Origin: Escherichia coli | Lineage (GTDB): Bacteria; Pseudomonadota; Gammaproteobacteria; Enterobacterales; Enterobacteriaceae | Length of the DNA: 64,000 bases | Assembly (NCBI RefSeq): GCF_017348835.2 | Contig: NZ_CP071375.1 | Direction: 5' to 3' (one strand) | Shown: positions 1 to 64,000 of the stretch, piece by piece | Numbering within the stretch: position 1 is the stretch's first letter | Layout of the letters: every line of letters starts with the position of its first letter | Translations under genes and position numbers: made by a program | The notes under the pieces: model-generated | The model's input: only the letters and a program-made list of their open reading frames with translations | The model's database searches: none | Told to the model about the DNA's origin: nothing

Positions 1-1254
1 CATGGAGGGAAATTACGTATCTGGTTTGTTTATAAAGGCGTAAGAGTCAGGGAAAACCTGGGGGTTCCTGACACAGCAAAAAACAGGCGCGTTGCAGGTG
101 AGCTACGCGCCTCTGTTTGTTACGCAATAAAAACTGGTGTTTTCGACTATGCAAAACAGTTTCCCTCCTCACGCAATCTGGAAAAATTTGGTGAGACTCG
201 ACAAGATTTAACCATAAAAGAACTGGCTGAAAAATTTCTGGCACTGAAAGAAACTGAAGTCGCAAAAACATCACTCAACACATACCGTGCCGTCATCAAA
301 AATATCCTGAGCATAATCGGTGAAAAAAATCTTGCCTCATCGATTAATAAAGAAAAATTACTGGAGGTTCGTAAAGAGCTACTGACTGGATACCAGATCC
401 CCAAAAGTAACTATATTGTTACACAACCAGGGAGATCGGCTGTAACTGTAAATAATTACATGACAAATCTTAACGCCGTGTTCCAGTTTGGTGTTGATAA
501 CGGTTACCTGGCAGATAACCCGTTTAAGGGGATCTCGCCATTAAAGGAATCAAGAACCATTCCGGATCCTCTTTCGCGGGAGGAATTCATCCGTCTTATC
601 GATGCGTGCAGAAATCAGCAAGCCAAAAATTTATGGTGTGTTTCTGTTTATACTGGCGTTCGCCCTGGTGAGCTGTGTGCACTTGGATGGGAGGACATAG
701 ATCTGAAAAATGGAACAATGATGATCAGGAGAAATTTAGCAAAAGACCGTTTCACGGTACCAAAAACACAGGCGGGAACCAATCGGGTCATTCATCTTAT
801 TAAGCCAGCAATCGACGCTCTCCGGAGTCAGATGACATTAACGAGACTGAGCAAAGAGCATATCATTGATGTTCACCTCAGAGAGTATGGCAGAACAGAA
901 AAACATAAATGCACCTTTGTTTTTCAACCTGAAGTGTCAGCGAGAGTAAAAAATTATGGTGACCATTTTACCGTTGACTCAATAAGGCAGATGTGGGACG
1001 CAGCGATAAAACGTGCCGGACTCCGCCATCGAAAATCATATCAGTCGAGACATACTTATGCCTGCTGGTCGCTGACAGCTGGTGCTAATCCGGCATTTAT
1101 AGCAAACCAGATGGGCCATGCAGATGCGCAAATGGTATTTCAGGTATACGGAAAATGGATGTCTGAAAACAATAATGCACAGGTAGCTTTGTTAAATACA
1201 CAGTTAAGCGAGTTTGCCCCAACCATGCCCCATAACGAAGCAATGAAAAATTAA
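1..1254 (+). CDS. Phage-type tyrosine integrase; 5' end lies before the window. By synteny (immediately upstream of rspB) this is the position of the Qin prophage integrase in K-12
   Basis: Frame 1 is open from nt 1 to the stop at 1254; the C-terminal part has the tyrosine recombinase catalytic region (...HTYACWSL...GHADAQMVFQVYGKW) and the N-terminal part looks like an integrase arm-binding domain. Confidence 0.75.
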   Translation, partial: HGGKLRIWFVYKGVRVRENLGVPDTAKNRRVAGELRASVCYAIKTGVFDYAKQFPSSRNLEKFGETRQDLTIKELAEKFLALKETEVAKTSLNTYRAVIKNILSIIGEKNLASSINKEKLLEVRKELLTGYQIPKSNYIVTQPGRSAVTVNNYMTNLNAVFQFGVDNGYLADNPFKGISPLKESRTIPDPLSREEFIRLIDACRNQQAKNLWCVSVYTGVRPGELCALGWEDIDLKNGTMMIRRNLAKDRFTVPKTQAGTNRVIHLIKPAIDALRSQMTLTRLSKEHIIDVHLREYGRTEKHKCTFVFQPEVSARVKNYGDHFTVDSIRQMWDAAIKRAGLRHRKSYQSRHTYACWSLTAGANPAFIANQMGHADAQMVFQVYGKWMSENNNAQVALLNTQLSEFAPTMPHNEAMKN

Positions 1255-1441
1255 TTTAATATTTATCAAATAGTTGACACGTATGACTCTTGAAATCCAT
1301 AAATTCAAGCGCAGTGCCCAGCCATCCCGATACTGCTGCTTTCACCAAATCCTTAGTGCTTCTTTCGTGTTTTTCTATTGTCATAATGGTTATCTCTAAA
1401 AAAGAGGTAAGATGCGTACTACTTACTCGCAGTTATTGGTA

Positions 1442-2461
1442 TTATTCAGAAAAAGTGAGTAAGACTTTGCAGCAATGTTTTTGATCCTGTTCAAATAAAC
1501 TAATGGCATCAGCAACATGCTGGAAATCAAACGTATGGGTAATTAATTTTTCTGGTTTAATTAACCCTTTACTTAACCAGTCGATAACGACCGGAAATTT
1601 ATTTGCATTTAAGCGTGAAGAGAAAATAGAGAGTTCTTTTCCGGTAATTCCTTGCTGAATCACTTCAGACGGTTCACTGGAGAACCCCATCAATACAATA
1701 CGTGCCGCTGGAGAAGCCAGCGTTACGGCCTCTTTCAGGATAGAAGGATGACAAGCCGCATCGATAATTAATGTCGGCTTGATGCCTTTTTCAGTGAAAA
1801 TCTCGCCAAGCGGTGTCTGGCTGTTATTAATCGCCCAGTCAGCCCCGCTCTCTTTCGCTTTTTCCAGTCGTTCATCAATGCGATCGGCAACAATCACATT
1901 TTTAACGTTATAGACGCCTTTTAATACCTGAACGATCGTCAGGCCGATTGGACCGGCACCGTAAACCAGAACGGTATCATTTTCAGTCGGTTGACCATGA
2001 CCGGTTACGTTAGCCGCAATGGTAAAAGGTTCGATCATCACCGCATATTGATCGGCCACTGCTTCAGGAATTTTCCACGCATTTTTTGCCGGAACCACAG
2101 CATATTCACTGAAACCACCGTCAACGTGCACACCTAATACAGCGAGTGTCGTACAAACGTTCGGCTTACCTATAGAGCACGGATAGCAATGACCACAGCT
2201 GACCACCGGATCGACAGCAACACGTTCACCGACTCTGGTGCTTTCCACACCTTCACCCACCGCATCAATGACGCCAAAGAATTCATGTCCAATGACGCGC
2301 GGATATTTCGCAAAAGGATTATGCCCACGATAAATATGGCTATCTGAACCACAAATTCCGGCAAGTTTTACTTTTACTCGTACTTCACCCGCTGACGGGG
2401 TGGGTATTTCACGTTCGACAATCGCCAGTTGATTCGGTTTTTCAATTAATATGCTTTTCAT
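1442..2461 (-). CDS. rspB: Starvation-sensing protein RspB, Zn-dependent alcohol dehydrogenase family
   Basis: Translation starts MKSILIEKPNQLAIV and has the GHEFFG and Cys-rich Zn motifs; length and position match K-12 rspB. Confidence 0.9.
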   Translation of the reverse strand: MKSILIEKPNQLAIVEREIPTPSAGEVRVKVKLAGICGSDSHIYRGHNPFAKYPRVIGHEFFGVIDAVGEGVESTRVGERVAVDPVVSCGHCYPCSIGKPNVCTTLAVLGVHVDGGFSEYAVVPAKNAWKIPEAVADQYAVMIEPFTIAANVTGHGQPTENDTVLVYGAGPIGLTIVQVLKGVYNVKNVIVADRIDERLEKAKESGADWAINNSQTPLGEIFTEKGIKPTLIIDAACHPSILKEAVTLASPAARIVLMGFSSEPSEVIQQGITGKELSIFSSRLNANKFPVVIDWLSKGLIKPEKLITHTFDFQHVADAISLFEQDQKHCCKVLLTFSE

Positions 2462-2472
2462 TATCTTACTCC

Positions 2473-3687
2473 TTACCAGTTCCACAGCGTGCCATCTTCC
2501 AGACGTGCGACTGGCAGATAAGCAGGTTCATAGGGATATTTCGCCGCCAGCTTTTCATCGAATTCGATGCCAAGACCCGGTTTGTCTCCCGGATGCATAT
2601 AGCCGTTATCGAAAGTCCAGTTGTGCGGGAAGACTTCGAGCATTTGTTCGGAATAACCCATGTATTCCTGGACACCGAAATTGGGGACCCACAGATCAAA
2701 GTGCAGCGCCGCAGCCATGCAGACTGGTGACAAATCGGAAGGACCGTGTGAGCCAGTACGTACCTGATACAGCGAAGCAAAATCGGCAATCCGGCGCATA
2801 CCGGTAATTCCGCCTGCATGGGTCAGCGTGGTGCGGATATAATCGATAAGTTGCTCTTCAATCAGTTGCTTGCAGTCCCAGATGCTGTTGAAGACTTCAC
2901 CCACTGCGATGGGTGTGACGGTATGTTGGCGAATGAGACGGAAGCATTCCTGGTTTTCCGCAGGCGTCGGGTCTTCCATCCAGAACATGCGATAATCTTC
3001 AATGCTTTTACCAAAGCGCGCCGCTTCAATAGGCGTTAAGCGATGGTGCATGTCATGCAGCAAATGTTCATTAAAACCAAACTTGTTACGTACCGCGTCA
3101 AACAATTTCGGCATGAAATCGAGGTATTTCTCCGTCGACCACAGCTGCTCTTCCGGCCACTGTCCTTTGGTTGCGGGTTCATAAGCCAGACCTTTACCTT
3201 TCGACATGCCGTAGGTGGTTTTCATACCAGGGATTCCGCACTGCACGCGGATGGCTTTGAATCCAAGCTCCTGATGACGGGCATAATCATCCAGAGCTTC
3301 ATCAATACTGTGACCGGTGGTATGGCAATAAACCATCCCCCCTTCACGAGACGCGCCGCCGAGTAACTGGTAAAGCGGCATGTTGGCAGCTTTGGCTTTA
3401 ATATCCCACAGCGCCATATCAACCGCTGAAATGGCCGACATCGTAACCGGACCGCGACGCCAGTAAGCACCTTTATAGAAAAACTGCCAGATATCTTCGA
3501 TACGGTGCGCATCGCGACCAATAAGCTGCGGACAAAGGTGATCCTGCAAATAAGAGGCCACGGAAAGCTCACGTCCATTGAGGGTGGCATCCCCAAGGCC
3601 CGTAATACCGTCCTCAGTGGTGATTTTTAATGTGACGAAATTACGTCCCGGACAGGTAACAAAAACTTCAGCCTTTACGATCTTCAT
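2473..3687 (-). CDS. rspA: RspA, enolase-superfamily mannonate/altronate dehydratase-like protein
   Basis: Translation starts [27 protein letters not shown]; overlaps the rspB start as in the rspAB operon. Confidence 0.9.
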
Positions 3688-3892
3688 GTTCGATTCCTTG
3701 CATCGCTTGTCGTGATGCATGAAATCTACGCAACTGAGCTACTACCATACAAGTATGAAGATCGAAAAAAGCCGGAGTGATCGCAAAAAAAGGCGTATAT
3801 TTGCGCTGTGAATGGTTGACAAAAGATGAAATAGAATACCTTTTGTCAGCTGACACTTCCTCGTATCTTATTGATAAAATGGATTTATGTTC

Positions 3893-4219
3893 CTACGTGC
3901 GCCCCCAGCCCGCAACAATGATCAACATGCCGCAAAGCGCAATCAACGCCCCCGTCCAGTCATAAAGAGTCAGTTTCACGCCATCCACAACGCGCAGCCA
4001 AATCAACGCAGTGCAGACATAAACGCCACCATAAGCCGCGTAAACACGCCCACTCGCCGCAGGATGCAACGTTAACAACCAGACAAACAGCGCCAGTGAA
4101 ATTCCCGCCGGAAGCAACAGCCAGATACTGGCGTTTCGTTTTAACCACAACCAGGGCAGAAAGCATCCAATAATTTCACACAGCGCAGTAGCAAAAAATA
4201 GTAACGTTGTTTTAATCAT
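3893..4219 (-). CDS. ynfA: UPF0060 family inner-membrane protein YnfA
   Basis: 108-aa hydrophobic ORF at the syntenic position. Confidence 0.8.
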
Positions 4220-4353
4220 CTTTGTCTCTTATTGACATCATGTATAGTTATAGGGCGACATAATATCATCAATATAAACACCCTCCTGGTACGTTTTGCG
4301 TTCGCAGTGGATGGTGTAGAATCACCTTTAATCATTCATACAGGGAATGAATT

Positions 4354-4695
4354 ATGAAAATCACTCTCAGCAAACGAATCGGCCTGCTCGCTTTTCTGCT
4401 GCCTTGCGCACTGGCATTGAGCACAACTGTTCATGCCGAAACTAACAAACTGGTGATTGAGTCTGGCGACAGTGCACAAAGCCGCCAGCACGCCGCTATG
4501 GAAAAAGAGCAATGGAATGACACGCGCAATCTGCGCCAGAAAGTGAATAAACGCACTGAAAAAGAGTGGGATAAAGCCGACGCCGCTTTTGATAACCGCG
4601 ATAAATGTGAGCAAAGCGCCAACATCAATGCCTACTGGGAGCCCAATACTTTGCGCTGCCTGGACCGTCGAACTGGCCGCGTTATTACCCCCTAA
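4354..4695 (+). CDS. ynfB: Secreted protein YnfB (UPF0482)
   Basis: 113-aa ORF with an N-terminal signal peptide ([28 protein letters not shown]). Confidence 0.8.
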
Positions 4696-4729
4696 CCTGT
4701 TATTGATTTAAGGAATGTAAGGACACGTT

Positions 4730-5290
4730 ATGCCAAGCGCCCACAGTGTTAAGCTACGCCCGCTGGAGCGTGAAGATTTACGCTATGTACATCAACTCGA
4801 CAATAACGCCAGTGTGATGCGTTACTGGTTTGAGGAACCCTACGAAGCCTTTGTTGAACTCTCTGATCTGTATGATAAGCATATTCACGATCAGAGCGAA
4901 CGGCGCTTTGTGGTGGAATGTGACGGCGAAAAAGCCGGTCTGGTGGAGCTGGTGGAAATTAACCATGTTCATCGCCGCGCAGAATTTCAGATAATTATCT
5001 CCCCGGAGTATCAGGGGAAAGGTCTGGCAACCCGTGCCGCCAAATTAGCAATGGACTATGGCTTCACCGTTCTCAATCTCTATAAGCTGTATCTGATCGT
5101 TGATAAAGAGAATGAAAAAGCGATTCACATTTACCGCAAGCTTGGCTTTTCGGTTGAAGGTGAATTGATGCACGAGTTCTTTATTAATGGTCAATATCGT
5201 AATGCCATTCGCATGTGTATATTCCAGCATCAGTATCTGGCAGAGCACAAAACACCGGGTCAGACTCTCCTGAAGCCGACCGCACAATAG
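4730..5290 (+). CDS. speG: Spermidine N1-acetyltransferase
   Basis: 186-aa GNAT-family ORF at the syntenic position. Confidence 0.9.
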
Positions 5291-5292
5291 CA

Positions 5293-6003
5293 TTAATAAT
5301 AATCGATTGTATTTTTGATGGTGTAAACCCGTTCAACGGCGGGTTTTACTCCTTCATCAACAATGATCAGCTGACAGTCCACCGGATTGGCGTGACTGTC
5401 ATATTCACAGCTCTGTTTTACATTACCAACTCGTTGATTATTCAGTAAAGTAACCGCTGTGTAATCTAATTTTTTGATCGGGTCCGTTGATGGCGTGGCG
5501 CTGACAGATAATGTTTTGTCGTTACTTTTCGTGGTTTTACCCAGTGGATAACCCTGATCATCATAGCGATATTCCATCTGCATTTGTTTGCTGCTGGCTT
5601 TAATCACGAAGCCATTATCATCGGTTTCCCAACTCACCCCGGCAGAAGGTAATTCTGCTAGCTGGCATTTTCCCTGTAAACGTACTCTCTTCTCCAGCGT
5701 CTCGGCATCACGGTAATAATTGGCGTCCAGTACCAGAGCGACCACGGTATTATTTTCCAGATCCAGTAATTCGAGTGAATCAAAACAGCCTTCTTCCGAC
5801 AAAGTCCCCGAAACACGTTTCGTCACTTCACCTTGCTCATCCATTAATGTCTGAGTGAAATCTTTTACCGGACCACGCAGCGGATCAAAATCGAATTCAT
5901 TAGAGAAACTGGCCATCTCAGGAGTAAATGAAAGTGTTACCTCTGTGCGGTCACATCCTGTGAGGAATATCGCGAGTAAGCATGGTAGTAATTTGTATTT
6001 CAC
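5293..6003 (-). CDS. ynfC: Lipoprotein YnfC (UPF0257)
   Basis: Lipobox LLPCLLAIFLTGC near the N-terminus; a GTG start at 6003 gives the K-12 length of 236 aa. Confidence 0.75.
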   Translation of the reverse strand: MKYKLLPCLLAIFLTGCDRTEVTLSFTPEMASFSNEFDFDPLRGPVKDFTQTLMDEQGEVTKRVSGTLSEEGCFDSLELLDLENNTVVALVLDANYYRDAETLEKRVRLQGKCQLAELPSAGVSWETDDNGFVIKASSKQMQMEYRYDDQGYPLGKTTKSNDKTLSVSATPSTDPIKKLDYTAVTLLNNQRVGNVKQSCEYDSHANPVDCQLIIVDEGVKPAVERVYTIKNTIDYY

Positions 6004-6110
6004 AACAGTCACCAGAGAGTAGAGATGATTCTCAATCATAGTAGCAAATACAGTACTTTACACGTTAAATGCTATGCTTAAAGAAGTTATCTTCGCGTAA
6101 GGAGCTTATG

Positions 6111-6416
6111 ATGAAACTCTCAACCTGCTGTGCCGCGCTTCTGCTCGCCCTCGCCTCACCCGCGGTACTTGCCGCGCCGGGATCCTGTGAGCGCATACAG
6201 AGCGATATATCACAGCGCATTATCAATAATGGCGTACCCGAAAGCAGCTTCACGTTAAGTATTGTACCCAATGACCAGGTTGATCAGCCTGATTCCCAGG
6301 TCGTCGGGCATTGTGCTAATGATACGCATAAAATTCTCTACACCCGCACCACCAGCGGTAACGTCTCTGCTCCCGCGCAGTCTACCCAGGATGGCGCGCC
6401 TGCCGAACCGCAGTAA
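6111..6416 (+). CDS. ynfD: Secreted protein YnfD (DUF1161)
   Basis: MKLSTCCAALLLALASPAVLA signal peptide; 101 aa. Confidence 0.8.
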   Translation: MKLSTCCAALLLALASPAVLAAPGSCERIQSDISQRIINNGVPESSFTLSIVPNDQVDQPDSQVVGHCANDTHKILYTRTTSGNVSAPAQSTQDGAPAEPQ

Positions 6417-6614
6417 CACATTATCGACTGAACGCCGGATATGACACATCCGGCGATTTGAACATACAACATAATCCCACCATATTACTCATACCCTTCT
6501 ATTGATGTGGATTAATAATTCTTAACCCAAAATGGGTAGACTCCCTCTATTGTTAGCGCGCTAAATATTCAATATATAAACATTTATATAACGATAAAGA
6601 ACAGGGAGTGAGTT

Positions 6615-9041
6615 ATGTCCAAAAATGAACGAATGGTGGGCATCAGCCGCAGAACACTCGTTAAATCTACCGCGATAGGTTCTCTGGCGCTGGCTGCAGG
6701 CGGTTTTTCTTTGCCGTTTACCCTGCGCAGTGCAGCAGCAGCGGTACAACAGGCCCGCGAAAAAGTGGTCTGGGGTGCCTGTTCCGTCAACTGTGGTAGC
6801 CGCTGTGCACTTCGTCTACATGTTAAAGATAATGAAGTGACCTGGGTGGAAACTGACAATACCGGCAGCGATGAGTACGGCAACCATCAGGTACGCGCCT
6901 GTTTGCGCGGTCGCTCCATCCGCCGGCGTATTAATCATCCCGATCGCTTGAATTACCCAATGAAACGCGTGGGTAAACGCGGTGAAGGCAAATTCGAACG
7001 GATTAGCTGGGATGAAGCCCTGGATACTATCGCCAGTAGCCTGAAGAAAACCGTCGAACAATATGGCAATGAGGCTGTATATATTCAGTACTCTTCGGGG
7101 ATCGTTGGCGGCAATATGACCCGCTCTTCGCCATCAGCCTCGGCGGTCAAACGCCTGATGAACTGCTACGGCGGTTCACTCAATCAGTATGGTTCCTACA
7201 GCACCGCACAAATTTCCTGTGCCATGCCCTACACCTACGGCAGTAATGATGGCAACAGCACCACGGATATTGAAAACAGCAAGCTGGTCGTGATGTTTGG
7301 TAACAACCCGGCAGAAACCCGCATGAGCGGCGGTGGCATCACTTATCTTCTTGAAAAAGCGCGCGAGAAATCGAACGCCAAAATGATTGTTATCGATCCG
7401 CGATATACCGATACGGCTGCTGGTCGTGAAGATGAATGGCTTCCTATTCGCCCGGGCACCGATGCCGCGCTGGTTGCGGGGATTGCCTGGGTATTGATTA
7501 ACGAAAATCTCGTTGATCAACCTTTTCTCGATAAATACTGCGTCGGCTATGACGAAAAAACCTTACCCGCAGATGCACCCAAAAATGGTCACTATAAAGC
7601 CTATATTCTTGGTGAAGGTGACGATAAAACAGCGAAAACGCCGCAGTGGGCTTCGCAAATTACCGGTATCCCGGTGGACCGTATCATCAAACTGGCGCGT
7701 GAAATTGGCACAGCAAAACCCGCTTATATCTGCCAGGGCTGGGGGCCGCAACGCCAGGCAAACGGCGAGCTGACTGCACGCGCTATTGCTATGTTGCCTA
7801 TTTTGACGGGCAATGTCGGCATCAGCGGCGGAAATAGTGGCGCGCGTGAGTCGACCTATACCATTACCATAGAGCGACTGCCGGTGCTGGATAATCCGGT
7901 CAAAACGTCAATTTCCTGCTTCAGCTGGACAGATGCTATCGATCATGGTCCGCAAATGACGGCAATCCGCGACGGCGTCCGCGGCAAAGATAAACTGGAT
8001 GTACCCATTAAGTTCATCTGGAACTACGCGGGAAATACCCTGGTTAATCAGCATTCTGACATCAACAAAACGCATGAAATTCTGCAAGACGAATCGAAAT
8101 GCGAAATGATTGTGGTCATCGAAAACTTTATGACCTCATCGGCAAAATATGCCGACATTCTGCTGCCAGACCTGATGACCGTTGAGCAGGAAGATATTAT
8201 TCCTAACGACTACGCCGGTAACATGGGATATCTCATTTTCCTCCAGCCAGTCACCAGCGAAAAATTCGAACGTAAACCGATTTACTGGATCCTGAGTGAA
8301 GTCGCGAAACGTCTTGGACCTGACGTCTATCAAAAGTTCACTGAAGGTCGCACGCAGGAACAATGGTTACAACATCTGTACGCCAAAATGCTTGCCAAAG
8401 ATCCGGCGTTACCATCTTACGACGAACTGAAAAAAATGGGTATCTATAAGCGTAAAGATCCCAATGGTCATTTTGTCGCCTACAAAGCATTTCGTGACGA
8501 CCCCGAGGCAAATCCACTTAAAACACCTTCCGGTAAGATTGAAATTTATTCCAGCAGGCTGGCGGAAATTGCCCGTACCTGGGAACTGGAAAAAGATGAA
8601 GTGATAAGCCCACTGCCAGTTTATGCCTCTACCTTTGAAGGCTGGGACTCACCTGAACGTAGAACCTTCCCACTGCAACTGTTTGGTTTCCATTACAAAT
8701 CCCGTACTCACTCGACCTACGGCAACATTGATGTCCTGAAAGCAGCCTGCCGTCAGGAGGTGTGGATCAACCCTATAGATGCACAGAAACGTGGGATTGC
8801 CAACGGCGATATGGTGCGGGTGTTTAACCATCGTGGCGAAGTTCGGCTACCAGCCAAAGTGACACCACGTATTCTCCCTGGAGTTAGCGCTATGGGCCAG
8901 GGAGCCTGGCACGAGGCCAATATGTCTGGCGATAAAATCGACCATGGAGGCTGTGTGAATACGCTAACCACTCTGCGCCCTTCACCACTGGCGAAGGGAA
9001 ACCCGCAGCACACGAATCTGGTCGAGATCGAAAAAATATAA
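6615..9041 (+). CDS. ynfE: Tat-exported molybdopterin oxidoreductase catalytic subunit, DMSO reductase (DmsA) paralog YnfE
   Basis: 808 aa; twin-arginine signal (SRRTLVKS), Cys cluster CSVNCGSRC, molybdopterin oxidoreductase motifs. Confidence 0.9.
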   Translation: MSKNERMVGISRRTLVKSTAIGSLALAAGGFSLPFTLRSAAAAVQQAREKVVWGACSVNCGSRCALRLHVKDNEVTWVETDNTGSDEYGNHQVRACLRGRSIRRRINHPDRLNYPMKRVGKRGEGKFERISWDEALDTIASSLKKTVEQYGNEAVYIQYSSGIVGGNMTRSSPSASAVKRLMNCYGGSLNQYGSYSTAQISCAMPYTYGSNDGNSTTDIENSKLVVMFGNNPAETRMSGGGITYLLEKAREKSNAKMIVIDPRYTDTAAGREDEWLPIRPGTDAALVAGIAWVLINENLVDQPFLDKYCVGYDEKTLPADAPKNGHYKAYILGEGDDKTAKTPQWASQITGIPVDRIIKLAREIGTAKPAYICQGWGPQRQANGELTARAIAMLPILTGNVGISGGNSGARESTYTITIERLPVLDNPVKTSISCFSWTDAIDHGPQMTAIRDGVRGKDKLDVPIKFIWNYAGNTLVNQHSDINKTHEILQDESKCEMIVVIENFMTSSAKYADILLPDLMTVEQEDIIPNDYAGNMGYLIFLQPVTSEKFERKPIYWILSEVAKRLGPDVYQKFTEGRTQEQWLQHLYAKMLAKDPALPSYDELKKMGIYKRKDPNGHFVAYKAFRDDPEANPLKTPSGKIEIYSSRLAEIARTWELEKDEVISPLPVYASTFEGWDSPERRTFPLQLFGFHYKSRTHSTYGNIDVLKAACRQEVWINPIDAQKRGIANGDMVRVFNHRGEVRLPAKVTPRILPGVSAMGQGAWHEANMSGDKIDHGGCVNTLTTLRPSPLAKGNPQHTNLVEIEKI

Positions 9042-9098
9042 CCCACGACAACCATAAATTCTGGCATGACATTTTGTTTGAAAAGCAATAAGTGAGTA

Positions 9099-11524
9099 AT
9101 GATGAAAATCCATACCACAGAGGCGCTCATGAAGGCTGAAATCAGCCGTAGAAGTCTGATGAAAACCTCCGCACTTGGCAGTCTTGCGCTGGCAAGCAGT
9201 GCTTTCACTCTGCCATTTTCCCAAATGGTCCGGGCGGCAGAGGCTCCGGTAGAAGAGAAAGCGGTCTGGAGTTCCTGCACCGTTAACTGCGGGAGCCGCT
9301 GTCTGTTACGTTTGCATGTGAAAGATGACACCGTGTACTGGGTGGAGTCTGATACGACAGGTGACGACGTCTACGGTAATCATCAGGTTCGAGCGTGTTT
9401 ACGCGGTCGCTCTATCCGCCGACGGATGAATCATCCTGATAGGTTGAAATATCCCATGAAGCGCGTCGGCAAGCGCGGTGAAGGTAAATTTGAACGGATA
9501 AGTTGGAACGAAGCCCTGGATACCATCAGTGATAATCTTCGGCGGATCCTAAAAGATTACGGCAATGAGGCTGTACATGTCCTGTACGGAACAGGTGTAG
9601 ATGGCGGAAACATCACCAACTCAAACGTCCCGTACCGTCTGATGAACTCTTGCGGTGGTTTTCTCAGTCGCTATGGCAGCTACAGTACCGCACAGATCAG
9701 TGCCGCATGAGTTATATGTTCGGTGCCAATGATGGCAACAGCCCGGATGATATCGCCAATACGAAACTGGTCGTTATGTTCGGAAATAACCCGGCAGAAA
9801 CACGGATGAGCGGCGGTGGTGTCACTTACTACGTCGAGCAAGCCCGCGAACGTTCAAACGCACGCATGATCGTCATCGATCCACGTTATAACGACACAGC
9901 TGCCGGGCGTGAAGATGAATGGCTGCCCATTCGCCCTGGCACCGATGGCGCACTGGCCTGTGCGATTGCCTGGGTACTGATTACTGAAAACATGGTCGAA
10001 CAGCCATTTCTCGACAAATATTGTGTTGGTTATGATGAAAAAACGCTGCCCGCCAACGCACCACGTAACGCGCATTATAAAGCCTATATTCTGGGCGAAG
10101 GGCCTGACGGCATAGCTAAAACGCCGGAATGGGCAGCAAAAATCACCAGCATCCCGGCAGAAAAAATTATCCAGTTGGCGCGAGAGATCGGTTCAGCAAA
10201 ACCTGCTTATATTTGTCAGGGTTGGGGGCCACAACGACACTCCAACGGCGAACAAACATCCCGCGCTATTGCCATGCTTTCCGTTCTCACCGGTAACGTC
10301 GGCATAAACGGCGGCAACTCAGGCGTACGCGAAGGTAGCTGGGATCTGGGGGTAGAATGGTTTCCGATGCTCGAGAATCCTGTTAAAACGCAGATTTCCG
10401 TCTTTACATGGACAGATGCCATCGACCATGGTAAGGAAATGACCGCGACCCGTGATGGTGTTCGTGGAAAAGAAAAACTGGATGTCCCCATCAAGTTTTT
10501 ATGGTGCTACGCCAGTAACACATTGATCAATCAACATGGTGACATCAATCACACCCATGAGGTGCTTCAGGATGACAGCAAGTGCGAGATGATTGTTGGC
10601 ATTGACCACTTCATGACTGCCTCGGCTAAGTATTGCGATATCCTGTTGCCCGACCTGATGCCAACAGAGCAAGAAGACCTTATCTCTCATGAATCTGCCG
10701 GGAATATGGGCTATGTGATCCTCGCCCAACCCGCAACCTCAGCAAAATTTGAACGCAAACCCATCTACTGGATGCTGAGTGAAGTCGCCAAACGCTTAGG
10801 ACCGGACGTTTATCAAACCTTTACTGAAGGTCGCAGTCAGCATGAATGGATCAAATATCTCCATGCGAAAACGAAGGAACGTAACCCTGAGATGCCCGAC
10901 TACGAGGAGATGAAAACAACCGGGATCTTTAAGAAAAAATGCCCGGAAGAACACTACGTCGCTTTCCGCGCATTCCGTGAAGATCCACAGGCAAACCCGT
11001 TGAAAACACCTTCGGGGAAAATCGAAATTTATTCTGAACGACTGGCGAAGATTGCAGATACCTGGGAATTGAACAAAGATGAAATTATTCATCCCCTTCC
11101 TGCGTATACCCCAGGTTTTGATGGCTGGGACGATCCCCTGCGGAAAACCTATCCACTGCAGTTAACGGGCTTCCACTACAAAGCGCGTACCCACTCCAGC
11201 TACGGCAATATTGATGTGTTACAGCAGGCCTGCCCACAAGAGGTGTGGATCAACCCCATTGATGCTCAGGCTCGCGGTATCCGTCATGGCGATACCGTAC
11301 GGGTATTTAACAATAATGGAGAAATGCTGATTGCCGCAAAAGTGACTCCGCGTATTCTGCCTGGCGTTACCGCCATCGGGCAAGGTGCGTGGCTTAAAGC
11401 AGATATGTTTGGTGACCGGGTCGATCACGGCGGCAGTATCAATATTCTGACCTCTCACCGCCCTTCACCGCTGGCAAAGGGAAACCCGTCGCACAGCAAT
11501 CTTGTCCAGATCGAAAAGGTTTAA
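9099..11524 (+). pseudogene. ynfF: DmsA-paralog YnfF, apparently frameshifted: the reading frame breaks near 9700 (...TAQISAA* then MSYMFGANDG in the +1 frame)
   Basis: Two ORFs (9099..9710 and 9650..11524) together cover a full-length YnfE paralog; a single missing base around 9705..9708 would restore one 807-aa frame. Confidence 0.6.
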
Positions 11525-11534
11525 GGAGTAGCCC

Positions 11535-30155: not shown

Positions 30156-30389
30156 TTATTCTCCGGTGTGCTGTTCTTTATATCTGTCGTGCAATAGATC
30201 TATTTCTTGCAGTTCCATTATTACATGCTCAAGAATCGTTATTAATGCCGTGGCAATTCTTGATTTTTGTTTGTCGCGTTCATTGTCGCCAAGTGTTTCA
30301 AGCCATATGCGCAATATTTCCAGCATGTTTTCACTGTGAGAAAGTGCAAGAAATGCGCGGTCTATTGTTTCGAGGTAAATATCACGCAT
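30156..30389 (-). CDS. Hypothetical protein (77 aa)
   Basis: ORF in the operon upstream of rep. Confidence 0.4.
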   Translation of the reverse strand: MRDIYLETIDRAFLALSHSENMLEILRIWLETLGDNERDKQKSRIATALITILEHVIMELQEIDLLHDRYKEQHTGE

Positions 30390-30390
30390 A

Positions 30391-30612
30391 TTAATCCCCG
30401 TCCGTTGTTTTTCTTAAAATAACTTCTGTCACGAAATCAGCATAGTTAGCGGCAATATCAAGAATATTTAGCCCTGTATCTCTGTGCTCATCAGTGCAAA
30501 GAAAGAAAAAAGCCACCCGCATAATTTCAGATATTGACGAAAGCGCATCAGCCGCATCATCAGGAACGCCGGAAAATTCTTGTTTCAGGGAATTAAAACG
30601 ATCATCACGCAT
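30391..30612 (-). CDS. Hypothetical protein (~73 aa; start uncertain)
   Basis: ORF in the operon; start chosen just downstream of the preceding stop. Confidence 0.3.
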   Translation of the reverse strand: MRDDRFNSLKQEFSGVPDDAADALSSISEIMRVAFFFLCTDEHRDTGLNILDIAANYADFVTEVILRKTTDGD

Positions 30613-30821
30613 AACCCCCCCCATTTTCATAATCTGCAACAAGAATATTTTTAGCGTCATTCAGCGACCGCGTGGCGGTGTATCGGATACATTCCAGGGC
30701 GAACAATGTGTATTCCTCCCGTTCTTCCTTTTGTGCAAGCTCTGCCGTGCATTCAATATCAATAAGCGCGTGCATCAGCGTAGTGAGTGCGGCTGCGTCC
30801 GGACGGATGTTATTGCACATG
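30605..30821 (-). CDS. Hypothetical protein (~72 aa)
   Basis: ORF in the operon; start at internal Met MCNNIRPD. Confidence 0.3.
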
Positions 30822-31043
30822 GTGTACCCCTCCGCATTTTTTTTCGTTAGAAATAAGCGTTCTTCTTTCCTGTTCATCGCTCAGGAATACGCAGACCTCA
30901 CCGCTAAGGCGTTTAAGTAAGCCGATGATTGCCCCTGATTCGCTGTCGGTCATCATGCCAGGGTAATCCTCTGCCAGTGCGCAAATAACTTCGATTTGGT
31001 GGGCGCGTTCTGCTGCCTGTTGTAGTGTGATTTCCTGGCTCAT
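30810..31043 (-). CDS. Hypothetical protein (~77 aa)
   Basis: ORF in the operon; start MSQEITLQQ, ATGA-coupled to the upstream gene. Confidence 0.35.
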   Translation of the reverse strand: MSQEITLQQAAERAHQIEVICALAEDYPGMMTDSESGAIIGLLKRLSGEVCVFLSDEQERRTLISNEKKCGGVHHVQ

Positions 31044-31234
31044 AAGCCTACCCCCTGGCGAATACGGGCGGCGAATACAGCAACACAACCTGACGGGCAA
31101 CGGTTACGCGCTTCGCGTTCCGTCCAGGCGGTTACGTGGATTATTTGAGATTCTCCGGCACTCAGTGCCAGAAAACGCCACACAAAGGCCGTTTGTGTGT
31201 GTACAAGGTGTGGTATATGATTTACAGCAACCAT
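31040..31234 (-). CDS. Hypothetical protein (~64 aa), first gene of the minus-strand early operon
   Basis: Start MVAVNHIPHLV; lies next to the divergent promoter region. Confidence 0.3.
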   Translation of the reverse strand: MVAVNHIPHLVHTQTAFVWRFLALSAGESQIIHVTAWTEREARNRCPSGCVAVFAARIRQGVGL

Positions 31235-31326
31235 AACGGCTCCTAGTTTACGTTGTTGGTTAGAAGCCCTGCGAGTGGTAACGACACTTGCGGGGCTTTG
31301 TCTTTTCATCGATTACCTTGATAAAG

Positions 31327-31408
31327 GTGTCAGCCACTATATTAGTAACGGGTGTCAGCCACGTCAATAGTGTTTTTCCGTTTTCTTGTGTGTATACTGT
31401 CAGCCACC
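31327..31408. promoter_or_regulatory. Divergent promoter/operator region with three direct repeats of GTGTCAGCCAC
   Basis: Repeats at 31327..31337, 31352..31362 and 31398..31407, the last next to the RBS of the plus-strand gene. Confidence 0.55.
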
Positions 31409-31428
31409 TAATAACGAGGAAATCAGAT

Positions 31429-31608
31429 ATGGCAACAAAAGCAGTTAATGCAAAATCCAAAAAGCTTGAGGCTCGAGTACCACACGCAATAGCTGATGCT
31501 GTAGAAAATTTAAAGGAAGATGGCGAAAGTACAGGGCAATTTATCGTTTCGGCACTTGAAGGCGAGATCAAACGCCGCCAGCGCCGCAAGGCCAAAGAAT
31601 CAGAATAA
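31429..31608 (+). CDS. Small basic protein (59 aa), divergently transcribed; candidate island regulator
   Basis: ORF MATKAVNAKSKKLEARVPHAIADAVENLKEDGESTGQFIVSALEGEIKRRQRRKAKESE with a GAGGA-like RBS. Confidence 0.45.
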   Translation: MATKAVNAKSKKLEARVPHAIADAVENLKEDGESTGQFIVSALEGEIKRRQRRKAKESE

Positions 31609-31650
31609 TCACTATCAGCGCCGTGGTGTGAGGTATTACGGCGCATTGCT

Positions 31651-31839
31651 ATGCAGGACAACACAATGACCGATAAAGAATTGACCAAAACATTATCACC
31701 GGCACGGAAAAGACGGCGCAGAAAGATAGAACATGAATCAGAAAGATTCGCGCCATGTGCTTTTGCCCTTGAGCAATTCCTTAAAGAGTACAGGGAAAAG
31801 CGCTCATTGCAGGTATGGCAACGAACTGAACCAGACTGA
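31651..31839 (+). CDS. Hypothetical small basic protein (start uncertain)
   Basis: Second plus-strand ORF before the plus-strand terminator. Confidence 0.3.
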   Translation: MQDNTMTDKELTKTLSPARKRRRRKIEHESERFAPCAFALEQFLKEYREKRSLQVWQRTEPD

Positions 31840-31934
31840 TTGCATTGCCCACCAGCCTGATAGCGGCTATCATCCCCGTGCTTATGTTTGGGATCACACA
31901 CACAAACGGCGCAGCGGGTTATCTGTTCAGAAAG

Positions 31935-31962
31935 GCGGCTCCATTTCGGGGCCGCTTTTTTT
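31935..31962 (+). terminator. Intrinsic terminator of the plus-strand small-gene transcript (GCGGCTCC ... GGGGCCGC followed by TTTTTTT)
   Basis: 8-bp stem with one G-U pair, followed by a U-run. Confidence 0.6.
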
Positions 31963-32108
31963 ATGCCTGAAAAACCCCAATTTTGTGGTTTTCCAGTCTC
32001 ACCAGGGCGAACGAATCCCCGCCCACGTTCTGGCGTATATTCAATCTTCATGGTTATAGCTCTGTGTTCAGATGATTGATGTGTGGCGGCTGTGTGCCGC
32101 CAGCGTGA

Positions 32109-32297
32109 TTAATGAACTGCCTTGCAGCTATCCTTCCAGGCCAGAACCTCGGATAAAGACCAGCCAACGGAACGACCGCCAAGTTTACGACGTGATGGGA
32201 ATTGTCCGGCCTTTTCCAGGCGGTAGCGGCATGAGCGGCTAAGGCCTGTTAGCTTTTCGCATTCTTTTTCACGTATAAACCGATCAGTGCTTAACAC
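32109..32297 (-). CDS. alpA: AlpA-family transcriptional regulator / excisionase-like protein
   Basis: 62 aa, MLSTDRFIREKECEKLTGLSRSCRYRLEKAGQFPSRRKLGGRSVGWSLSEVLAW, a typical AlpA HTH. Confidence 0.8.
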   Translation of the reverse strand: MLSTDRFIREKECEKLTGLSRSCRYRLEKAGQFPSRRKLGGRSVGWSLSEVLAWKDSCKAVH

Positions 32298-32456
32298 TAT
32301 TGCCCCCTTTCGTTTCTTAAAGAGTTATTTCGTGTTCTATTGCGTTGGGATGTGTCTGATTGTGTCAGGATGATTCAGAGTTGGCAAATGTTGAGGTCGT
32401 ATGGTTTACAGAAACAGGAATAATCAGGATAAAATCATTTAAATTCATGTTAATAC

Positions 32457-32490
32457 AAAGGCATAAAATATTGTTTCATGCCTTTTTTCT
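32457..32490 (+). terminator. Plus-strand hairpin with U-run (AAAGGCAT ... ATGCCTTT TTTTCTC) in the alpA-int intergenic region
   Basis: Read directly from the sequence; there is no annotated plus-strand gene upstream. Confidence 0.45.
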
Positions 32491-32671
32491 CGCCATTTAA
32501 AGAGTGATTCGCTAGTGTATAAAAAACCAGTAACACATTAAAAATCAGCCACTTATAAATCCGTACACTTTTTCGCCTCTTGTTCGTAGTTGTTCCGCAT
32601 TGTTGCTCATTGTTGCATGTTGTATCTGTTCGCATATCCAGTATGCGCATACTGAAAAAACACGAAAAAAA

Positions 32672-33901
32672 TTATTTTCTTCTGGCTACTGGTAGCGTGG
32701 TTACGTTTTCATGTGTTCCCGCCAGTATCCCTAACCGCTCCGTCCACATATCCAGCGCATTGCGTTTAGCATCCAGATAACGGGAATGATTATAAACTCG
32801 CTGCATTCCTGGCATCTGATGACCTGTAAGCTGCTCCACGACATGCGGATCAACGCCTAAATCGTTCAGCATGGTTGTAAAGGTGCGCCGGATGTCATGC
32901 AGTGACCAGTGAGGATGATTAAGCCTCCTGTGCGCTAATCTTCCATACTGCGATACGCTGGCCTCCTGTTTCGCTTCCCCCAGCAATAAGCCCGTGTGCC
33001 TGTTCTGCTCCACCAGCTGCGTGACGAACGGCAGGATCGCTTCCGGTATGGGCCGGAATATTGCGACCTTCGTTTTGCTGTGCTCCTTCGGAACGGTCCA
33101 TAGCATTTCCGTAAAATCCCACTCCCCGATCTCCGATAGCCTCAGTTCTACCGTCCTGGCTCCGAAGACAATCAGGAGGCGGATTAACGCGACGTAGTAA
33201 GGGGAAAATATTTTTTTGTCCAGTGCCTGCAATAATTCGCCAAGTTCTTTGTTACTTAAGACACGTTCGCTTATATCCGGTTTTTTCCCAACGTCCGCCA
33301 CGTTCAGATCGTCCAGAACGTTGCTGATTGCATAGCGCCGCCTACGGCAGAACTTAAGCGCCTGTTTGCACGCCTGTAGCACGAATCCGGCAGTAACAGG
33401 CGTTCGCTTTGCCACCTGGTCAAAACAGGCCAGCCAGTGCCGTAGCTCGCATTTATCCAGCGGCATAGCACCAATCTGCTGTATTACGTGATTATTAAGT
33501 CGCCTTTTCAGGGCGATATAATCCACGCGGTTTTCCTTTACGTAATACTCAAGCCAGTAGGTGAGCGCATCGCCAACCGTTACGGGCTTTAACGCTTCCT
33601 GTACGGTGTAATTCATCTCATGACGTGGATTTTTCCCCTCAGCCAGCCATGTGCGACACTGTGCGGCTTTTTCCCTGGCTGCTTTCAGGCTCAGATCAGG
33701 ATAACTTCCCAGCTTAATGCGTTCGGGTCGTGTCTCCCTTCCCGTTCCGGCCCTGTATGTGAAATACCAGGTCAATTTCCCTGATGTTAAATATTTCACG
33801 CTCAGGTTTCCGCCATCACTATAAAACGTGTTTTTCTCCGCTGGCTTACCATGAAGTTTCCTTAGCAAGGTATCGCTCAGTTTGTTCATTGCTCTGCTCA
33901 C
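32672..33901 (-). CDS. int: Tyrosine integrase, P4-like family
   Basis: 409 aa; N-terminal P4-type arm-binding region (GKLTWYFTYRAGTGRETRPERIKLGSYPDLSLKAAREKA) and a C-terminal catalytic domain (HDIRRTF...Y); adjacent to attR. Confidence 0.85.
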   Translation of the reverse strand: MSRAMNKLSDTLLRKLHGKPAEKNTFYSDGGNLSVKYLTSGKLTWYFTYRAGTGRETRPERIKLGSYPDLSLKAAREKAAQCRTWLAEGKNPRHEMNYTVQEALKPVTVGDALTYWLEYYVKENRVDYIALKRRLNNHVIQQIGAMPLDKCELRHWLACFDQVAKRTPVTAGFVLQACKQALKFCRRRRYAISNVLDDLNVADVGKKPDISERVLSNKELGELLQALDKKIFSPYYVALIRLLIVFGARTVELRLSEIGEWDFTEMLWTVPKEHSKTKVAIFRPIPEAILPFVTQLVEQNRHTGLLLGEAKQEASVSQYGRLAHRRLNHPHWSLHDIRRTFTTMLNDLGVDPHVVEQLTGHQMPGMQRVYNHSRYLDAKRNALDMWTERLGILAGTHENVTTLPVARRK

Positions 33902-33926
33902 GTTTTACCCCCTCTTTACGAAAAAG

Positions 33927-33949
33927 TGACTACACCAGTGACTACACCG
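33927..33949. repeat. Putative integrase arm-type site, right copy (TGACTACACCAGTGACTACACCG)
   Basis: Exact 23-bp direct repeat of 22668..22690. Confidence 0.55.
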
Positions 33950-34076
33950 ATCGTTGCACAAAGGGCTACAACGTGAAACAAGCTGGAACAAGGAAAATCA
34001 CAAATCTGTTGATAATCAAAAACATAATGCACAGCCTGAAACATTATGAAACAGCAAAAAACACTAAATGATAAAA

Positions 34077-34085
34077 TGCTGTTAT
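34077..34085. other. attR core, right copy of TGCTGTTAT
   Basis: Island-to-tqsA junction; tqsA sequence resumes in frame. Confidence 0.6.
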
Positions 34086-34983
34086 TCTTAACCCGCTGGT
34101 GCAACACATGGTCCGCTGGCGAGTGCCGCGTGTACTGGCGGTGTCGATTTTGATGACCATCATCGTGATGGCTATGGTGTTGCTGTTAGCTTATCTGGGT
34201 TCCGCGCTCAACGAGTTGACGCGGACGTTACCGCAATATCGCAACTCTATTATGACGCCGCTGCAAGCGCTTGAACCGTTGTTGCAACGCGTAGGGATTG
34301 ACGTCTCAGTTGACCAGCTGGCGCATTATATTGATCCGAACGCGGCGATGACGTTGCTCACCAACTTATTGACGCAGTTATCTAATGCCATGTCATCAAT
34401 ATTTTTATTGCTGCTGACGGTGCTGTTTATGCTGCTCGAAGTGCCACAATTGCCCGGAAAATTTCAGCAAATGATGGCGCGTCCGGTTGAAGGGATGGCG
34501 GCGATTCAGCGTGCGATTGACAGTGTGTCTCATTATCTGGTGCTGAAAACAGCCATCAGCATCATCACCGGCCTGGTCGCATGGGCGATGCTCGCCGCCC
34601 TCGATGTTCGCTTCGCTTTTGTCTGGGGATTGCTGGCCTTTGCGCTTAATTACATCCCTAATATTGGTTCAGTTCTCGCGGCAATCCCCCCTATCGCTCA
34701 GGTACTGGTATTTAATGGCTTCTACGAAGCGTTGCTGGTGCTGGCGGGATATCTGCTGATTAATCTGGTCTTCGGCAATATTCTGGAGCCGCGCATCATG
34801 GGGCGTGGGCTGGGTCTTTCCACATTGGTGGTATTTTTGTCGTTGATTTTTTGGGGATGGTTGTTAGGACCGGTGGGTATGCTGCTTTCCGTGCCGTTGA
34901 CAATTATTGTCAAAATTGCGCTTGAACAAACAGCGGGAGGTCAAAGCATCGCCGTTCTGTTAAGCGATCTCAATAAAGAGTGA
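34085..34983 (+). pseudogene. tqsA: 3' fragment of tqsA (AI-2E family transporter), about 299 codons, separated from its start and promoter
   Basis: Translation [24 protein letters not shown]... continues the 5' fragment at 22457..22591. Confidence 0.85.
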
Positions 34984-35004
34984 CGGCCTCCGCAGAGGCC
35001 GTCA
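34981..35004. terminator. Stem-loop (TGACGGCCTC ... GAGGCCGTCA) between the convergent genes tqsA and pntB
   Basis: 10-bp perfect inverted repeat. Confidence 0.5.
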
Positions 35005-35007
35005 GGG

Positions 35008-36399
<1,392 letters not shown>

Positions 36400-36406
36400 T
36401 TACCCC

Positions 36407-38002
<1,596 letters not shown>

Positions 38003-38462
38003 TCATGTACGAGCTAAATGTTACTCCGTTAAAATAAATTAGTAACAAACGCCCTATAACGTACTGAAAATTATGCCTGTGATCTAGCGCCAAAAATCAG
38101 TATTTCGGCGTGAACTCGCAAAATATTAACGATTCAGCCGTGATAGTGGGATAAACACCTTAGAACGCCGGATAAAGACTGATAATTGTCTTCGACGGTC
38201 GGGTAAAACGAGACATCGCCCCGGCACGAATCACTACTTAACATTAAATTAACTTATACAATTCAGTTGCTTCAGTAGTAATGATGCTGATACGGCTGTT
38301 TTTTAAGCATAGACGGTCATTTGAGCAGGATTAAAATTGGCTTAAGGAATGTGATATGAAAAATGACGCAGACAGTTACACCGTTTAAATGCAATAATCA
38401 GCCACGTTTCTCGTTAATAACAATACCAGTACCTGGTTTGCGCAAGGCGAAGGATTATTTTT

Positions 38463-39407
38463 ATGAAGCTTAAGAACACCCTCCTGGCGTCGGCACTGCT
38501 TTCTGCTACGGCATTCTCCGTTAACGCAGCAACAGAACTGACACCGGAGCAAGCGGCAGCGGTTAAACCTTTTGACCGTGTAGTGGTTACCGGTCGTTTT
38601 AATGCTATTGGCGAAGCGGTAAAAGCCGTTTCTCGTCGCGCAGATAAAGAAGGTGCCGCCTCTTTTTATGTTGTCGACACTTCTGATTTTGGTAACAGCG
38701 GTAACTGGCGTGTGGTCGCTGACCTCTATAAAGCCGATGCTGAAAAAGCAGAAGAAACAAGTAATCGCGTAATTAACGGTGTTGTCGAACTGCCGAAAGA
38801 TCAGGCTGTTCTGATTGAACCGTTTGACACGGTCACCGTCCAGGGCTTCTATCGTAGCCAGCCAGAAGTCAATGATGCCATCACCAAAGCGGCAAAAGCG
38901 AAAGGTGCCTACTCTTTCTACATTGTTCGTCAAATCGATGCCAACCAGGGCGGCAACCAGCGTATTACTGCATTCATCTATAAAAAAGATGCTAAGAAAC
39001 GTATCGTCCAGAGCCCGGATGTGATCCCGGCAGATTCCGAAGCAGGACGTGCAGCTCTGGCTGCCGGTGGCGAAGCCGCGAAGAAAGTTGAGATCCCGGG
39101 TGTTGCGACTACCGCATCACCAAGTTCTGAAGTCGGTCGCTTCTTTGAAACCCAGTCATCAAAAGGCGGGCGTTACACCGTCACGCTCCCGGATGGCACT
39201 AAAGTCGAAGAACTGAACAAAGCGACCGCAGCGATGATGGTCCCGTTCGACAGCATCAAATTCTCTGGCAACTACGGCAACATGACCGAAGTCTCCTATC
39301 AGGTTGCGAAACGTGCCGCGAAGAAAGGTGCTAAGTATTACCACATCACCCGCCAGTGGCAGGAACGTGGTAATAACCTGACCGTCAGCGCAGATCTGTA
39401 TAAATAA
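38463..39407 (+). CDS. ydgH: Periplasmic protein YdgH (triplicated DUF1471 domains)
   Basis: Signal peptide and three internal repeats. Confidence 0.85.
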   Translation: MKLKNTLLASALLSATAFSVNAATELTPEQAAAVKPFDRVVVTGRFNAIGEAVKAVSRRADKEGAASFYVVDTSDFGNSGNWRVVADLYKADAEKAEETSNRVINGVVELPKDQAVLIEPFDTVTVQGFYRSQPEVNDAITKAAKAKGAYSFYIVRQIDANQGGNQRITAFIYKKDAKKRIVQSPDVIPADSEAGRAALAAGGEAAKKVEIPGVATTASPSSEVGRFFETQSSKGGRYTVTLPDGTKVEELNKATAAMMVPFDSIKFSGNYGNMTEVSYQVAKRAAKKGAKYYHITRQWQERGNNLTVSADLYK

Positions 39408-39592
39408 CTATTCAGTTACTCCTATAAGGCGGCTTGATGCCGCCTTTCGCATTTTTAGTCACAAATTTCCCCGCGACCATTGCATGCAGACACATCTCTT
39501 CGTAAAATCCCGCGCTTCAGTGGCAAACTCCATTTTTATGCGTTTTGCCCTAATATTTATTCTTCTTATCACGTTTTAATCACTGGATATCG

Positions 39593-40975
39593 ATGGAAAA
39601 GAAACTGGGACTGAGCGCACTCACCGCGCTGGTATTAAGCTCAATGCTGGGCGCGGGTGTTTTCAGTCTGCCGCAAAATATGGCGGCAGTTGCCAGCCCG
39701 GCAGCACTGCTCATCGGCTGGGGTATTACTGGCGCTGGCATTTTATTGCTGGCCTTTGCCATGCTGATCCTCACGCGCATTCGTCCCGAACTTGACGGCG
39801 GTATCTTTACCTATGCCCGCGAAGGGTTTGGCGAGCTAATCGGCTTTTGTTCCGCATGGGGATACTGGCTGTGCGCGGTCATCGCCAACGTCTCCTATCT
39901 GGTGATCGTTTTTTCCGCGTTAAGCTTTTTTACGGACACGCCGGAATTGCGCCTGTTTGGCGATGGTAATACCTGGCAATCGATAGTCGGTGCATCGGCT
40001 TTATTGTGGATTGTTCACTTTTTGATCCTGCGCGGGGTGCAAACCGCTGCCAGCATTAACCTGGTGGCGACACTGGCAAAATTGTTGCCGCTGGGTCTGT
40101 TTGTTGTGCTGGCGATGATGATGTTCAAACTGGATACCTTCAAGCTCGACTTCACCGGACTTGCACTTGGCGTACCTGTTTGGGAACAGGTGAAAAACAC
40201 CATGCTGATCACCCTGTGGGTTTTCATTGGTGTGGAAGGTGCCGTGGTTGTTTCTGCGCGTGCGCGTAATAAACGTGATGTTGGCAAAGCGACACTGCTG
40301 GCGGTTCTCTCCGCTCTGGGCGTTTACTTGCTGGTAACGCTGCTTTCGCTGGGTGTGGTGGCACGTCCTGAACTGGCTGAAATTCGTAACCCGTCAATGG
40401 CCGGTCTGATGGTGGAAATGATGGGACCATGGGGCGAAATCATCATCGCTGCCGGTTTGATCGTTTCCGTTTGCGGCGCGTACTTAAGCTGGACCATCAT
40501 GGCGGCAGAAGTTCCGTTCCTGGCTGCCACTCATAAAGCATTCCCACGCATTTTTGCGCGCCAGAACGCACAAGCTGCGCCATCCGCCTCACTGTGGTTG
40601 ACCAACATCTGCGTGCAAATTTGTCTGGTACTCATCTGGCTGACCGGTTCCGATTACAACACGTTGCTGACCATCGCCTCAGAAATGATTCTGGTGCCCT
40701 ATTTCCTGGTCGGCGCGTTCTTGCTGAAAATCGCAACCCGTCCACTGCATAAAGCGGTAGGTGTCGGTGCCTGCATTTATGGCTTATGGTTATTGTACGC
40801 CTCTGGTCCAATGCACTTGCTGTTATCCGTTGTTCTGTATGCACCGGGGCTGCTGGTTTTCCTGTATGCGCGCAAAACGCATACACATGATAATGTACTG
40901 AACCGTCAGGAAATGGTGCTGATTGGCATGCTGTTAATTGCCTCAGTTCCGGCGACCTGGATGCTGGTGGGATAA
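39593..40975 (+). CDS. ydgI: Amino-acid antiporter (arginine:ornithine antiporter ArcD-like) YdgI
   Basis: 460-aa APC-family transporter. Confidence 0.85.
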   Translation: MEKKLGLSALTALVLSSMLGAGVFSLPQNMAAVASPAALLIGWGITGAGILLLAFAMLILTRIRPELDGGIFTYAREGFGELIGFCSAWGYWLCAVIANVSYLVIVFSALSFFTDTPELRLFGDGNTWQSIVGASALLWIVHFLILRGVQTAASINLVATLAKLLPLGLFVVLAMMMFKLDTFKLDFTGLALGVPVWEQVKNTMLITLWVFIGVEGAVVVSARARNKRDVGKATLLAVLSALGVYLLVTLLSLGVVARPELAEIRNPSMAGLMVEMMGPWGEIIIAAGLIVSVCGAYLSWTIMAAEVPFLAATHKAFPRIFARQNAQAAPSASLWLTNICVQICLVLIWLTGSDYNTLLTIASEMILVPYFLVGAFLLKIATRPLHKAVGVGACIYGLWLLYASGPMHLLLSVVLYAPGLLVFLYARKTHTHDNVLNRQEMVLIGMLLIASVPATWMLVG

Positions 40976-41011
40976 CGTTCATCCCATCGTTGGATAGCAA
41001 AGGAGATAACG

Positions 41012-41734
41012 ATGGGTAAAACCCAGCCCTTGCCAATATTAATTACTGGCGGAGGTCGTCGCATCGGCCTCGCCCTCGCATGGCATTTCATTAATCAAAA
41101 GCAACCGGTGATTGTCAGCTATCGGACACACTATCCAGCCATTGATGGACTGATTAATGCAGGTGCGCAGTGTATTCAGGCTGATTTTTCGACCAACGAC
41201 GGTGTGATGGCGTTTGCCGATGAAGTACTAAAAAGCACCCATGGTCTGCGTGCTATTTTGCATAACGCCAGTGCGTGGATGGCGGAAAAACCGGGTGCGC
41301 CACTGGCCGACGTACTGGCTTGCATGATGCAGATCCACGTTAATACCCCATACCTGCTCAACCATGCGCTGGAGAGATTACTGCGTGGGCACGGACACGC
41401 CGCCAGCGATATCATTCACTTTACCGATTATGTGGTGGAGCGCGGTAGCGACAAACATATTGCGTATGCTGCAAGCAAAGCGGCACTGGATAATATGACC
41501 CGCTCGTTTGCCCGCAAGCTGGCACCGGAAGTGAAAGTGAATTCTATTGCGCCATCGCTGATCCTGTTTAATGAACATGATGATGCCGAATATCGACAAC
41601 AGGCGCTGAATAAATCACTGATGAAAACCGCGCCTGGCGAGAAAGAAGTGATCGACCTGGTCGATTACTTACTTACCAGTTGCTTTGTCACCGGACGCAG
41701 TTTCCCACTTGATGGCGGTCGTCATCTGCGTTAA
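41012..41734 (+). CDS. folM: Dihydromonapterin/dihydrofolate reductase FolM (SDR family)
   Basis: 240-aa SDR with an N-terminal Rossmann motif TGGGRRIG. Confidence 0.85.
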   Translation: MGKTQPLPILITGGGRRIGLALAWHFINQKQPVIVSYRTHYPAIDGLINAGAQCIQADFSTNDGVMAFADEVLKSTHGLRAILHNASAWMAEKPGAPLADVLACMMQIHVNTPYLLNHALERLLRGHGHAASDIIHFTDYVVERGSDKHIAYAASKAALDNMTRSFARKLAPEVKVNSIAPSLILFNEHDDAEYRQQALNKSLMKTAPGEKEVIDLVDYLLTSCFVTGRSFPLDGGRHLR

Positions 41735-42066
41735 TGCAGCTTTATCCAGCATATAATCAACACCCATGCGCTTATCCCCCAACACGCAACAGAACCAACA
41801 AAAGCGGCGGGCAAGCGCATCATTCCGGTGAAATACCACAGCGACACCAGGTAAACAAAATAGGGAATAATCGACCACATACTAAAAATGATGGTTGCGC
41901 GTAAGGCTTCAATGCCGCGTTCGCTGGCAACAATATAATGCGCGATAAGCGCAAAGGTCGGGAAAAGTGGAATCAGCCCGGCGATATAATAATTTTTCGT
42001 TTTTGCTAAAACACCAATCAACAGCACTACCAGCGCACCGAGCGCTGCTTTGATTACCAGCCCCAT
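41731..42066 (-). CDS. ydgC: GlpM-family inner-membrane protein YdgC
   Basis: 111-aa hydrophobic ORF. Confidence 0.8.
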   Translation of the reverse strand: MGLVIKAALGALVVLLIGVLAKTKNYYIAGLIPLFPTFALIAHYIVASERGIEALRATIIFSMWSIIPYFVYLVSLWYFTGMMRLPAAFVGSVACWGISAWVLIICWIKLH

Positions 42067-42194
42067 CTTTTTACCTTAACACTTCCATAACAAGTCATCA
42101 GTAGAATACCTGATGAAAACTTGTTTAGAAACGATTGATAGTAAGTAAAAACAGCGCGGTGTATTGTGACGTTTTTATATCTACCGTGAATGTT

Positions 42195-42914
42195 ATGAAC
42201 ACTATCGTATTTGTGGAAGATGATGCGGAAGTCGGTTCACTGATTGCCGCGTACCTGGCAAAACATGATATGCAGGTTACCGTAGAGCCGCGCGGCGACC
42301 AGGCCGAAGAAACCATTTTGCGAGAAAATCCGGATTTGGTGTTACTCGACATCATGCTACCAGGCAAGGACGGCATGACCATTTGTCGTGATTTACGCGC
42401 AAAGTGGTCTGGACCGATTGTTCTTCTAACCTCTCTCGATAGCGATATGAACCACATCCTGGCACTGGAAATGGGTGCCTGCGACTATATTCTCAAAACG
42501 ACGCCCCCTGCTGTTTTGCTAGCGCGTTTACGTTTGCATTTGCGTCAGAATGAGCAAGCCACACTGACCAAAGGTCTTCAGGAAACGTCTCTGACTCCCT
42601 ACAAAGCCCTGCATTTCGGCACGTTGACCATCGATCCCATCAACCGCTTAGTCACCCTGGCTAACACTGAAATCTCGCTCTCGACAGCTGATTTCGAATT
42701 ATTGTGGGAATTAGCTACCCATGCCGGGCAAATCATGGACCGCGATGCATTGCTGAAAAATTTACGCGGCGTCAGTTATGACGGACTGGATCGTAGCGTG
42801 GACGTGGCTATTTCGCGGTTAAGAAAAAAACTGCTCGATAACGCCGCAGAACCTTATCGCATTAAAACTGTGCGTAACAAAGGCTATCTTTTTGCGCCCC
42901 ATGCATGGGAATAA
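42195..42914 (+). CDS. rstA: Two-component response regulator RstA (OmpR family)
   Basis: Receiver domain plus winged-helix; start MNTIVFVEDD. Confidence 0.9.
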   Translation: MNTIVFVEDDAEVGSLIAAYLAKHDMQVTVEPRGDQAEETILRENPDLVLLDIMLPGKDGMTICRDLRAKWSGPIVLLTSLDSDMNHILALEMGACDYILKTTPPAVLLARLRLHLRQNEQATLTKGLQETSLTPYKALHFGTLTIDPINRLVTLANTEISLSTADFELLWELATHAGQIMDRDALLKNLRGVSYDGLDRSVDVAISRLRKKLLDNAAEPYRIKTVRNKGYLFAPHAWE

Positions 42915-42917
42915 GCG

Positions 42918-44219
42918 ATGAAAAAACTGTTTATCCAGTTTTACCTGTTATTGTTTGTCTGCTTCCTTGTGATGTCTCTGCTGGTTGGGCTGGTGTACAA
43001 ATTTACCGCCGAACGCGCGGGCAAACAGTCGCTGGATGATTTGATGAACAGTTCGCTGTATCTGATGCGCAGCGAATTGCGTGAGATCCCCCCACACGAC
43101 TGGGGTAAGACGCTGAAAGAGATGGATTTAAATCTATCTTTCGATCTGCGTGTCGAGCCACTGAGTAAATACCATCTTGATGATATTTCCATGCACCGAC
43201 TGCGTGGCGGCGAAATTGTCGCCCTGGACGATCAGTACACGTTTTTGCAGCGTATCCCGCGCAGCCACTACGTGCTGGCAGTTGGTCCTGTTCCTTATCT
43301 TTATTATCTCCATCAGATGCGATTGCTGGATATCGCCCTGATCGCTTTTATTGCTATTTCCCTCGCCTTTCCGGTGTTTATCTGGATGCGTCCGCACTGG
43401 CAGGATATGTTAAAACTGGAAGCAGCGGCGCAACGATTTGGCGATGGGCATCTCAATGAACGTATCCACTTTGATGAGGGGTCGAGCTTTGAACGACTTG
43501 GTATCGCATTTAACCAGATGGCGGACAATATCAACGCCTTGATTGCCAGCAAAAAACAGCTTATTGACGGTATCGCTCACGAACTGCGAACACCGTTAGT
43601 GCGCCTGCGTTATCGACTGGAGATGAGCGATAACCTGAGCGCCGCCGAATCCCAGGCGTTGAATCGTGATATCAGTCAACTTGAAGCTTTAATTGAAGAG
43701 CTGCTGACTTATGCCCGACTCGATCGCCCACAAAACGAGCTTCATCTTAGCGAACCAGACCTGCCGTTGTGGCTGTCAACGCATCTGGCAGACATTCAGG
43801 CAGTAACGCCCGATAAAAGGGTACGGATTAAAACGCTCGCGCAAGGCCATTATGCGGCGTTGGATATGCGCTTAATGGAGCGCGTGCTGGATAATTTGCT
43901 CAATAACGCCCTGCGCTACTGCCATTCAACGGTTGAAACCAGCCTGCTACTGTCGGGGAATAGAGCGACATTAATTGTTGAGGATGATGGCCCAGGGATT
44001 GCCCCAGAAAACCGCGAACATATCTTTGAACCTTTTGTTCGCCTCGATCCCAGCCGGGATCGCTCAACCGGCGGCTGCGGGCTGGGGCTGGCAATTGTCC
44101 ACTCTATAGCACTGGCAATGGGCGGTACGGTTAATTGTGACACCAGCGAACTGGGTGGTGCCCGCTTCTCGTTTAGCTGGCCGTTATGGCATAACATCCC
44201 GCAATTTACCTCTGCCTGA
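42918..44219 (+). CDS. rstB: Sensor histidine kinase RstB
   Basis: HAMP, HisKA (HELRTPL) and HATPase domains; 433 aa. Confidence 0.9.
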   Translation: MKKLFIQFYLLLFVCFLVMSLLVGLVYKFTAERAGKQSLDDLMNSSLYLMRSELREIPPHDWGKTLKEMDLNLSFDLRVEPLSKYHLDDISMHRLRGGEIVALDDQYTFLQRIPRSHYVLAVGPVPYLYYLHQMRLLDIALIAFIAISLAFPVFIWMRPHWQDMLKLEAAAQRFGDGHLNERIHFDEGSSFERLGIAFNQMADNINALIASKKQLIDGIAHELRTPLVRLRYRLEMSDNLSAAESQALNRDISQLEALIEELLTYARLDRPQNELHLSEPDLPLWLSTHLADIQAVTPDKRVRIKTLAQGHYAALDMRLMERVLDNLLNNALRYCHSTVETSLLLSGNRATLIVEDDGPGIAPENREHIFEPFVRLDPSRDRSTGGCGLGLAIVHSIALAMGGTVNCDTSELGGARFSFSWPLWHNIPQFTSA

Positions 44220-44267
44220 CACTACGCGCACGGTGGTCAAGTCACCACCACTGTGCTATAAACTTAG

Positions 44268-46624
<2,357 letters not shown>

Positions 46625-46737
46625 GGCCTGCTCCTCACCTGATTAATTTTTTCTTTCTGTTTTGCTTTCGTTAAGCAACTTTTAGCTCACTTATTATTTA
46701 CCATTTGATAACAAATGTTTGGTCTTTCGTGCCATGT

Positions 46738-46760
46738 AAAAAAACCGCCCCGAAGGGCGG
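46738..46760 (-). terminator. fumA intrinsic terminator (hairpin CCGCCC-TTCG-GGGCGG followed by a U-run on the minus strand)
   Basis: Plus-strand sequence AAAAAAACCGCCCCGAAGGGCGG immediately downstream of the fumA stop. Confidence 0.7.
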
Positions 46761-46766
46761 CTCTGT

Positions 46767-48413
46767 TTATTTCACACAGCGGGTGCATTGTGTGAGTTGT
46801 ATCTGCTGGAAGAAGTCATTTCCTTTATCATCCACAAGGATAAACGCCGGGAAATCTTCCACTTCAATTTTCCAGATGGCTTCCATTCCCAGTTCCGGAT
46901 ATTCAACACATTCCAGGCTCTTAATACTTCCCTGCGCCAATACAGCGGCCGGACCACCGATACTGCCAAGGTAGAAGCCGCCGTGTTTTTTACAGGCATC
47001 CGTCACCTGCTGGCTGCGGTTGCCTTTCGCCAGCATGATCATACTTCCGCCCTGCGCTTGCAGTTGATCGACATAAGAATCCATCCGTCCGGCGGTCGTT
47101 GGGCCAAGAGAACCGGAGGCATAACCTTCCGGCGTTTTGGCCGGACCCGCGTAGTAAATCGGATGATCTTTAATGTACTGCGGCAGCCCTTCACCGTTAT
47201 CCATCCGCTCTTTCAGTTTGGCGTGAGCAATATCACGACCAACGATAATCGTGCCGTTAAGCGATAAGCGTGTAGAAACGGGATACTGCGACAACTGTGC
47301 GAGGATCTCTTTCATCGGACGGTTAAGGTCAACGCGCACCGCTTCGCCTTCTCCCGCTTTGCGCAGCTCTTCCGGGATATATTTGCCTGGATTATGTTCC
47401 AGTTTTTCGATCCAGATCCCCTGACGGTTGATCTTCGCTTTGATATTACGGTCAGCAGAGCAGGAGACGCCCATACCGACCGGGCAGGATGCGCCGTGAC
47501 GTGGCAGGCGAATCACGCGGATGTCGTGAGCGAAGTATTTACCACCAAACTGCGCACCCAGACCGAGATTTTGCGCTTCGATCAGCAATTCTTTTTCCAG
47601 TTCCACATCGCGGAACGCCTGACCGTGCTCATTCCCTTCCGTTGGCAGTTCATCATAGTATTTCGCGGAAGCCAGTTTCACCGTTTTAAGGTTCGTTTCT
47701 GCAGAAGTTCCACCAATAACGAACGCAATATGATACGGAGGACAGGCCGCCGTACCCAGCGTGCGCATCTTCTCAACCAGGTAATTTTTCAGTTTCCCCG
47801 GCGTCAGTAACGCTTTGGTTTCCTGATAGAGATACGTCTTGTTTGCCGAACCACCACCTTTGGCGATACAGAGGAATTTGTATTCGTCGCCATCAACGGC
47901 ATAAAGATCGATCTGCGCTGGCAGATTGGTGCCGGTGTTCACTTCTTTATACATATCCAGCGGCGCGTTTTGCGAGTAGCGCAGATTATCTTCGATATAA
48001 GTGTTATAGACACCGCGCGCCAGCGCCGCTTCATCACCACCACCGGTCCATACACGCTGCCCTTTTTTACCAACAATAATCGCGGTGCCGGTATCCTGAC
48101 AGGTTGGCAGAACGCCTTTCGCCGCGATGTCGGAGTTACGCAGGAATTGCAGCGCCACATATTTATCATTTTCGCTGGCCTCCGGGTCACGCAGAATGTC
48201 GGCCACCTGTTGTTGGTGAGCCGGACGCAGCATAAACGACGCATCATGAAACGCCTGACGCGCCAACAGAGTTAACGCTTCGGGTGCGACTTTCAAAATC
48301 TCCTGCCCTTCAAATTCAGATACGCTAACGTGTTCGCTGGTTAGCAGGTAATACTCAGTATCATCTTTTTTGAGTGGAAAAGGAGCCTGATAATGAAAGG
48401 GTTTGTTTGACAT
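46767..48413 (-). CDS. fumA: Class I Fe-S fumarate hydratase
   Basis: 548 aa. Confidence 0.9.
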
Positions 48414-48611
48414 TGTTCTCTCACTTACTGCCTGGTTTGGTTATGCTCTGGGCGGGTGTTCCGTTGCCCTGTTAAAAGCGAGTAACAATATCCTACACAC
48501 TTTTTTAACAAAAACTGAGACTAGTACGACTTTTTGCGGCTCCAGGTTACTTCCCGTAGGATTCTTGCTTTAATAGCGGGATTAATTTCCACATTAAAAC
48601 AGGGATTGATC

Positions 48612-49787
48612 ATGCAAAAACTCATTAACTCAGTGCAAAACTATGCCTGGGGCAGCAAAACGGCGTTGACTGAACTTTATGGTATGGAAAATCCGTCCAG
48701 CCAGCCGATGGCCGAGCTGTGGATGGGCGCACATCCGAAAAGCAGTTCACGAGTGCAGAATGCCGCCGGAGATATCGTTTCACTGCGTGATGTGATTGAG
48801 AGTGATAAATCGACTCTGCTCGGAGAGGCCGTTGCCAAACGCTTTGGCGAACTGCCTTTCCTGTTCAAAGTATTATGCGCAGCACAGCCGCTCTCCATTC
48901 AGGTTCATCCAAACAAACACAATTCTGAAATCGGTTTTGCCAAAGAAAATGCCGCAGGTATCCCGATGGATGCCGCCGAGCGTAACTATAAAGATCCTAA
49001 CCACAAGCCTGAGCTGGTTTTTGCGCTGACGCCTTTCCTTGCGATGAACGCGTTTCGTGAATTTTCCGAGATTGTCTCCCTACTCCAGCCGGTCGCAGGT
49101 GCACATCCGGCGATTGCTCACTTTTTACAACAGCCTGATGCCGAACGTTTAAGCGAACTGTTCGCCAGCCTGTTGAATATGCAGGGTGAAGAAAAATCCC
49201 GCGCGCTGGCGATTTTAAAATCGGCGCTCGACAGTCAGCAGGGTGAACCGTGGCAAACGATTCGTTTAATTTCTGAATTTTACCCGGATGACAGCGGCCT
49301 GTTCTCTCCGCTGTTGCTGAATGTGGTGAAATTGAATCCTGGCGAAGCGATGTTCCTGTTCGCTGAAACACCGCACGCTTACCTGCAAGGCGTGGCGCTG
49401 GAAGTGATGGCAAACTCCGATAACGTGCTGCGTGCGGGTCTGACGCCTAAATACATTGATATTCCGGAACTGGTTGCCAATGTGAAGTTCGAAGCCAAAC
49501 CGGCTAACCAGTTGTTGACCCAGCCGGTGAAACAAGGTGCAGAACTGGACTTCCCGATTCCGGTTGATGATTTTGCCTTCTCGCTGCATGACCTTAGTGA
49601 TAAAGAAACCACCATTAGCCAGCAGAGTGCCGCCATTTTGTTCTGTGTCGAAGGCGATGCAACGCTGTGTAAAGGTTCTCAGCAGTTACAGCTTAAACCG
49701 GGTGAATCAGCGTTTATTGCCGCCAACGAATCACCGGTGACTGTCAAAGGCCACGGCCGTTTAGCGCGTGTTTACAACAAGCTGTAA
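48612..49787 (+). CDS. manA: Mannose-6-phosphate isomerase
   Basis: Starts MQKLINSVQNYAWGSKTALTELYG; 391 aa. Confidence 0.9.
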   Translation: MQKLINSVQNYAWGSKTALTELYGMENPSSQPMAELWMGAHPKSSSRVQNAAGDIVSLRDVIESDKSTLLGEAVAKRFGELPFLFKVLCAAQPLSIQVHPNKHNSEIGFAKENAAGIPMDAAERNYKDPNHKPELVFALTPFLAMNAFREFSEIVSLLQPVAGAHPAIAHFLQQPDAERLSELFASLLNMQGEEKSRALAILKSALDSQQGEPWQTIRLISEFYPDDSGLFSPLLLNVVKLNPGEAMFLFAETPHAYLQGVALEVMANSDNVLRAGLTPKYIDIPELVANVKFEAKPANQLLTQPVKQGAELDFPIPVDDFAFSLHDLSDKETTISQQSAAILFCVEGDATLCKGSQQLQLKPGESAFIAANESPVTVKGHGRLARVYNKL

Positions 49788-49845
49788 GAGCTTACTGAAA
49801 AAATTAACATCTCTTGCTAAGCTTATTAAAGGCTTATAACACCTT

Positions 49846-49875
49846 CAGGCGGCCAGTCCGCCTGATTTCATTTTA
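49846..49875 (+). terminator. manA terminator (CAGGCGG ... CCGCCTG followed by a T-rich tract)
   Basis: 7-bp stem. Confidence 0.55.
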
Positions 49876-49887
49876 TGGATAATCATT

Positions 49888-51396
49888 ATGAATAAATCGC
49901 TGGTAGCGGTAGGCGTCATTGTTGCGCTAGGCGTAGTCTGGACAGGCGGCGCATGGTATACAGGCAAGAAGATTGAAACCCATCTCGAAGACATGGTCGC
50001 GCAGGCGAACGCGCAACTCAAACTGACCGCTCCTGAATCCAACCTGGAAGTGAGTTATCAAAACTATCATCGCGGCGTATTCAGCAGTCAGCTGCAACTG
50101 TTGGTGAAACCCATTGCCGGAAAAGAAAATCCGTGGATTAAAAGCGGTCAGAGCGTCATCTTCAACGAATCGGTTGATCATGGTCCCTTCCCCCTTGCCC
50201 AGCTTAAAAAACTGAACCTGATCCCGTCGATGGCATCAATTCAAACCACGCTGGTTAATAACGAAGTAAGCAAACCACTGTTTGATATGGCAAAAGGTGA
50301 AACGCCTTTTGAGATTAACTCACGCATTGGTTACAGCGGTGATTCCAGTTCCGATATTTCGCTCAAGCCACTGAATTACGAGCAAAAGGATGAAAAAGTC
50401 GCCTTTAGCGGCGGCGAGTTCCAGTTAAATGCGGGCAGAGACGGCAAAGCTATCTCCCTTTCCGGGGAGGCGCAAAGTGGTCGGATAGACGCAGTTAACG
50501 AATACAACCAGAAAGTGCAGTTGACCTTTAATAATCTGAAAACTGACGGTTCCAGCACGCTGGCAAGTTTTGGTGAGCGCGTAGGAAACCAAAAACTGTC
50601 ACTGGAAAAAATGACCATTTCAGTGGAAGGCAAAGAACTGGCACTGCTGGAAGGCATGGAGATCAGCGGTAAATCGGATCTGGTCAATGACGGTAAAACG
50701 ATCAATAGCCAACTGGATTACTCGCTAAACAGCCTGAAGGTACAGAATCAGGATCTGGGCAGCGGCAAGCTGACTTTAAAAGTCGGTCAGATTGATGGTG
50801 AAGCTTGGCATCAGTTTAGCCAGCAATATAACGCGCAAACTCAGGCGCTGCTGGCACAGCCAGAAATTGCCAACAATCCCGAACTTTATCAGGAGAAAGT
50901 GACGGAAGCCTTCTTTAGCGCCCTGCCGCTGATGTTGAAAGGCGATCCAGTGATTACTATCGCACCATTGAGCTGGAAAAACAGCCAGGGTGAAAGCGCG
51001 TTGAATTTGTCGCTGTTCCTGAAAGATCCGGCAACGACTAAAGAAGCGCCGCAAACGCTGGCGCAGGAAGTGGACCGCTCGGTTAAATCTCTGGATGCGA
51101 AACTGACCATTCCGGTGGATATGGCAACTGAACTGATGACTCAGGTAGCGAAGTTGGAAGGTTATCAGGAAGATCAAGCGAAAAAACTGGCGAAACAGCA
51201 AGTTGAAGGCGCATCAGCAATGGGCCAGATGTTCCGTCTGACCACCTTGCAGGACAACACCATCACCACCAGCCTGCAATATGCTAACGGTCAGATCACG
51301 TTAAACGGGCAGAAAATGCCACTGGAAGATTTTGTTGGTATGTTTGCGATGCCGGCATTAAACGTTCCGGCTGTACCCGCTATTCCGCAGCAGTAA
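49888..51396 (+). CDS. ydgA: DUF945 protein YdgA
   Basis: 502 aa with an N-terminal signal/anchor. Confidence 0.85.
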   Translation: MNKSLVAVGVIVALGVVWTGGAWYTGKKIETHLEDMVAQANAQLKLTAPESNLEVSYQNYHRGVFSSQLQLLVKPIAGKENPWIKSGQSVIFNESVDHGPFPLAQLKKLNLIPSMASIQTTLVNNEVSKPLFDMAKGETPFEINSRIGYSGDSSSDISLKPLNYEQKDEKVAFSGGEFQLNAGRDGKAISLSGEAQSGRIDAVNEYNQKVQLTFNNLKTDGSSTLASFGERVGNQKLSLEKMTISVEGKELALLEGMEISGKSDLVNDGKTINSQLDYSLNSLKVQNQDLGSGKLTLKVGQIDGEAWHQFSQQYNAQTQALLAQPEIANNPELYQEKVTEAFFSALPLMLKGDPVITIAPLSWKNSQGESALNLSLFLKDPATTKEAPQTLAQEVDRSVKSLDAKLTIPVDMATELMTQVAKLEGYQEDQAKKLAKQQVEGASAMGQMFRLTTLQDNTITTSLQYANGQITLNGQKMPLEDFVGMFAMPALNVPAVPAIPQQ

Positions 51397-51408
51397 TTCA
51401 CTGCCAAA

Positions 51409-51439
51409 ACGCCGGAGGATTTTCACTCCGGCGTTTTTT
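51409..51439. terminator. Terminator between ydgA and the convergent gene uidC (ACGCCGGAG ... CTCCGGCGT followed by TTTTTT)
   Basis: 9-bp stem plus U-run. Confidence 0.75.
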
Positions 51440-51440
51440 C

Positions 51441-52706
51441 TTACTTCAGCATAAAGTCATACTGAATACTCATTTTCACATCCCAGTAATTCAGGCGATT
51501 GCCCAGCGCACTGCCGTTGCGCTTTTCCCGCCCTTTATCGGCAGCAAGAAAGAAATTCATCCCTTGTAACGGCCCTTCGCTGACCCGATAGTTCATACCA
51601 CCTAAGATACCCGCGCCTTCAATCCGCACATCTCGTTTACTGGACTCATAGCCGCGGGTCACAATCGGCGCAAATGTCAGCGTAAATTGCGGGGTTAAAC
51701 GATAATTGACGCCCAATTGCCAGGACTGCATTCCTTCACGGTTACGATCAAGACTTAATGAAAAGGGATAGCCAATGTCGGTATCCACTACAGCTCCATT
51801 CATCGCATGACGCAGATAACCACCACTACCAAAAACGCTTCCCCACGGCGCACTCCAGGTCAATTGTCCACTAACCAACGCCGTTTCATTGGGCTGGCTG
51901 GTATTACGACTTAAGCCTTCGAGTTGCGCGTAAAAGCCAAGCAACTCCCCTTTCAGCGCATAATCCTGAGCGAGCGGAATGCTTTTCTCCAGAATACTTT
52001 GAATCTGGTTGGAAACATCTTTCTGTACCGATGCCCCCAGAGAATAGCGACTGGTATCATCATGCCAACTGGCGGCTAAAAAAGAACGTGCGCGATGTTT
52101 ATCGTATTTTCCCGTCTGGCTGTTATAAACCCCTTCATCACGGATGCCGGTTGTTGAATCGGTCCACAAAAATACTCTTGAACGCCACATTCCCCACAGT
52201 TCGATATTTGGCGTTAAAGCCCAATAACCTAATGCTCCTTCAGAAACTGTCGGTAATGTGCGTTGCGAACTGCCAGCAATTAACGGAATACGATAAGGTA
52301 AGCTACCATAACTATAATCCGTCCCGAAGCGACCTAATTTAAGCAGGCTATTTTCACTCGGTTTTATTTTTACTGTCCCCAGGGCAAAGCCAAAACTTTT
52401 ATCACCATCAAGATACCACCGGGTACTCATATCAGCACGAGCACCTAATTTATAGACATAATACGCTCCGCCTTCAACGCCAATAATATTGGAATAATAA
52501 CCACTATTGAAATCGAGCAATCCTCCCTGTACCCATGCGTAAATATCTCTTCCCGCGCCAGCACTGGGCTTATCAGCCCTGCGTAATTCGTTTTTCAGTC
52601 TGATGCGTAGTCCCGCTTCATCGTCAGCCAGTTGCGCCGCGTAAGCAGAGGTAAGGCCAGAGGCAGCCGTCAGGCAAATAACGGCCATGGCCACTATTTT
52701 TCTCAT
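51441..52706 (-). CDS. uidC: Outer-membrane porin of the glucuronide system
   Basis: 421 aa, signal peptide, C-terminal aromatic residue. Confidence 0.85.
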   Translation of the reverse strand: MRKIVAMAVICLTAASGLTSAYAAQLADDEAGLRIRLKNELRRADKPSAGAGRDIYAWVQGGLLDFNSGYYSNIIGVEGGAYYVYKLGARADMSTRWYLDGDKSFGFALGTVKIKPSENSLLKLGRFGTDYSYGSLPYRIPLIAGSSQRTLPTVSEGALGYWALTPNIELWGMWRSRVFLWTDSTTGIRDEGVYNSQTGKYDKHRARSFLAASWHDDTSRYSLGASVQKDVSNQIQSILEKSIPLAQDYALKGELLGFYAQLEGLSRNTSQPNETALVSGQLTWSAPWGSVFGSGGYLRHAMNGAVVDTDIGYPFSLSLDRNREGMQSWQLGVNYRLTPQFTLTFAPIVTRGYESSKRDVRIEGAGILGGMNYRVSEGPLQGMNFFLAADKGREKRNGSALGNRLNYWDVKMSIQYDFMLK

Positions 52707-52744
52707 AGTTGCACCTTTGATGTTCTGATTATTTTTATAGAATA

Positions 52745-55977
<3,233 letters not shown>

Positions 55978-56316
55978 TTAACCAATTCTGTGTTGCACAC
56001 AGTTATCTGTGAGAAACCCATGGAAGAGAAATGGAAATAAAAAGAACTGACACCGCGATCAAAAAACCAAAAACTGCAATACCCACGGCGTGATATAGAT
56101 CGCATTAATCTTTAAAACGGCGTTGACAGAAGCCATAAAATAAGCAACCGAACGTTCGTTCGAGCATATTGGGAACGATAAACTCTCATGACATATGGCT
56201 ACAGTGAATATTTTGGGGAGGAATTCCCCGCTCCGGCGAGATTGTATTTTGTACAGGGAAATTAAAGTATGAAACGCGGGCTCAGTTGTCACCAGCCCGC
56301 GGAAAGAGAGAGAGAA

Positions 56317-56907
56317 TCAGGATGCGGTTAAGATACCGCCAATCATCGCGCGTAATCCCTGAGCAAACGACGCTTCACGCGCCAGATCTTCCGCTTCGAT
56401 ATCGGCCAGTACACCGTAGGTCAGATCCAGCAGTAAACGTGAAGTCATTGCCGTGTTGATGTCTGGGCTTATCTCGCCTTTTTGCTGGGCATCACGCATC
56501 CGCTGAGCAACAAATTCCGTGATCGTCATATGCTTATTTTTAAGCATGGCGGCGACCTGTGGGTTACGCATCCCTTCCGCCATAATTTCGACCACCAGCG
56601 CCCGTTGCCCAAAGGCTTCATGGGTGAGAGAGACAATAGACTCGACCATATAGTCAACAAAATGAATCCCTTCAATCGGTTCCCGGAAACGAGCCAGCGC
56701 CCTCTCCTGGTCCTGTAAGATAATCGCCTGAATCAAGGCTTCTTTGGAGATGAAATGGTGATAGAGCGTCCCAGGACTAATGGCGCAAGATTTACAGATG
56801 GCTTTCATCGAGGCACTGTGAAATCCATTTTCTGAAAAAATCTCTCTGGCAGCATTGAGGATCCGGGTCCGTGTCGGTTGTGCTTCAGTCTGCATGTTAT
56901 CCATCAT
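56317..56907 (-). CDS. uidR: TetR-family repressor of the uid operon
   Basis: 196 aa with an N-terminal TetR HTH. Confidence 0.9.
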   Translation of the reverse strand: MMDNMQTEAQPTRTRILNAAREIFSENGFHSASMKAICKSCAISPGTLYHHFISKEALIQAIILQDQERALARFREPIEGIHFVDYMVESIVSLTHEAFGQRALVVEIMAEGMRNPQVAAMLKNKHMTITEFVAQRMRDAQQKGEISPDINTAMTSRLLLDLTYGVLADIEAEDLAREASFAQGLRAMIGGILTAS

Positions 56908-57135
56908 TAAACCATTATAGTTAGCGTGAATAACTAGTTTACCGCGTTGTCAGGTGAGCGCCTATCATTGCTGTTGAATAGTGCGAAGGCACACTCTATT
57001 CGTTTACTTTTCACCCAGTAATTGGTTAACCAATAGCCGTGATTTGCCTGCCAGTTGTTTAGCAGAGACGTTGATGAATTGCACACGCTATCCCGGTAAA
57101 CAACACATACGGCTGTTTACCGGTTCGTTAGTGTA

Positions 57136-57903
57136 TTAATTGAGCTCCTGTACCCCACCGCCGGAGACGGTGAGAATTTGTCCGCTTACCCAGCTGGCTG
57201 CAGGCGAGCAAAGGAACAGAGCTGCGTTAGCAATATCTTGCGGTTGGCCCAGACGTCTGATCGGCGTGTGCTGTAACATTTTTTGTTCAATTTCTGGTGT
57301 AATAACGGATTTCAGGGCATCGGTTAATATTGCCCCCGGCGCAATGCCATTTACCCGAATATTTTTTTCACCCAGGTCAAACGCCATATTTCTGACCAGA
57401 TGACTGGCTGCAGCTTTAGATGATGCATAGGAAGTCATGTTTATATTTTTATTTTCTGCCGCCATAGAAGTGATGGTCAGAATAACGCCACCGCCATTTT
57501 TTTCCATTTCTGGCGCAACAAGTTGTGACAGATGGAAAAAAGAAAACACATTCAGTTCATAAGCACGGCGAAAATTCGCCATTGGCATATCAAACGGTTT
57601 AGGTCCACCGCCACCGGCGTTGTTAACCAGAATATCAACTTTACCCAGCTTACTGATAGCAAAGTCTGCCAGTGCAGAGAGTTCCTGTTCAGAAGTAATA
57701 TCACAACGCCTGGCAAATGCCTGACCACCCAGTTGTTGAATTTCGTCTACAACATGGTTAGCTGCGTCGGCGTTAATATCACTGACCACCACAGATGCGC
57801 CAGCTGTCGCGAATGTAATGGCGATTTCTTTACCAATACCTGCACCCGCACCTGTGATGATGGCGCATTTTCCGTCGAGTCTCAGGTTGTCAGAATTAAA
57901 CAC
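57136..57903 (-). CDS. hdhA: 7-alpha-hydroxysteroid dehydrogenase (SDR)
   Basis: 255 aa; GAGAGIG and YASSKAA motifs. Confidence 0.9.
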   Translation of the reverse strand: MFNSDNLRLDGKCAIITGAGAGIGKEIAITFATAGASVVVSDINADAANHVVDEIQQLGGQAFARRCDITSEQELSALADFAISKLGKVDILVNNAGGGGPKPFDMPMANFRRAYELNVFSFFHLSQLVAPEMEKNGGGVILTITSMAAENKNINMTSYASSKAAASHLVRNMAFDLGEKNIRVNGIAPGAILTDALKSVITPEIEQKMLQHTPIRRLGQPQDIANAALFLCSPAASWVSGQILTVSGGGVQELN

Positions 57904-58014
57904 ATAAACCTCCTGTGAACTTCAGTAAAAATAAAAGGCACCGCCTGTGTGCCACATTTTTTATCATTAACCTTGAGGAAAGGACACTACCAGGTATAGC
58001 AGATAAAGAGAGGA

Positions 58015-59061
<1,047 letters not shown>

Positions 59062-59075
59062 GATTATGTGACAGG

Positions 59076-60810
<1,735 letters not shown>

Positions 60811-60819
60811 GGATAAGAT

Positions 60820-61992
60820 ATGTTCGATTTTTCAAAGGTCGTGGATCGTCATGGCACATGGTGTACGCAGTGGGATTATGTCGCTGACCGTTTCGGCACT
60901 GCTGACCTGTTACCGTTCACGATTTCAGACATGGATTTTGCCACTGCCCCCTGCATTATCGAGGCGCTGAATCAGCGCCTGATGCACGGCGTATTTGGCT
61001 ACAGCCGCTGGAAAAACGATGAGTTTCTCGCGGCTATTGCCCACTGGTTTTCCACCCAGCATTACACCGCCATCGATCCTCAGTCGGTGGTGTATGGCCC
61101 TTCTGTTATCTATATGGTTTCAGAACTGATTCGTCAGTGGTCTGAAACAGGTGAAGGCGTGGTGATCCACACGCCCGCCTATGACGCATTTTACAAGGCC
61201 ATTGAAGGTAACCAGCGCACAGTAATGCCCGTTGCTTTAGAGAAGCAGGCTGACGGCTGGTTTTGCGATATGGGCAAGCTGGAAGCCGTGTTGGCGAAAC
61301 CAGAATGTAAAATTATGCTCCTGTGTAGCCCACAGAATCCTACCGGGAAAGTGTGGACGTGCGATGAGCTGGAGATCATGGCTGACCTGTGCGAGCGTCA
61401 TGGTGTGCGGGTTATTTCCGATGAAATCCATATGGATATGGTTTGGGGCGAGCAGCCGCATATTCCCTGGAGTAATGTGGCTCGCGGAGACTGGGCGTTG
61501 CTAACGTCGGGATCGAAAAGTTTTAATATTCCCGCTCTGACCGGTGCTTACGGGATTATAGAAAATAGCAGTAGCCGCGATGCCTATTTATCGGCACTGA
61601 AAGGCCGTGATGGGCTTTCTTCCCCTTCGGTACTGGCGTTAACTGCCCATATCGCCGCCTATCAGCAAGGCGCGCCGTGGCTGGATGCCTTACGCATCTA
61701 TCTGAAAGATAATCTGACGTATATCGCAGATAAAATGAACGCCGCGTTTCCTGAACTCAACTGGCAGATCCCACAATCCACTTATCTGGCCTGGCTTGAT
61801 CTACGTCCGTTGAATATTGACGACAACGCGTTGCAAAAAGCGCTTATCGAGCAAGAGAAGGTCGCGATCATGCCGGGGTATACCTACGGTGAAGAAGGTC
61901 GTGGTTTTGTCCGACTCAATGCCGGCTGCCCACGTTCGAAACTGGAAAAAGGTGTGGCTGGATTAATTAACGCCATCCGCGCTGTTCGTTAA
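60820..61992 (+). CDS. malY: PLP-dependent cystathionine beta-lyase / Mal regulon modulator MalY
   Basis: 390-aa aminotransferase class I/II fold. Confidence 0.9.
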   Translation: MFDFSKVVDRHGTWCTQWDYVADRFGTADLLPFTISDMDFATAPCIIEALNQRLMHGVFGYSRWKNDEFLAAIAHWFSTQHYTAIDPQSVVYGPSVIYMVSELIRQWSETGEGVVIHTPAYDAFYKAIEGNQRTVMPVALEKQADGWFCDMGKLEAVLAKPECKIMLLCSPQNPTGKVWTCDELEIMADLCERHGVRVISDEIHMDMVWGEQPHIPWSNVARGDWALLTSGSKSFNIPALTGAYGIIENSSSRDAYLSALKGRDGLSSPSVLALTAHIAAYQQGAPWLDALRIYLKDNLTYIADKMNAAFPELNWQIPQSTYLAWLDLRPLNIDDNALQKALIEQEKVAIMPGYTYGEEGRGFVRLNAGCPRSKLEKGVAGLINAIRAVR

Positions 61993-61998
61993 CCCCAA

Positions 61999-62038
61999 TT
62001 GCGCAACGTAAAAAATCGTTGCGCAATCGTGGATTTTT
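61999..62038 (+). terminator. malY terminator (TTGCGCAACG ... CGTTGCGCAA followed by a T-rich tract)
   Basis: 10-bp perfect stem. Confidence 0.6.
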
Positions 62039-62095
62039 ACCCTGCTTTGTTTTTATAATGGTGCGCACTTTTATATGCAGAAAAAGAGTGCGACC

Positions 62096-64000: not shown

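What the first reader, a model, noticed from the sequence alone, without database searches (positions are those of the whole stretch)
1..1254. Second integrase at the window edge marks the boundary of an upstream prophage
A lambdoid-type integrase distinct from the island's P4-type integrase ends at 1254, directly upstream of rspB, where K-12 carries the Qin prophage end. A resident lambdoid prophage is a plausible helper for the lambda-type satellite.
Basis: partly seen in the sequence, partly recalled or inferred. Interest (0 to 1): 0.25.

Follow-up and report, generated by a model that had tools for sequence, protein, structure and literature searches.

The report
Integrase of a decayed Qin-type prophage
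The gene at the window edge is the intact integrase of a common, heavily decayed Qin-type prophage inserted in the E. coli ydfJ gene, and because that prophage has lost all its head and tail genes it cannot be the helper of the nearby phage satellite.

Summary
Window 1..1254 (+) is codons 10-426 of a 426-aa tyrosine integrase. It has Arm-DNA-bind_2 and Phage_integrase domains and is unrelated to the island's P4-type integrase. It lies next to rspB, exactly where K-12 has intQ at the end of Qin.

The window differs from E. coli PE164 (NZ_CP114128.1) at 3 of 64,000 bases, so I read the upstream DNA from that record.

The integrase differs by 2 residues from that of the functional lambdoid phage mEp460_ev081. 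Its excisionase is identical, and both att arms match that phage's attP at 499 of 500 bases. The true prophage boundary is an 11-bp core, GAAATCCATAA, at window 1292-1302. Beyond it lies the severed 5' end of ydfJ.

The upstream element is a 19.4-kb remnant. It keeps lambda cos, Nu1, gpA residues 1-349 fused to a tail-fibre end, lysis and cold-shock genes, IS elements and pseudogenes. It has no portal, capsid, tail, replication or repressor genes.

A separate prophage at argU, 0.94 Mb away, carries a complete lambda-type packaging, head and tail module. It is a better helper candidate, but untested.

This is ordinary and already known.

The parts
1..1254 (+). Integrase gene, codons 10-426 plus stop. 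The full CDS starts 27 nt before the window. It is the orthologue of K-12 intQ, but intact.
   Evidence: Open frame. Full CDS in PE164, L001 19974..21254. Pfam PF12167 and PF00589. 2 aa and 4 nt differences from the integrase of phage mEp460_ev081. 4 aa differences from the in-frame part of K-12 intQ.
1255..1291 (.). Integrase-proximal att arm, the spacer between the int stop codon and the core. The arm continues back into the 3' end of int.
   Evidence: The 250 nt before the core are 249/250 identical to the corresponding attP arm of mEp460_ev081. A 15-nt motif here has a second copy on the other side of the core in attP; this is a weak two-copy repeat.
1292..1302 (.). 11-bp att core GAAATCCATAA. 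This is the true prophage/chromosome junction on the integrase side.
   Evidence: The same 11-mer occurs at the other prophage end inside ydfJ (L001 1867-1877), at both annotated ends of K-12 Qin, and in mEp460 attP 38 nt beyond the int stop. Joining the two flanks at the core rebuilds an intact 455-aa YdfJ. That rebuilt empty site is present in 2007 of 5426 complete E. coli genomes.
1256..1384 (-). Severed 5' end of ydfJ: the first 31 codons of YdfJ, then phage-derived codons. This is the ynfP-like ORF.
   Evidence: The ORF begins MTIEKHERSTKDLVKAAVSGWLGTALEFMDF, identical to the N-terminus of the reconstructed YdfJ. K-12 annotates ynfP at the same place.
1442..2461 (-). rspB, the first chromosomal gene beyond the prophage. 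It is a flank, not part of the element.
   Evidence: PGAP annotation of PE164; ORF.

Best explanation
Window 1..1254 is the integrase of a Qin-type (mEp460-like) lambdoid prophage inserted in the 5' end of ydfJ. The ancestral phage recombined its attP, which lies 38 nt beyond int, with an 11-bp core in ydfJ. This split the gene and left int beside the right-hand junction, next to rspB. In this strain the prophage has decayed to 19.4 kb. A deletion fused gpA codon 349 to the end of a tail-fibre gene and removed all head and tail genes. IS insertions and deletions removed the replication and immunity regions. The recombination module survived essentially unchanged: int, xis and both att arms. 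The protein is therefore most likely still an active tyrosine recombinase that, if expressed with Xis, could excise the remnant and restore ydfJ. Shown here: gene identity, the att sites, the decay of the prophage and the lack of helper functions. Inferred: that the integrase is active, and whether it is expressed.
For: The window matches PE164 with 3 mismatches in 64 kb. Identity to phage integrases is, and mEp460_ev081 is described as a functional temperate phage in PMC10448788. Int differs by 2 aa and Xis is identical. The att arms match at 249/250 and 250/250. Catalytic residues R230, K264, R359, H382 and Y392 align with the Tn1549 Int structure. The att core lies at both ends and at the K-12 Qin ends. 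The reconstructed attB gives an intact YdfJ and is found empty in 2007 genomes. The remnant's content comes from annotation and tblastn. Its cos-Nu1-A' stretch is 98.6% identical to lambda over 2008 bp. The literature reports Qin at the 5' end of ydfJ in 48% of strains, at sizes of 11-97 kb (PMC6379469), and ydfJ as a lambdoid integration site (PMC8112680).
Against: No sigma-70 consensus promoter was found upstream of xis or int; the region gave 2 hits, both inside int, against 5.2 expected by chance. The early-left promoter and regulator region is missing, so expression is uncertain. The first His of the HxxR motif is Tyr (Y356), although the functional phage's integrase has the same residue. 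The upstream sequence comes from a near-identical public genome, not from the window itself.
Confidence: 0.9

Rival explanations
1. One reading: the integrase marks the end of an intact resident lambdoid prophage that supplies packaging, head and tail functions to the lambda-type satellite at tqsA.
For: The remnant carries an exact lambda cosN and an intact Nu1 homologue. The satellite also has exact cosN sites and a Nu1-like TerS.
Against: The element is 19.4 kb. gpA is cut at residue 349 of 641 and so lacks its C-terminal 292 residues (one search finds only the ATPase domain). No W, B, C, D, E, FI, FII, Z-J, O or P homologues are found, nor mEp460 portal, capsid, tape-measure, J, replication or repressor homologues. 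It contains many pseudogenes and IS elements.
Confidence: 0.02
2. The integrase is a dead relic, either catalytically inactive or never expressed, like intQ in K-12, and the remnant is permanently fixed in the chromosome.
For: No consensus promoter lies upstream. The phage regulatory region is lost. A review reports mutations in intQ in most Qin copies (PMC6379469). The argU prophage of the same strain has a pseudogenised integrase.
Against: The gene is full length, with 4 nt differences from a functional phage's int. Xis is identical and the att arms are intact. The 1623-nt xis-int-att module is covered at 80% or more in 2350 of 5426 genomes, and is annotated as intact genes in the rows sampled across the ranking.
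Confidence: 0.15
3. The int-xis module is kept by selection for a host-level role, namely reversible excision that switches the transporter gene ydfJ on and off, rather than being a passive leftover.
For: Excision would rebuild an intact 455-aa YdfJ. The recombination module is far better preserved than the rest of the element. The module is present in 43% of complete genomes.
Against: The near-identity to a circulating phage fits recent acquisition or gene conversion equally well. K-12-type truncations exist. With 4 differences, too few substitutions separate the two int genes for a selection test to mean anything. There are no expression data.
Confidence: 0.05

Closest known systems
K-12 cryptic prophage Qin and its integrase pseudogene intQ (b1579)
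   Same: Same insertion site in ydfJ and the same 11-bp core at both ends. The flanks are the same: ydfI-ydfJ' on one side, ynfP-rspB on the other. The two integrases differ at 4 residues over the shared 385 codons. Shared genes include ydfK, pinQ, tfaQ, nohA, cspI, cspB, cspF, the lysis genes and ydfT.
   Different: K-12 intQ lost its first 40 codons, and everything upstream of it, to IS2E; here int and xis are intact. This copy lacks dicA, dicB, dicC, dicF, relBE, hokD and rem. It keeps 1 kb more of gpA and carries IS3-family and ISEsa1 insertions.
Integrase, excisionase and attP of the functional lambdoid phage mEp460_ev081 (LR597641), and of HannyBb, PhiR42_1 and Tritos
   Same: Int is 99.1-99.5% identical, Xis is identical, and attP equals the two prophage arms joined at the core.
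   Different: Those are complete 45-49 kb phages. mEp460 has a different packaging and head module, whereas the remnant's packaging stub is lambda's own type.
Integrases of Stx-converting and other lambdoid phages (annotated intR in some Stx-phage records; VT1-Sakai, BP-4795)
   Same: Same length class, 61-63% identical over the full length. Architecture was not tested for these phage integrases.
   Different: They are different proteins. Their integration sites were not examined here, apart from a 'yecE' label in some record names.
Phage lambda Int
   Same: Tyrosine recombinase with an N-terminal arm-binding domain. The gene sits next to attP, with xis just upstream and int at the prophage end.
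   Different: Only 21% identity over 105 residues (E 2e-5). Pfam reports PF12167 here and no hit to lambda's own arm-binding family, which I recall as PF09003.

Membership tests
Phage tyrosine integrase (tyrosine recombinase with arm-binding domain) | C-terminal catalytic domain of the Phage_integrase family | tested here: met
   PF00589, E 3.8e-18, residues 201-392. PHROG 1 integrase, E 4e-77.
Phage tyrosine integrase (tyrosine recombinase with arm-binding domain) | Catalytic residues R, K, H-x-x-R, H/W and the tyrosine nucleophile | tested here: met
   R230, K264, R359, H382 and Y392 are present and align with Tn1549 Int (6EMY). The first His of HxxR is Tyr356, the same residue as in the integrase of functional phage mEp460.
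Phage tyrosine integrase (tyrosine recombinase with arm-binding domain) | N-terminal arm-type DNA-binding domain | tested here: met
   PF12167 Arm-DNA-bind_2, E 5.5e-24, residues 4-67.
Phage tyrosine integrase (tyrosine recombinase with arm-binding domain) | Gene next to an att site whose core is repeated at the other end of the element, with a cognate excisionase | tested here: met
   The core lies 38 nt past the stop codon and again in ydfJ. Xis (PF06806, E 1.6e-31) lies directly upstream.
Phage tyrosine integrase (tyrosine recombinase with arm-binding domain) | Recombination activity | not testable with these tools
   Inferred only, from near-identity to a functional phage's module.
Qin / ydfJ-site prophage | Insertion in the 5' end of ydfJ with the Qin att core | tested here: met
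   Literature: PMC6379469 and PMC8112680.
Qin / ydfJ-site prophage | Integrase orthologous to intQ, and gene content shared with K-12 Qin | tested here: met
   98.7% nt identity across int and the junction. Several blocks are shared at 91-99%. 4 aa differences from intQ.
Intact lambdoid prophage able to act as a satellite helper | Complete terminase (small subunit plus full-length large subunit with nuclease domain) | tested here: not met
   Nu1 is intact, but gpA stops at residue 349 of 641 and is fused to tail-fibre repeats. Only the GpA_ATPase domain is found.
Intact lambdoid prophage able to act as a satellite helper | Portal, protease/scaffold, capsid, connector and tail genes | tested here: not met
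   tblastn with 22 lambda and 7 mEp460 proteins finds none of them in the 19.4 kb, and none are annotated.
Intact lambdoid prophage able to act as a satellite helper | Replication and immunity modules; genome size about 40-50 kb | tested here: not met
   No O, P, mEp460 replication or repressor homologues. The element spans L001 1864-21307, 19,444 bp.
Lambda Int subfamily in the strict sense | Lambda-type arm-binding domain and clear sequence similarity to lambda Int | tested here: not met
   Pfam reports PF12167 and no hit to lambda's own arm-binding family, which I recall as PF09003. 21% identity over 105 aa.

The most novel reading that the evidence does not exclude
The 19.4-kb remnant is not inert. 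It has a working int/xis/att module, a cos-Nu1 region 98.6% identical to lambda's, and no structural genes of its own. It could therefore behave as a cos-bearing hitch-hiker: excising and being packaged, or soaking up terminase, when the lambda-type prophage at argU or an infecting lambda-like phage is active. It would then compete or interfere with the tqsA satellite, which uses the same cosN. Nothing tested here excludes this. However, the remnant has no replication module, and from general knowledge of lambda packaging a 19.4-kb monomer is far below the size a lambda head accepts.
Probability: 0.04. Interest if true: 0.4.

Novelty: already known. Interest (0 to 1): 0.08.

Why it matters
It matters mainly as housekeeping for the neighbouring satellite finding. 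It removes the adjacent prophage as a helper candidate and points to the argU prophage instead. That prophage has a complete lambda-type packaging, head and tail module and the same cosN. The analysis also fixes the exact prophage boundary at window 1292-1302. Finally, it shows that in this strain, unlike K-12, the Qin-type recombination module is intact. That makes excision of the remnant, and restoration of the ydfJ transporter gene, an easy experiment.

Tried and rejected
- **tRNA target.** ARAGORN found no tRNA genes in the window. The integrase targets a protein-coding gene, not a tRNA.
- **Solved structures.** The sequence search gave only distant matches (Tn1549 Int, E 4e-9). It served only to place the catalytic residues.
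- **Promoters.** The scan upstream of xis and int found no consensus promoter, fewer hits than chance, so expression is unresolved.
- **Arm-type sites.** The repeat search in mEp460 attP gave only weak two-copy motifs. I do not claim arm-type sites (one search was a failed request).
- **Selection test.** A dN/dS test on int is uninformative, with only 4 nucleotide differences from mEp460.
- **Locating the second gpA copy.** I first guessed its position in PE164 from K-12 coordinates. This landed in the nuo/men region, because the genome is oriented opposite to K-12 there. A second guess found the argU prophage.
- **Python access to L007.** The locus never appeared in the Python data folder, so I compared that prophage with lambda using DNA alignment and protein comparison instead.
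- **Whole-genome prophage survey.** Only lambda-gpA-like places were counted: 2 in PE164.

Full report
**Source of the window.** Window 1-1500 matches E. coli PE164 (NZ_CP114128.1, 2633049 onward) at 100%. The satellite island at 21500-34500 is found at 100% only in that genome, at colinear coordinates. Base-by-base comparison gives 3 mismatches and no indels over all 64,000 bases. I therefore treat PE164 as the source, or a near-clone of it. I read the DNA upstream of the window from locus L001, where window position equals L001 position minus 20000.

**The observation.** Frame +1 is open from base 1 to the stop at 1252-1254.
- In PE164 the CDS starts 27 nt before the window and encodes 426 aa.
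- Pfam finds an Arm-DNA-bind_2 domain (E 5.5e-24) and a Phage_integrase catalytic domain (E 3.8e-18). PHROG 1 'integrase' matches at E 4e-77.
- Residues R230, K264, R359, H382 and Y392 align with the catalytic residues of the closest solved structure, Tn1549 Int. The first His of HxxR is a Tyr.
- The island's integrase (32672..33901, -) has the P4-type architecture, Arm-DNA-bind_3 plus Phage_int_M. It shows no significant BLASTP similarity to this one.

So the second, distinct integrase is real.

**Is it 'lambdoid'?** It is only remotely like lambda Int itself: 21% identity over 105 residues. It is, however, 99.1-99.5% identical to the integrases of four complete lambdoid phage genomes: mEp460_ev081, HannyBb, PhiR42_1 and Tritos. 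It is 61-63% identical to integrases of many Stx-converting lambdoid phages. mEp460_ev081 is described as a functional temperate phage carrying Qin-like dicB, dicF, dicAC and rem (PMC10448788).

Against mEp460 the gene differs at 4 nucleotides (2 amino acids, T75A and H301Y). The upstream excisionase (PF06806) is identical in protein sequence.

**The boundary.**
- An 11-bp direct repeat, GAAATCCATAA, lies at window 1292-1302 and at L001 1867-1877 inside ydfJ.
- The same 11-mer sits at both annotated ends of K-12 Qin, and in mEp460 38 nt beyond the int stop.
- Homology of PE164 to mEp460 runs into this core from both sides.
- The 250 nt on each side of the core are 249/250 and 250/250 identical to the phage attP arms.
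- Joining the chromosomal flanks at the core rebuilds an uninterrupted 455-aa YdfJ.
- That reconstructed empty site occurs as one contiguous match in 2007 of 5426 complete E. coli genomes.

The short ORF at 1256..1384 (-) is the severed 5' end of ydfJ, annotated ynfP in K-12. So the prophage ends at 1292-1302, not at 1254. This agrees with published descriptions of Qin inserting at the 5' end of ydfJ (PMC6379469) and of ydfJ as a lambdoid integration site (PMC8112680).

**What lies upstream.** The element spans L001 1864-21307, which is 19,444 bp.
- PGAP annotates, in locus order: ynfT, ydfK, pinQ, tfaQ, a 'terminase large subunit family' ORF, nohA, gnsB, ynfN, cspI, rzpQ, a frameshifted rrrQ, essD, cspB, a broken cspF and ydfT.
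- These are followed by an IS3-family element, an ISEsa1 fragment and five pseudogenes, then xis and int.
- The cos-nohA-A' stretch is 98.6% identical to phage lambda over 2008 bp, with an exact cosN.
- The 'terminase' ORF is lambda gpA residues 1-349 fused in frame to a tail-fibre C-terminus. Pfam sees only the ATPase domain.
- tblastn with 22 lambda proteins and 7 mEp460 proteins finds only Nu1, gpA 1-349, the Stf C-terminus and Tfa. It finds no portal, protease, decoration, capsid, connector, tail, replication or repressor gene.
- This particular gpA'-stf junction occurs in 62 of 5426 genomes.

Compared with K-12 Qin, this copy keeps int, xis and 1 kb more of gpA. It lacks the dic, rel and hok region. 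K-12 intQ begins exactly where IS2E ends and so lacks the first 40 codons.

**How common it is.** The int-rspB junction is covered at 80% or more in 2708 of 5426 complete genomes. The whole xis-int-att module is covered at 80% or more in 2350 genomes, and is annotated as intact genes in rows sampled across the ranking. A 2019 survey found Qin in 48% of strains, at sizes from 11 to 97 kb (PMC6379469). This is an ordinary, widespread feature.

**The helper question.** The remnant shares only the cos type with the satellite. The satellite has two exact cosN 12-mers and a Nu1-like TerS that is 37% identical to lambda Nu1.

I then asked whether PE164 holds lambda-type packaging genes elsewhere. The gpA N-terminal fragment matches exactly two places in PE164. 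The second is a prophage of about 40 kb at the argU/DLP12 site (record 3,572,4xx-3,612,4xx).
- It carries full-length Nu1, A, W, B, C, D, E, FI, FII, Z through J, stf and tfa, none flagged as a pseudogene.
- Its gpA is 638/641 identical to lambda's.
- It has an exact cosN and a cosB nearly identical to lambda's.
- Its integrase intD is a pseudogene.

This prophage is a more plausible resident helper, but I did not test that.

**Mechanism and confidence.**
- Shown: the gene is the integrase of a Qin-type prophage at ydfJ. The att sites are defined. The prophage is a remnant without helper functions.
- Inferred: the integrase is catalytically competent, because int, xis and both arms are almost identical to those of a functional phage.
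- Unknown: whether int and xis are expressed. The phage's regulatory region is gone and no consensus promoter precedes xis or int.

**Verdict.** The feature is already known and of low interest in itself.

Noticed in passing
window 23635-23706 and 24503-24574: The satellite island carries two exact lambda cosN 12-mers in opposite orientation. Each sits in a 72-nt inverted repeat (81% complementary), and the pair flanks the Nu1-like terS gene. The (+) copy is followed by a lambda-like cosB layout. The (-) copy, upstream of terS, diverges from lambda about 34 nt after the start of cosN. Two convergent cos sites on one satellite are unusual and deserve their own look.
   Followed up: partly
window 23857-24369 (-), and 25031-25430 region: The satellite TerS is 37% identical to lambda Nu1 residues 28-180. 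It matches only the C-terminal part of the Nu1 Pfam profile (positions 73-162), so its N-terminal DNA-binding part differs. PGAP marks both this terS and the head-decoration gene of the island as frameshifted, so the satellite itself may be damaged.
   Followed up: partly
PE164 record 3,572,421-3,612,389 (L007 12422 to L008 2390); outside the window: A prophage of about 40 kb at argU/DLP12 has a complete lambda-type packaging, head and tail module, an exact cosN and a gpA 99% identical to lambda's. It also carries iss and an ompC-like porin gene, and its intD is a pseudogene. It is a candidate resident helper for the tqsA satellite.
   Followed up: partly
L001 4475-6737 (upstream of the window): The remnant's packaging stub (cos, nohA, gpA 1-349) is 98.6% identical to phage lambda. 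Its closest whole-phage relative for int, xis, the lysis genes and the pin region, mEp460, uses an unrelated terminase and head module. This is a clear case of lambdoid mosaicism. The gpA'-stf in-frame fusion occurs in 62 of 5426 genomes.
   Followed up: yes
window 22457-22600 and 34078-34983: The satellite island is inserted in tqsA, the AI-2 transporter gene, and splits it into a 5' fragment and a 3' part. The island's P4-type integrase lies next to the 3' part.
   Followed up: no
window as a whole, against L006 and L007: The window region (ydfI to ydgJ, including tus) runs in the same direction as in K-12. The two other PE164 regions sampled (nuo-men-arn-glp, and cusS-ompT-argU-purK) run in the opposite direction. 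PE164 therefore probably has a large inversion spanning the terminus region relative to K-12. The endpoints were not located.
   Followed up: no
window 9102-11524 and 18244-19496: PGAP marks ynfF (a selenate/tellurate reductase subunit) and ynfM (an MFS transporter) as frameshifted pseudogenes in this strain.
   Followed up: no
window 6570, 26736, 50805: These are the only three positions where the window differs from the PE164 RefSeq record. All are single-base substitutions.
   Followed up: yes

What the first reader, a model, noticed from the sequence alone, without database searches (positions are those of the whole stretch)
9690..9712. Apparent 1-nt frameshift in ynfF
The YnfE-paralog frame ends at ...TAQISAA* and resumes in the +1 frame at MSYMFGANDG; the rest of the gene is intact. 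This is either a real inactivation of the second DMSO-reductase-like catalytic subunit or a base-calling error.
Basis: seen in the sequence. Interest (0 to 1): 0.35.

Follow-up and report, generated by a model that had tools for sequence, protein, structure and literature searches.

The report
Real one-base deletion splits ynfF
A single missing A breaks the E. coli gene ynfF, the second copy of a selenate/DMSO-type reductase. It is a genuine inherited mutation of one pig-associated strain lineage, not a sequencing error, and it is an ordinary pseudogene that RefSeq already flags.

Summary
ynfF (window 9102-11524, + strand) is broken at 9707. Intact E. coli read GCC GCA ATG AGT; the window reads GCC GCA TGA GT, so one A of an AA doublet is missing. 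The upstream frame stops at TGA 9708-9710 (…TAQISAA*).

The window is E. coli PE164 (O108:H9, pig, China) or a near-identical sibling. It is not a base-calling error:
- Of 5,292 complete E. coli genomes carrying this segment, only PE164 and the independently sequenced F2_81 (pig, Australia) have the deletion.
- The exact downstream product is on record on 26 contigs and the exact upstream fragment on 33.
- All seven further loci fetched (two NCBI assemblies, five sequencing-run assemblies) carry the same deletion.

NCBI's PGAP pipeline already annotates ynfF as "frameshifted" in both complete genomes. The most likely consequence is loss of YnfF. This is tolerated because the paralogue ynfE is intact here. 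A sub-lineage (F2_81 type) has also lost ynfE to an IS3-flanked insertion.

One curiosity: the two ORFs overlap as ATGA and together encode every YnfF residue, so a coupled two-piece enzyme is not excluded but is unlikely. Interest is low.

The parts
9102..11524 (+). ynfF pseudogene (selenate/tellurate reductase catalytic subunit YnfF), interrupted by a 1-nt deletion
   Evidence: PGAP annotates these coordinates in PE164 as 'ynfF, frameshifted'. The sequence is 99.1-99.2% identical to intact ynfF of other E. coli, which are 2427 nt against 2426 nt here.
9706..9708 (+). Deletion site: the single A at 9707 stands where intact genes have AA (GCA ATG has become GCATG)
   Evidence: Alignment of the window, PE164 and F2_81 against the intact O145 gene shows one gap column. 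Of 5,292 complete genomes, 5,290 carry the extra base.
9099..9710 (+). N-terminal ORF: 203 aa from ATG 9099, 202 aa from the PGAP start 9102. It holds the twin-arginine signal (SRRSLMK), the Fe4S4 domain, the first quarter of the molybdopterin domain and the predicted Mo-ligand Ser195, and ends at TGA 9708-9710.
   Evidence: Pfam gives Molybdop_Fe4S4 at residues 53-112 and Molybdopterin profile columns 1-86. NCBIfam selenate_YnfF matches profile positions 1-193. Ser of GSYST aligns with Ser147 of R. sphaeroides DMSO reductase 1EU1.
9707..11524 (+). C-terminal ORF in the -1 frame: 605 aa from ATG 9707 (MSYMFGANDG...). It holds the rest of the molybdopterin domain and the Molydop_binding domain and has no signal peptide.
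   Evidence: Pfam gives Molybdopterin columns 102-353 and Molydop_binding. NCBIfam selenate_YnfF matches profile positions 194-798. This exact product is called on 26 contigs.
9707..9710 (+). ATGA stop/start overlap created by the deletion. No Shine-Dalgarno-like motif lies in the 20 nt upstream (ACCGCACAGATCAGTGCCGC).
   Evidence: Read directly from the sequence. Gene callers place the two ORFs with a 4-nt overlap in all lineage contigs.
6615..9041 (+). ynfE, the intact 808-aa paralogue (70.5% identical to restored YnfF) that can cover the lost function
   Evidence: The gene is intact in the window, PE164, L005, L006, L007 and L010, and interrupted in F2_81, L004, L008 and L009.
11535..13665 (+). 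Downstream operon genes ynfG (11535-12152), ynfH (12154-13008) and dmsD (13051-13665), all intact
   Evidence: PGAP annotation of PE164.

Best explanation
This is a genuine 1-bp deletion: one A of the AA doublet at the Ala202/Met203 codon boundary, GCA-ATG to GCATG. It is fixed by descent in one clonal, apparently pig-associated E. coli lineage, represented by O108:H9 strain PE164 and by F2_81.

Translation from the ynfF start ends at TGA 9708-9710. This yields a fragment of about 202 aa that carries the Tat signal, the FS0 [4Fe-4S] motif and the predicted Mo-ligand serine, but lacks about 75% of the enzyme. Full-length YnfF therefore cannot be made, and ynfF is a pseudogene.

The loss is tolerated because YnfE is an intact paralogous isoenzyme in the same operon and ynfG, ynfH and dmsD remain intact. 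A sub-lineage has since also interrupted ynfE, so the locus is decaying stepwise.

Shown: the deletion, its distribution, and the otherwise intact gene. Inferred: loss of function and near-neutrality.
For: - Site and frames.
- Restoring one A gives an intact 807-codon gene.
- The window matches PE164 over 64 kb with 3 mismatches.
- Only PE164 and F2_81 among 5,292 complete genomes carry the deletion. F2_81 is a distinct strain: Australia against China, different IS and island content, and 5 mismatches over about 40 kb of aligned sequence.
- The exact 605-aa downstream product is on 26 contigs and the exact 193-aa upstream product on 33 contigs from NCBI, ENA and Logan.
- All 7 loci fetched by that look-up carry GCCGCATGAGT. 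They come from two NCBI assemblies and from SRR, ERR and DRR sequencing runs, with 0-6 SNPs against the window.
- PE164 was sequenced on Illumina NovaSeq, and the site is a dinucleotide, not a homopolymer run (sequence).
- PGAP flags ynfF 'frameshifted' in both complete genomes.
- Redundancy: YnfE and YnfF are described as paralogous isoenzymes. [quoted passage not shown]
- Independent disruption of ynfF by an IS3-family element in O145 strains shows the gene is dispensable.
Against: - No reads were inspected, so the argument against error rests on concordant independent assemblies.
- Apart from the deletion the gene has no second lesion. The two ORFs overlap as ATGA and together encode the full protein, so complete loss of function is not proven.
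- The excess of lineage-specific amino-acid changes in ynfF (4 nonsynonymous, 11 synonymous) over ynfE (1, 11) is too small to demonstrate relaxed selection.
Confidence: 0.86

Rival explanations
1. Functional split gene. Ribosomes terminating at TGA 9708-9710 reinitiate at the overlapping ATG 9707-9709, the classic ATGA translational coupling. The 202-aa N-piece and 605-aa C-piece, which together contain every YnfF residue, would then assemble, acquire the cofactor and be exported together via the N-piece's Tat signal.
For: - The ATGA overlap is present and no residue is lost.
- The NCBIfam YnfF profile is covered contiguously, 1-193 then 194-798.
- There is no second disabling mutation in any lineage member examined, although they differ by up to 6 SNPs over 13.8 kb.
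- Reinitiation at overlapping stop/start codons, and Tat co-export of signal-less partners, are established phenomena (general knowledge, not tested here).
Against: - The break is 7 residues after the predicted Mo-ligand Ser195, inside the Pfam Molybdopterin domain, not at a domain boundary.
- No Shine-Dalgarno motif precedes the ATG (sequence).
- The split is confined to one young lineage, 2 of 5,292 complete genomes, so nothing shows it is maintained by selection.
- Three of the four lineage-specific substitutions (D136N in the conserved WDEALD motif, D300E, K658N) are absent from 12 other YnfF variants sampled. The fourth, T445K, occurs in two of them.
- A sub-lineage went on to interrupt ynfE as well, which fits general decay of the locus.
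Confidence: 0.08
2. Base-calling or assembly error: the real genome has AA and ynfF is intact.
For: Single-base indels are the commonest assembly error. PGAP marks four genes in this 64-kb window as frameshifted.
Against: - The identical deletion is in F2_81 and in 7 further fetched loci from different submitters and run archives.
- The site is an AA doublet, not a homopolymer run.
- PE164 was sequenced on Illumina.
- The neighbouring ynfM frameshift is also shared with F2_81, so it too is lineage-inherited rather than noise.
Confidence: 0.02
3. Programmed -1 ribosomal frameshifting restores full-length YnfF.
For: The required shift is -1, and the stop codon sits exactly at the shift site (sequence).
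Against: - There is no slippery X XXY YYZ heptamer. The in-frame context is AGT GCC GCA TGA.
- The arrangement is absent from 5,290 of 5,292 genomes, which encode the protein in one frame.
Confidence: 0.01

Closest known systems
E. coli ynfF (selenate/tellurate reductase subunit YnfF; DmsA-type catalytic subunit of the DMSO reductase family) in the ynfEFGH-dmsD operon
   Same: Same locus and gene order. 99.1-99.2% nucleotide identity to intact ynfF. The best NCBIfam model is selenate_YnfF for both halves. The Tat motif, Fe4S4 domain, molybdopterin domains and an aligned Mo-ligand Ser are all present.
   Different: One A is missing at the codon 202/203 boundary, so the reading frame is split into 202-aa and 605-aa ORFs.
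Other natural ynfF and ynfE disruptions in E. coli: the IS3-family insertion in ynfF of O145 strains, and the IS3-flanked insertion in ynfE of F2_81
   Same: Independent inactivation of one catalytic paralogue of the same operon, annotated as pseudogene fragments.
   Different: Those are insertion events that physically separate the halves. Here a point deletion leaves the halves adjacent and overlapping by ATGA.
Translationally coupled overlapping genes (ATGA junctions, for example within the trp operon)
   Same: The stop and start codons overlap by the same four bases.
   Different: Here the junction arose by mutation inside a single-domain region of one protein. There is no evidence of coupling or of function for the pieces.

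Membership tests
YnfF / DmsA-type molybdoenzyme catalytic subunit | Sequence matches the curated YnfF model better than the YnfE or DmsA models | tested here: met
   N-piece: 386.9 bits (YnfF) against 299.9 (YnfE) and 279.8 (DmsA). C-piece: 1359.8 against 1158 and 1020. The YnfF profile is covered 1-193 then 194-798. Neither piece alone reaches the 1650-bit cutoff; their simple sum, 1746.7, does.
YnfF / DmsA-type molybdoenzyme catalytic subunit | Twin-arginine signal, N-terminal Fe4S4 domain, Molybdopterin domain and Molydop_binding domain | tested here: met
   The SRRSLMK motif is seen in the translation. PF04879, PF00384 and PF01568 are all found, with PF00384 divided between the two ORFs.
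YnfF / DmsA-type molybdoenzyme catalytic subunit | Serine ligand to molybdenum | tested here: met
   Ser195 (GSYST) aligns with residue 147 of 1EU1, R. sphaeroides DMSO reductase. That Ser147 is the Mo ligand is from general knowledge.
YnfF / DmsA-type molybdoenzyme catalytic subunit | Genomic context ynfE-ynfF-ynfG-ynfH-dmsD | tested here: met
YnfF / DmsA-type molybdoenzyme catalytic subunit | A single uninterrupted reading frame of about 807 codons | tested here: not met
   The frame is broken at 9707-9710.
Lineage-fixed pseudogene | Disrupted relative to intact orthologues, with the same lesion shared by independent isolates of one clade | tested here: met
Lineage-fixed pseudogene | Further decay: extra lesions or an elevated nonsynonymous rate | tested here: inconclusive
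   There is no second lesion. Lineage-specific changes are 4 nonsynonymous and 11 synonymous in ynfF against 1 and 11 in ynfE, which is too few to judge.
Lineage-fixed pseudogene | Absence of functional product | not testable with these tools
   This needs protein detection or an enzyme assay.
Programmed ribosomal frameshift site | Slippery sequence at the shift site and conservation of the two-frame arrangement among relatives | tested here: not met
   There is no X XXY YYZ motif at AGT GCC GCA TGA. The arrangement is in only 2 of 5,292 genomes.
Translationally coupled split gene | Overlapping stop/start, and evidence that both products are made and needed | tested here: inconclusive
   The ATGA overlap is present. 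No Shine-Dalgarno motif is present. Expression and function are not testable here.

The most novel reading that the evidence does not exclude
The deletion has fortuitously turned YnfF into a perfect two-piece protein, nicked between Ala202 and Met203 with no residue lost. The pieces would be made by termination-reinitiation at ATGA, assemble with the molybdenum cofactor and be exported together by the Tat system on the N-piece's signal peptide. The enzyme would then still work in this lineage.
Probability: 0.07. Interest if true: 0.4.

Novelty: already known. Interest (0 to 1): 0.08.

Why it matters
It matters little beyond bookkeeping.

- It settles that the frameshift is biological, so the assembly need not be corrected at this site.
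- It gives a clean single-base marker for this lineage, which includes strains from pigs in China and Australia.
- It shows stepwise decay of the ynf selenate/tellurate reductase locus: ynfF first, then ynfE and ynfC in a sub-lineage. F2_81-type strains are therefore predicted to lack Ynf-dependent selenate and tellurate reduction.

Those strains are also a ready-made natural test of whether the two-piece YnfF retains any activity.

Tried and rejected
- **203-aa N-fragment look-up.** An exact look-up of the fragment starting at ATG 9099 found nothing, because gene callers start that ORF at a later Met. The 193-aa version is on 33 contigs.
- **Literature on F2_81.** The search returned only irrelevant hits. 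One paper search failed on syntax. The sequence type of the lineage was not established.
- **Programmed frameshifting.** Considered and rejected: no slippery site and no conservation.
- **Assembly error.** Considered and rejected on concordant independent assemblies.
- **Promoter/terminator scan of 9000-13800.** Promoter-like sites were no more frequent than in shuffled sequence (4 found against 4.7 expected), and none lies before ATG 9707. It says nothing useful about polarity.
- **Not run.** Structure prediction and a deep homologue search for natural splits at this position were left out. They could only bear on the low-probability split-enzyme reading and would not decide it.

Full report
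**What is in the sequence.** Window 9690-9712 reads gcacagatcagtgccgcATGAgt. An ORF from ATG 9099 (PGAP start 9102) ends at TGA 9708-9710 with ...GSYSTAQISAA*. A second frame, open from 9650, contains ATG 9707-9709 and reads MSYMFGANDGNSPDD... to the stop at 11522-11524. An intact ynfF (O145:H28 RM12761) differs at the site by a single gap column: GCC GCA ATG AGT against GCC GCA TGA GT. One A of an AA doublet is therefore missing. Re-inserting it gives an 807-codon gene with no other stop or indel.

**Where the window comes from.** The window matches E. coli PE164 (NZ_CP114128.1, 2633049-2697048) over its full length. There are three C/T mismatches, at 6570, 26736 and 50805. It is therefore PE164 in another assembly version, or a near-identical sibling. 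PE164 is an O108:H9 hybrid aEPEC/ExPEC isolate from a piglet in Nanjing. It was sequenced on Illumina NovaSeq and assembled with Unicycler (PMC12233904). PGAP annotates 9102-11524 as 'ynfF, selenate/tellurate reductase subunit YnfF, frameshifted'.

**Error or real mutation.**
- A 71-nt probe across the site matches 5,292 of 5,426 complete E. coli genomes. Only two match without the gap: PE164 and F2_81.
- F2_81 comes from a pig rectal swab in Australia and is a different strain. It has an IS3 in ynfC and an insertion of about 8.4 kb, carrying two IS3 copies, in ynfE. It lacks the 11.5-kb element that interrupts tqsA in the window. It differs from the window by five mismatches over about 40 kb of aligned sequence.
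- The next closest complete genome is only 98.8% identical over 25 kb, so these two genomes define a distinct lineage.
- The exact 605-aa downstream product is on record on 26 contigs and the exact 193-aa upstream product on 33 contigs, from NCBI, ENA and Logan run assemblies.
- The seven loci fetched all contain GCCGCATGAGT. They are GCA_032490275.1, GCA_900196645.1, and contigs from SRR9203409, ERR3970200, SRR11484303, DRR634072 and ERR13361288. In all of them the two ORFs are called with a 4-nt overlap.
- These loci carry 0-6 SNPs against the window over 10-14 kb.

A coincident error in a non-homopolymer dinucleotide across this many independent data sets is not credible. The deletion is real and inherited.

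**What it does.** The interrupted gene lies in the normal ynfE-ynfF-ynfG-ynfH-dmsD context.
- The N-terminal ORF carries the twin-arginine motif (SRRSLMK), the Fe4S4 domain (PF04879, residues 53-112) and the first 86 columns of the Molybdopterin domain.
- The C-terminal ORF carries the remaining Molybdopterin columns (102-353) and the Molydop_binding domain.
- NCBIfam's selenate_YnfF model is the best hit for both pieces and is covered contiguously, 1-193 then 194-798.
- In the alignment to R. sphaeroides DMSO reductase (1EU1), the Ser of GSYST (Ser195 in 807-residue numbering) falls on residue 147. From general knowledge that residue is the molybdenum ligand. The break (Ala202|Met203) is thus seven residues past the predicted metal ligand and inside a domain, not at a domain boundary.

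Full-length YnfF cannot be made by normal decoding. There is no slippery heptamer (AGT GCC GCA TGA), so programmed -1 frameshifting is rejected. The most likely outcome is a non-functional truncated N-piece, that is, a pseudogene.

**Why it is tolerated.** ynfE is intact in the window (808 aa, 70.5% identical to restored YnfF). YnfE and YnfF are described as paralogous selenate reductase isoenzymes (PMC12724226). [quoted passage not shown]

Within the present lineage there are two architectures. ynfE is intact in the window, PE164, L005, L006, L007 and L010. It is interrupted at window position ~8011 in F2_81, L004, L008 and L009. All of them share the ynfF deletion, so it predates the ynfE event, and the locus is decaying stepwise.

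Lineage-specific codon changes are 11 synonymous and 4 nonsynonymous in ynfF (D136N, D300E, T445K, K658N) against 11 and 1 in ynfE. Three of the four (D136N, D300E, K658N) are absent from 12 other YnfF variants sampled; T445K occurs in two of them. D136 lies in the conserved WDEALD motif. This is suggestive of relaxed constraint, but the numbers are too small to count as evidence.

**The one curiosity.** The deletion removed the A shared between GCA and ATG. As a result the stop and restart overlap as ATGA, and the two ORFs together encode every YnfF residue. Termination-reinitiation at such overlaps is well known, and Tat can export signal-less partners bound to a signal-bearing subunit (general knowledge). 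A working two-piece enzyme is therefore not excluded. Against it:
- the break lies close to the active site;
- there is no Shine-Dalgarno motif before the ATG;
- the split is restricted to one young lineage;
- ynfE was subsequently lost in part of that lineage.

I give this reading about 7%.

**Verdict.** This is a real, lineage-fixed single-base deletion that makes ynfF a pseudogene. It is already flagged as such in RefSeq. It is ordinary gene decay of a redundant paralogue, and interest is low.

Noticed in passing
window 18244-19496 (+): ynfM (MFS transporter) is also annotated 'frameshifted' in PE164. The same-length pseudogene is annotated in F2_81, so this is a second lineage-shared frameshift close to ynfF. 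The exact site was not located.
   Followed up: partly
window 22594-34076 (tqsA fragments at 22457-22600 and 34078-34983): An 11.5-kb integrase-bearing element interrupts tqsA in the window. It carries a tyrosine recombinase, a RepA-family helicase, an Icd-like protein, a PerC-family regulator, a major capsid protein, a head decoration protein and a small terminase, the last two frameshifted. It is absent from F2_81, where tqsA is intact. The gene content resembles a phage satellite or a degraded prophage.
   Followed up: partly
window 6570, 26736, 50805: The window differs from RefSeq PE164 (assembly version .2) at three positions, all C/T transitions. Position 6570 lies 45 nt upstream of the ynfE start. 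There the window, F2_81, L005 and L007 have C, while RefSeq PE164 and L006 have T. The window is thus another assembly version or a sibling isolate.
   Followed up: partly
L013 (F2_81 NZ_CP043542.1 2357296-2370787); breakpoints at window ~5818-5820 and ~8011-8025: In the F2_81 sub-lineage ynfE is split by an insertion of about 8.4 kb that carries two IS3-family copies and several hypothetical genes. The window-homologous flanks overlap by 15 bp at the junction. ynfC is split by another IS3 copy with a 3-bp overlap. L004 and L008 show a Phage_integrase-domain gene next to the truncated ynfE instead, so the inserted content may differ among isolates.
   Followed up: partly
hits H8-H14, H20-H27, H30 (E. 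coli O145 genomes): Many O145 genomes, several typed O145:H28, have ynfF interrupted by an IS3-family transposase. This is an independent inactivation of the same gene in another lineage.
   Followed up: no
window 1-1254 (+): A tyrosine recombinase/integrase gene lies next to rspB at the window start. In F2_81 the same integrase borders a Qin-like cryptic prophage region carrying relBE, hokD, cspB/F/I, ydfK and pinQ.
   Followed up: no

What the first reader, a model, noticed from the sequence alone, without database searches (positions are those of the whole stretch)
31236..31962. Divergent control region with three GTGTCAGCCAC direct repeats and two small plus-strand genes ending at a clean terminator
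The only plus-strand genes in the element encode small basic proteins, are divergent from the rep operon, and are followed by a good intrinsic terminator. Three copies of an 11-bp direct repeat occupy the shared promoter region, the last one touching the RBS. This looks like a repressor/operator switch controlling the island.
Basis: partly seen in the sequence, partly recalled or inferred. Interest (0 to 1): 0.5.

Follow-up and report, generated by a model that had tools for sequence, protein, structure and literature searches.

The report
Satellite repressor switch inside antisense ORF
The three repeats and the first small gene look like the operator sites and repressor of a phage-satellite island, and the whole switch lies antisense inside a long stop-free reading frame linking the island's activator gene to its replication operon, as in phage P4.

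Summary
TGTCAGCCAC occurs exactly three times in 64 kb, all within 80 bp. Both small plus-strand genes and their terminator are present.

The repressor/operator reading is well supported, though by sequence evidence only. Gene 1 (31429-31608) belongs to the YlcI/YnfO family and is predicted to have a ribbon-helix-helix (RHH) fold. In 80 related loci, three 11-bp sites of framework GTG-N5-CAC, often palindromic, sit at about -102/-77/-31 from its ATG in most operator classes. Their central bases change together with the protein's N-terminal strand, giving about 11 specificity types. The sites overlap two back-to-back predicted promoters. In the EDL933 satellite, operators plus gene are replaced as one cassette by an unrelated RHH gene.

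The module is embedded antisense in a long minus-strand frame (31260-32051) that starts just after alpA and ends 25 nt before the Icd-like gene. That frame is kept stop-free across relatives, yet its amino-acid sequence shows no sign of conservation. This matches the P4 vis-eta-kil arrangement, with a protein repressor where P4 has its CI RNA.

A hairpin with compensatory changes and a conserved -10 box also suggest an ~80-nt antisense RNA over the icd start. All mechanisms are inferred, none tested.

The parts
31327..31337 (.). Operator O1 (GTGTCAGCCAC), over the predicted start site of the minus-strand promoter
   Evidence: A site at about -102 from the ylcI ATG in most operator classes among the relatives.
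31352..31362 (.). Operator O2 (GTGTCAGCCAC), in the spacer of the minus-strand promoter and touching its -35 box
31397..31407 (.). Operator O3 (CTGTCAGCCAC), starting at the last bases of the plus-strand -10 box and covering the predicted ylcI start site (autoregulation site)
31339..31367 (-). Predicted promoter of the icd-rep operon: TTGACG (31367-31362), 17 nt, TAATAT (31344-31339). This would be the counterpart of P4 PLE, internal to the long ORF.
   Evidence: Consensus scan. The -35 box (CAC[G/T]TCAA on the plus strand) is conserved at a fixed position in 18 diverse control regions. Not tested experimentally.
31393..31398 (+). Predicted -10 box of the ylcI promoter (TATACT); the -35 box is weak in this allele
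   Evidence: In 18 diverse relatives the hexamer at this position is a -10-like variant (TATACT, TATGAT, TATCAT, TATATT, CATACT, TATAGT).
31429..31608 (+). ylcI/ynfO-family gene, 59 aa: predicted ribbon-helix-helix repressor
31666..31839 (+). orf2, 57 aa, basic N-terminus, conserved motif ERFAPCAFxLExFLKEY; function unknown; accessory
   Evidence: phrog_21027. Alignment of 19 variants. pN/pS is 0.28. No Pfam, NCBIfam or PADLOC match. Absent from about half of the relatives.
31929..31962 (+). Intrinsic terminator of the ylcI-orf2 transcript; much weaker when read on the minus strand
   Evidence: Plus strand -21.7 kcal/mol followed by U7; minus strand -12.3 kcal/mol with an internal mismatch and a poor U tract.
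31260..32051 (-). Long stop-free ORF (263 codons), antisense to ylcI, orf2, the operators, both promoters and the terminator: the proposed eta-like 'translation track'. Its first ATG is at 32051-32049, 19 in-frame codons after the alpA stop. Its TAA stop is at 31262-31260, 25 nt before the icd ATG.
   Evidence: PGAP lists part of it as a pseudogene. The frame is kept open in relatives. No wobble-position pattern of variation. No Pfam or PHROG match.
31040..31234 (-). Icd-like gene, first gene of the replication operon; counterpart of P4 kil (the C-terminal part of Eta)
   Evidence: NF033153, E = 5e-18. phrog_1743, E = 1e-22. The same PHROG family matches residues 149-213 of P4 Eta at E = 1.4e-20.
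32109..32297 (-). alpA (activator/excisionase family). Its stop codon (32109-32111) is in the same frame as the long ORF.
   Evidence: phrog_2790.
31263..31309 (+). Conserved hairpin (15-bp stem, 31263-31299) plus T-rich tail: a plus-strand terminator just upstream of the operators
   Evidence: Plus strand -26.8 versus minus strand -16.3 kcal/mol. 16 of the 22 predicted pairs (14 of them in the hairpin) show compensatory changes in 22 sequences. 94.5% of cells pair on the plus strand versus 82.8% on the minus strand, with 37 G.U cells on plus; the T tract is on the plus strand only.
31216..31309 (+). Candidate ~80-nt cis-antisense RNA: -10 box TATGAT at 31216-31221, predicted start near 31228, ending at the hairpin. 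It would be complementary to the icd SD (31240-31244) and ATG (31232-31234). Inferred only.
   Evidence: TAnnnT occurs at -43/-42 from the GGTTAGA anchor in 45 of 46 distinct relatives, against a background of 0.018 per position. It reads TGgTATGAT in the main class. No Rfam family matches.

Best explanation
This is the immunity and maintenance switch of a PICI/P4-type phage satellite integrated in tqsA.

Inferred from strong comparative evidence: the 59-aa YlcI-family protein is a ribbon-helix-helix repressor. As a dimer it binds three 11-bp sites. O1 and O2 cover the start site and spacer of an internal promoter that drives the Icd-like/replication operon. O3 covers the protein's own start site, giving autoregulation. 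The specificity of operator and protein evolves as a matched cassette, like phage immunity types.

Shown from sequence: the cassette lies antisense inside a long minus-strand ORF. That ORF begins right after alpA and ends at the icd start. Its reading frame is kept stop-free, but its amino-acid sequence shows no sign of conservation.

Inferred by analogy with P4 vis-eta-kil: when a helper phage turns on alpA, transcription from the alpA promoter reads through this ORF. Ribosomes translating it protect the transcript from premature (Rho-type) termination. The polymerase crosses the operators and the repressor gene in antisense and enters the replication operon, flipping the switch.

More speculative: a conserved plus-strand promoter and terminator may produce an ~80-nt antisense RNA over the icd ribosome-binding site, acting as a second lock on leaky transcripts.
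For: Repressor and operator:
- Family and fold.
- Three sites at about -102/-77/-31 in most operator classes, with framework GTG-N5-CAC.
- About 11 N-terminal strand classes, each with its own operator core. Proteins only 71-73% identical overall but sharing the strand KSKKLEARVPH keep GTGTCAGCCAC.
- Conserved promoter boxes flank the sites.
- Cassette exchange has junctions at the hairpin and at the 3' end of ylcI. The EDL933 replacement is a HicB/Arc-like RHH with its own repeats.

Long ORF:
- Minus-strand stops per frame in the 165-nt control region of 56 distinct loci are 227, 209 and 11.
- 18 of 21 representatives that are <75% identical have zero stops in the third frame.
- 0 of 277 codons before CAN end in T, and 0 of 57 before TAN end in T or C.
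- In the 21 of 36 loci where alpA lies immediately adjacent, the open run starts within +37 to -155 nt of the alpA stop (mostly 0, -38 or -71). It is fused in frame to icd in most loci.
- Variation shows no wobble-position periodicity, and there is no family match.

Link to P4:
- P4 eta overlaps the end of vis by 49 nt.
- The P4 Eta C-terminus and this Icd-like protein match the same family, phrog_1743.
- The P4 mechanism is as summarised in PMC10111431, section 20.
- An alpA-dependent reporter fused to ORF3, a downstream gene, was shown for EcCICFT073 (PMC6092414).

Strand asymmetry: both hairpins fold better on the plus strand, leaving the minus strand free for read-through.
Against: - There are no expression, binding or ribosome data.
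- The plus-strand -35 box is weak in this allele.
- The long ORF has only a weak SD before its ATG.
- In this window, unlike most relatives, the long ORF is separated from icd by a stop codon and a frame change.
- Three of 21 representative loci (L077, L066, L024) carry stops in the frame.
- No C4/isrK-type RNA is detected, so the P4 analogy is partial.
- This island has frameshifted terS and decoration genes, so it may no longer be functional.
Confidence: 0.6

Rival explanations
1. The long minus-strand ORF encodes a functional modular protein (an Eta/'Bro-network'-type regulator ending in the Icd-like domain). Its openness would then reflect selection on that protein rather than on translation as such. 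The RHH switch would still work as described.
For: In most relatives the ORF is fused in frame to the conserved Icd-like domain. PGAP has reference proteins of this long type. phrog_29966 is a 188-aa family with the Icd-like part at its C-terminus. PMC10111431 treats such genes as Bro-network proteins.
Against: The control-region part shows no wobble-position periodicity. The middle of the ORF is replaced by unrelated sequence in EDL933 and still stays open. There is no Pfam or PHROG match to the 263-aa product. In this window it is not fused to icd.
Confidence: 0.2
2. ylcI-orf2 is a type II toxin-antitoxin or addiction pair: an RHH antitoxin that autoregulates through the repeats, plus a small toxin. 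It would stabilise the island rather than control its life cycle.
Against: orf2 is absent from about half of the loci that keep ylcI and the operators, and it carries a premature stop in L016. Two of the three sites lie on the divergent promoter of the replication operon. There is no toxin-family or PADLOC match. A 57-nt spacer with a hairpin separates the two genes.
Confidence: 0.05
3. The repeats are iterons or centromere-like sites, and YlcI is an omega/ParG-type RHH acting in replication or partition of the excised element, not a transcriptional repressor of the operon.
Against: There are only three sites, each placed precisely on promoter elements that are conserved independently of operator type. 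There is no partition ATPase nearby. In related PICIs the origin is reported downstream of pri (PMC10111431).
Confidence: 0.07

Closest known systems
Bacteriophage P4 immunity region (vis - eta/kil - PLE - CI RNA; Forti et al. 1999, J Bacteriol 181:5225, as summarised in PMC10111431)
   Same: - A long ORF starts at or over the end of the alpA/vis homologue.
- A promoter for the replication operon lies inside that ORF.
- A short kil/Icd-like gene sits at its 3' end, and both match phrog_1743.
- The proposed logic is shared: translation of the long ORF lets upstream, helper-activated transcription reach the replication genes.
   Different: - The immunity factor here is a protein (an RHH with three operators) encoded antisense inside the ORF, not the CI RNA with its seqA/seqC sites.
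- No C4/isrK RNA is detected.
- BLASTP finds no similarity to P4 Eta.
- In this window the long ORF stops 25 nt before icd instead of containing it.
Phage P22 immI (Mnt and Arc RHH repressors, divergent promoters, sar antisense RNA) - from general knowledge
   Different: There is no sequence homology. The controlled genes differ (replication operon versus antirepressor). P22 has no long antisense ORF spanning the region.
Phage P1 immI (c4 RNA - icd - ant; translation of icd prevents Rho termination) - from general knowledge
   Same: An Icd-like leader gene sits at the head of the regulated operon. The shared theme is that translation of the leader decides whether transcription continues.
   Different: P1's c4 is a sense-strand processed RNA. 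No c4-like RNA is found here, and P1 has no RHH cassette.
Gram-negative PICIs and cf-PICIs (EcCICFT073, EcCIEDL933)
   Same: The int-alpA-replication layout is shared. The flanks of this region are 96-100% identical to EcCIEDL933. AlpA is the known activator (PMC6092414; bioRxiv 10.1101/2022.09.08.507074).
   Different: [quoted passage not shown] No paper in the searchable library links these islands to an RHH repressor.
YlcI/YnfO family (E. coli K-12 DLP12 and Qin prophages)
   Same: Gene 1 is a member by NCBIfam score.
   Different: I found no functional study of this family. The operator pairing described here has not been reported for it.

Membership tests
YlcI/YnfO family (NCBIfam NF041551) | Score above the curated cutoff of the family model | tested here: met
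   60.6 bits against a cutoff of 30, E = 1.1e-16, residues 9-50. PGAP gives the same name in an identical genome.
Ribbon-helix-helix DNA-binding proteins | An N-terminal strand followed by two helices joined by a G-x-S/T turn; fold similarity to solved RHH proteins | tested here: met
Ribbon-helix-helix DNA-binding proteins | Sequence-profile membership in a Pfam RHH family | tested here: not met
   No Pfam hit for the window protein. Relatives give only E = 0.03-0.04 hits (PSK_trans_fac, DUF7557). The PDB sequence search found nothing significant.
Ribbon-helix-helix DNA-binding proteins | Dimer that inserts its strand pair into the major groove of a specific site | not testable with these tools
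   Indirect only: operator cores co-vary with strand residues 11-15.
P4-type vis-eta-kil arrangement | Long ORF beginning at or overlapping the 3' end of the alpA/vis homologue | tested here: met
   In the window, the ORF frame is bounded by the alpA stop and its ATG lies 19 codons later. In relatives with adjacent alpA the offset is mostly 0, -38 or -71 nt (range +37 to -155). In P4, eta overlaps vis by 49 nt.
P4-type vis-eta-kil arrangement | Short kil-type gene nested in frame at the 3' end of the long ORF | tested here: not met
   In this window the long ORF stops at 31262-31260 and icd starts at 31234 in another frame. In most relatives icd is in frame with the long ORF. Domain homology to the P4 Eta C-terminus runs through phrog_1743.
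P4-type vis-eta-kil arrangement | CI-type immunity RNA with seqA/seqC targets (Rfam C4/isrK) | tested here: not met
   No Rfam hit at E <= 1 across 20000-36000. Only sub-threshold noise across 31000-32120.
P4-type vis-eta-kil arrangement | Translation of the long ORF prevents premature termination | not testable with these tools
   Indirect only: stop codons are excluded from one frame without amino-acid conservation.
Gram-negative PICI-type satellite | int and alpA followed by a co-oriented replication module and captured late genes, flanked by att repeats, with no tail or lysis genes | tested here: met
   The PGAP table of the identical locus lists int, an HTH (alpA) gene, Icd-like, RepA helicase, SSB, PerC, capsid, decoration and terS. 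23-bp direct repeats lie at 22668-22690 and 33927-33949. Helper dependence was not tested.
Type II toxin-antitoxin operon | Antitoxin and toxin genes always co-inherited | tested here: not met
   orf2 is absent from about half of the ylcI loci, and there is no toxin-family match.

The most novel reading that the evidence does not exclude
Enterobacterial PICI/P4-type satellites carry a previously unrecognised protein-based immunity system: an RHH repressor with at least 11 matched operator specificities. It occupies the place of the P4 CI RNA and is encoded antisense inside a 'translation-track' ORF whose only selected property is the absence of stop codons. A cis-antisense sRNA over the icd start adds a second lock. 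This would supply the 'missing repressor' of Gram-negative PICIs and a clear natural case of an ORF maintained for ribosome transit rather than for its product.
Probability: 0.4. Interest if true: 0.75.

Novelty: new variant of a known kind. Interest (0 to 1): 0.62.

Why it matters
Gram-negative PICIs are described as controlled only by the activator AlpA, and the founding paper left open whether a master repressor exists (PMC6092414).

A repressor/operator cassette with many specificities would explain how these islands stay silent and how co-resident islands avoid cross-talk. It would also make the induction step directly testable.

The antisense nesting matters for annotation. Current pipelines either miss the repressor gene or call the long ORF a hypothetical protein or a pseudogene.

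A reading frame kept open without amino-acid conservation, overlapping a conserved gene with coinciding wobble positions, is a useful natural model. It could be used to study translation-coupled anti-termination and the constraints on antisense gene overlap.

Tried and rejected
- Long antisense ORF as a chance 'shadow' of ylcI: rejected. It stays open through 165 nt of non-coding control region in 53 of 57 distinct relatives, and through an unrelated replacement cassette.
- Invertible DNA switch using the perfect 15-nt inverted repeat (31188-31202 / 31896-31910): rejected. No inverted junction was found in 5,426 complete E. coli genomes.
- The 15-nt repeat as a conserved long-range RNA pairing (anti-terminator): not supported. 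It occurs in only one closely related lineage. The icd-internal hairpin it would compete with is no better than shuffled sequence (z = -0.45). A 10-nt analogue in another lineage is not significant on its own.
- P4 CI / P1 c4 / isrK-type RNA: none detected by Rfam.
- Direct sequence similarity of the Icd-like protein to the P4 ORF: BLASTP finds none. The link exists only through a shared PHROG profile.
- Phage database by DNA: no match. By protein, only one induced prophage-like element.
- The genome-contig scan with the Icd-like protein returned only one locus, in E. albertii, and was not informative.
- Protein-level selection on the long ORF within ylcI and orf2: the low pN/pS there (0.48 and 0.33) is uninformative, because wobble positions of the two strands coincide in this frame.
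- Pfam, NCBIfam and PADLOC for orf2: nothing.
- The paper by Forti et al. 1999 (PMC94026) could not be opened. The P4 mechanism is cited second-hand from PMC10111431.

Full report
1. WHAT IS THERE

The window carries an 11.3-kb island inserted in tqsA, flanked by 23-bp direct repeats at 22668-22690 and 33927-33949. An identical locus in E. coli PE164 is annotated, all on the minus strand, as:
- integrase (33901-32672);
- an AlpA-type HTH gene (32297-32109);
- an Icd-like gene (31234-31040);
- several small ORFs, a RepA-family helicase, SSB and PerC;
- major capsid, head decoration (frameshifted) and terminase small subunit (frameshifted).

The only plus-strand gene annotated inside the island is a YlcI/YnfO family gene at 31429-31608. 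This is the layout of a Gram-negative PICI-type phage satellite. The flanks of the region under study are 96-100% identical to the prototype capsid-forming PICI of strain EDL933.

2. THE OBSERVATION

TGTCAGCCAC occurs exactly three times in the 64-kb window, at 31328, 31353 and 31398. Shuffles give a mean of 0.14 copies, and none of 100 reaches 3. The 11-mers are GTGTCAGCCAC twice and CTGTCAGCCAC once.

Gene 1 (59 aa) passes the NCBIfam YlcI/YnfO model at twice its cutoff. Gene 2 most likely starts at 31666 and encodes 57 aa. It matches phrog_21027, has a conserved ERFAPCAFxLExFLKEY core in 19 variants, and shows pN/pS = 0.28.

The terminator at 31929-31962 folds at -21.7 kcal/mol and is followed by seven U.

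One detail is off. The third repeat abuts the predicted -10 box (TATACT, 31393-31398), not the ribosome-binding site.

3. IS IT A REPRESSOR AND ITS OPERATORS?

3b. Co-variation. A scan of viral contigs returned 80 loci encoding relatives that are 63-100% identical.
- In most operator classes, three sites lie at about -102, -77 and -31 from the ATG. Their framework is GTG-N5-CAC, and several are perfect 5-1-5 palindromes, such as GTGTCGGACAC, CTGGATTCCAG and GTGCTTAGCAC.
- The central bases differ between loci in step with protein residues 11-15, the predicted DNA-reading strand. Examples: KKLEA goes with TCAGC, KR[F/I]D[V/A] with TCGGA, QALKA with TGGCC, QKLQA with GGATTCC, QSVTA with TAAGA or TCTTA, QT[L/V]AA with TTGAA, and TQLAS with GCTTAGC.
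- Proteins only 71-73% identical to the window's, but with the same strand, keep the same operator.

3c. Position. The consensus scan finds a minus-strand promoter, TTGACG-17-TAATAT, at 31367-31339. Its -35 box is conserved at a fixed place in 18 diverse control regions, whatever their operator type. So is the plus-strand -10 box that directly precedes site 3. O1 therefore lies on the predicted start site and O2 in the spacer of the promoter facing the Icd-like/replication operon. O3 lies on the start site of the repressor's own promoter.

3d. Cassette behaviour.
- Against EDL933, identity is 96-100% up to the hairpin at 31263-31299 and again from the last codons of gene 1 onward. Between these points the sequence is unrelated.
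- The EDL933 replacement encodes a HicB/Arc-like RHH and carries its own repeats (GGTGACCAC, twice).
- Other relatives combine the same cassette with different icd alleles, or the same icd and alpA with a different cassette.

4a. The ORF. A 263-codon ORF runs on the minus strand from 32051 to 31260. It is antisense to the terminator, orf2, ylcI, both promoters and all three operators. PGAP lists part of it as a pseudogene here, and as a 247-aa hypothetical protein or a truncated 'Icd-like protein' elsewhere.

4b. It is not a chance shadow ORF.
- In the 165 nt upstream of ylcI, which code for nothing on the plus strand, 56 distinct relatives contain 227 and 209 minus-strand stop codons in two frames and 11 in the third. 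Eight of those 11 are in a single outlier.
- Among 21 representatives that are <75% identical, 18 have no stop in that frame, against about four per locus in each of the other frames.
- Inside ylcI, a stop in that frame needs a T before a CAN codon, or a T or C before a TAN codon. Neither occurs in 277 and 57 opportunities, although 20% of other codons end in T. Pro-His, for example, is CCA, CCC or CCG and never CCT.
- The frame used is the one in which the wobble positions of the two strands coincide.
- The unrelated EDL933 cassette is open in the same frame.

4c. Where it starts and ends. In the 21 of 36 loci where alpA lies immediately adjacent, the open run begins at the alpA stop or overlaps the end of alpA (mostly 0, -38 or -71 nt, up to -155), or starts 7 or 37 nt after it. 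It continues in frame into the Icd-like gene in most loci. In the window it stops 25 nt before the icd ATG, just upstream of the icd Shine-Dalgarno sequence.

4d. No protein-level constraint detected. Variation in the control region shows no third-position excess in this frame (103, 101 and 100 state changes at codon positions 1, 2 and 3). The product matches no Pfam or PHROG family. The frame is therefore kept open, but its amino-acid sequence shows no detectable constraint.

5. THE KNOWN PARALLEL: P4

PMC10111431 (section 20) summarises Forti et al. 1999 as follows:
- The constitutive promoter PLE and the immunity RNA CI lie inside eta.
- kil is nested at its 3' end.
- Translation of eta, which happens only when the upstream helper-activated promoter fires, prevents immunity-specific termination, so transcription reaches the replication genes.

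In the P4 record, the 214-codon eta ORF overlaps vis by 49 nt. Its C-terminal 65 residues match phrog_1743 at E = 1.4e-20, the same family as the window's Icd-like protein at E = 1e-22. The arrangement here is therefore a relative of vis-eta-kil.

The differences are these. The immunity determinant in the middle of the long ORF is a protein repressor gene on the opposite strand. No C4/isrK-type RNA is detectable. BLASTP sees no direct similarity.

For PICIs, AlpA is the established activator. An alpA-dependent reporter fused to ORF3, a downstream gene, was shown in EcCICFT073. The existence of a repressor was left 'unclear' (PMC6092414). alpA is also required for induction of EcCIEDL933 (bioRxiv 10.1101/2022.09.08.507074). 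I found no paper linking these islands to an RHH repressor.

6. A POSSIBLE SECOND LAYER

The hairpin at 31263-31299, immediately left of the operators, is present in almost all relatives, with many different sequences.
- In a 22-sequence alignment, 16 of the 22 predicted pairs (14 of them in the hairpin) show compensatory changes.
- It is a plus-strand structure. It folds at -26.8 kcal/mol on the plus strand versus -16.3 on the minus strand. 94.5% of cells pair on plus versus 82.8% on minus. There are 37 G.U cells on plus, which would be C.A mismatches on minus. The T-rich tail is on the plus side only.
- A TAnnnT hexamer lies 42-43 nt upstream of its base in 45 of 46 distinct relatives, against a background of 0.018 per position. 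It reads TGgTATGAT in the main class and TATGAT (31216-31221) in the window. It persists across icd alleles that encode different amino acids there.

This predicts an ~80-nt plus-strand RNA complementary to the icd Shine-Dalgarno sequence and start codon. It would resemble sar of P22 immI. This is inference only, and I give it about even odds.

7. MECHANISM PROPOSED

Quiescent state: YlcI dimers occupy O1-O3, silence the internal promoter of the icd-replication operon, and limit their own synthesis. The antisense RNA, if real, blocks translation of icd on leaky transcripts.

Induction: the helper activates alpA, and AlpA amplifies its own promoter. Transcription continues past the alpA stop. 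Ribosomes reinitiate on the long ORF and follow the polymerase, protecting the transcript from Rho. On the minus strand, the ylcI-orf2 terminator and the leader hairpin are weak. The polymerase crosses the repressor gene and operators in antisense and enters icd and the replication genes.

What is shown: the sequence elements, their conservation, the co-variation and the frame openness. What is inferred: binding, promoter activity, translation of the long ORF, Rho involvement and the sRNA.

8. THINGS THAT DID NOT HOLD UP

- The perfect 15-nt inverted repeat (31188-31202 / 31896-31910) occurs in one lineage only and is not associated with DNA inversion in 5,426 genomes.
- The hairpin inside icd is no better than shuffled sequence.
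- A toxin-antitoxin reading is unlikely, because orf2 is dispensable.

9. VERDICT

The region is more interesting than described: a matched repressor/operator immunity cassette with many specificities, nested antisense in a P4-eta-like ORF selected only to stay open. I class it as a new variant of a known kind. Interest is 0.62.

Main caveats: there are no experimental data, and this particular island may be decaying, since it carries two frameshifted late genes.

Noticed in passing
window 22668-22690 and 33927-33949: A 23-bp direct repeat (TGACTACACCAGTGACTACACCG) flanks the island, which splits tqsA. These are the probable attL and attR, giving an island of about 11.3 kb.
   Followed up: partly
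window about 23857-25430 (L001 4858-5399 and 6032-6431): In the identical PE164 locus, PGAP marks the terminase small subunit and the head decoration gene as frameshifted. The island also lacks annotated portal, protease and large terminase genes. It may be a decaying or non-autonomous capsid-carrying satellite.
   Followed up: no
window 31188-31202 and 31896-31910: A perfect 15-nt inverted repeat (GCCGTTTGTGTGTGT / ACACACACAAACGGC) brackets the whole switch. On a read-through minus-strand RNA the two copies would be complementary. It is found in only one lineage, and no inverted junction occurs in 5,426 genomes. It remains unexplained.
   Followed up: yes
window 31618-31644: A 7-bp hairpin (GCGCCGT...ACGGCGC) lies between ylcI and orf2, just inside the conserved right-hand junction of the cassette. 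Its role is unknown.
   Followed up: no
L002 3211-3954 (EDL933) and L002 3320-3511: In the prototype cf-PICI EcCIEDL933, the annotated 247-aa 'hypothetical protein' is the antisense long ORF. The plus-strand HicB/Arc-like RHH gene inside it (63 aa, TTG start, or a shorter form from the internal Met) is not annotated. It has two GGTGACCAC repeats upstream.
   Followed up: partly
L077, L066, L024: These three relatives break the rule. L077 has 8 stops in the otherwise open frame and no detectable icd or alpA nearby. L066 has a 1-nt indel. L024 lacks operator 1. They may be decayed or differently organised elements.
   Followed up: no
L087 6726-7031 (E. coli clone D i2): A 101-aa YlcI/YnfO family variant (compare phrog_6522) sits in the same position in an island with the same capsid, decoration and terS late genes, integrated near tRNA-Asp.
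   Followed up: no
L016 about 3238-3408: The orf2 homologue carries a premature stop (Trp to stop), consistent with orf2 being dispensable.
   Followed up: no
L050 and L063 (open runs of 2295 and 1959 nt): In some relatives the stop-free minus-strand frame runs for about 2 kb upstream of icd, so much larger inserts are also traversed by the open frame. What they contain was not examined.
   Followed up: no
window 31923-32016, minus strand: There is a sub-threshold Rfam match to the Salmonella sRNA family STnc50 (23 bits against a gathering score of 55, E = 0.35) over the terminator region. It is probably noise.
   Followed up: no

What the first reader, a model, noticed from the sequence alone, without database searches (positions are those of the whole stretch)
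32298..32671. alpA-int intergenic region with a plus-strand terminator and a tandem CATTGTTGC repeat
A plus-strand terminator (32457..32490) has no upstream plus-strand CDS, and CATTGTTGC occurs twice in tandem (32598..32616) just downstream of the int stop. This could be a small regulatory RNA or integrase/AlpA control sites.
Basis: seen in the sequence. Interest (0 to 1): 0.3.

Follow-up and report, generated by a model that had tools for sequence, protein, structure and literature searches.

The report
Control region of a phage-satellite switch gene
The spacer between the integrase gene and the alpA switch gene of a phage-parasitic island holds a row of five evenly spaced protein-binding repeats that recur at both island ends, plus a conserved RNA hairpin and the alpA promoter, so it looks like the island's on/off control region rather than a small-RNA gene.

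Summary
Both observed features are real. The window holds an ~11.5-kb PICI-type phage satellite inserted in tqsA. The finding is its int-alpA spacer, orthologous to the alpA promoter region of the model satellite EcCICFT073 (AlpA 59/62 identical), which AlpA and helper phage are reported to activate.

The "CATTGTTGC x2" is the middle of five head-to-tail decamers (core AACAA on the minus strand, exact 10-bp period, 32576-32625). Cores are conserved and spacers vary across about 40 haplotypes, and a diverged subgroup has six copies. The same phased decamers sit beside a doubled ACTACACC motif at both island ends. This matches dual-purpose excisionase/regulator operators (186 Apl, P2 Cox, P4 Vis, KplE1 TorI). 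AlpA is the likeliest binder, but this is untested.

The "plus-strand terminator" is a conserved hairpin (32457-32485). One compensatory change and a 52:2 excess of G.U wobbles point to the minus (int-alpA sense) RNA. It is probably the int terminator that insulates alpA, though the invariant plus-strand T6 leaves bidirectional action open.

No plus-strand promoter exceeds chance and no Rfam family matches. A conserved IHF-consensus site and the alpA promoter (TTGCCA-17-CACAAT) complete the region.

Verdict: a new member of a known kind, of moderate interest.

The parts
32672..33901 (-). int, tyrosine integrase with an N-terminal arm-DNA-binding domain
   Evidence: 409-aa ORF. Pfam hits: Arm-DNA-bind_3 at 1.4e-18 and Phage_integrase at 1.4e-16. 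372/410 (91%) identical to the EcCICFT073 Int.
32639..32654 (.). Perfect 16-bp palindrome CAGTATGCGCATACTG just after int. Present only in the 'group A' islands. Function unknown.
   Evidence: I11. Conserved in nearly all group A haplotypes (single-base variants in a few); replaced by extra decamer sequence in group B.
32576..32625 (-). Array of five head-to-tail decamers (ATACAACATG CAACAATGAG CAACAATGCG GAACAACTAC GAACAAGAGG; core AACAA, exact 10-bp period). Proposed operator for the AlpA excisionase/regulator.
   Evidence: In 40 array haplotypes the register has no indels, the cores are conserved and the spacers vary. There are five copies in group A, six decamer positions in group B and one whole-unit gain in L031. 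The binder is inferred, not shown.
32543..32555 (+). IHF-consensus site AATCAGCCACTTA (WATCARNNNNTTR)
   Evidence: Present at the same position in 55 of 58 distinct spacers, with the specified bases kept and the N4 variable. Binding not tested.
32508..32542 (-). Conserved block TTTAAT-17-TACACT: a weak promoter-like site of uncertain meaning
   Evidence: TACAYT is conserved in the 58 spacers that were aligned. Its distance to the alpA -35 is fixed at 131-132 nt. The PWM score of 7.0 is below the shuffle median of 8.4.
32449..32490 (-). Conserved hairpin (stem 32457-32468 / 32474-32485). On the minus strand it is preceded by A6 and followed by UUUGUAUU. On the plus strand it is followed by T6. 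Proposed int terminator and insulator of alpA, possibly bidirectional.
   Evidence: One pair follows the path A-U to G.U to G-C. There are 52 G.U cells on the minus-strand RNA against 2 on the plus strand. The minus-strand U-tract is degenerate in about 9 of 58 spacers.
32359..32387 (-). alpA core promoter: -35 TTGCCA (32387-32382), 17-nt spacer, -10 CACAAT (32364-32359) preceded by TGn
   Evidence: score 12.3, above the 95th percentile (11.7) of shuffles. TTTGCCA is invariant. Variants with a 10-nt deletion keep TTGCCA-17-AACAAT (read from the sequences). The transcription start site has not been measured.
32109..32308 (-). alpA: Shine-Dalgarno GGGGG at 32303-32307, GTG start at 32297, 62 aa
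   Evidence: Pfam Phage_AlpA at 5e-18. 59/62 identical to EcCICFT073 AlpA. Matches PDB 8C3T, an AlpA-family protein, at 2.6e-6.
33926..33995 (+). int-proximal att arm: doubled GTGACTACACC (33926-33948, 12-bp period; proposed Int arm-type sites) followed by three phased decamers TACAACGTG AAACAAGCTG GAACAAGG (33966-33995)
   Evidence: Conserved in every related island whose arm is available, whatever the integration site.
22611..22735 (+). Distal att arm: IHF-consensus site (22611-22623, minus strand), doubled ACTACACC (22667-22689) and three phased decamers (22706-22735)
   Evidence: The doubled motif and decamers also occur at the left end of Sakai Sp7.
34077..34085 (.). attR core TGCTGTTAT inside tqsA. 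The matching attL core is at 22585-22593.
   Evidence: A 9-bp identity at the two junctions of the split tqsA gene.

Best explanation
The 374-bp spacer is the control region of alpA, the master switch gene of a PICI-type phage satellite integrated in tqsA. Read along the minus strand, in the direction of int and alpA, it contains the following elements. (1) Five head-to-tail AACAA decamers at one helical turn apart. These are the same elements that flank the doubled ACTACACC motif in both att arms. (2) An IHF-consensus site. (3) A conserved RNA hairpin. (4) The alpA promoter and ribosome-binding site. The proposed mechanism has three steps. First, the decamers are operators for AlpA, a small winged-helix protein of the excisionase family. 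AlpA would bind them cooperatively as a filament, as other recombination directionality factors do. At the att arms this would drive excision. In the spacer it would mediate the published positive autoregulation of alpA. Second, the hairpin forms in the sense RNA and terminates int transcripts. This keeps constitutive int transcription from leaking into alpA, whose expression triggers excision and runaway replication. Third, alpA is transcribed from TTGCCA-17-CACAAT once a helper phage signal and AlpA act on the region. What is shown: the anatomy, the conservation and phasing, the recurrence at the att arms, the structure-preserving substitutions in the hairpin, and the orthology to EcCICFT073. 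What is inferred: the identity of the binder, the sign and geometry of regulation, and actual termination.
For: Island identity: int, alpA, Icd-like, DUF4222, primase, PerC and capsid genes lie inside a split tqsA. The Pfam families fit. EcCICFT073 is a member of the same family, with AlpA 59/62 and Int 91% identical and the same spacer architecture. In EcCICFT073 and EcCIMP1 the alpA promoter region is reported to be activated by AlpA and induced by helper phage. AlpA overexpression is reported to cause excision and replication that harms the cell.

Array: there are 5 hits against 0.01 expected, and they lie only in the spacer and the two att arms. The 10-bp register is exact, the cores are conserved and the spacers are variable across 40 haplotypes, and one haplotype has gained a whole unit. 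The att-arm arrays are conserved at four integration sites.

Precedents: RDFs bind head-to-tail repeats one helical turn apart. 186 Apl has 7 operators at pR-pL and 5 at attP, each 6 bp. [quoted passage not shown] KplE1 TorI has three sites with a 5-bp core and 10-bp period next to PintS. HE-PICIs carry a doubled 12-bp-period motif on both sides of attP, with four half-sites proposed to serve the Int tetramer. That assignment leaves the decamers for AlpA.

Hairpin: the minus strand folds at -15.2 kcal/mol, z -4.3. GGCAT/ATGCC changes to GGCGT/ACGCC through a G.U intermediate, and G.U cells number 52 on the minus strand against 2 on the plus strand. A sister island family (Int 76% identical) has an unrelated stem followed by T7 in the sense direction just after int.

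Promoter: this is the only site scoring above the 95th percentile of shuffles, and it is conserved.
Against: No binding, transcript or termination data exist for this sequence.

The array lies 190-240 bp upstream of the predicted -35 with the hairpin in between. That is far for a classical activator. Its distance to the downstream conserved block varies (64, 65, 67, 73 or 76 nt), so there is no strict phase relation.

AlpA and Int could not be separated by covariation, because every island examined carries both motifs.

EcCICFT073 AlpA reportedly does not affect the int promoter, although decamers lie in that arm.

The sense-strand U-tract is only UUUGUAUU and is lost in about 9 of 58 spacers, whereas the plus-strand T6 is invariant. 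At the level of independent substitutions the G.U asymmetry is roughly 6 against 2, which is suggestive rather than significant.
Confidence: 0.6

Rival explanations
1. A short plus-strand RNA, antisense to the int-alpA transcript, starts between alpA and the hairpin (for example from TTTACA-19-TAAAAT, start near 32442) and ends at the hairpin plus T6 (about 32490). This would give a regulatory RNA of about 48 nt.
For: The T6 run directly after the stem is invariant in all 22 hairpin haplotypes, whereas the sense-strand U-tract is not. TTTACA is widely conserved. In three group B' haplotypes the plus-strand fold is slightly more stable than the minus-strand fold.
Against: The candidate promoter has a 19-nt spacer and scores 8.1, at the shuffle median of 8.4. 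Its -10 becomes TAAAAA in group B. The most common haplotypes have one or two A.C mismatches in the plus-strand stem where the minus strand has G.U. The plus strand folds at -9.3 kcal/mol, z -2.4, against -15.2 kcal/mol, z -4.3 for the minus strand. No Rfam family matches. Nothing at these coordinates appears in the held supplements of the O157 Hfq-crosslinking study, although coordinate versions may differ.
Confidence: 0.12
2. The AACAA decamers are bound by the integrase arm-binding domain rather than by AlpA. The spacer array would then let Int regulate int 3' end formation or alpA expression.
For: Int has an Arm-DNA-bind_3 domain. The decamers lie in both att arms, as arm-type sites do. 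Lambda P'1-P'3 arm-type sites are also contiguous direct repeats (my own knowledge).
Against: The doubled, 8-bp invariant ACTACACC motif already gives four half-sites, one per Int protomer. The analogous doubled motif in HE-PICIs was proposed for that role. The decamers have only a 5-bp core, number 11-12 per element and form runs of 5-6 without ACTACACC, which is typical of RDF operators. AlpA alone is reported to activate the orthologous promoter region in trans.
Confidence: 0.17
3. The hairpin is a DNA-level inverted-repeat operator (AAGGCAT-N11-ATGCCTT) for a dimeric host or helper-phage protein, not an RNA structure.
For: It lies about 105-133 bp upstream of the predicted alpA start, in a 185-bp indel-free module. 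The symmetric change GGCAT/ATGCC to GGCGT/ACGCC would also fit co-evolving half-sites. The helper-encoded inducer of alpA is unknown.
Against: Single-arm changes are strongly biased toward those that keep G.U pairing on one strand (52 against 2 cells). A DNA operator does not predict this bias. Loop sequence and length vary freely. The flanking A6 and T-rich runs are typical of terminators.
Confidence: 0.08
4. The features are chance products of an AT-rich spacer and have no function.
For: The spacer is 32-37% GC. Short hairpins and repeats are common in such DNA. The terminator scan did not flag the hairpin.
Against: The phased pattern has 5 hits against 0.01 expected. Conservation is specific to the motif while spacers vary, across 58 distinct spacers and several integration sites. 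The hairpin carries compensatory substitutions.
Confidence: 0.02

Closest known systems
alpA promoter region of the Gram-negative PICIs EcCICFT073, EcCIEDL933 (cf-PICI) and EcCIMP1
   Same: Orthologous locus. EcCICFT073 has AlpA 59/62 identical, Int 91% identical, a 365-bp spacer with six decamers, the same hairpin and the same TTGCCA-17-CACAAT promoter. The O157 Sp7/EcCIEDL933 spacer is 87-88% identical. AlpA autoactivation and helper-phage induction are published for this region.
   Different: The papers I read define the region only as a reporter fragment. I found no AlpA operator, terminator or transcription start mapped in them. The island here sits in tqsA rather than at roxA/phoQ, and it carries the group A form (palindrome plus five decamers).
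Dual-purpose recombination directionality factors: 186 Apl, P2 Cox, P4 Vis
   Same: [quoted passage not shown] Its operators are short direct repeats one helical turn apart. They occur both at att and at a promoter region far from att. Binding needs three or more adjacent sites and bends the DNA.
   Different: Apl and Cox operators lie between face-to-face promoters and repress. Here int and alpA are co-directional, the array is more than 190 bp upstream of the promoter, and the published effect of AlpA is activation. Sequence relatedness of AlpA to Apl or Cox was not tested.
KplE1 TorI sites I3-I5 at attL / PintS
   Same: Three RDF sites with a 5-bp core at a 10-bp period lie next to the integrase promoter in the int-proximal arm, beside Int arm-type sites. 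PGAP names proteins of the TorI type as AlpA family.
   Different: The core is GTTCG, not AACAA. TorI represses intS, and no second array upstream of torI is described in the text I read. TorI was not detected by sequence search with this AlpA.
Doubled attP motif of helper-embedded PICIs (tgTGTATTGCantgTGTATTGCa)
   Same: Two tandem 8-bp cores at a 12-bp period, one pair on each side of the attP core at about 80 and 130 bp. Here ACTACACC x2 lies about 85 and 143 bp from the core.
   Different: The sequence differs. That paper reported its motif as unique to HE-PICIs and did not describe adjacent phased decamers or a spacer array.
Pseudomonas aeruginosa AlpA antiterminator
   Same: It shares the name, and the system has an intrinsic terminator downstream of a regulated promoter.
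   Different: It is a larger protein (contact residues up to position 142) with a 21Q-like fold. It binds a single GGGACG element between -35 and -10. It is not the 62-aa Phage_AlpA protein found here, so the analogy was rejected.

Membership tests
Gram-negative PICI / cf-PICI phage satellite | Integrase gene at one end, transcribed inward, with alpA (Phage_AlpA) immediately downstream in the same direction | tested here: met
Gram-negative PICI / cf-PICI phage satellite | Primase/replicase module downstream, a small genome (about 10-15 kb) and defined att repeats | tested here: met
   A DNA primase family protein is annotated in the 100%-identical hit. The 9-bp TGCTGTTAT cores lie about 11.5 kb apart in the split tqsA.
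Gram-negative PICI / cf-PICI phage satellite | Orthology to an experimentally validated PICI | tested here: met
   EcCICFT073 AlpA is 59/62 identical and Int 91% identical, with the same spacer architecture.
Gram-negative PICI / cf-PICI phage satellite | Induction, packaging and transfer by a helper phage | not testable with these tools
   Known only for relatives.
RDF (excisionase) operator array of the Apl/Cox/Vis/TorI type | Three or more head-to-tail direct repeats spaced one DNA helical turn apart | tested here: met
   Five copies at exactly 10 bp in the spacer and three at each att arm.
RDF (excisionase) operator array of the Apl/Cox/Vis/TorI type | Short, low-information core (5-6 bp) with variable spacers | tested here: met
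   The AACAA/ACAAC core is conserved and the spacers are free across 40 haplotypes.
RDF (excisionase) operator array of the Apl/Cox/Vis/TorI type | The same motif and arrangement at att and at a promoter region of the operon whose first gene encodes the RDF | tested here: met
.
RDF (excisionase) operator array of the Apl/Cox/Vis/TorI type | Cooperative binding and bending by the RDF protein | not testable with these tools
   Needs EMSA or footprinting with AlpA.
Intrinsic (Rho-independent) terminator | Stable stem-loop with G+C pairs at its base | tested here: met
   A 9-12 bp stem with GGC/GCC at the base. Minus strand -12.9 to -15.2 kcal/mol.
Intrinsic (Rho-independent) terminator | U-rich tract immediately 3' of the stem | tested here: inconclusive
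   Plus strand: T6, invariant. Minus strand: UUUGUAUU here, UUUGCAUC in group B, and lost in about 9 of 58 spacers. The consensus scan did not call either strand.
Intrinsic (Rho-independent) terminator | Transcripts actually end there | not testable with these tools
   No transcript data were found.
Known small-RNA or cis-RNA family (Rfam 15, including C4 and IsrK immunity RNAs) | Match to a covariance model | tested here: not met
   No match at E<=1 in 20000-36000 on either strand.
IHF binding site | WATCARNNNNTTR consensus, conserved at specified positions only | tested here: met
   AATCAGCCACTTA at 32543-32555. Present in 55 of 58 spacers at the same position with variable N4. Binding not tested.

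The most novel reading that the evidence does not exclude
The decamer array could be the still-unidentified cis target through which helper phages switch on PICIs. On this reading, the helper prophage's own excisionase (an Xis/TorI-type protein made on induction) cross-binds the AACAA array. Together with IHF it nucleates a filament that opens the alpA promoter, and AlpA then takes over by positive feedback. This would explain why induction depends on a helper phage but not on SOS itself, and why a reporter carrying the EcCIMP1 alpA upstream region still responds to the helper in an alpA mutant. Weak leads: excisionase cross-talk among AlpA-family proteins is documented. The lambda Xis sites (ATATGTTGTGTTTT...TATGTAGTCTGTT; site assignment from my own knowledge) share an ATGTTGT/CTGTT flavour with the window array (CATGTTGTATCTGTT). 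That resemblance is post hoc and is absent from group B.
Probability: 0.08. Interest if true: 0.7.

Novelty: new member of a known kind. Interest (0 to 1): 0.35.

Why it matters
AlpA is the master switch of the Gram-negative PICIs and capsid-forming PICIs, satellites that move virulence and defence genes between enterobacteria. In the papers I could read, it is known only that AlpA activates its own promoter region and that a helper phage turns it on. The DNA sites, the insulation from int and the phage signal are not defined.

This analysis gives concrete, testable candidates that can be mutated directly in the EcCICFT073 and EcCIEDL933 model systems:
- an AlpA operator (RAACAAYGNG, 5-6 copies, also 3 copies at each att arm);
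- Int arm-type sites (ACTACACC x2 on each arm);
- an IHF site;
- an int-alpA insulating hairpin;
- the core promoter.

The analysis also corrects the strand of the apparent terminator. It does not reveal a new kind of mechanism.

Tried and rejected
1. Rfam search of 16 kb around the site at E<=1 found nothing, including the C4 and IsrK immunity RNAs reported in some PICIs.

2. Coding potential. The 66-aa minus-strand ORF across the array is intact in only 7 of 58 spacers, so it was rejected. A 9-codon ORF starting in the hairpin is absent from group B.

3. Lambda CII box. TTGC-N6-TTGC is present in the window (32603-32616), but the TTGC bases are not conserved, so it was rejected.

4. P. aeruginosa AlpA-type antitermination. 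That protein is a different, 21Q-like protein, so the analogy was rejected.

5. Helical phase lock between the array and the downstream block. The distances are 64, 65, 67, 73 and 76 nt, so it was rejected.

6. Second promoter TTTAAT-17-TACACT. It is conserved but scores below the shuffle median, so it stays open and is not claimed.

7. Conserved long leader structure. RNAalifold on 16 leaders gave only an invariant weak pairing of CUCU and CAC with the SD and GTG, without covariation. It also missed the hairpin because of a 1-nt register shift between groups.

8. P2 Ogr/delta-type TGT-N12-ACA dyad near the promoter. By eye from the alignment, the spacing is wrong and it is not conserved.

9. 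Scan of one genome per species with AlpA gave only two distant loci, which I did not examine further. The viral-contig scan gave 69 loci, all of the same Int/AlpA family. AlpA and Int therefore could not be separated as binders by covariation. The more distant cspD/yljB family also keeps both motifs.

10. Transcript evidence. Supplements of two O157 RNA studies held nothing for these coordinates.

Full report
**Setting.** The window is E. coli chromosome. An island of about 11.5 kb splits tqsA, with 9-bp TGCTGTTAT cores at 22585-22593 and 34077-34085. The 100%-identical hit annotates the following genes on the minus strand: a tyrosine integrase, a 62-aa helix-turn-helix protein, Icd-like and DUF4222 proteins, a DNA primase, PerC and a protease/capsid fusion. 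Pfam assigns the integrase an arm-DNA-binding domain plus the catalytic domain, and places the small protein in Phage_AlpA (E 5e-18). This is the organisation of Gram-negative phage-inducible chromosomal islands (PICIs). The finding (32298-32671) is the spacer between the int stop and the alpA start.

**Link to characterised satellites.** The spacer occurs in 730-877 of 5426 complete E. coli genomes, and none of the listed rows has an annotated feature in it. The O157 Sakai copy lies in 'prophage Sp7'. That corresponds to the 15.4-kb EcCIEDL933, the prototype capsid-forming PICI. Fetching CFT073 showed that EcCICFT073, the model Gram-negative PICI, sits at roxA/phoQ and belongs to the same family. 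Its AlpA is 59/62 identical and its Int 91% identical, and its 365-bp spacer has the same architecture. For EcCICFT073 and EcCIMP1 it is published that AlpA activates its own promoter region. Helper prophage induction, and not SOS itself, turns alpA on. AlpA overexpression causes excision and harmful replication. The phage inducer is unknown. The region therefore has a known function, but the papers I could read map no cis elements.

**Checking the observation.** Both features are present at the stated coordinates.
- The hairpin has arms 32457-32468 and 32474-32485, 11/12 complementary on the plus strand, followed by T6.
- CATTGTTGC occurs at 32598-32606 and 32608-32616, one base apart, giving a period of 10.
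- No plus-strand gene lies upstream.

**The repeat is a phased operator array.** The two 9-mers are the centre of five decamers. Read on the minus strand they are ATACAACATG CAACAATGAG CAACAATGCG GAACAACTAC GAACAAGAGG (32625 down to 32576). In eight and then fifteen diverged E. coli copies the AACAA/ACAAC cores are invariant while the spacers vary. Across 58 distinct spacers, including 69 viral-contig loci, there are 40 array haplotypes. None has an indel in the register. Group A has five copies. A diverged group B, which includes EcCICFT073, has six decamer positions that replace a 16-bp palindrome. One locus has gained exactly one unit. The pattern of three AACAA at N5 spacing (up to 1 mismatch) has five hits in the 64-kb window against 0.01 expected. 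The two hits outside the spacer are at 33967-33991 and 22708-22732, that is, in the two att arms.

**The att arms.** Each arm carries the same module. It consists of a doubled (GTG/TTA)ACTACACC at a 12-bp period, 18 bp of spacer, and then three phased decamers, in direct orientation on both sides of the core. The int-proximal module is conserved in every relative examined, whatever the integration site: tqsA, roxA, other sites, and the cspD/yljB site of a sister family with Int 76% and AlpA 62% identical. The distal module is present in Sakai Sp7.

**Who binds the decamers.** The literature gives a precise template.
- RDFs bind head-to-tail repeats one helical turn apart. 186 Apl has seven 6-bp operators between pR and pL and five at attP.
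- KplE1 TorI uses three sites with a 5-bp core and 10-bp period next to the integrase promoter.
- Helper-embedded PICIs carry a different doubled 8-bp motif, with the same 12-bp period and a similar placement on both sides of attP. Its four half-sites were proposed to serve the Int tetramer.

On this basis ACTACACC x2 is best read as the Int arm-type site and the decamers as AlpA operators. I could not separate the two proteins by covariation, because all available islands carry both motifs. I put AlpA at about 0.65, Int at about 0.17 and another protein at the remainder.

**The hairpin belongs to the sense strand.**
- Energy: the minus-strand RNA folds into an uninterrupted 12-bp stem (-15.2 kcal/mol for a 61-nt window, z -4.3). 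The plus strand gives -9.3 kcal/mol, z -2.4, with an A.C mismatch.
- Substitutions: among 22 hairpin haplotypes, one pair shows the path A-U to G.U to G-C. Within the 9-bp core, non-Watson-Crick cells are G.U on the minus-strand RNA 52 times (at five positions) and G.U on the plus strand twice, both in singletons.
- Caveats: counted as independent events this is roughly six against two, so it is suggestive and not conclusive. The plus-strand T6 is invariant. The sense U-tract is UUUGUAUU here, UUUGCAUC in most of group B, and lost in about nine spacers.

I therefore read the element as a sense-strand, possibly bidirectional, terminator or 3'-end hairpin of int. It would insulate alpA from int transcription. 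The need for such insulation follows from the published toxicity of unscheduled AlpA expression. The sister family has an unrelated stem plus T7 in the sense direction right after int.

**Other elements.**
- Promoter: a position-weight scan finds one promoter above the 95th percentile of shuffles, the sense TTGCCA-17-CACAAT with a TGn extension (32387-32359, score 12.3 against 11.7). TTTGCCA is invariant, and variants with a 10-nt deletion regain TTGCCA-17-AACAAT.
- Plus-strand candidate: the best one upstream of the hairpin (TTTACA-19-TAAAAT) scores at the shuffle median.
- IHF: the consensus AATCAGCCACTTA (32543-32555) lies between the array and the hairpin. It is retained at the same position in 55 of 58 spacers with variable N4. 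Another consensus match lies in the distal att arm.
- Spacing: the segment from the TACAYT block just downstream of the IHF site to the -35 is indel-free (131-132 nt).
- Composition: the spacer is 32-37% GC, against about 50% in the flanks.

**Mechanism proposed.** In the quiescent island, int is transcribed from its arm promoter and ends at the hairpin, and alpA is silent. After helper induction an unknown signal raises alpA transcription. AlpA then fills the five or six high-cooperativity operators in its own upstream region, with IHF bending the DNA, and reinforces its own expression. This is the published autoactivation, although the geometry is unresolved because the array is more than 190 bp upstream of the promoter. 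AlpA also fills the three-site arrays in the att arms to direct Int toward excision. Only the anatomy and the conservation are shown here. Binding, the sign of regulation and termination are inferred.

**Rejected ideas.** These were:
- a known RNA family;
- a coding ORF;
- a lambda CII box;
- Pseudomonas AlpA-type antitermination, since that is a different protein;
- a strict helical phase lock;
- a conserved long leader structure.

**Verdict.** The element is a new, well-defined member of the known class of dual-purpose excisionase operators, located in the already known alpA control region of PICIs. Interest is moderate: it is useful to the satellite field and is not a new principle.

Noticed in passing
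window 32626-32641 (minus strand): CTG-N10-CAG (TACTGGATATGCGAACAGAT), the spacing of a LexA box. It overlaps the end of the palindrome and the start of the array. CTG and CAG are kept in all group A variants while the inner bases change, and the element is absent from group B. Published data say alpA induction is not SOS-dependent, so its meaning is unclear.
   Followed up: partly
window 32639-32654: A perfect 16-bp palindrome, CAGTATGCGCATACTG, directly after int. It is conserved in nearly all group A islands (single-base variants in a few) and is replaced by an extra decamer in group B (EcCICFT073 type). It is not followed by a U-tract on either strand. It may be a site for a dimeric protein.
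   Followed up: partly
window 32491-32506 (minus strand); L005, L003, L007: Just upstream of the A6 run, some group A variants have a palindrome: CACGCTTTAAAGCGTG in L005 and CTCTTTAAAGAG in L003. The CTC/GAG versus CGC/GCG difference looks compensatory. The window copy (CACTCTTTAAATGGCG) is degenerate, and group B lacks the element.
   Followed up: no
window 31925-31960 (+): A strong plus-strand terminator, GGCGGCTCCATTTCGGGGCCGC followed by T7. It lies downstream of the plus-strand YlcI/YnfO-like gene and faces alpA. It would already stop most antisense transcription before it reaches the spacer.
   Followed up: no
L016, L081, L082 and L069 (5' leader of alpA, group B): The CCCAA/ACCCA pentamer between the -10 and the ribosome-binding site varies in copy number. 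L016 has about six copies and others have two to four, which changes the leader length by 5-nt steps.
   Followed up: no
L031 1266-1305: One viral-contig copy has six decamers instead of five, through duplication of exactly one CAACAATGAG unit. This shows that the array changes by whole helical turns.
   Followed up: partly
L089 2163-2573 and L090 2166-2573: A sister island family at cspD/yljB (Int 76%, AlpA 62% identical) keeps the doubled ACTACACC and four phased decamers in the int-proximal arm. Its int-alpA spacer, however, has no direct decamer array. Instead it has two hairpins after int (one followed by T7) and an inverted ACAACA-N5-TGTTG.
   Followed up: partly
window 32422-32453: A weak period-11 repeat (TRF score 36; TGAAT/TGATT x3 on the minus strand) between the hairpin and the conserved TTCTGTAAA block. 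Only the first unit is conserved in group B.
   Followed up: no
window 32298-32345 (minus strand): The invariant leader ACTCTTTAAGAAA can pair CUCU with the GGGG of the Shine-Dalgarno sequence, and CAC with the GTG start codon (RNAalifold). This could be a weak translational occlusion, but there is no covariation to test it.
   Followed up: no
window 32409-32419 and 32439-32449 (minus strand): The blocks TTCTGTAAA (about -60 from the predicted start) and ATGAATT(T/A)AAA (about -90) are nearly invariant across groups A and B. They are candidate sites for the unknown helper-phage or host factor that induces alpA.
   Followed up: no
L068 15 and 248: One viral contig has two copies of the doubled ACTACACC motif about 230 bp apart upstream of int. 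This may reflect a tandem or rearranged att arm.
   Followed up: no
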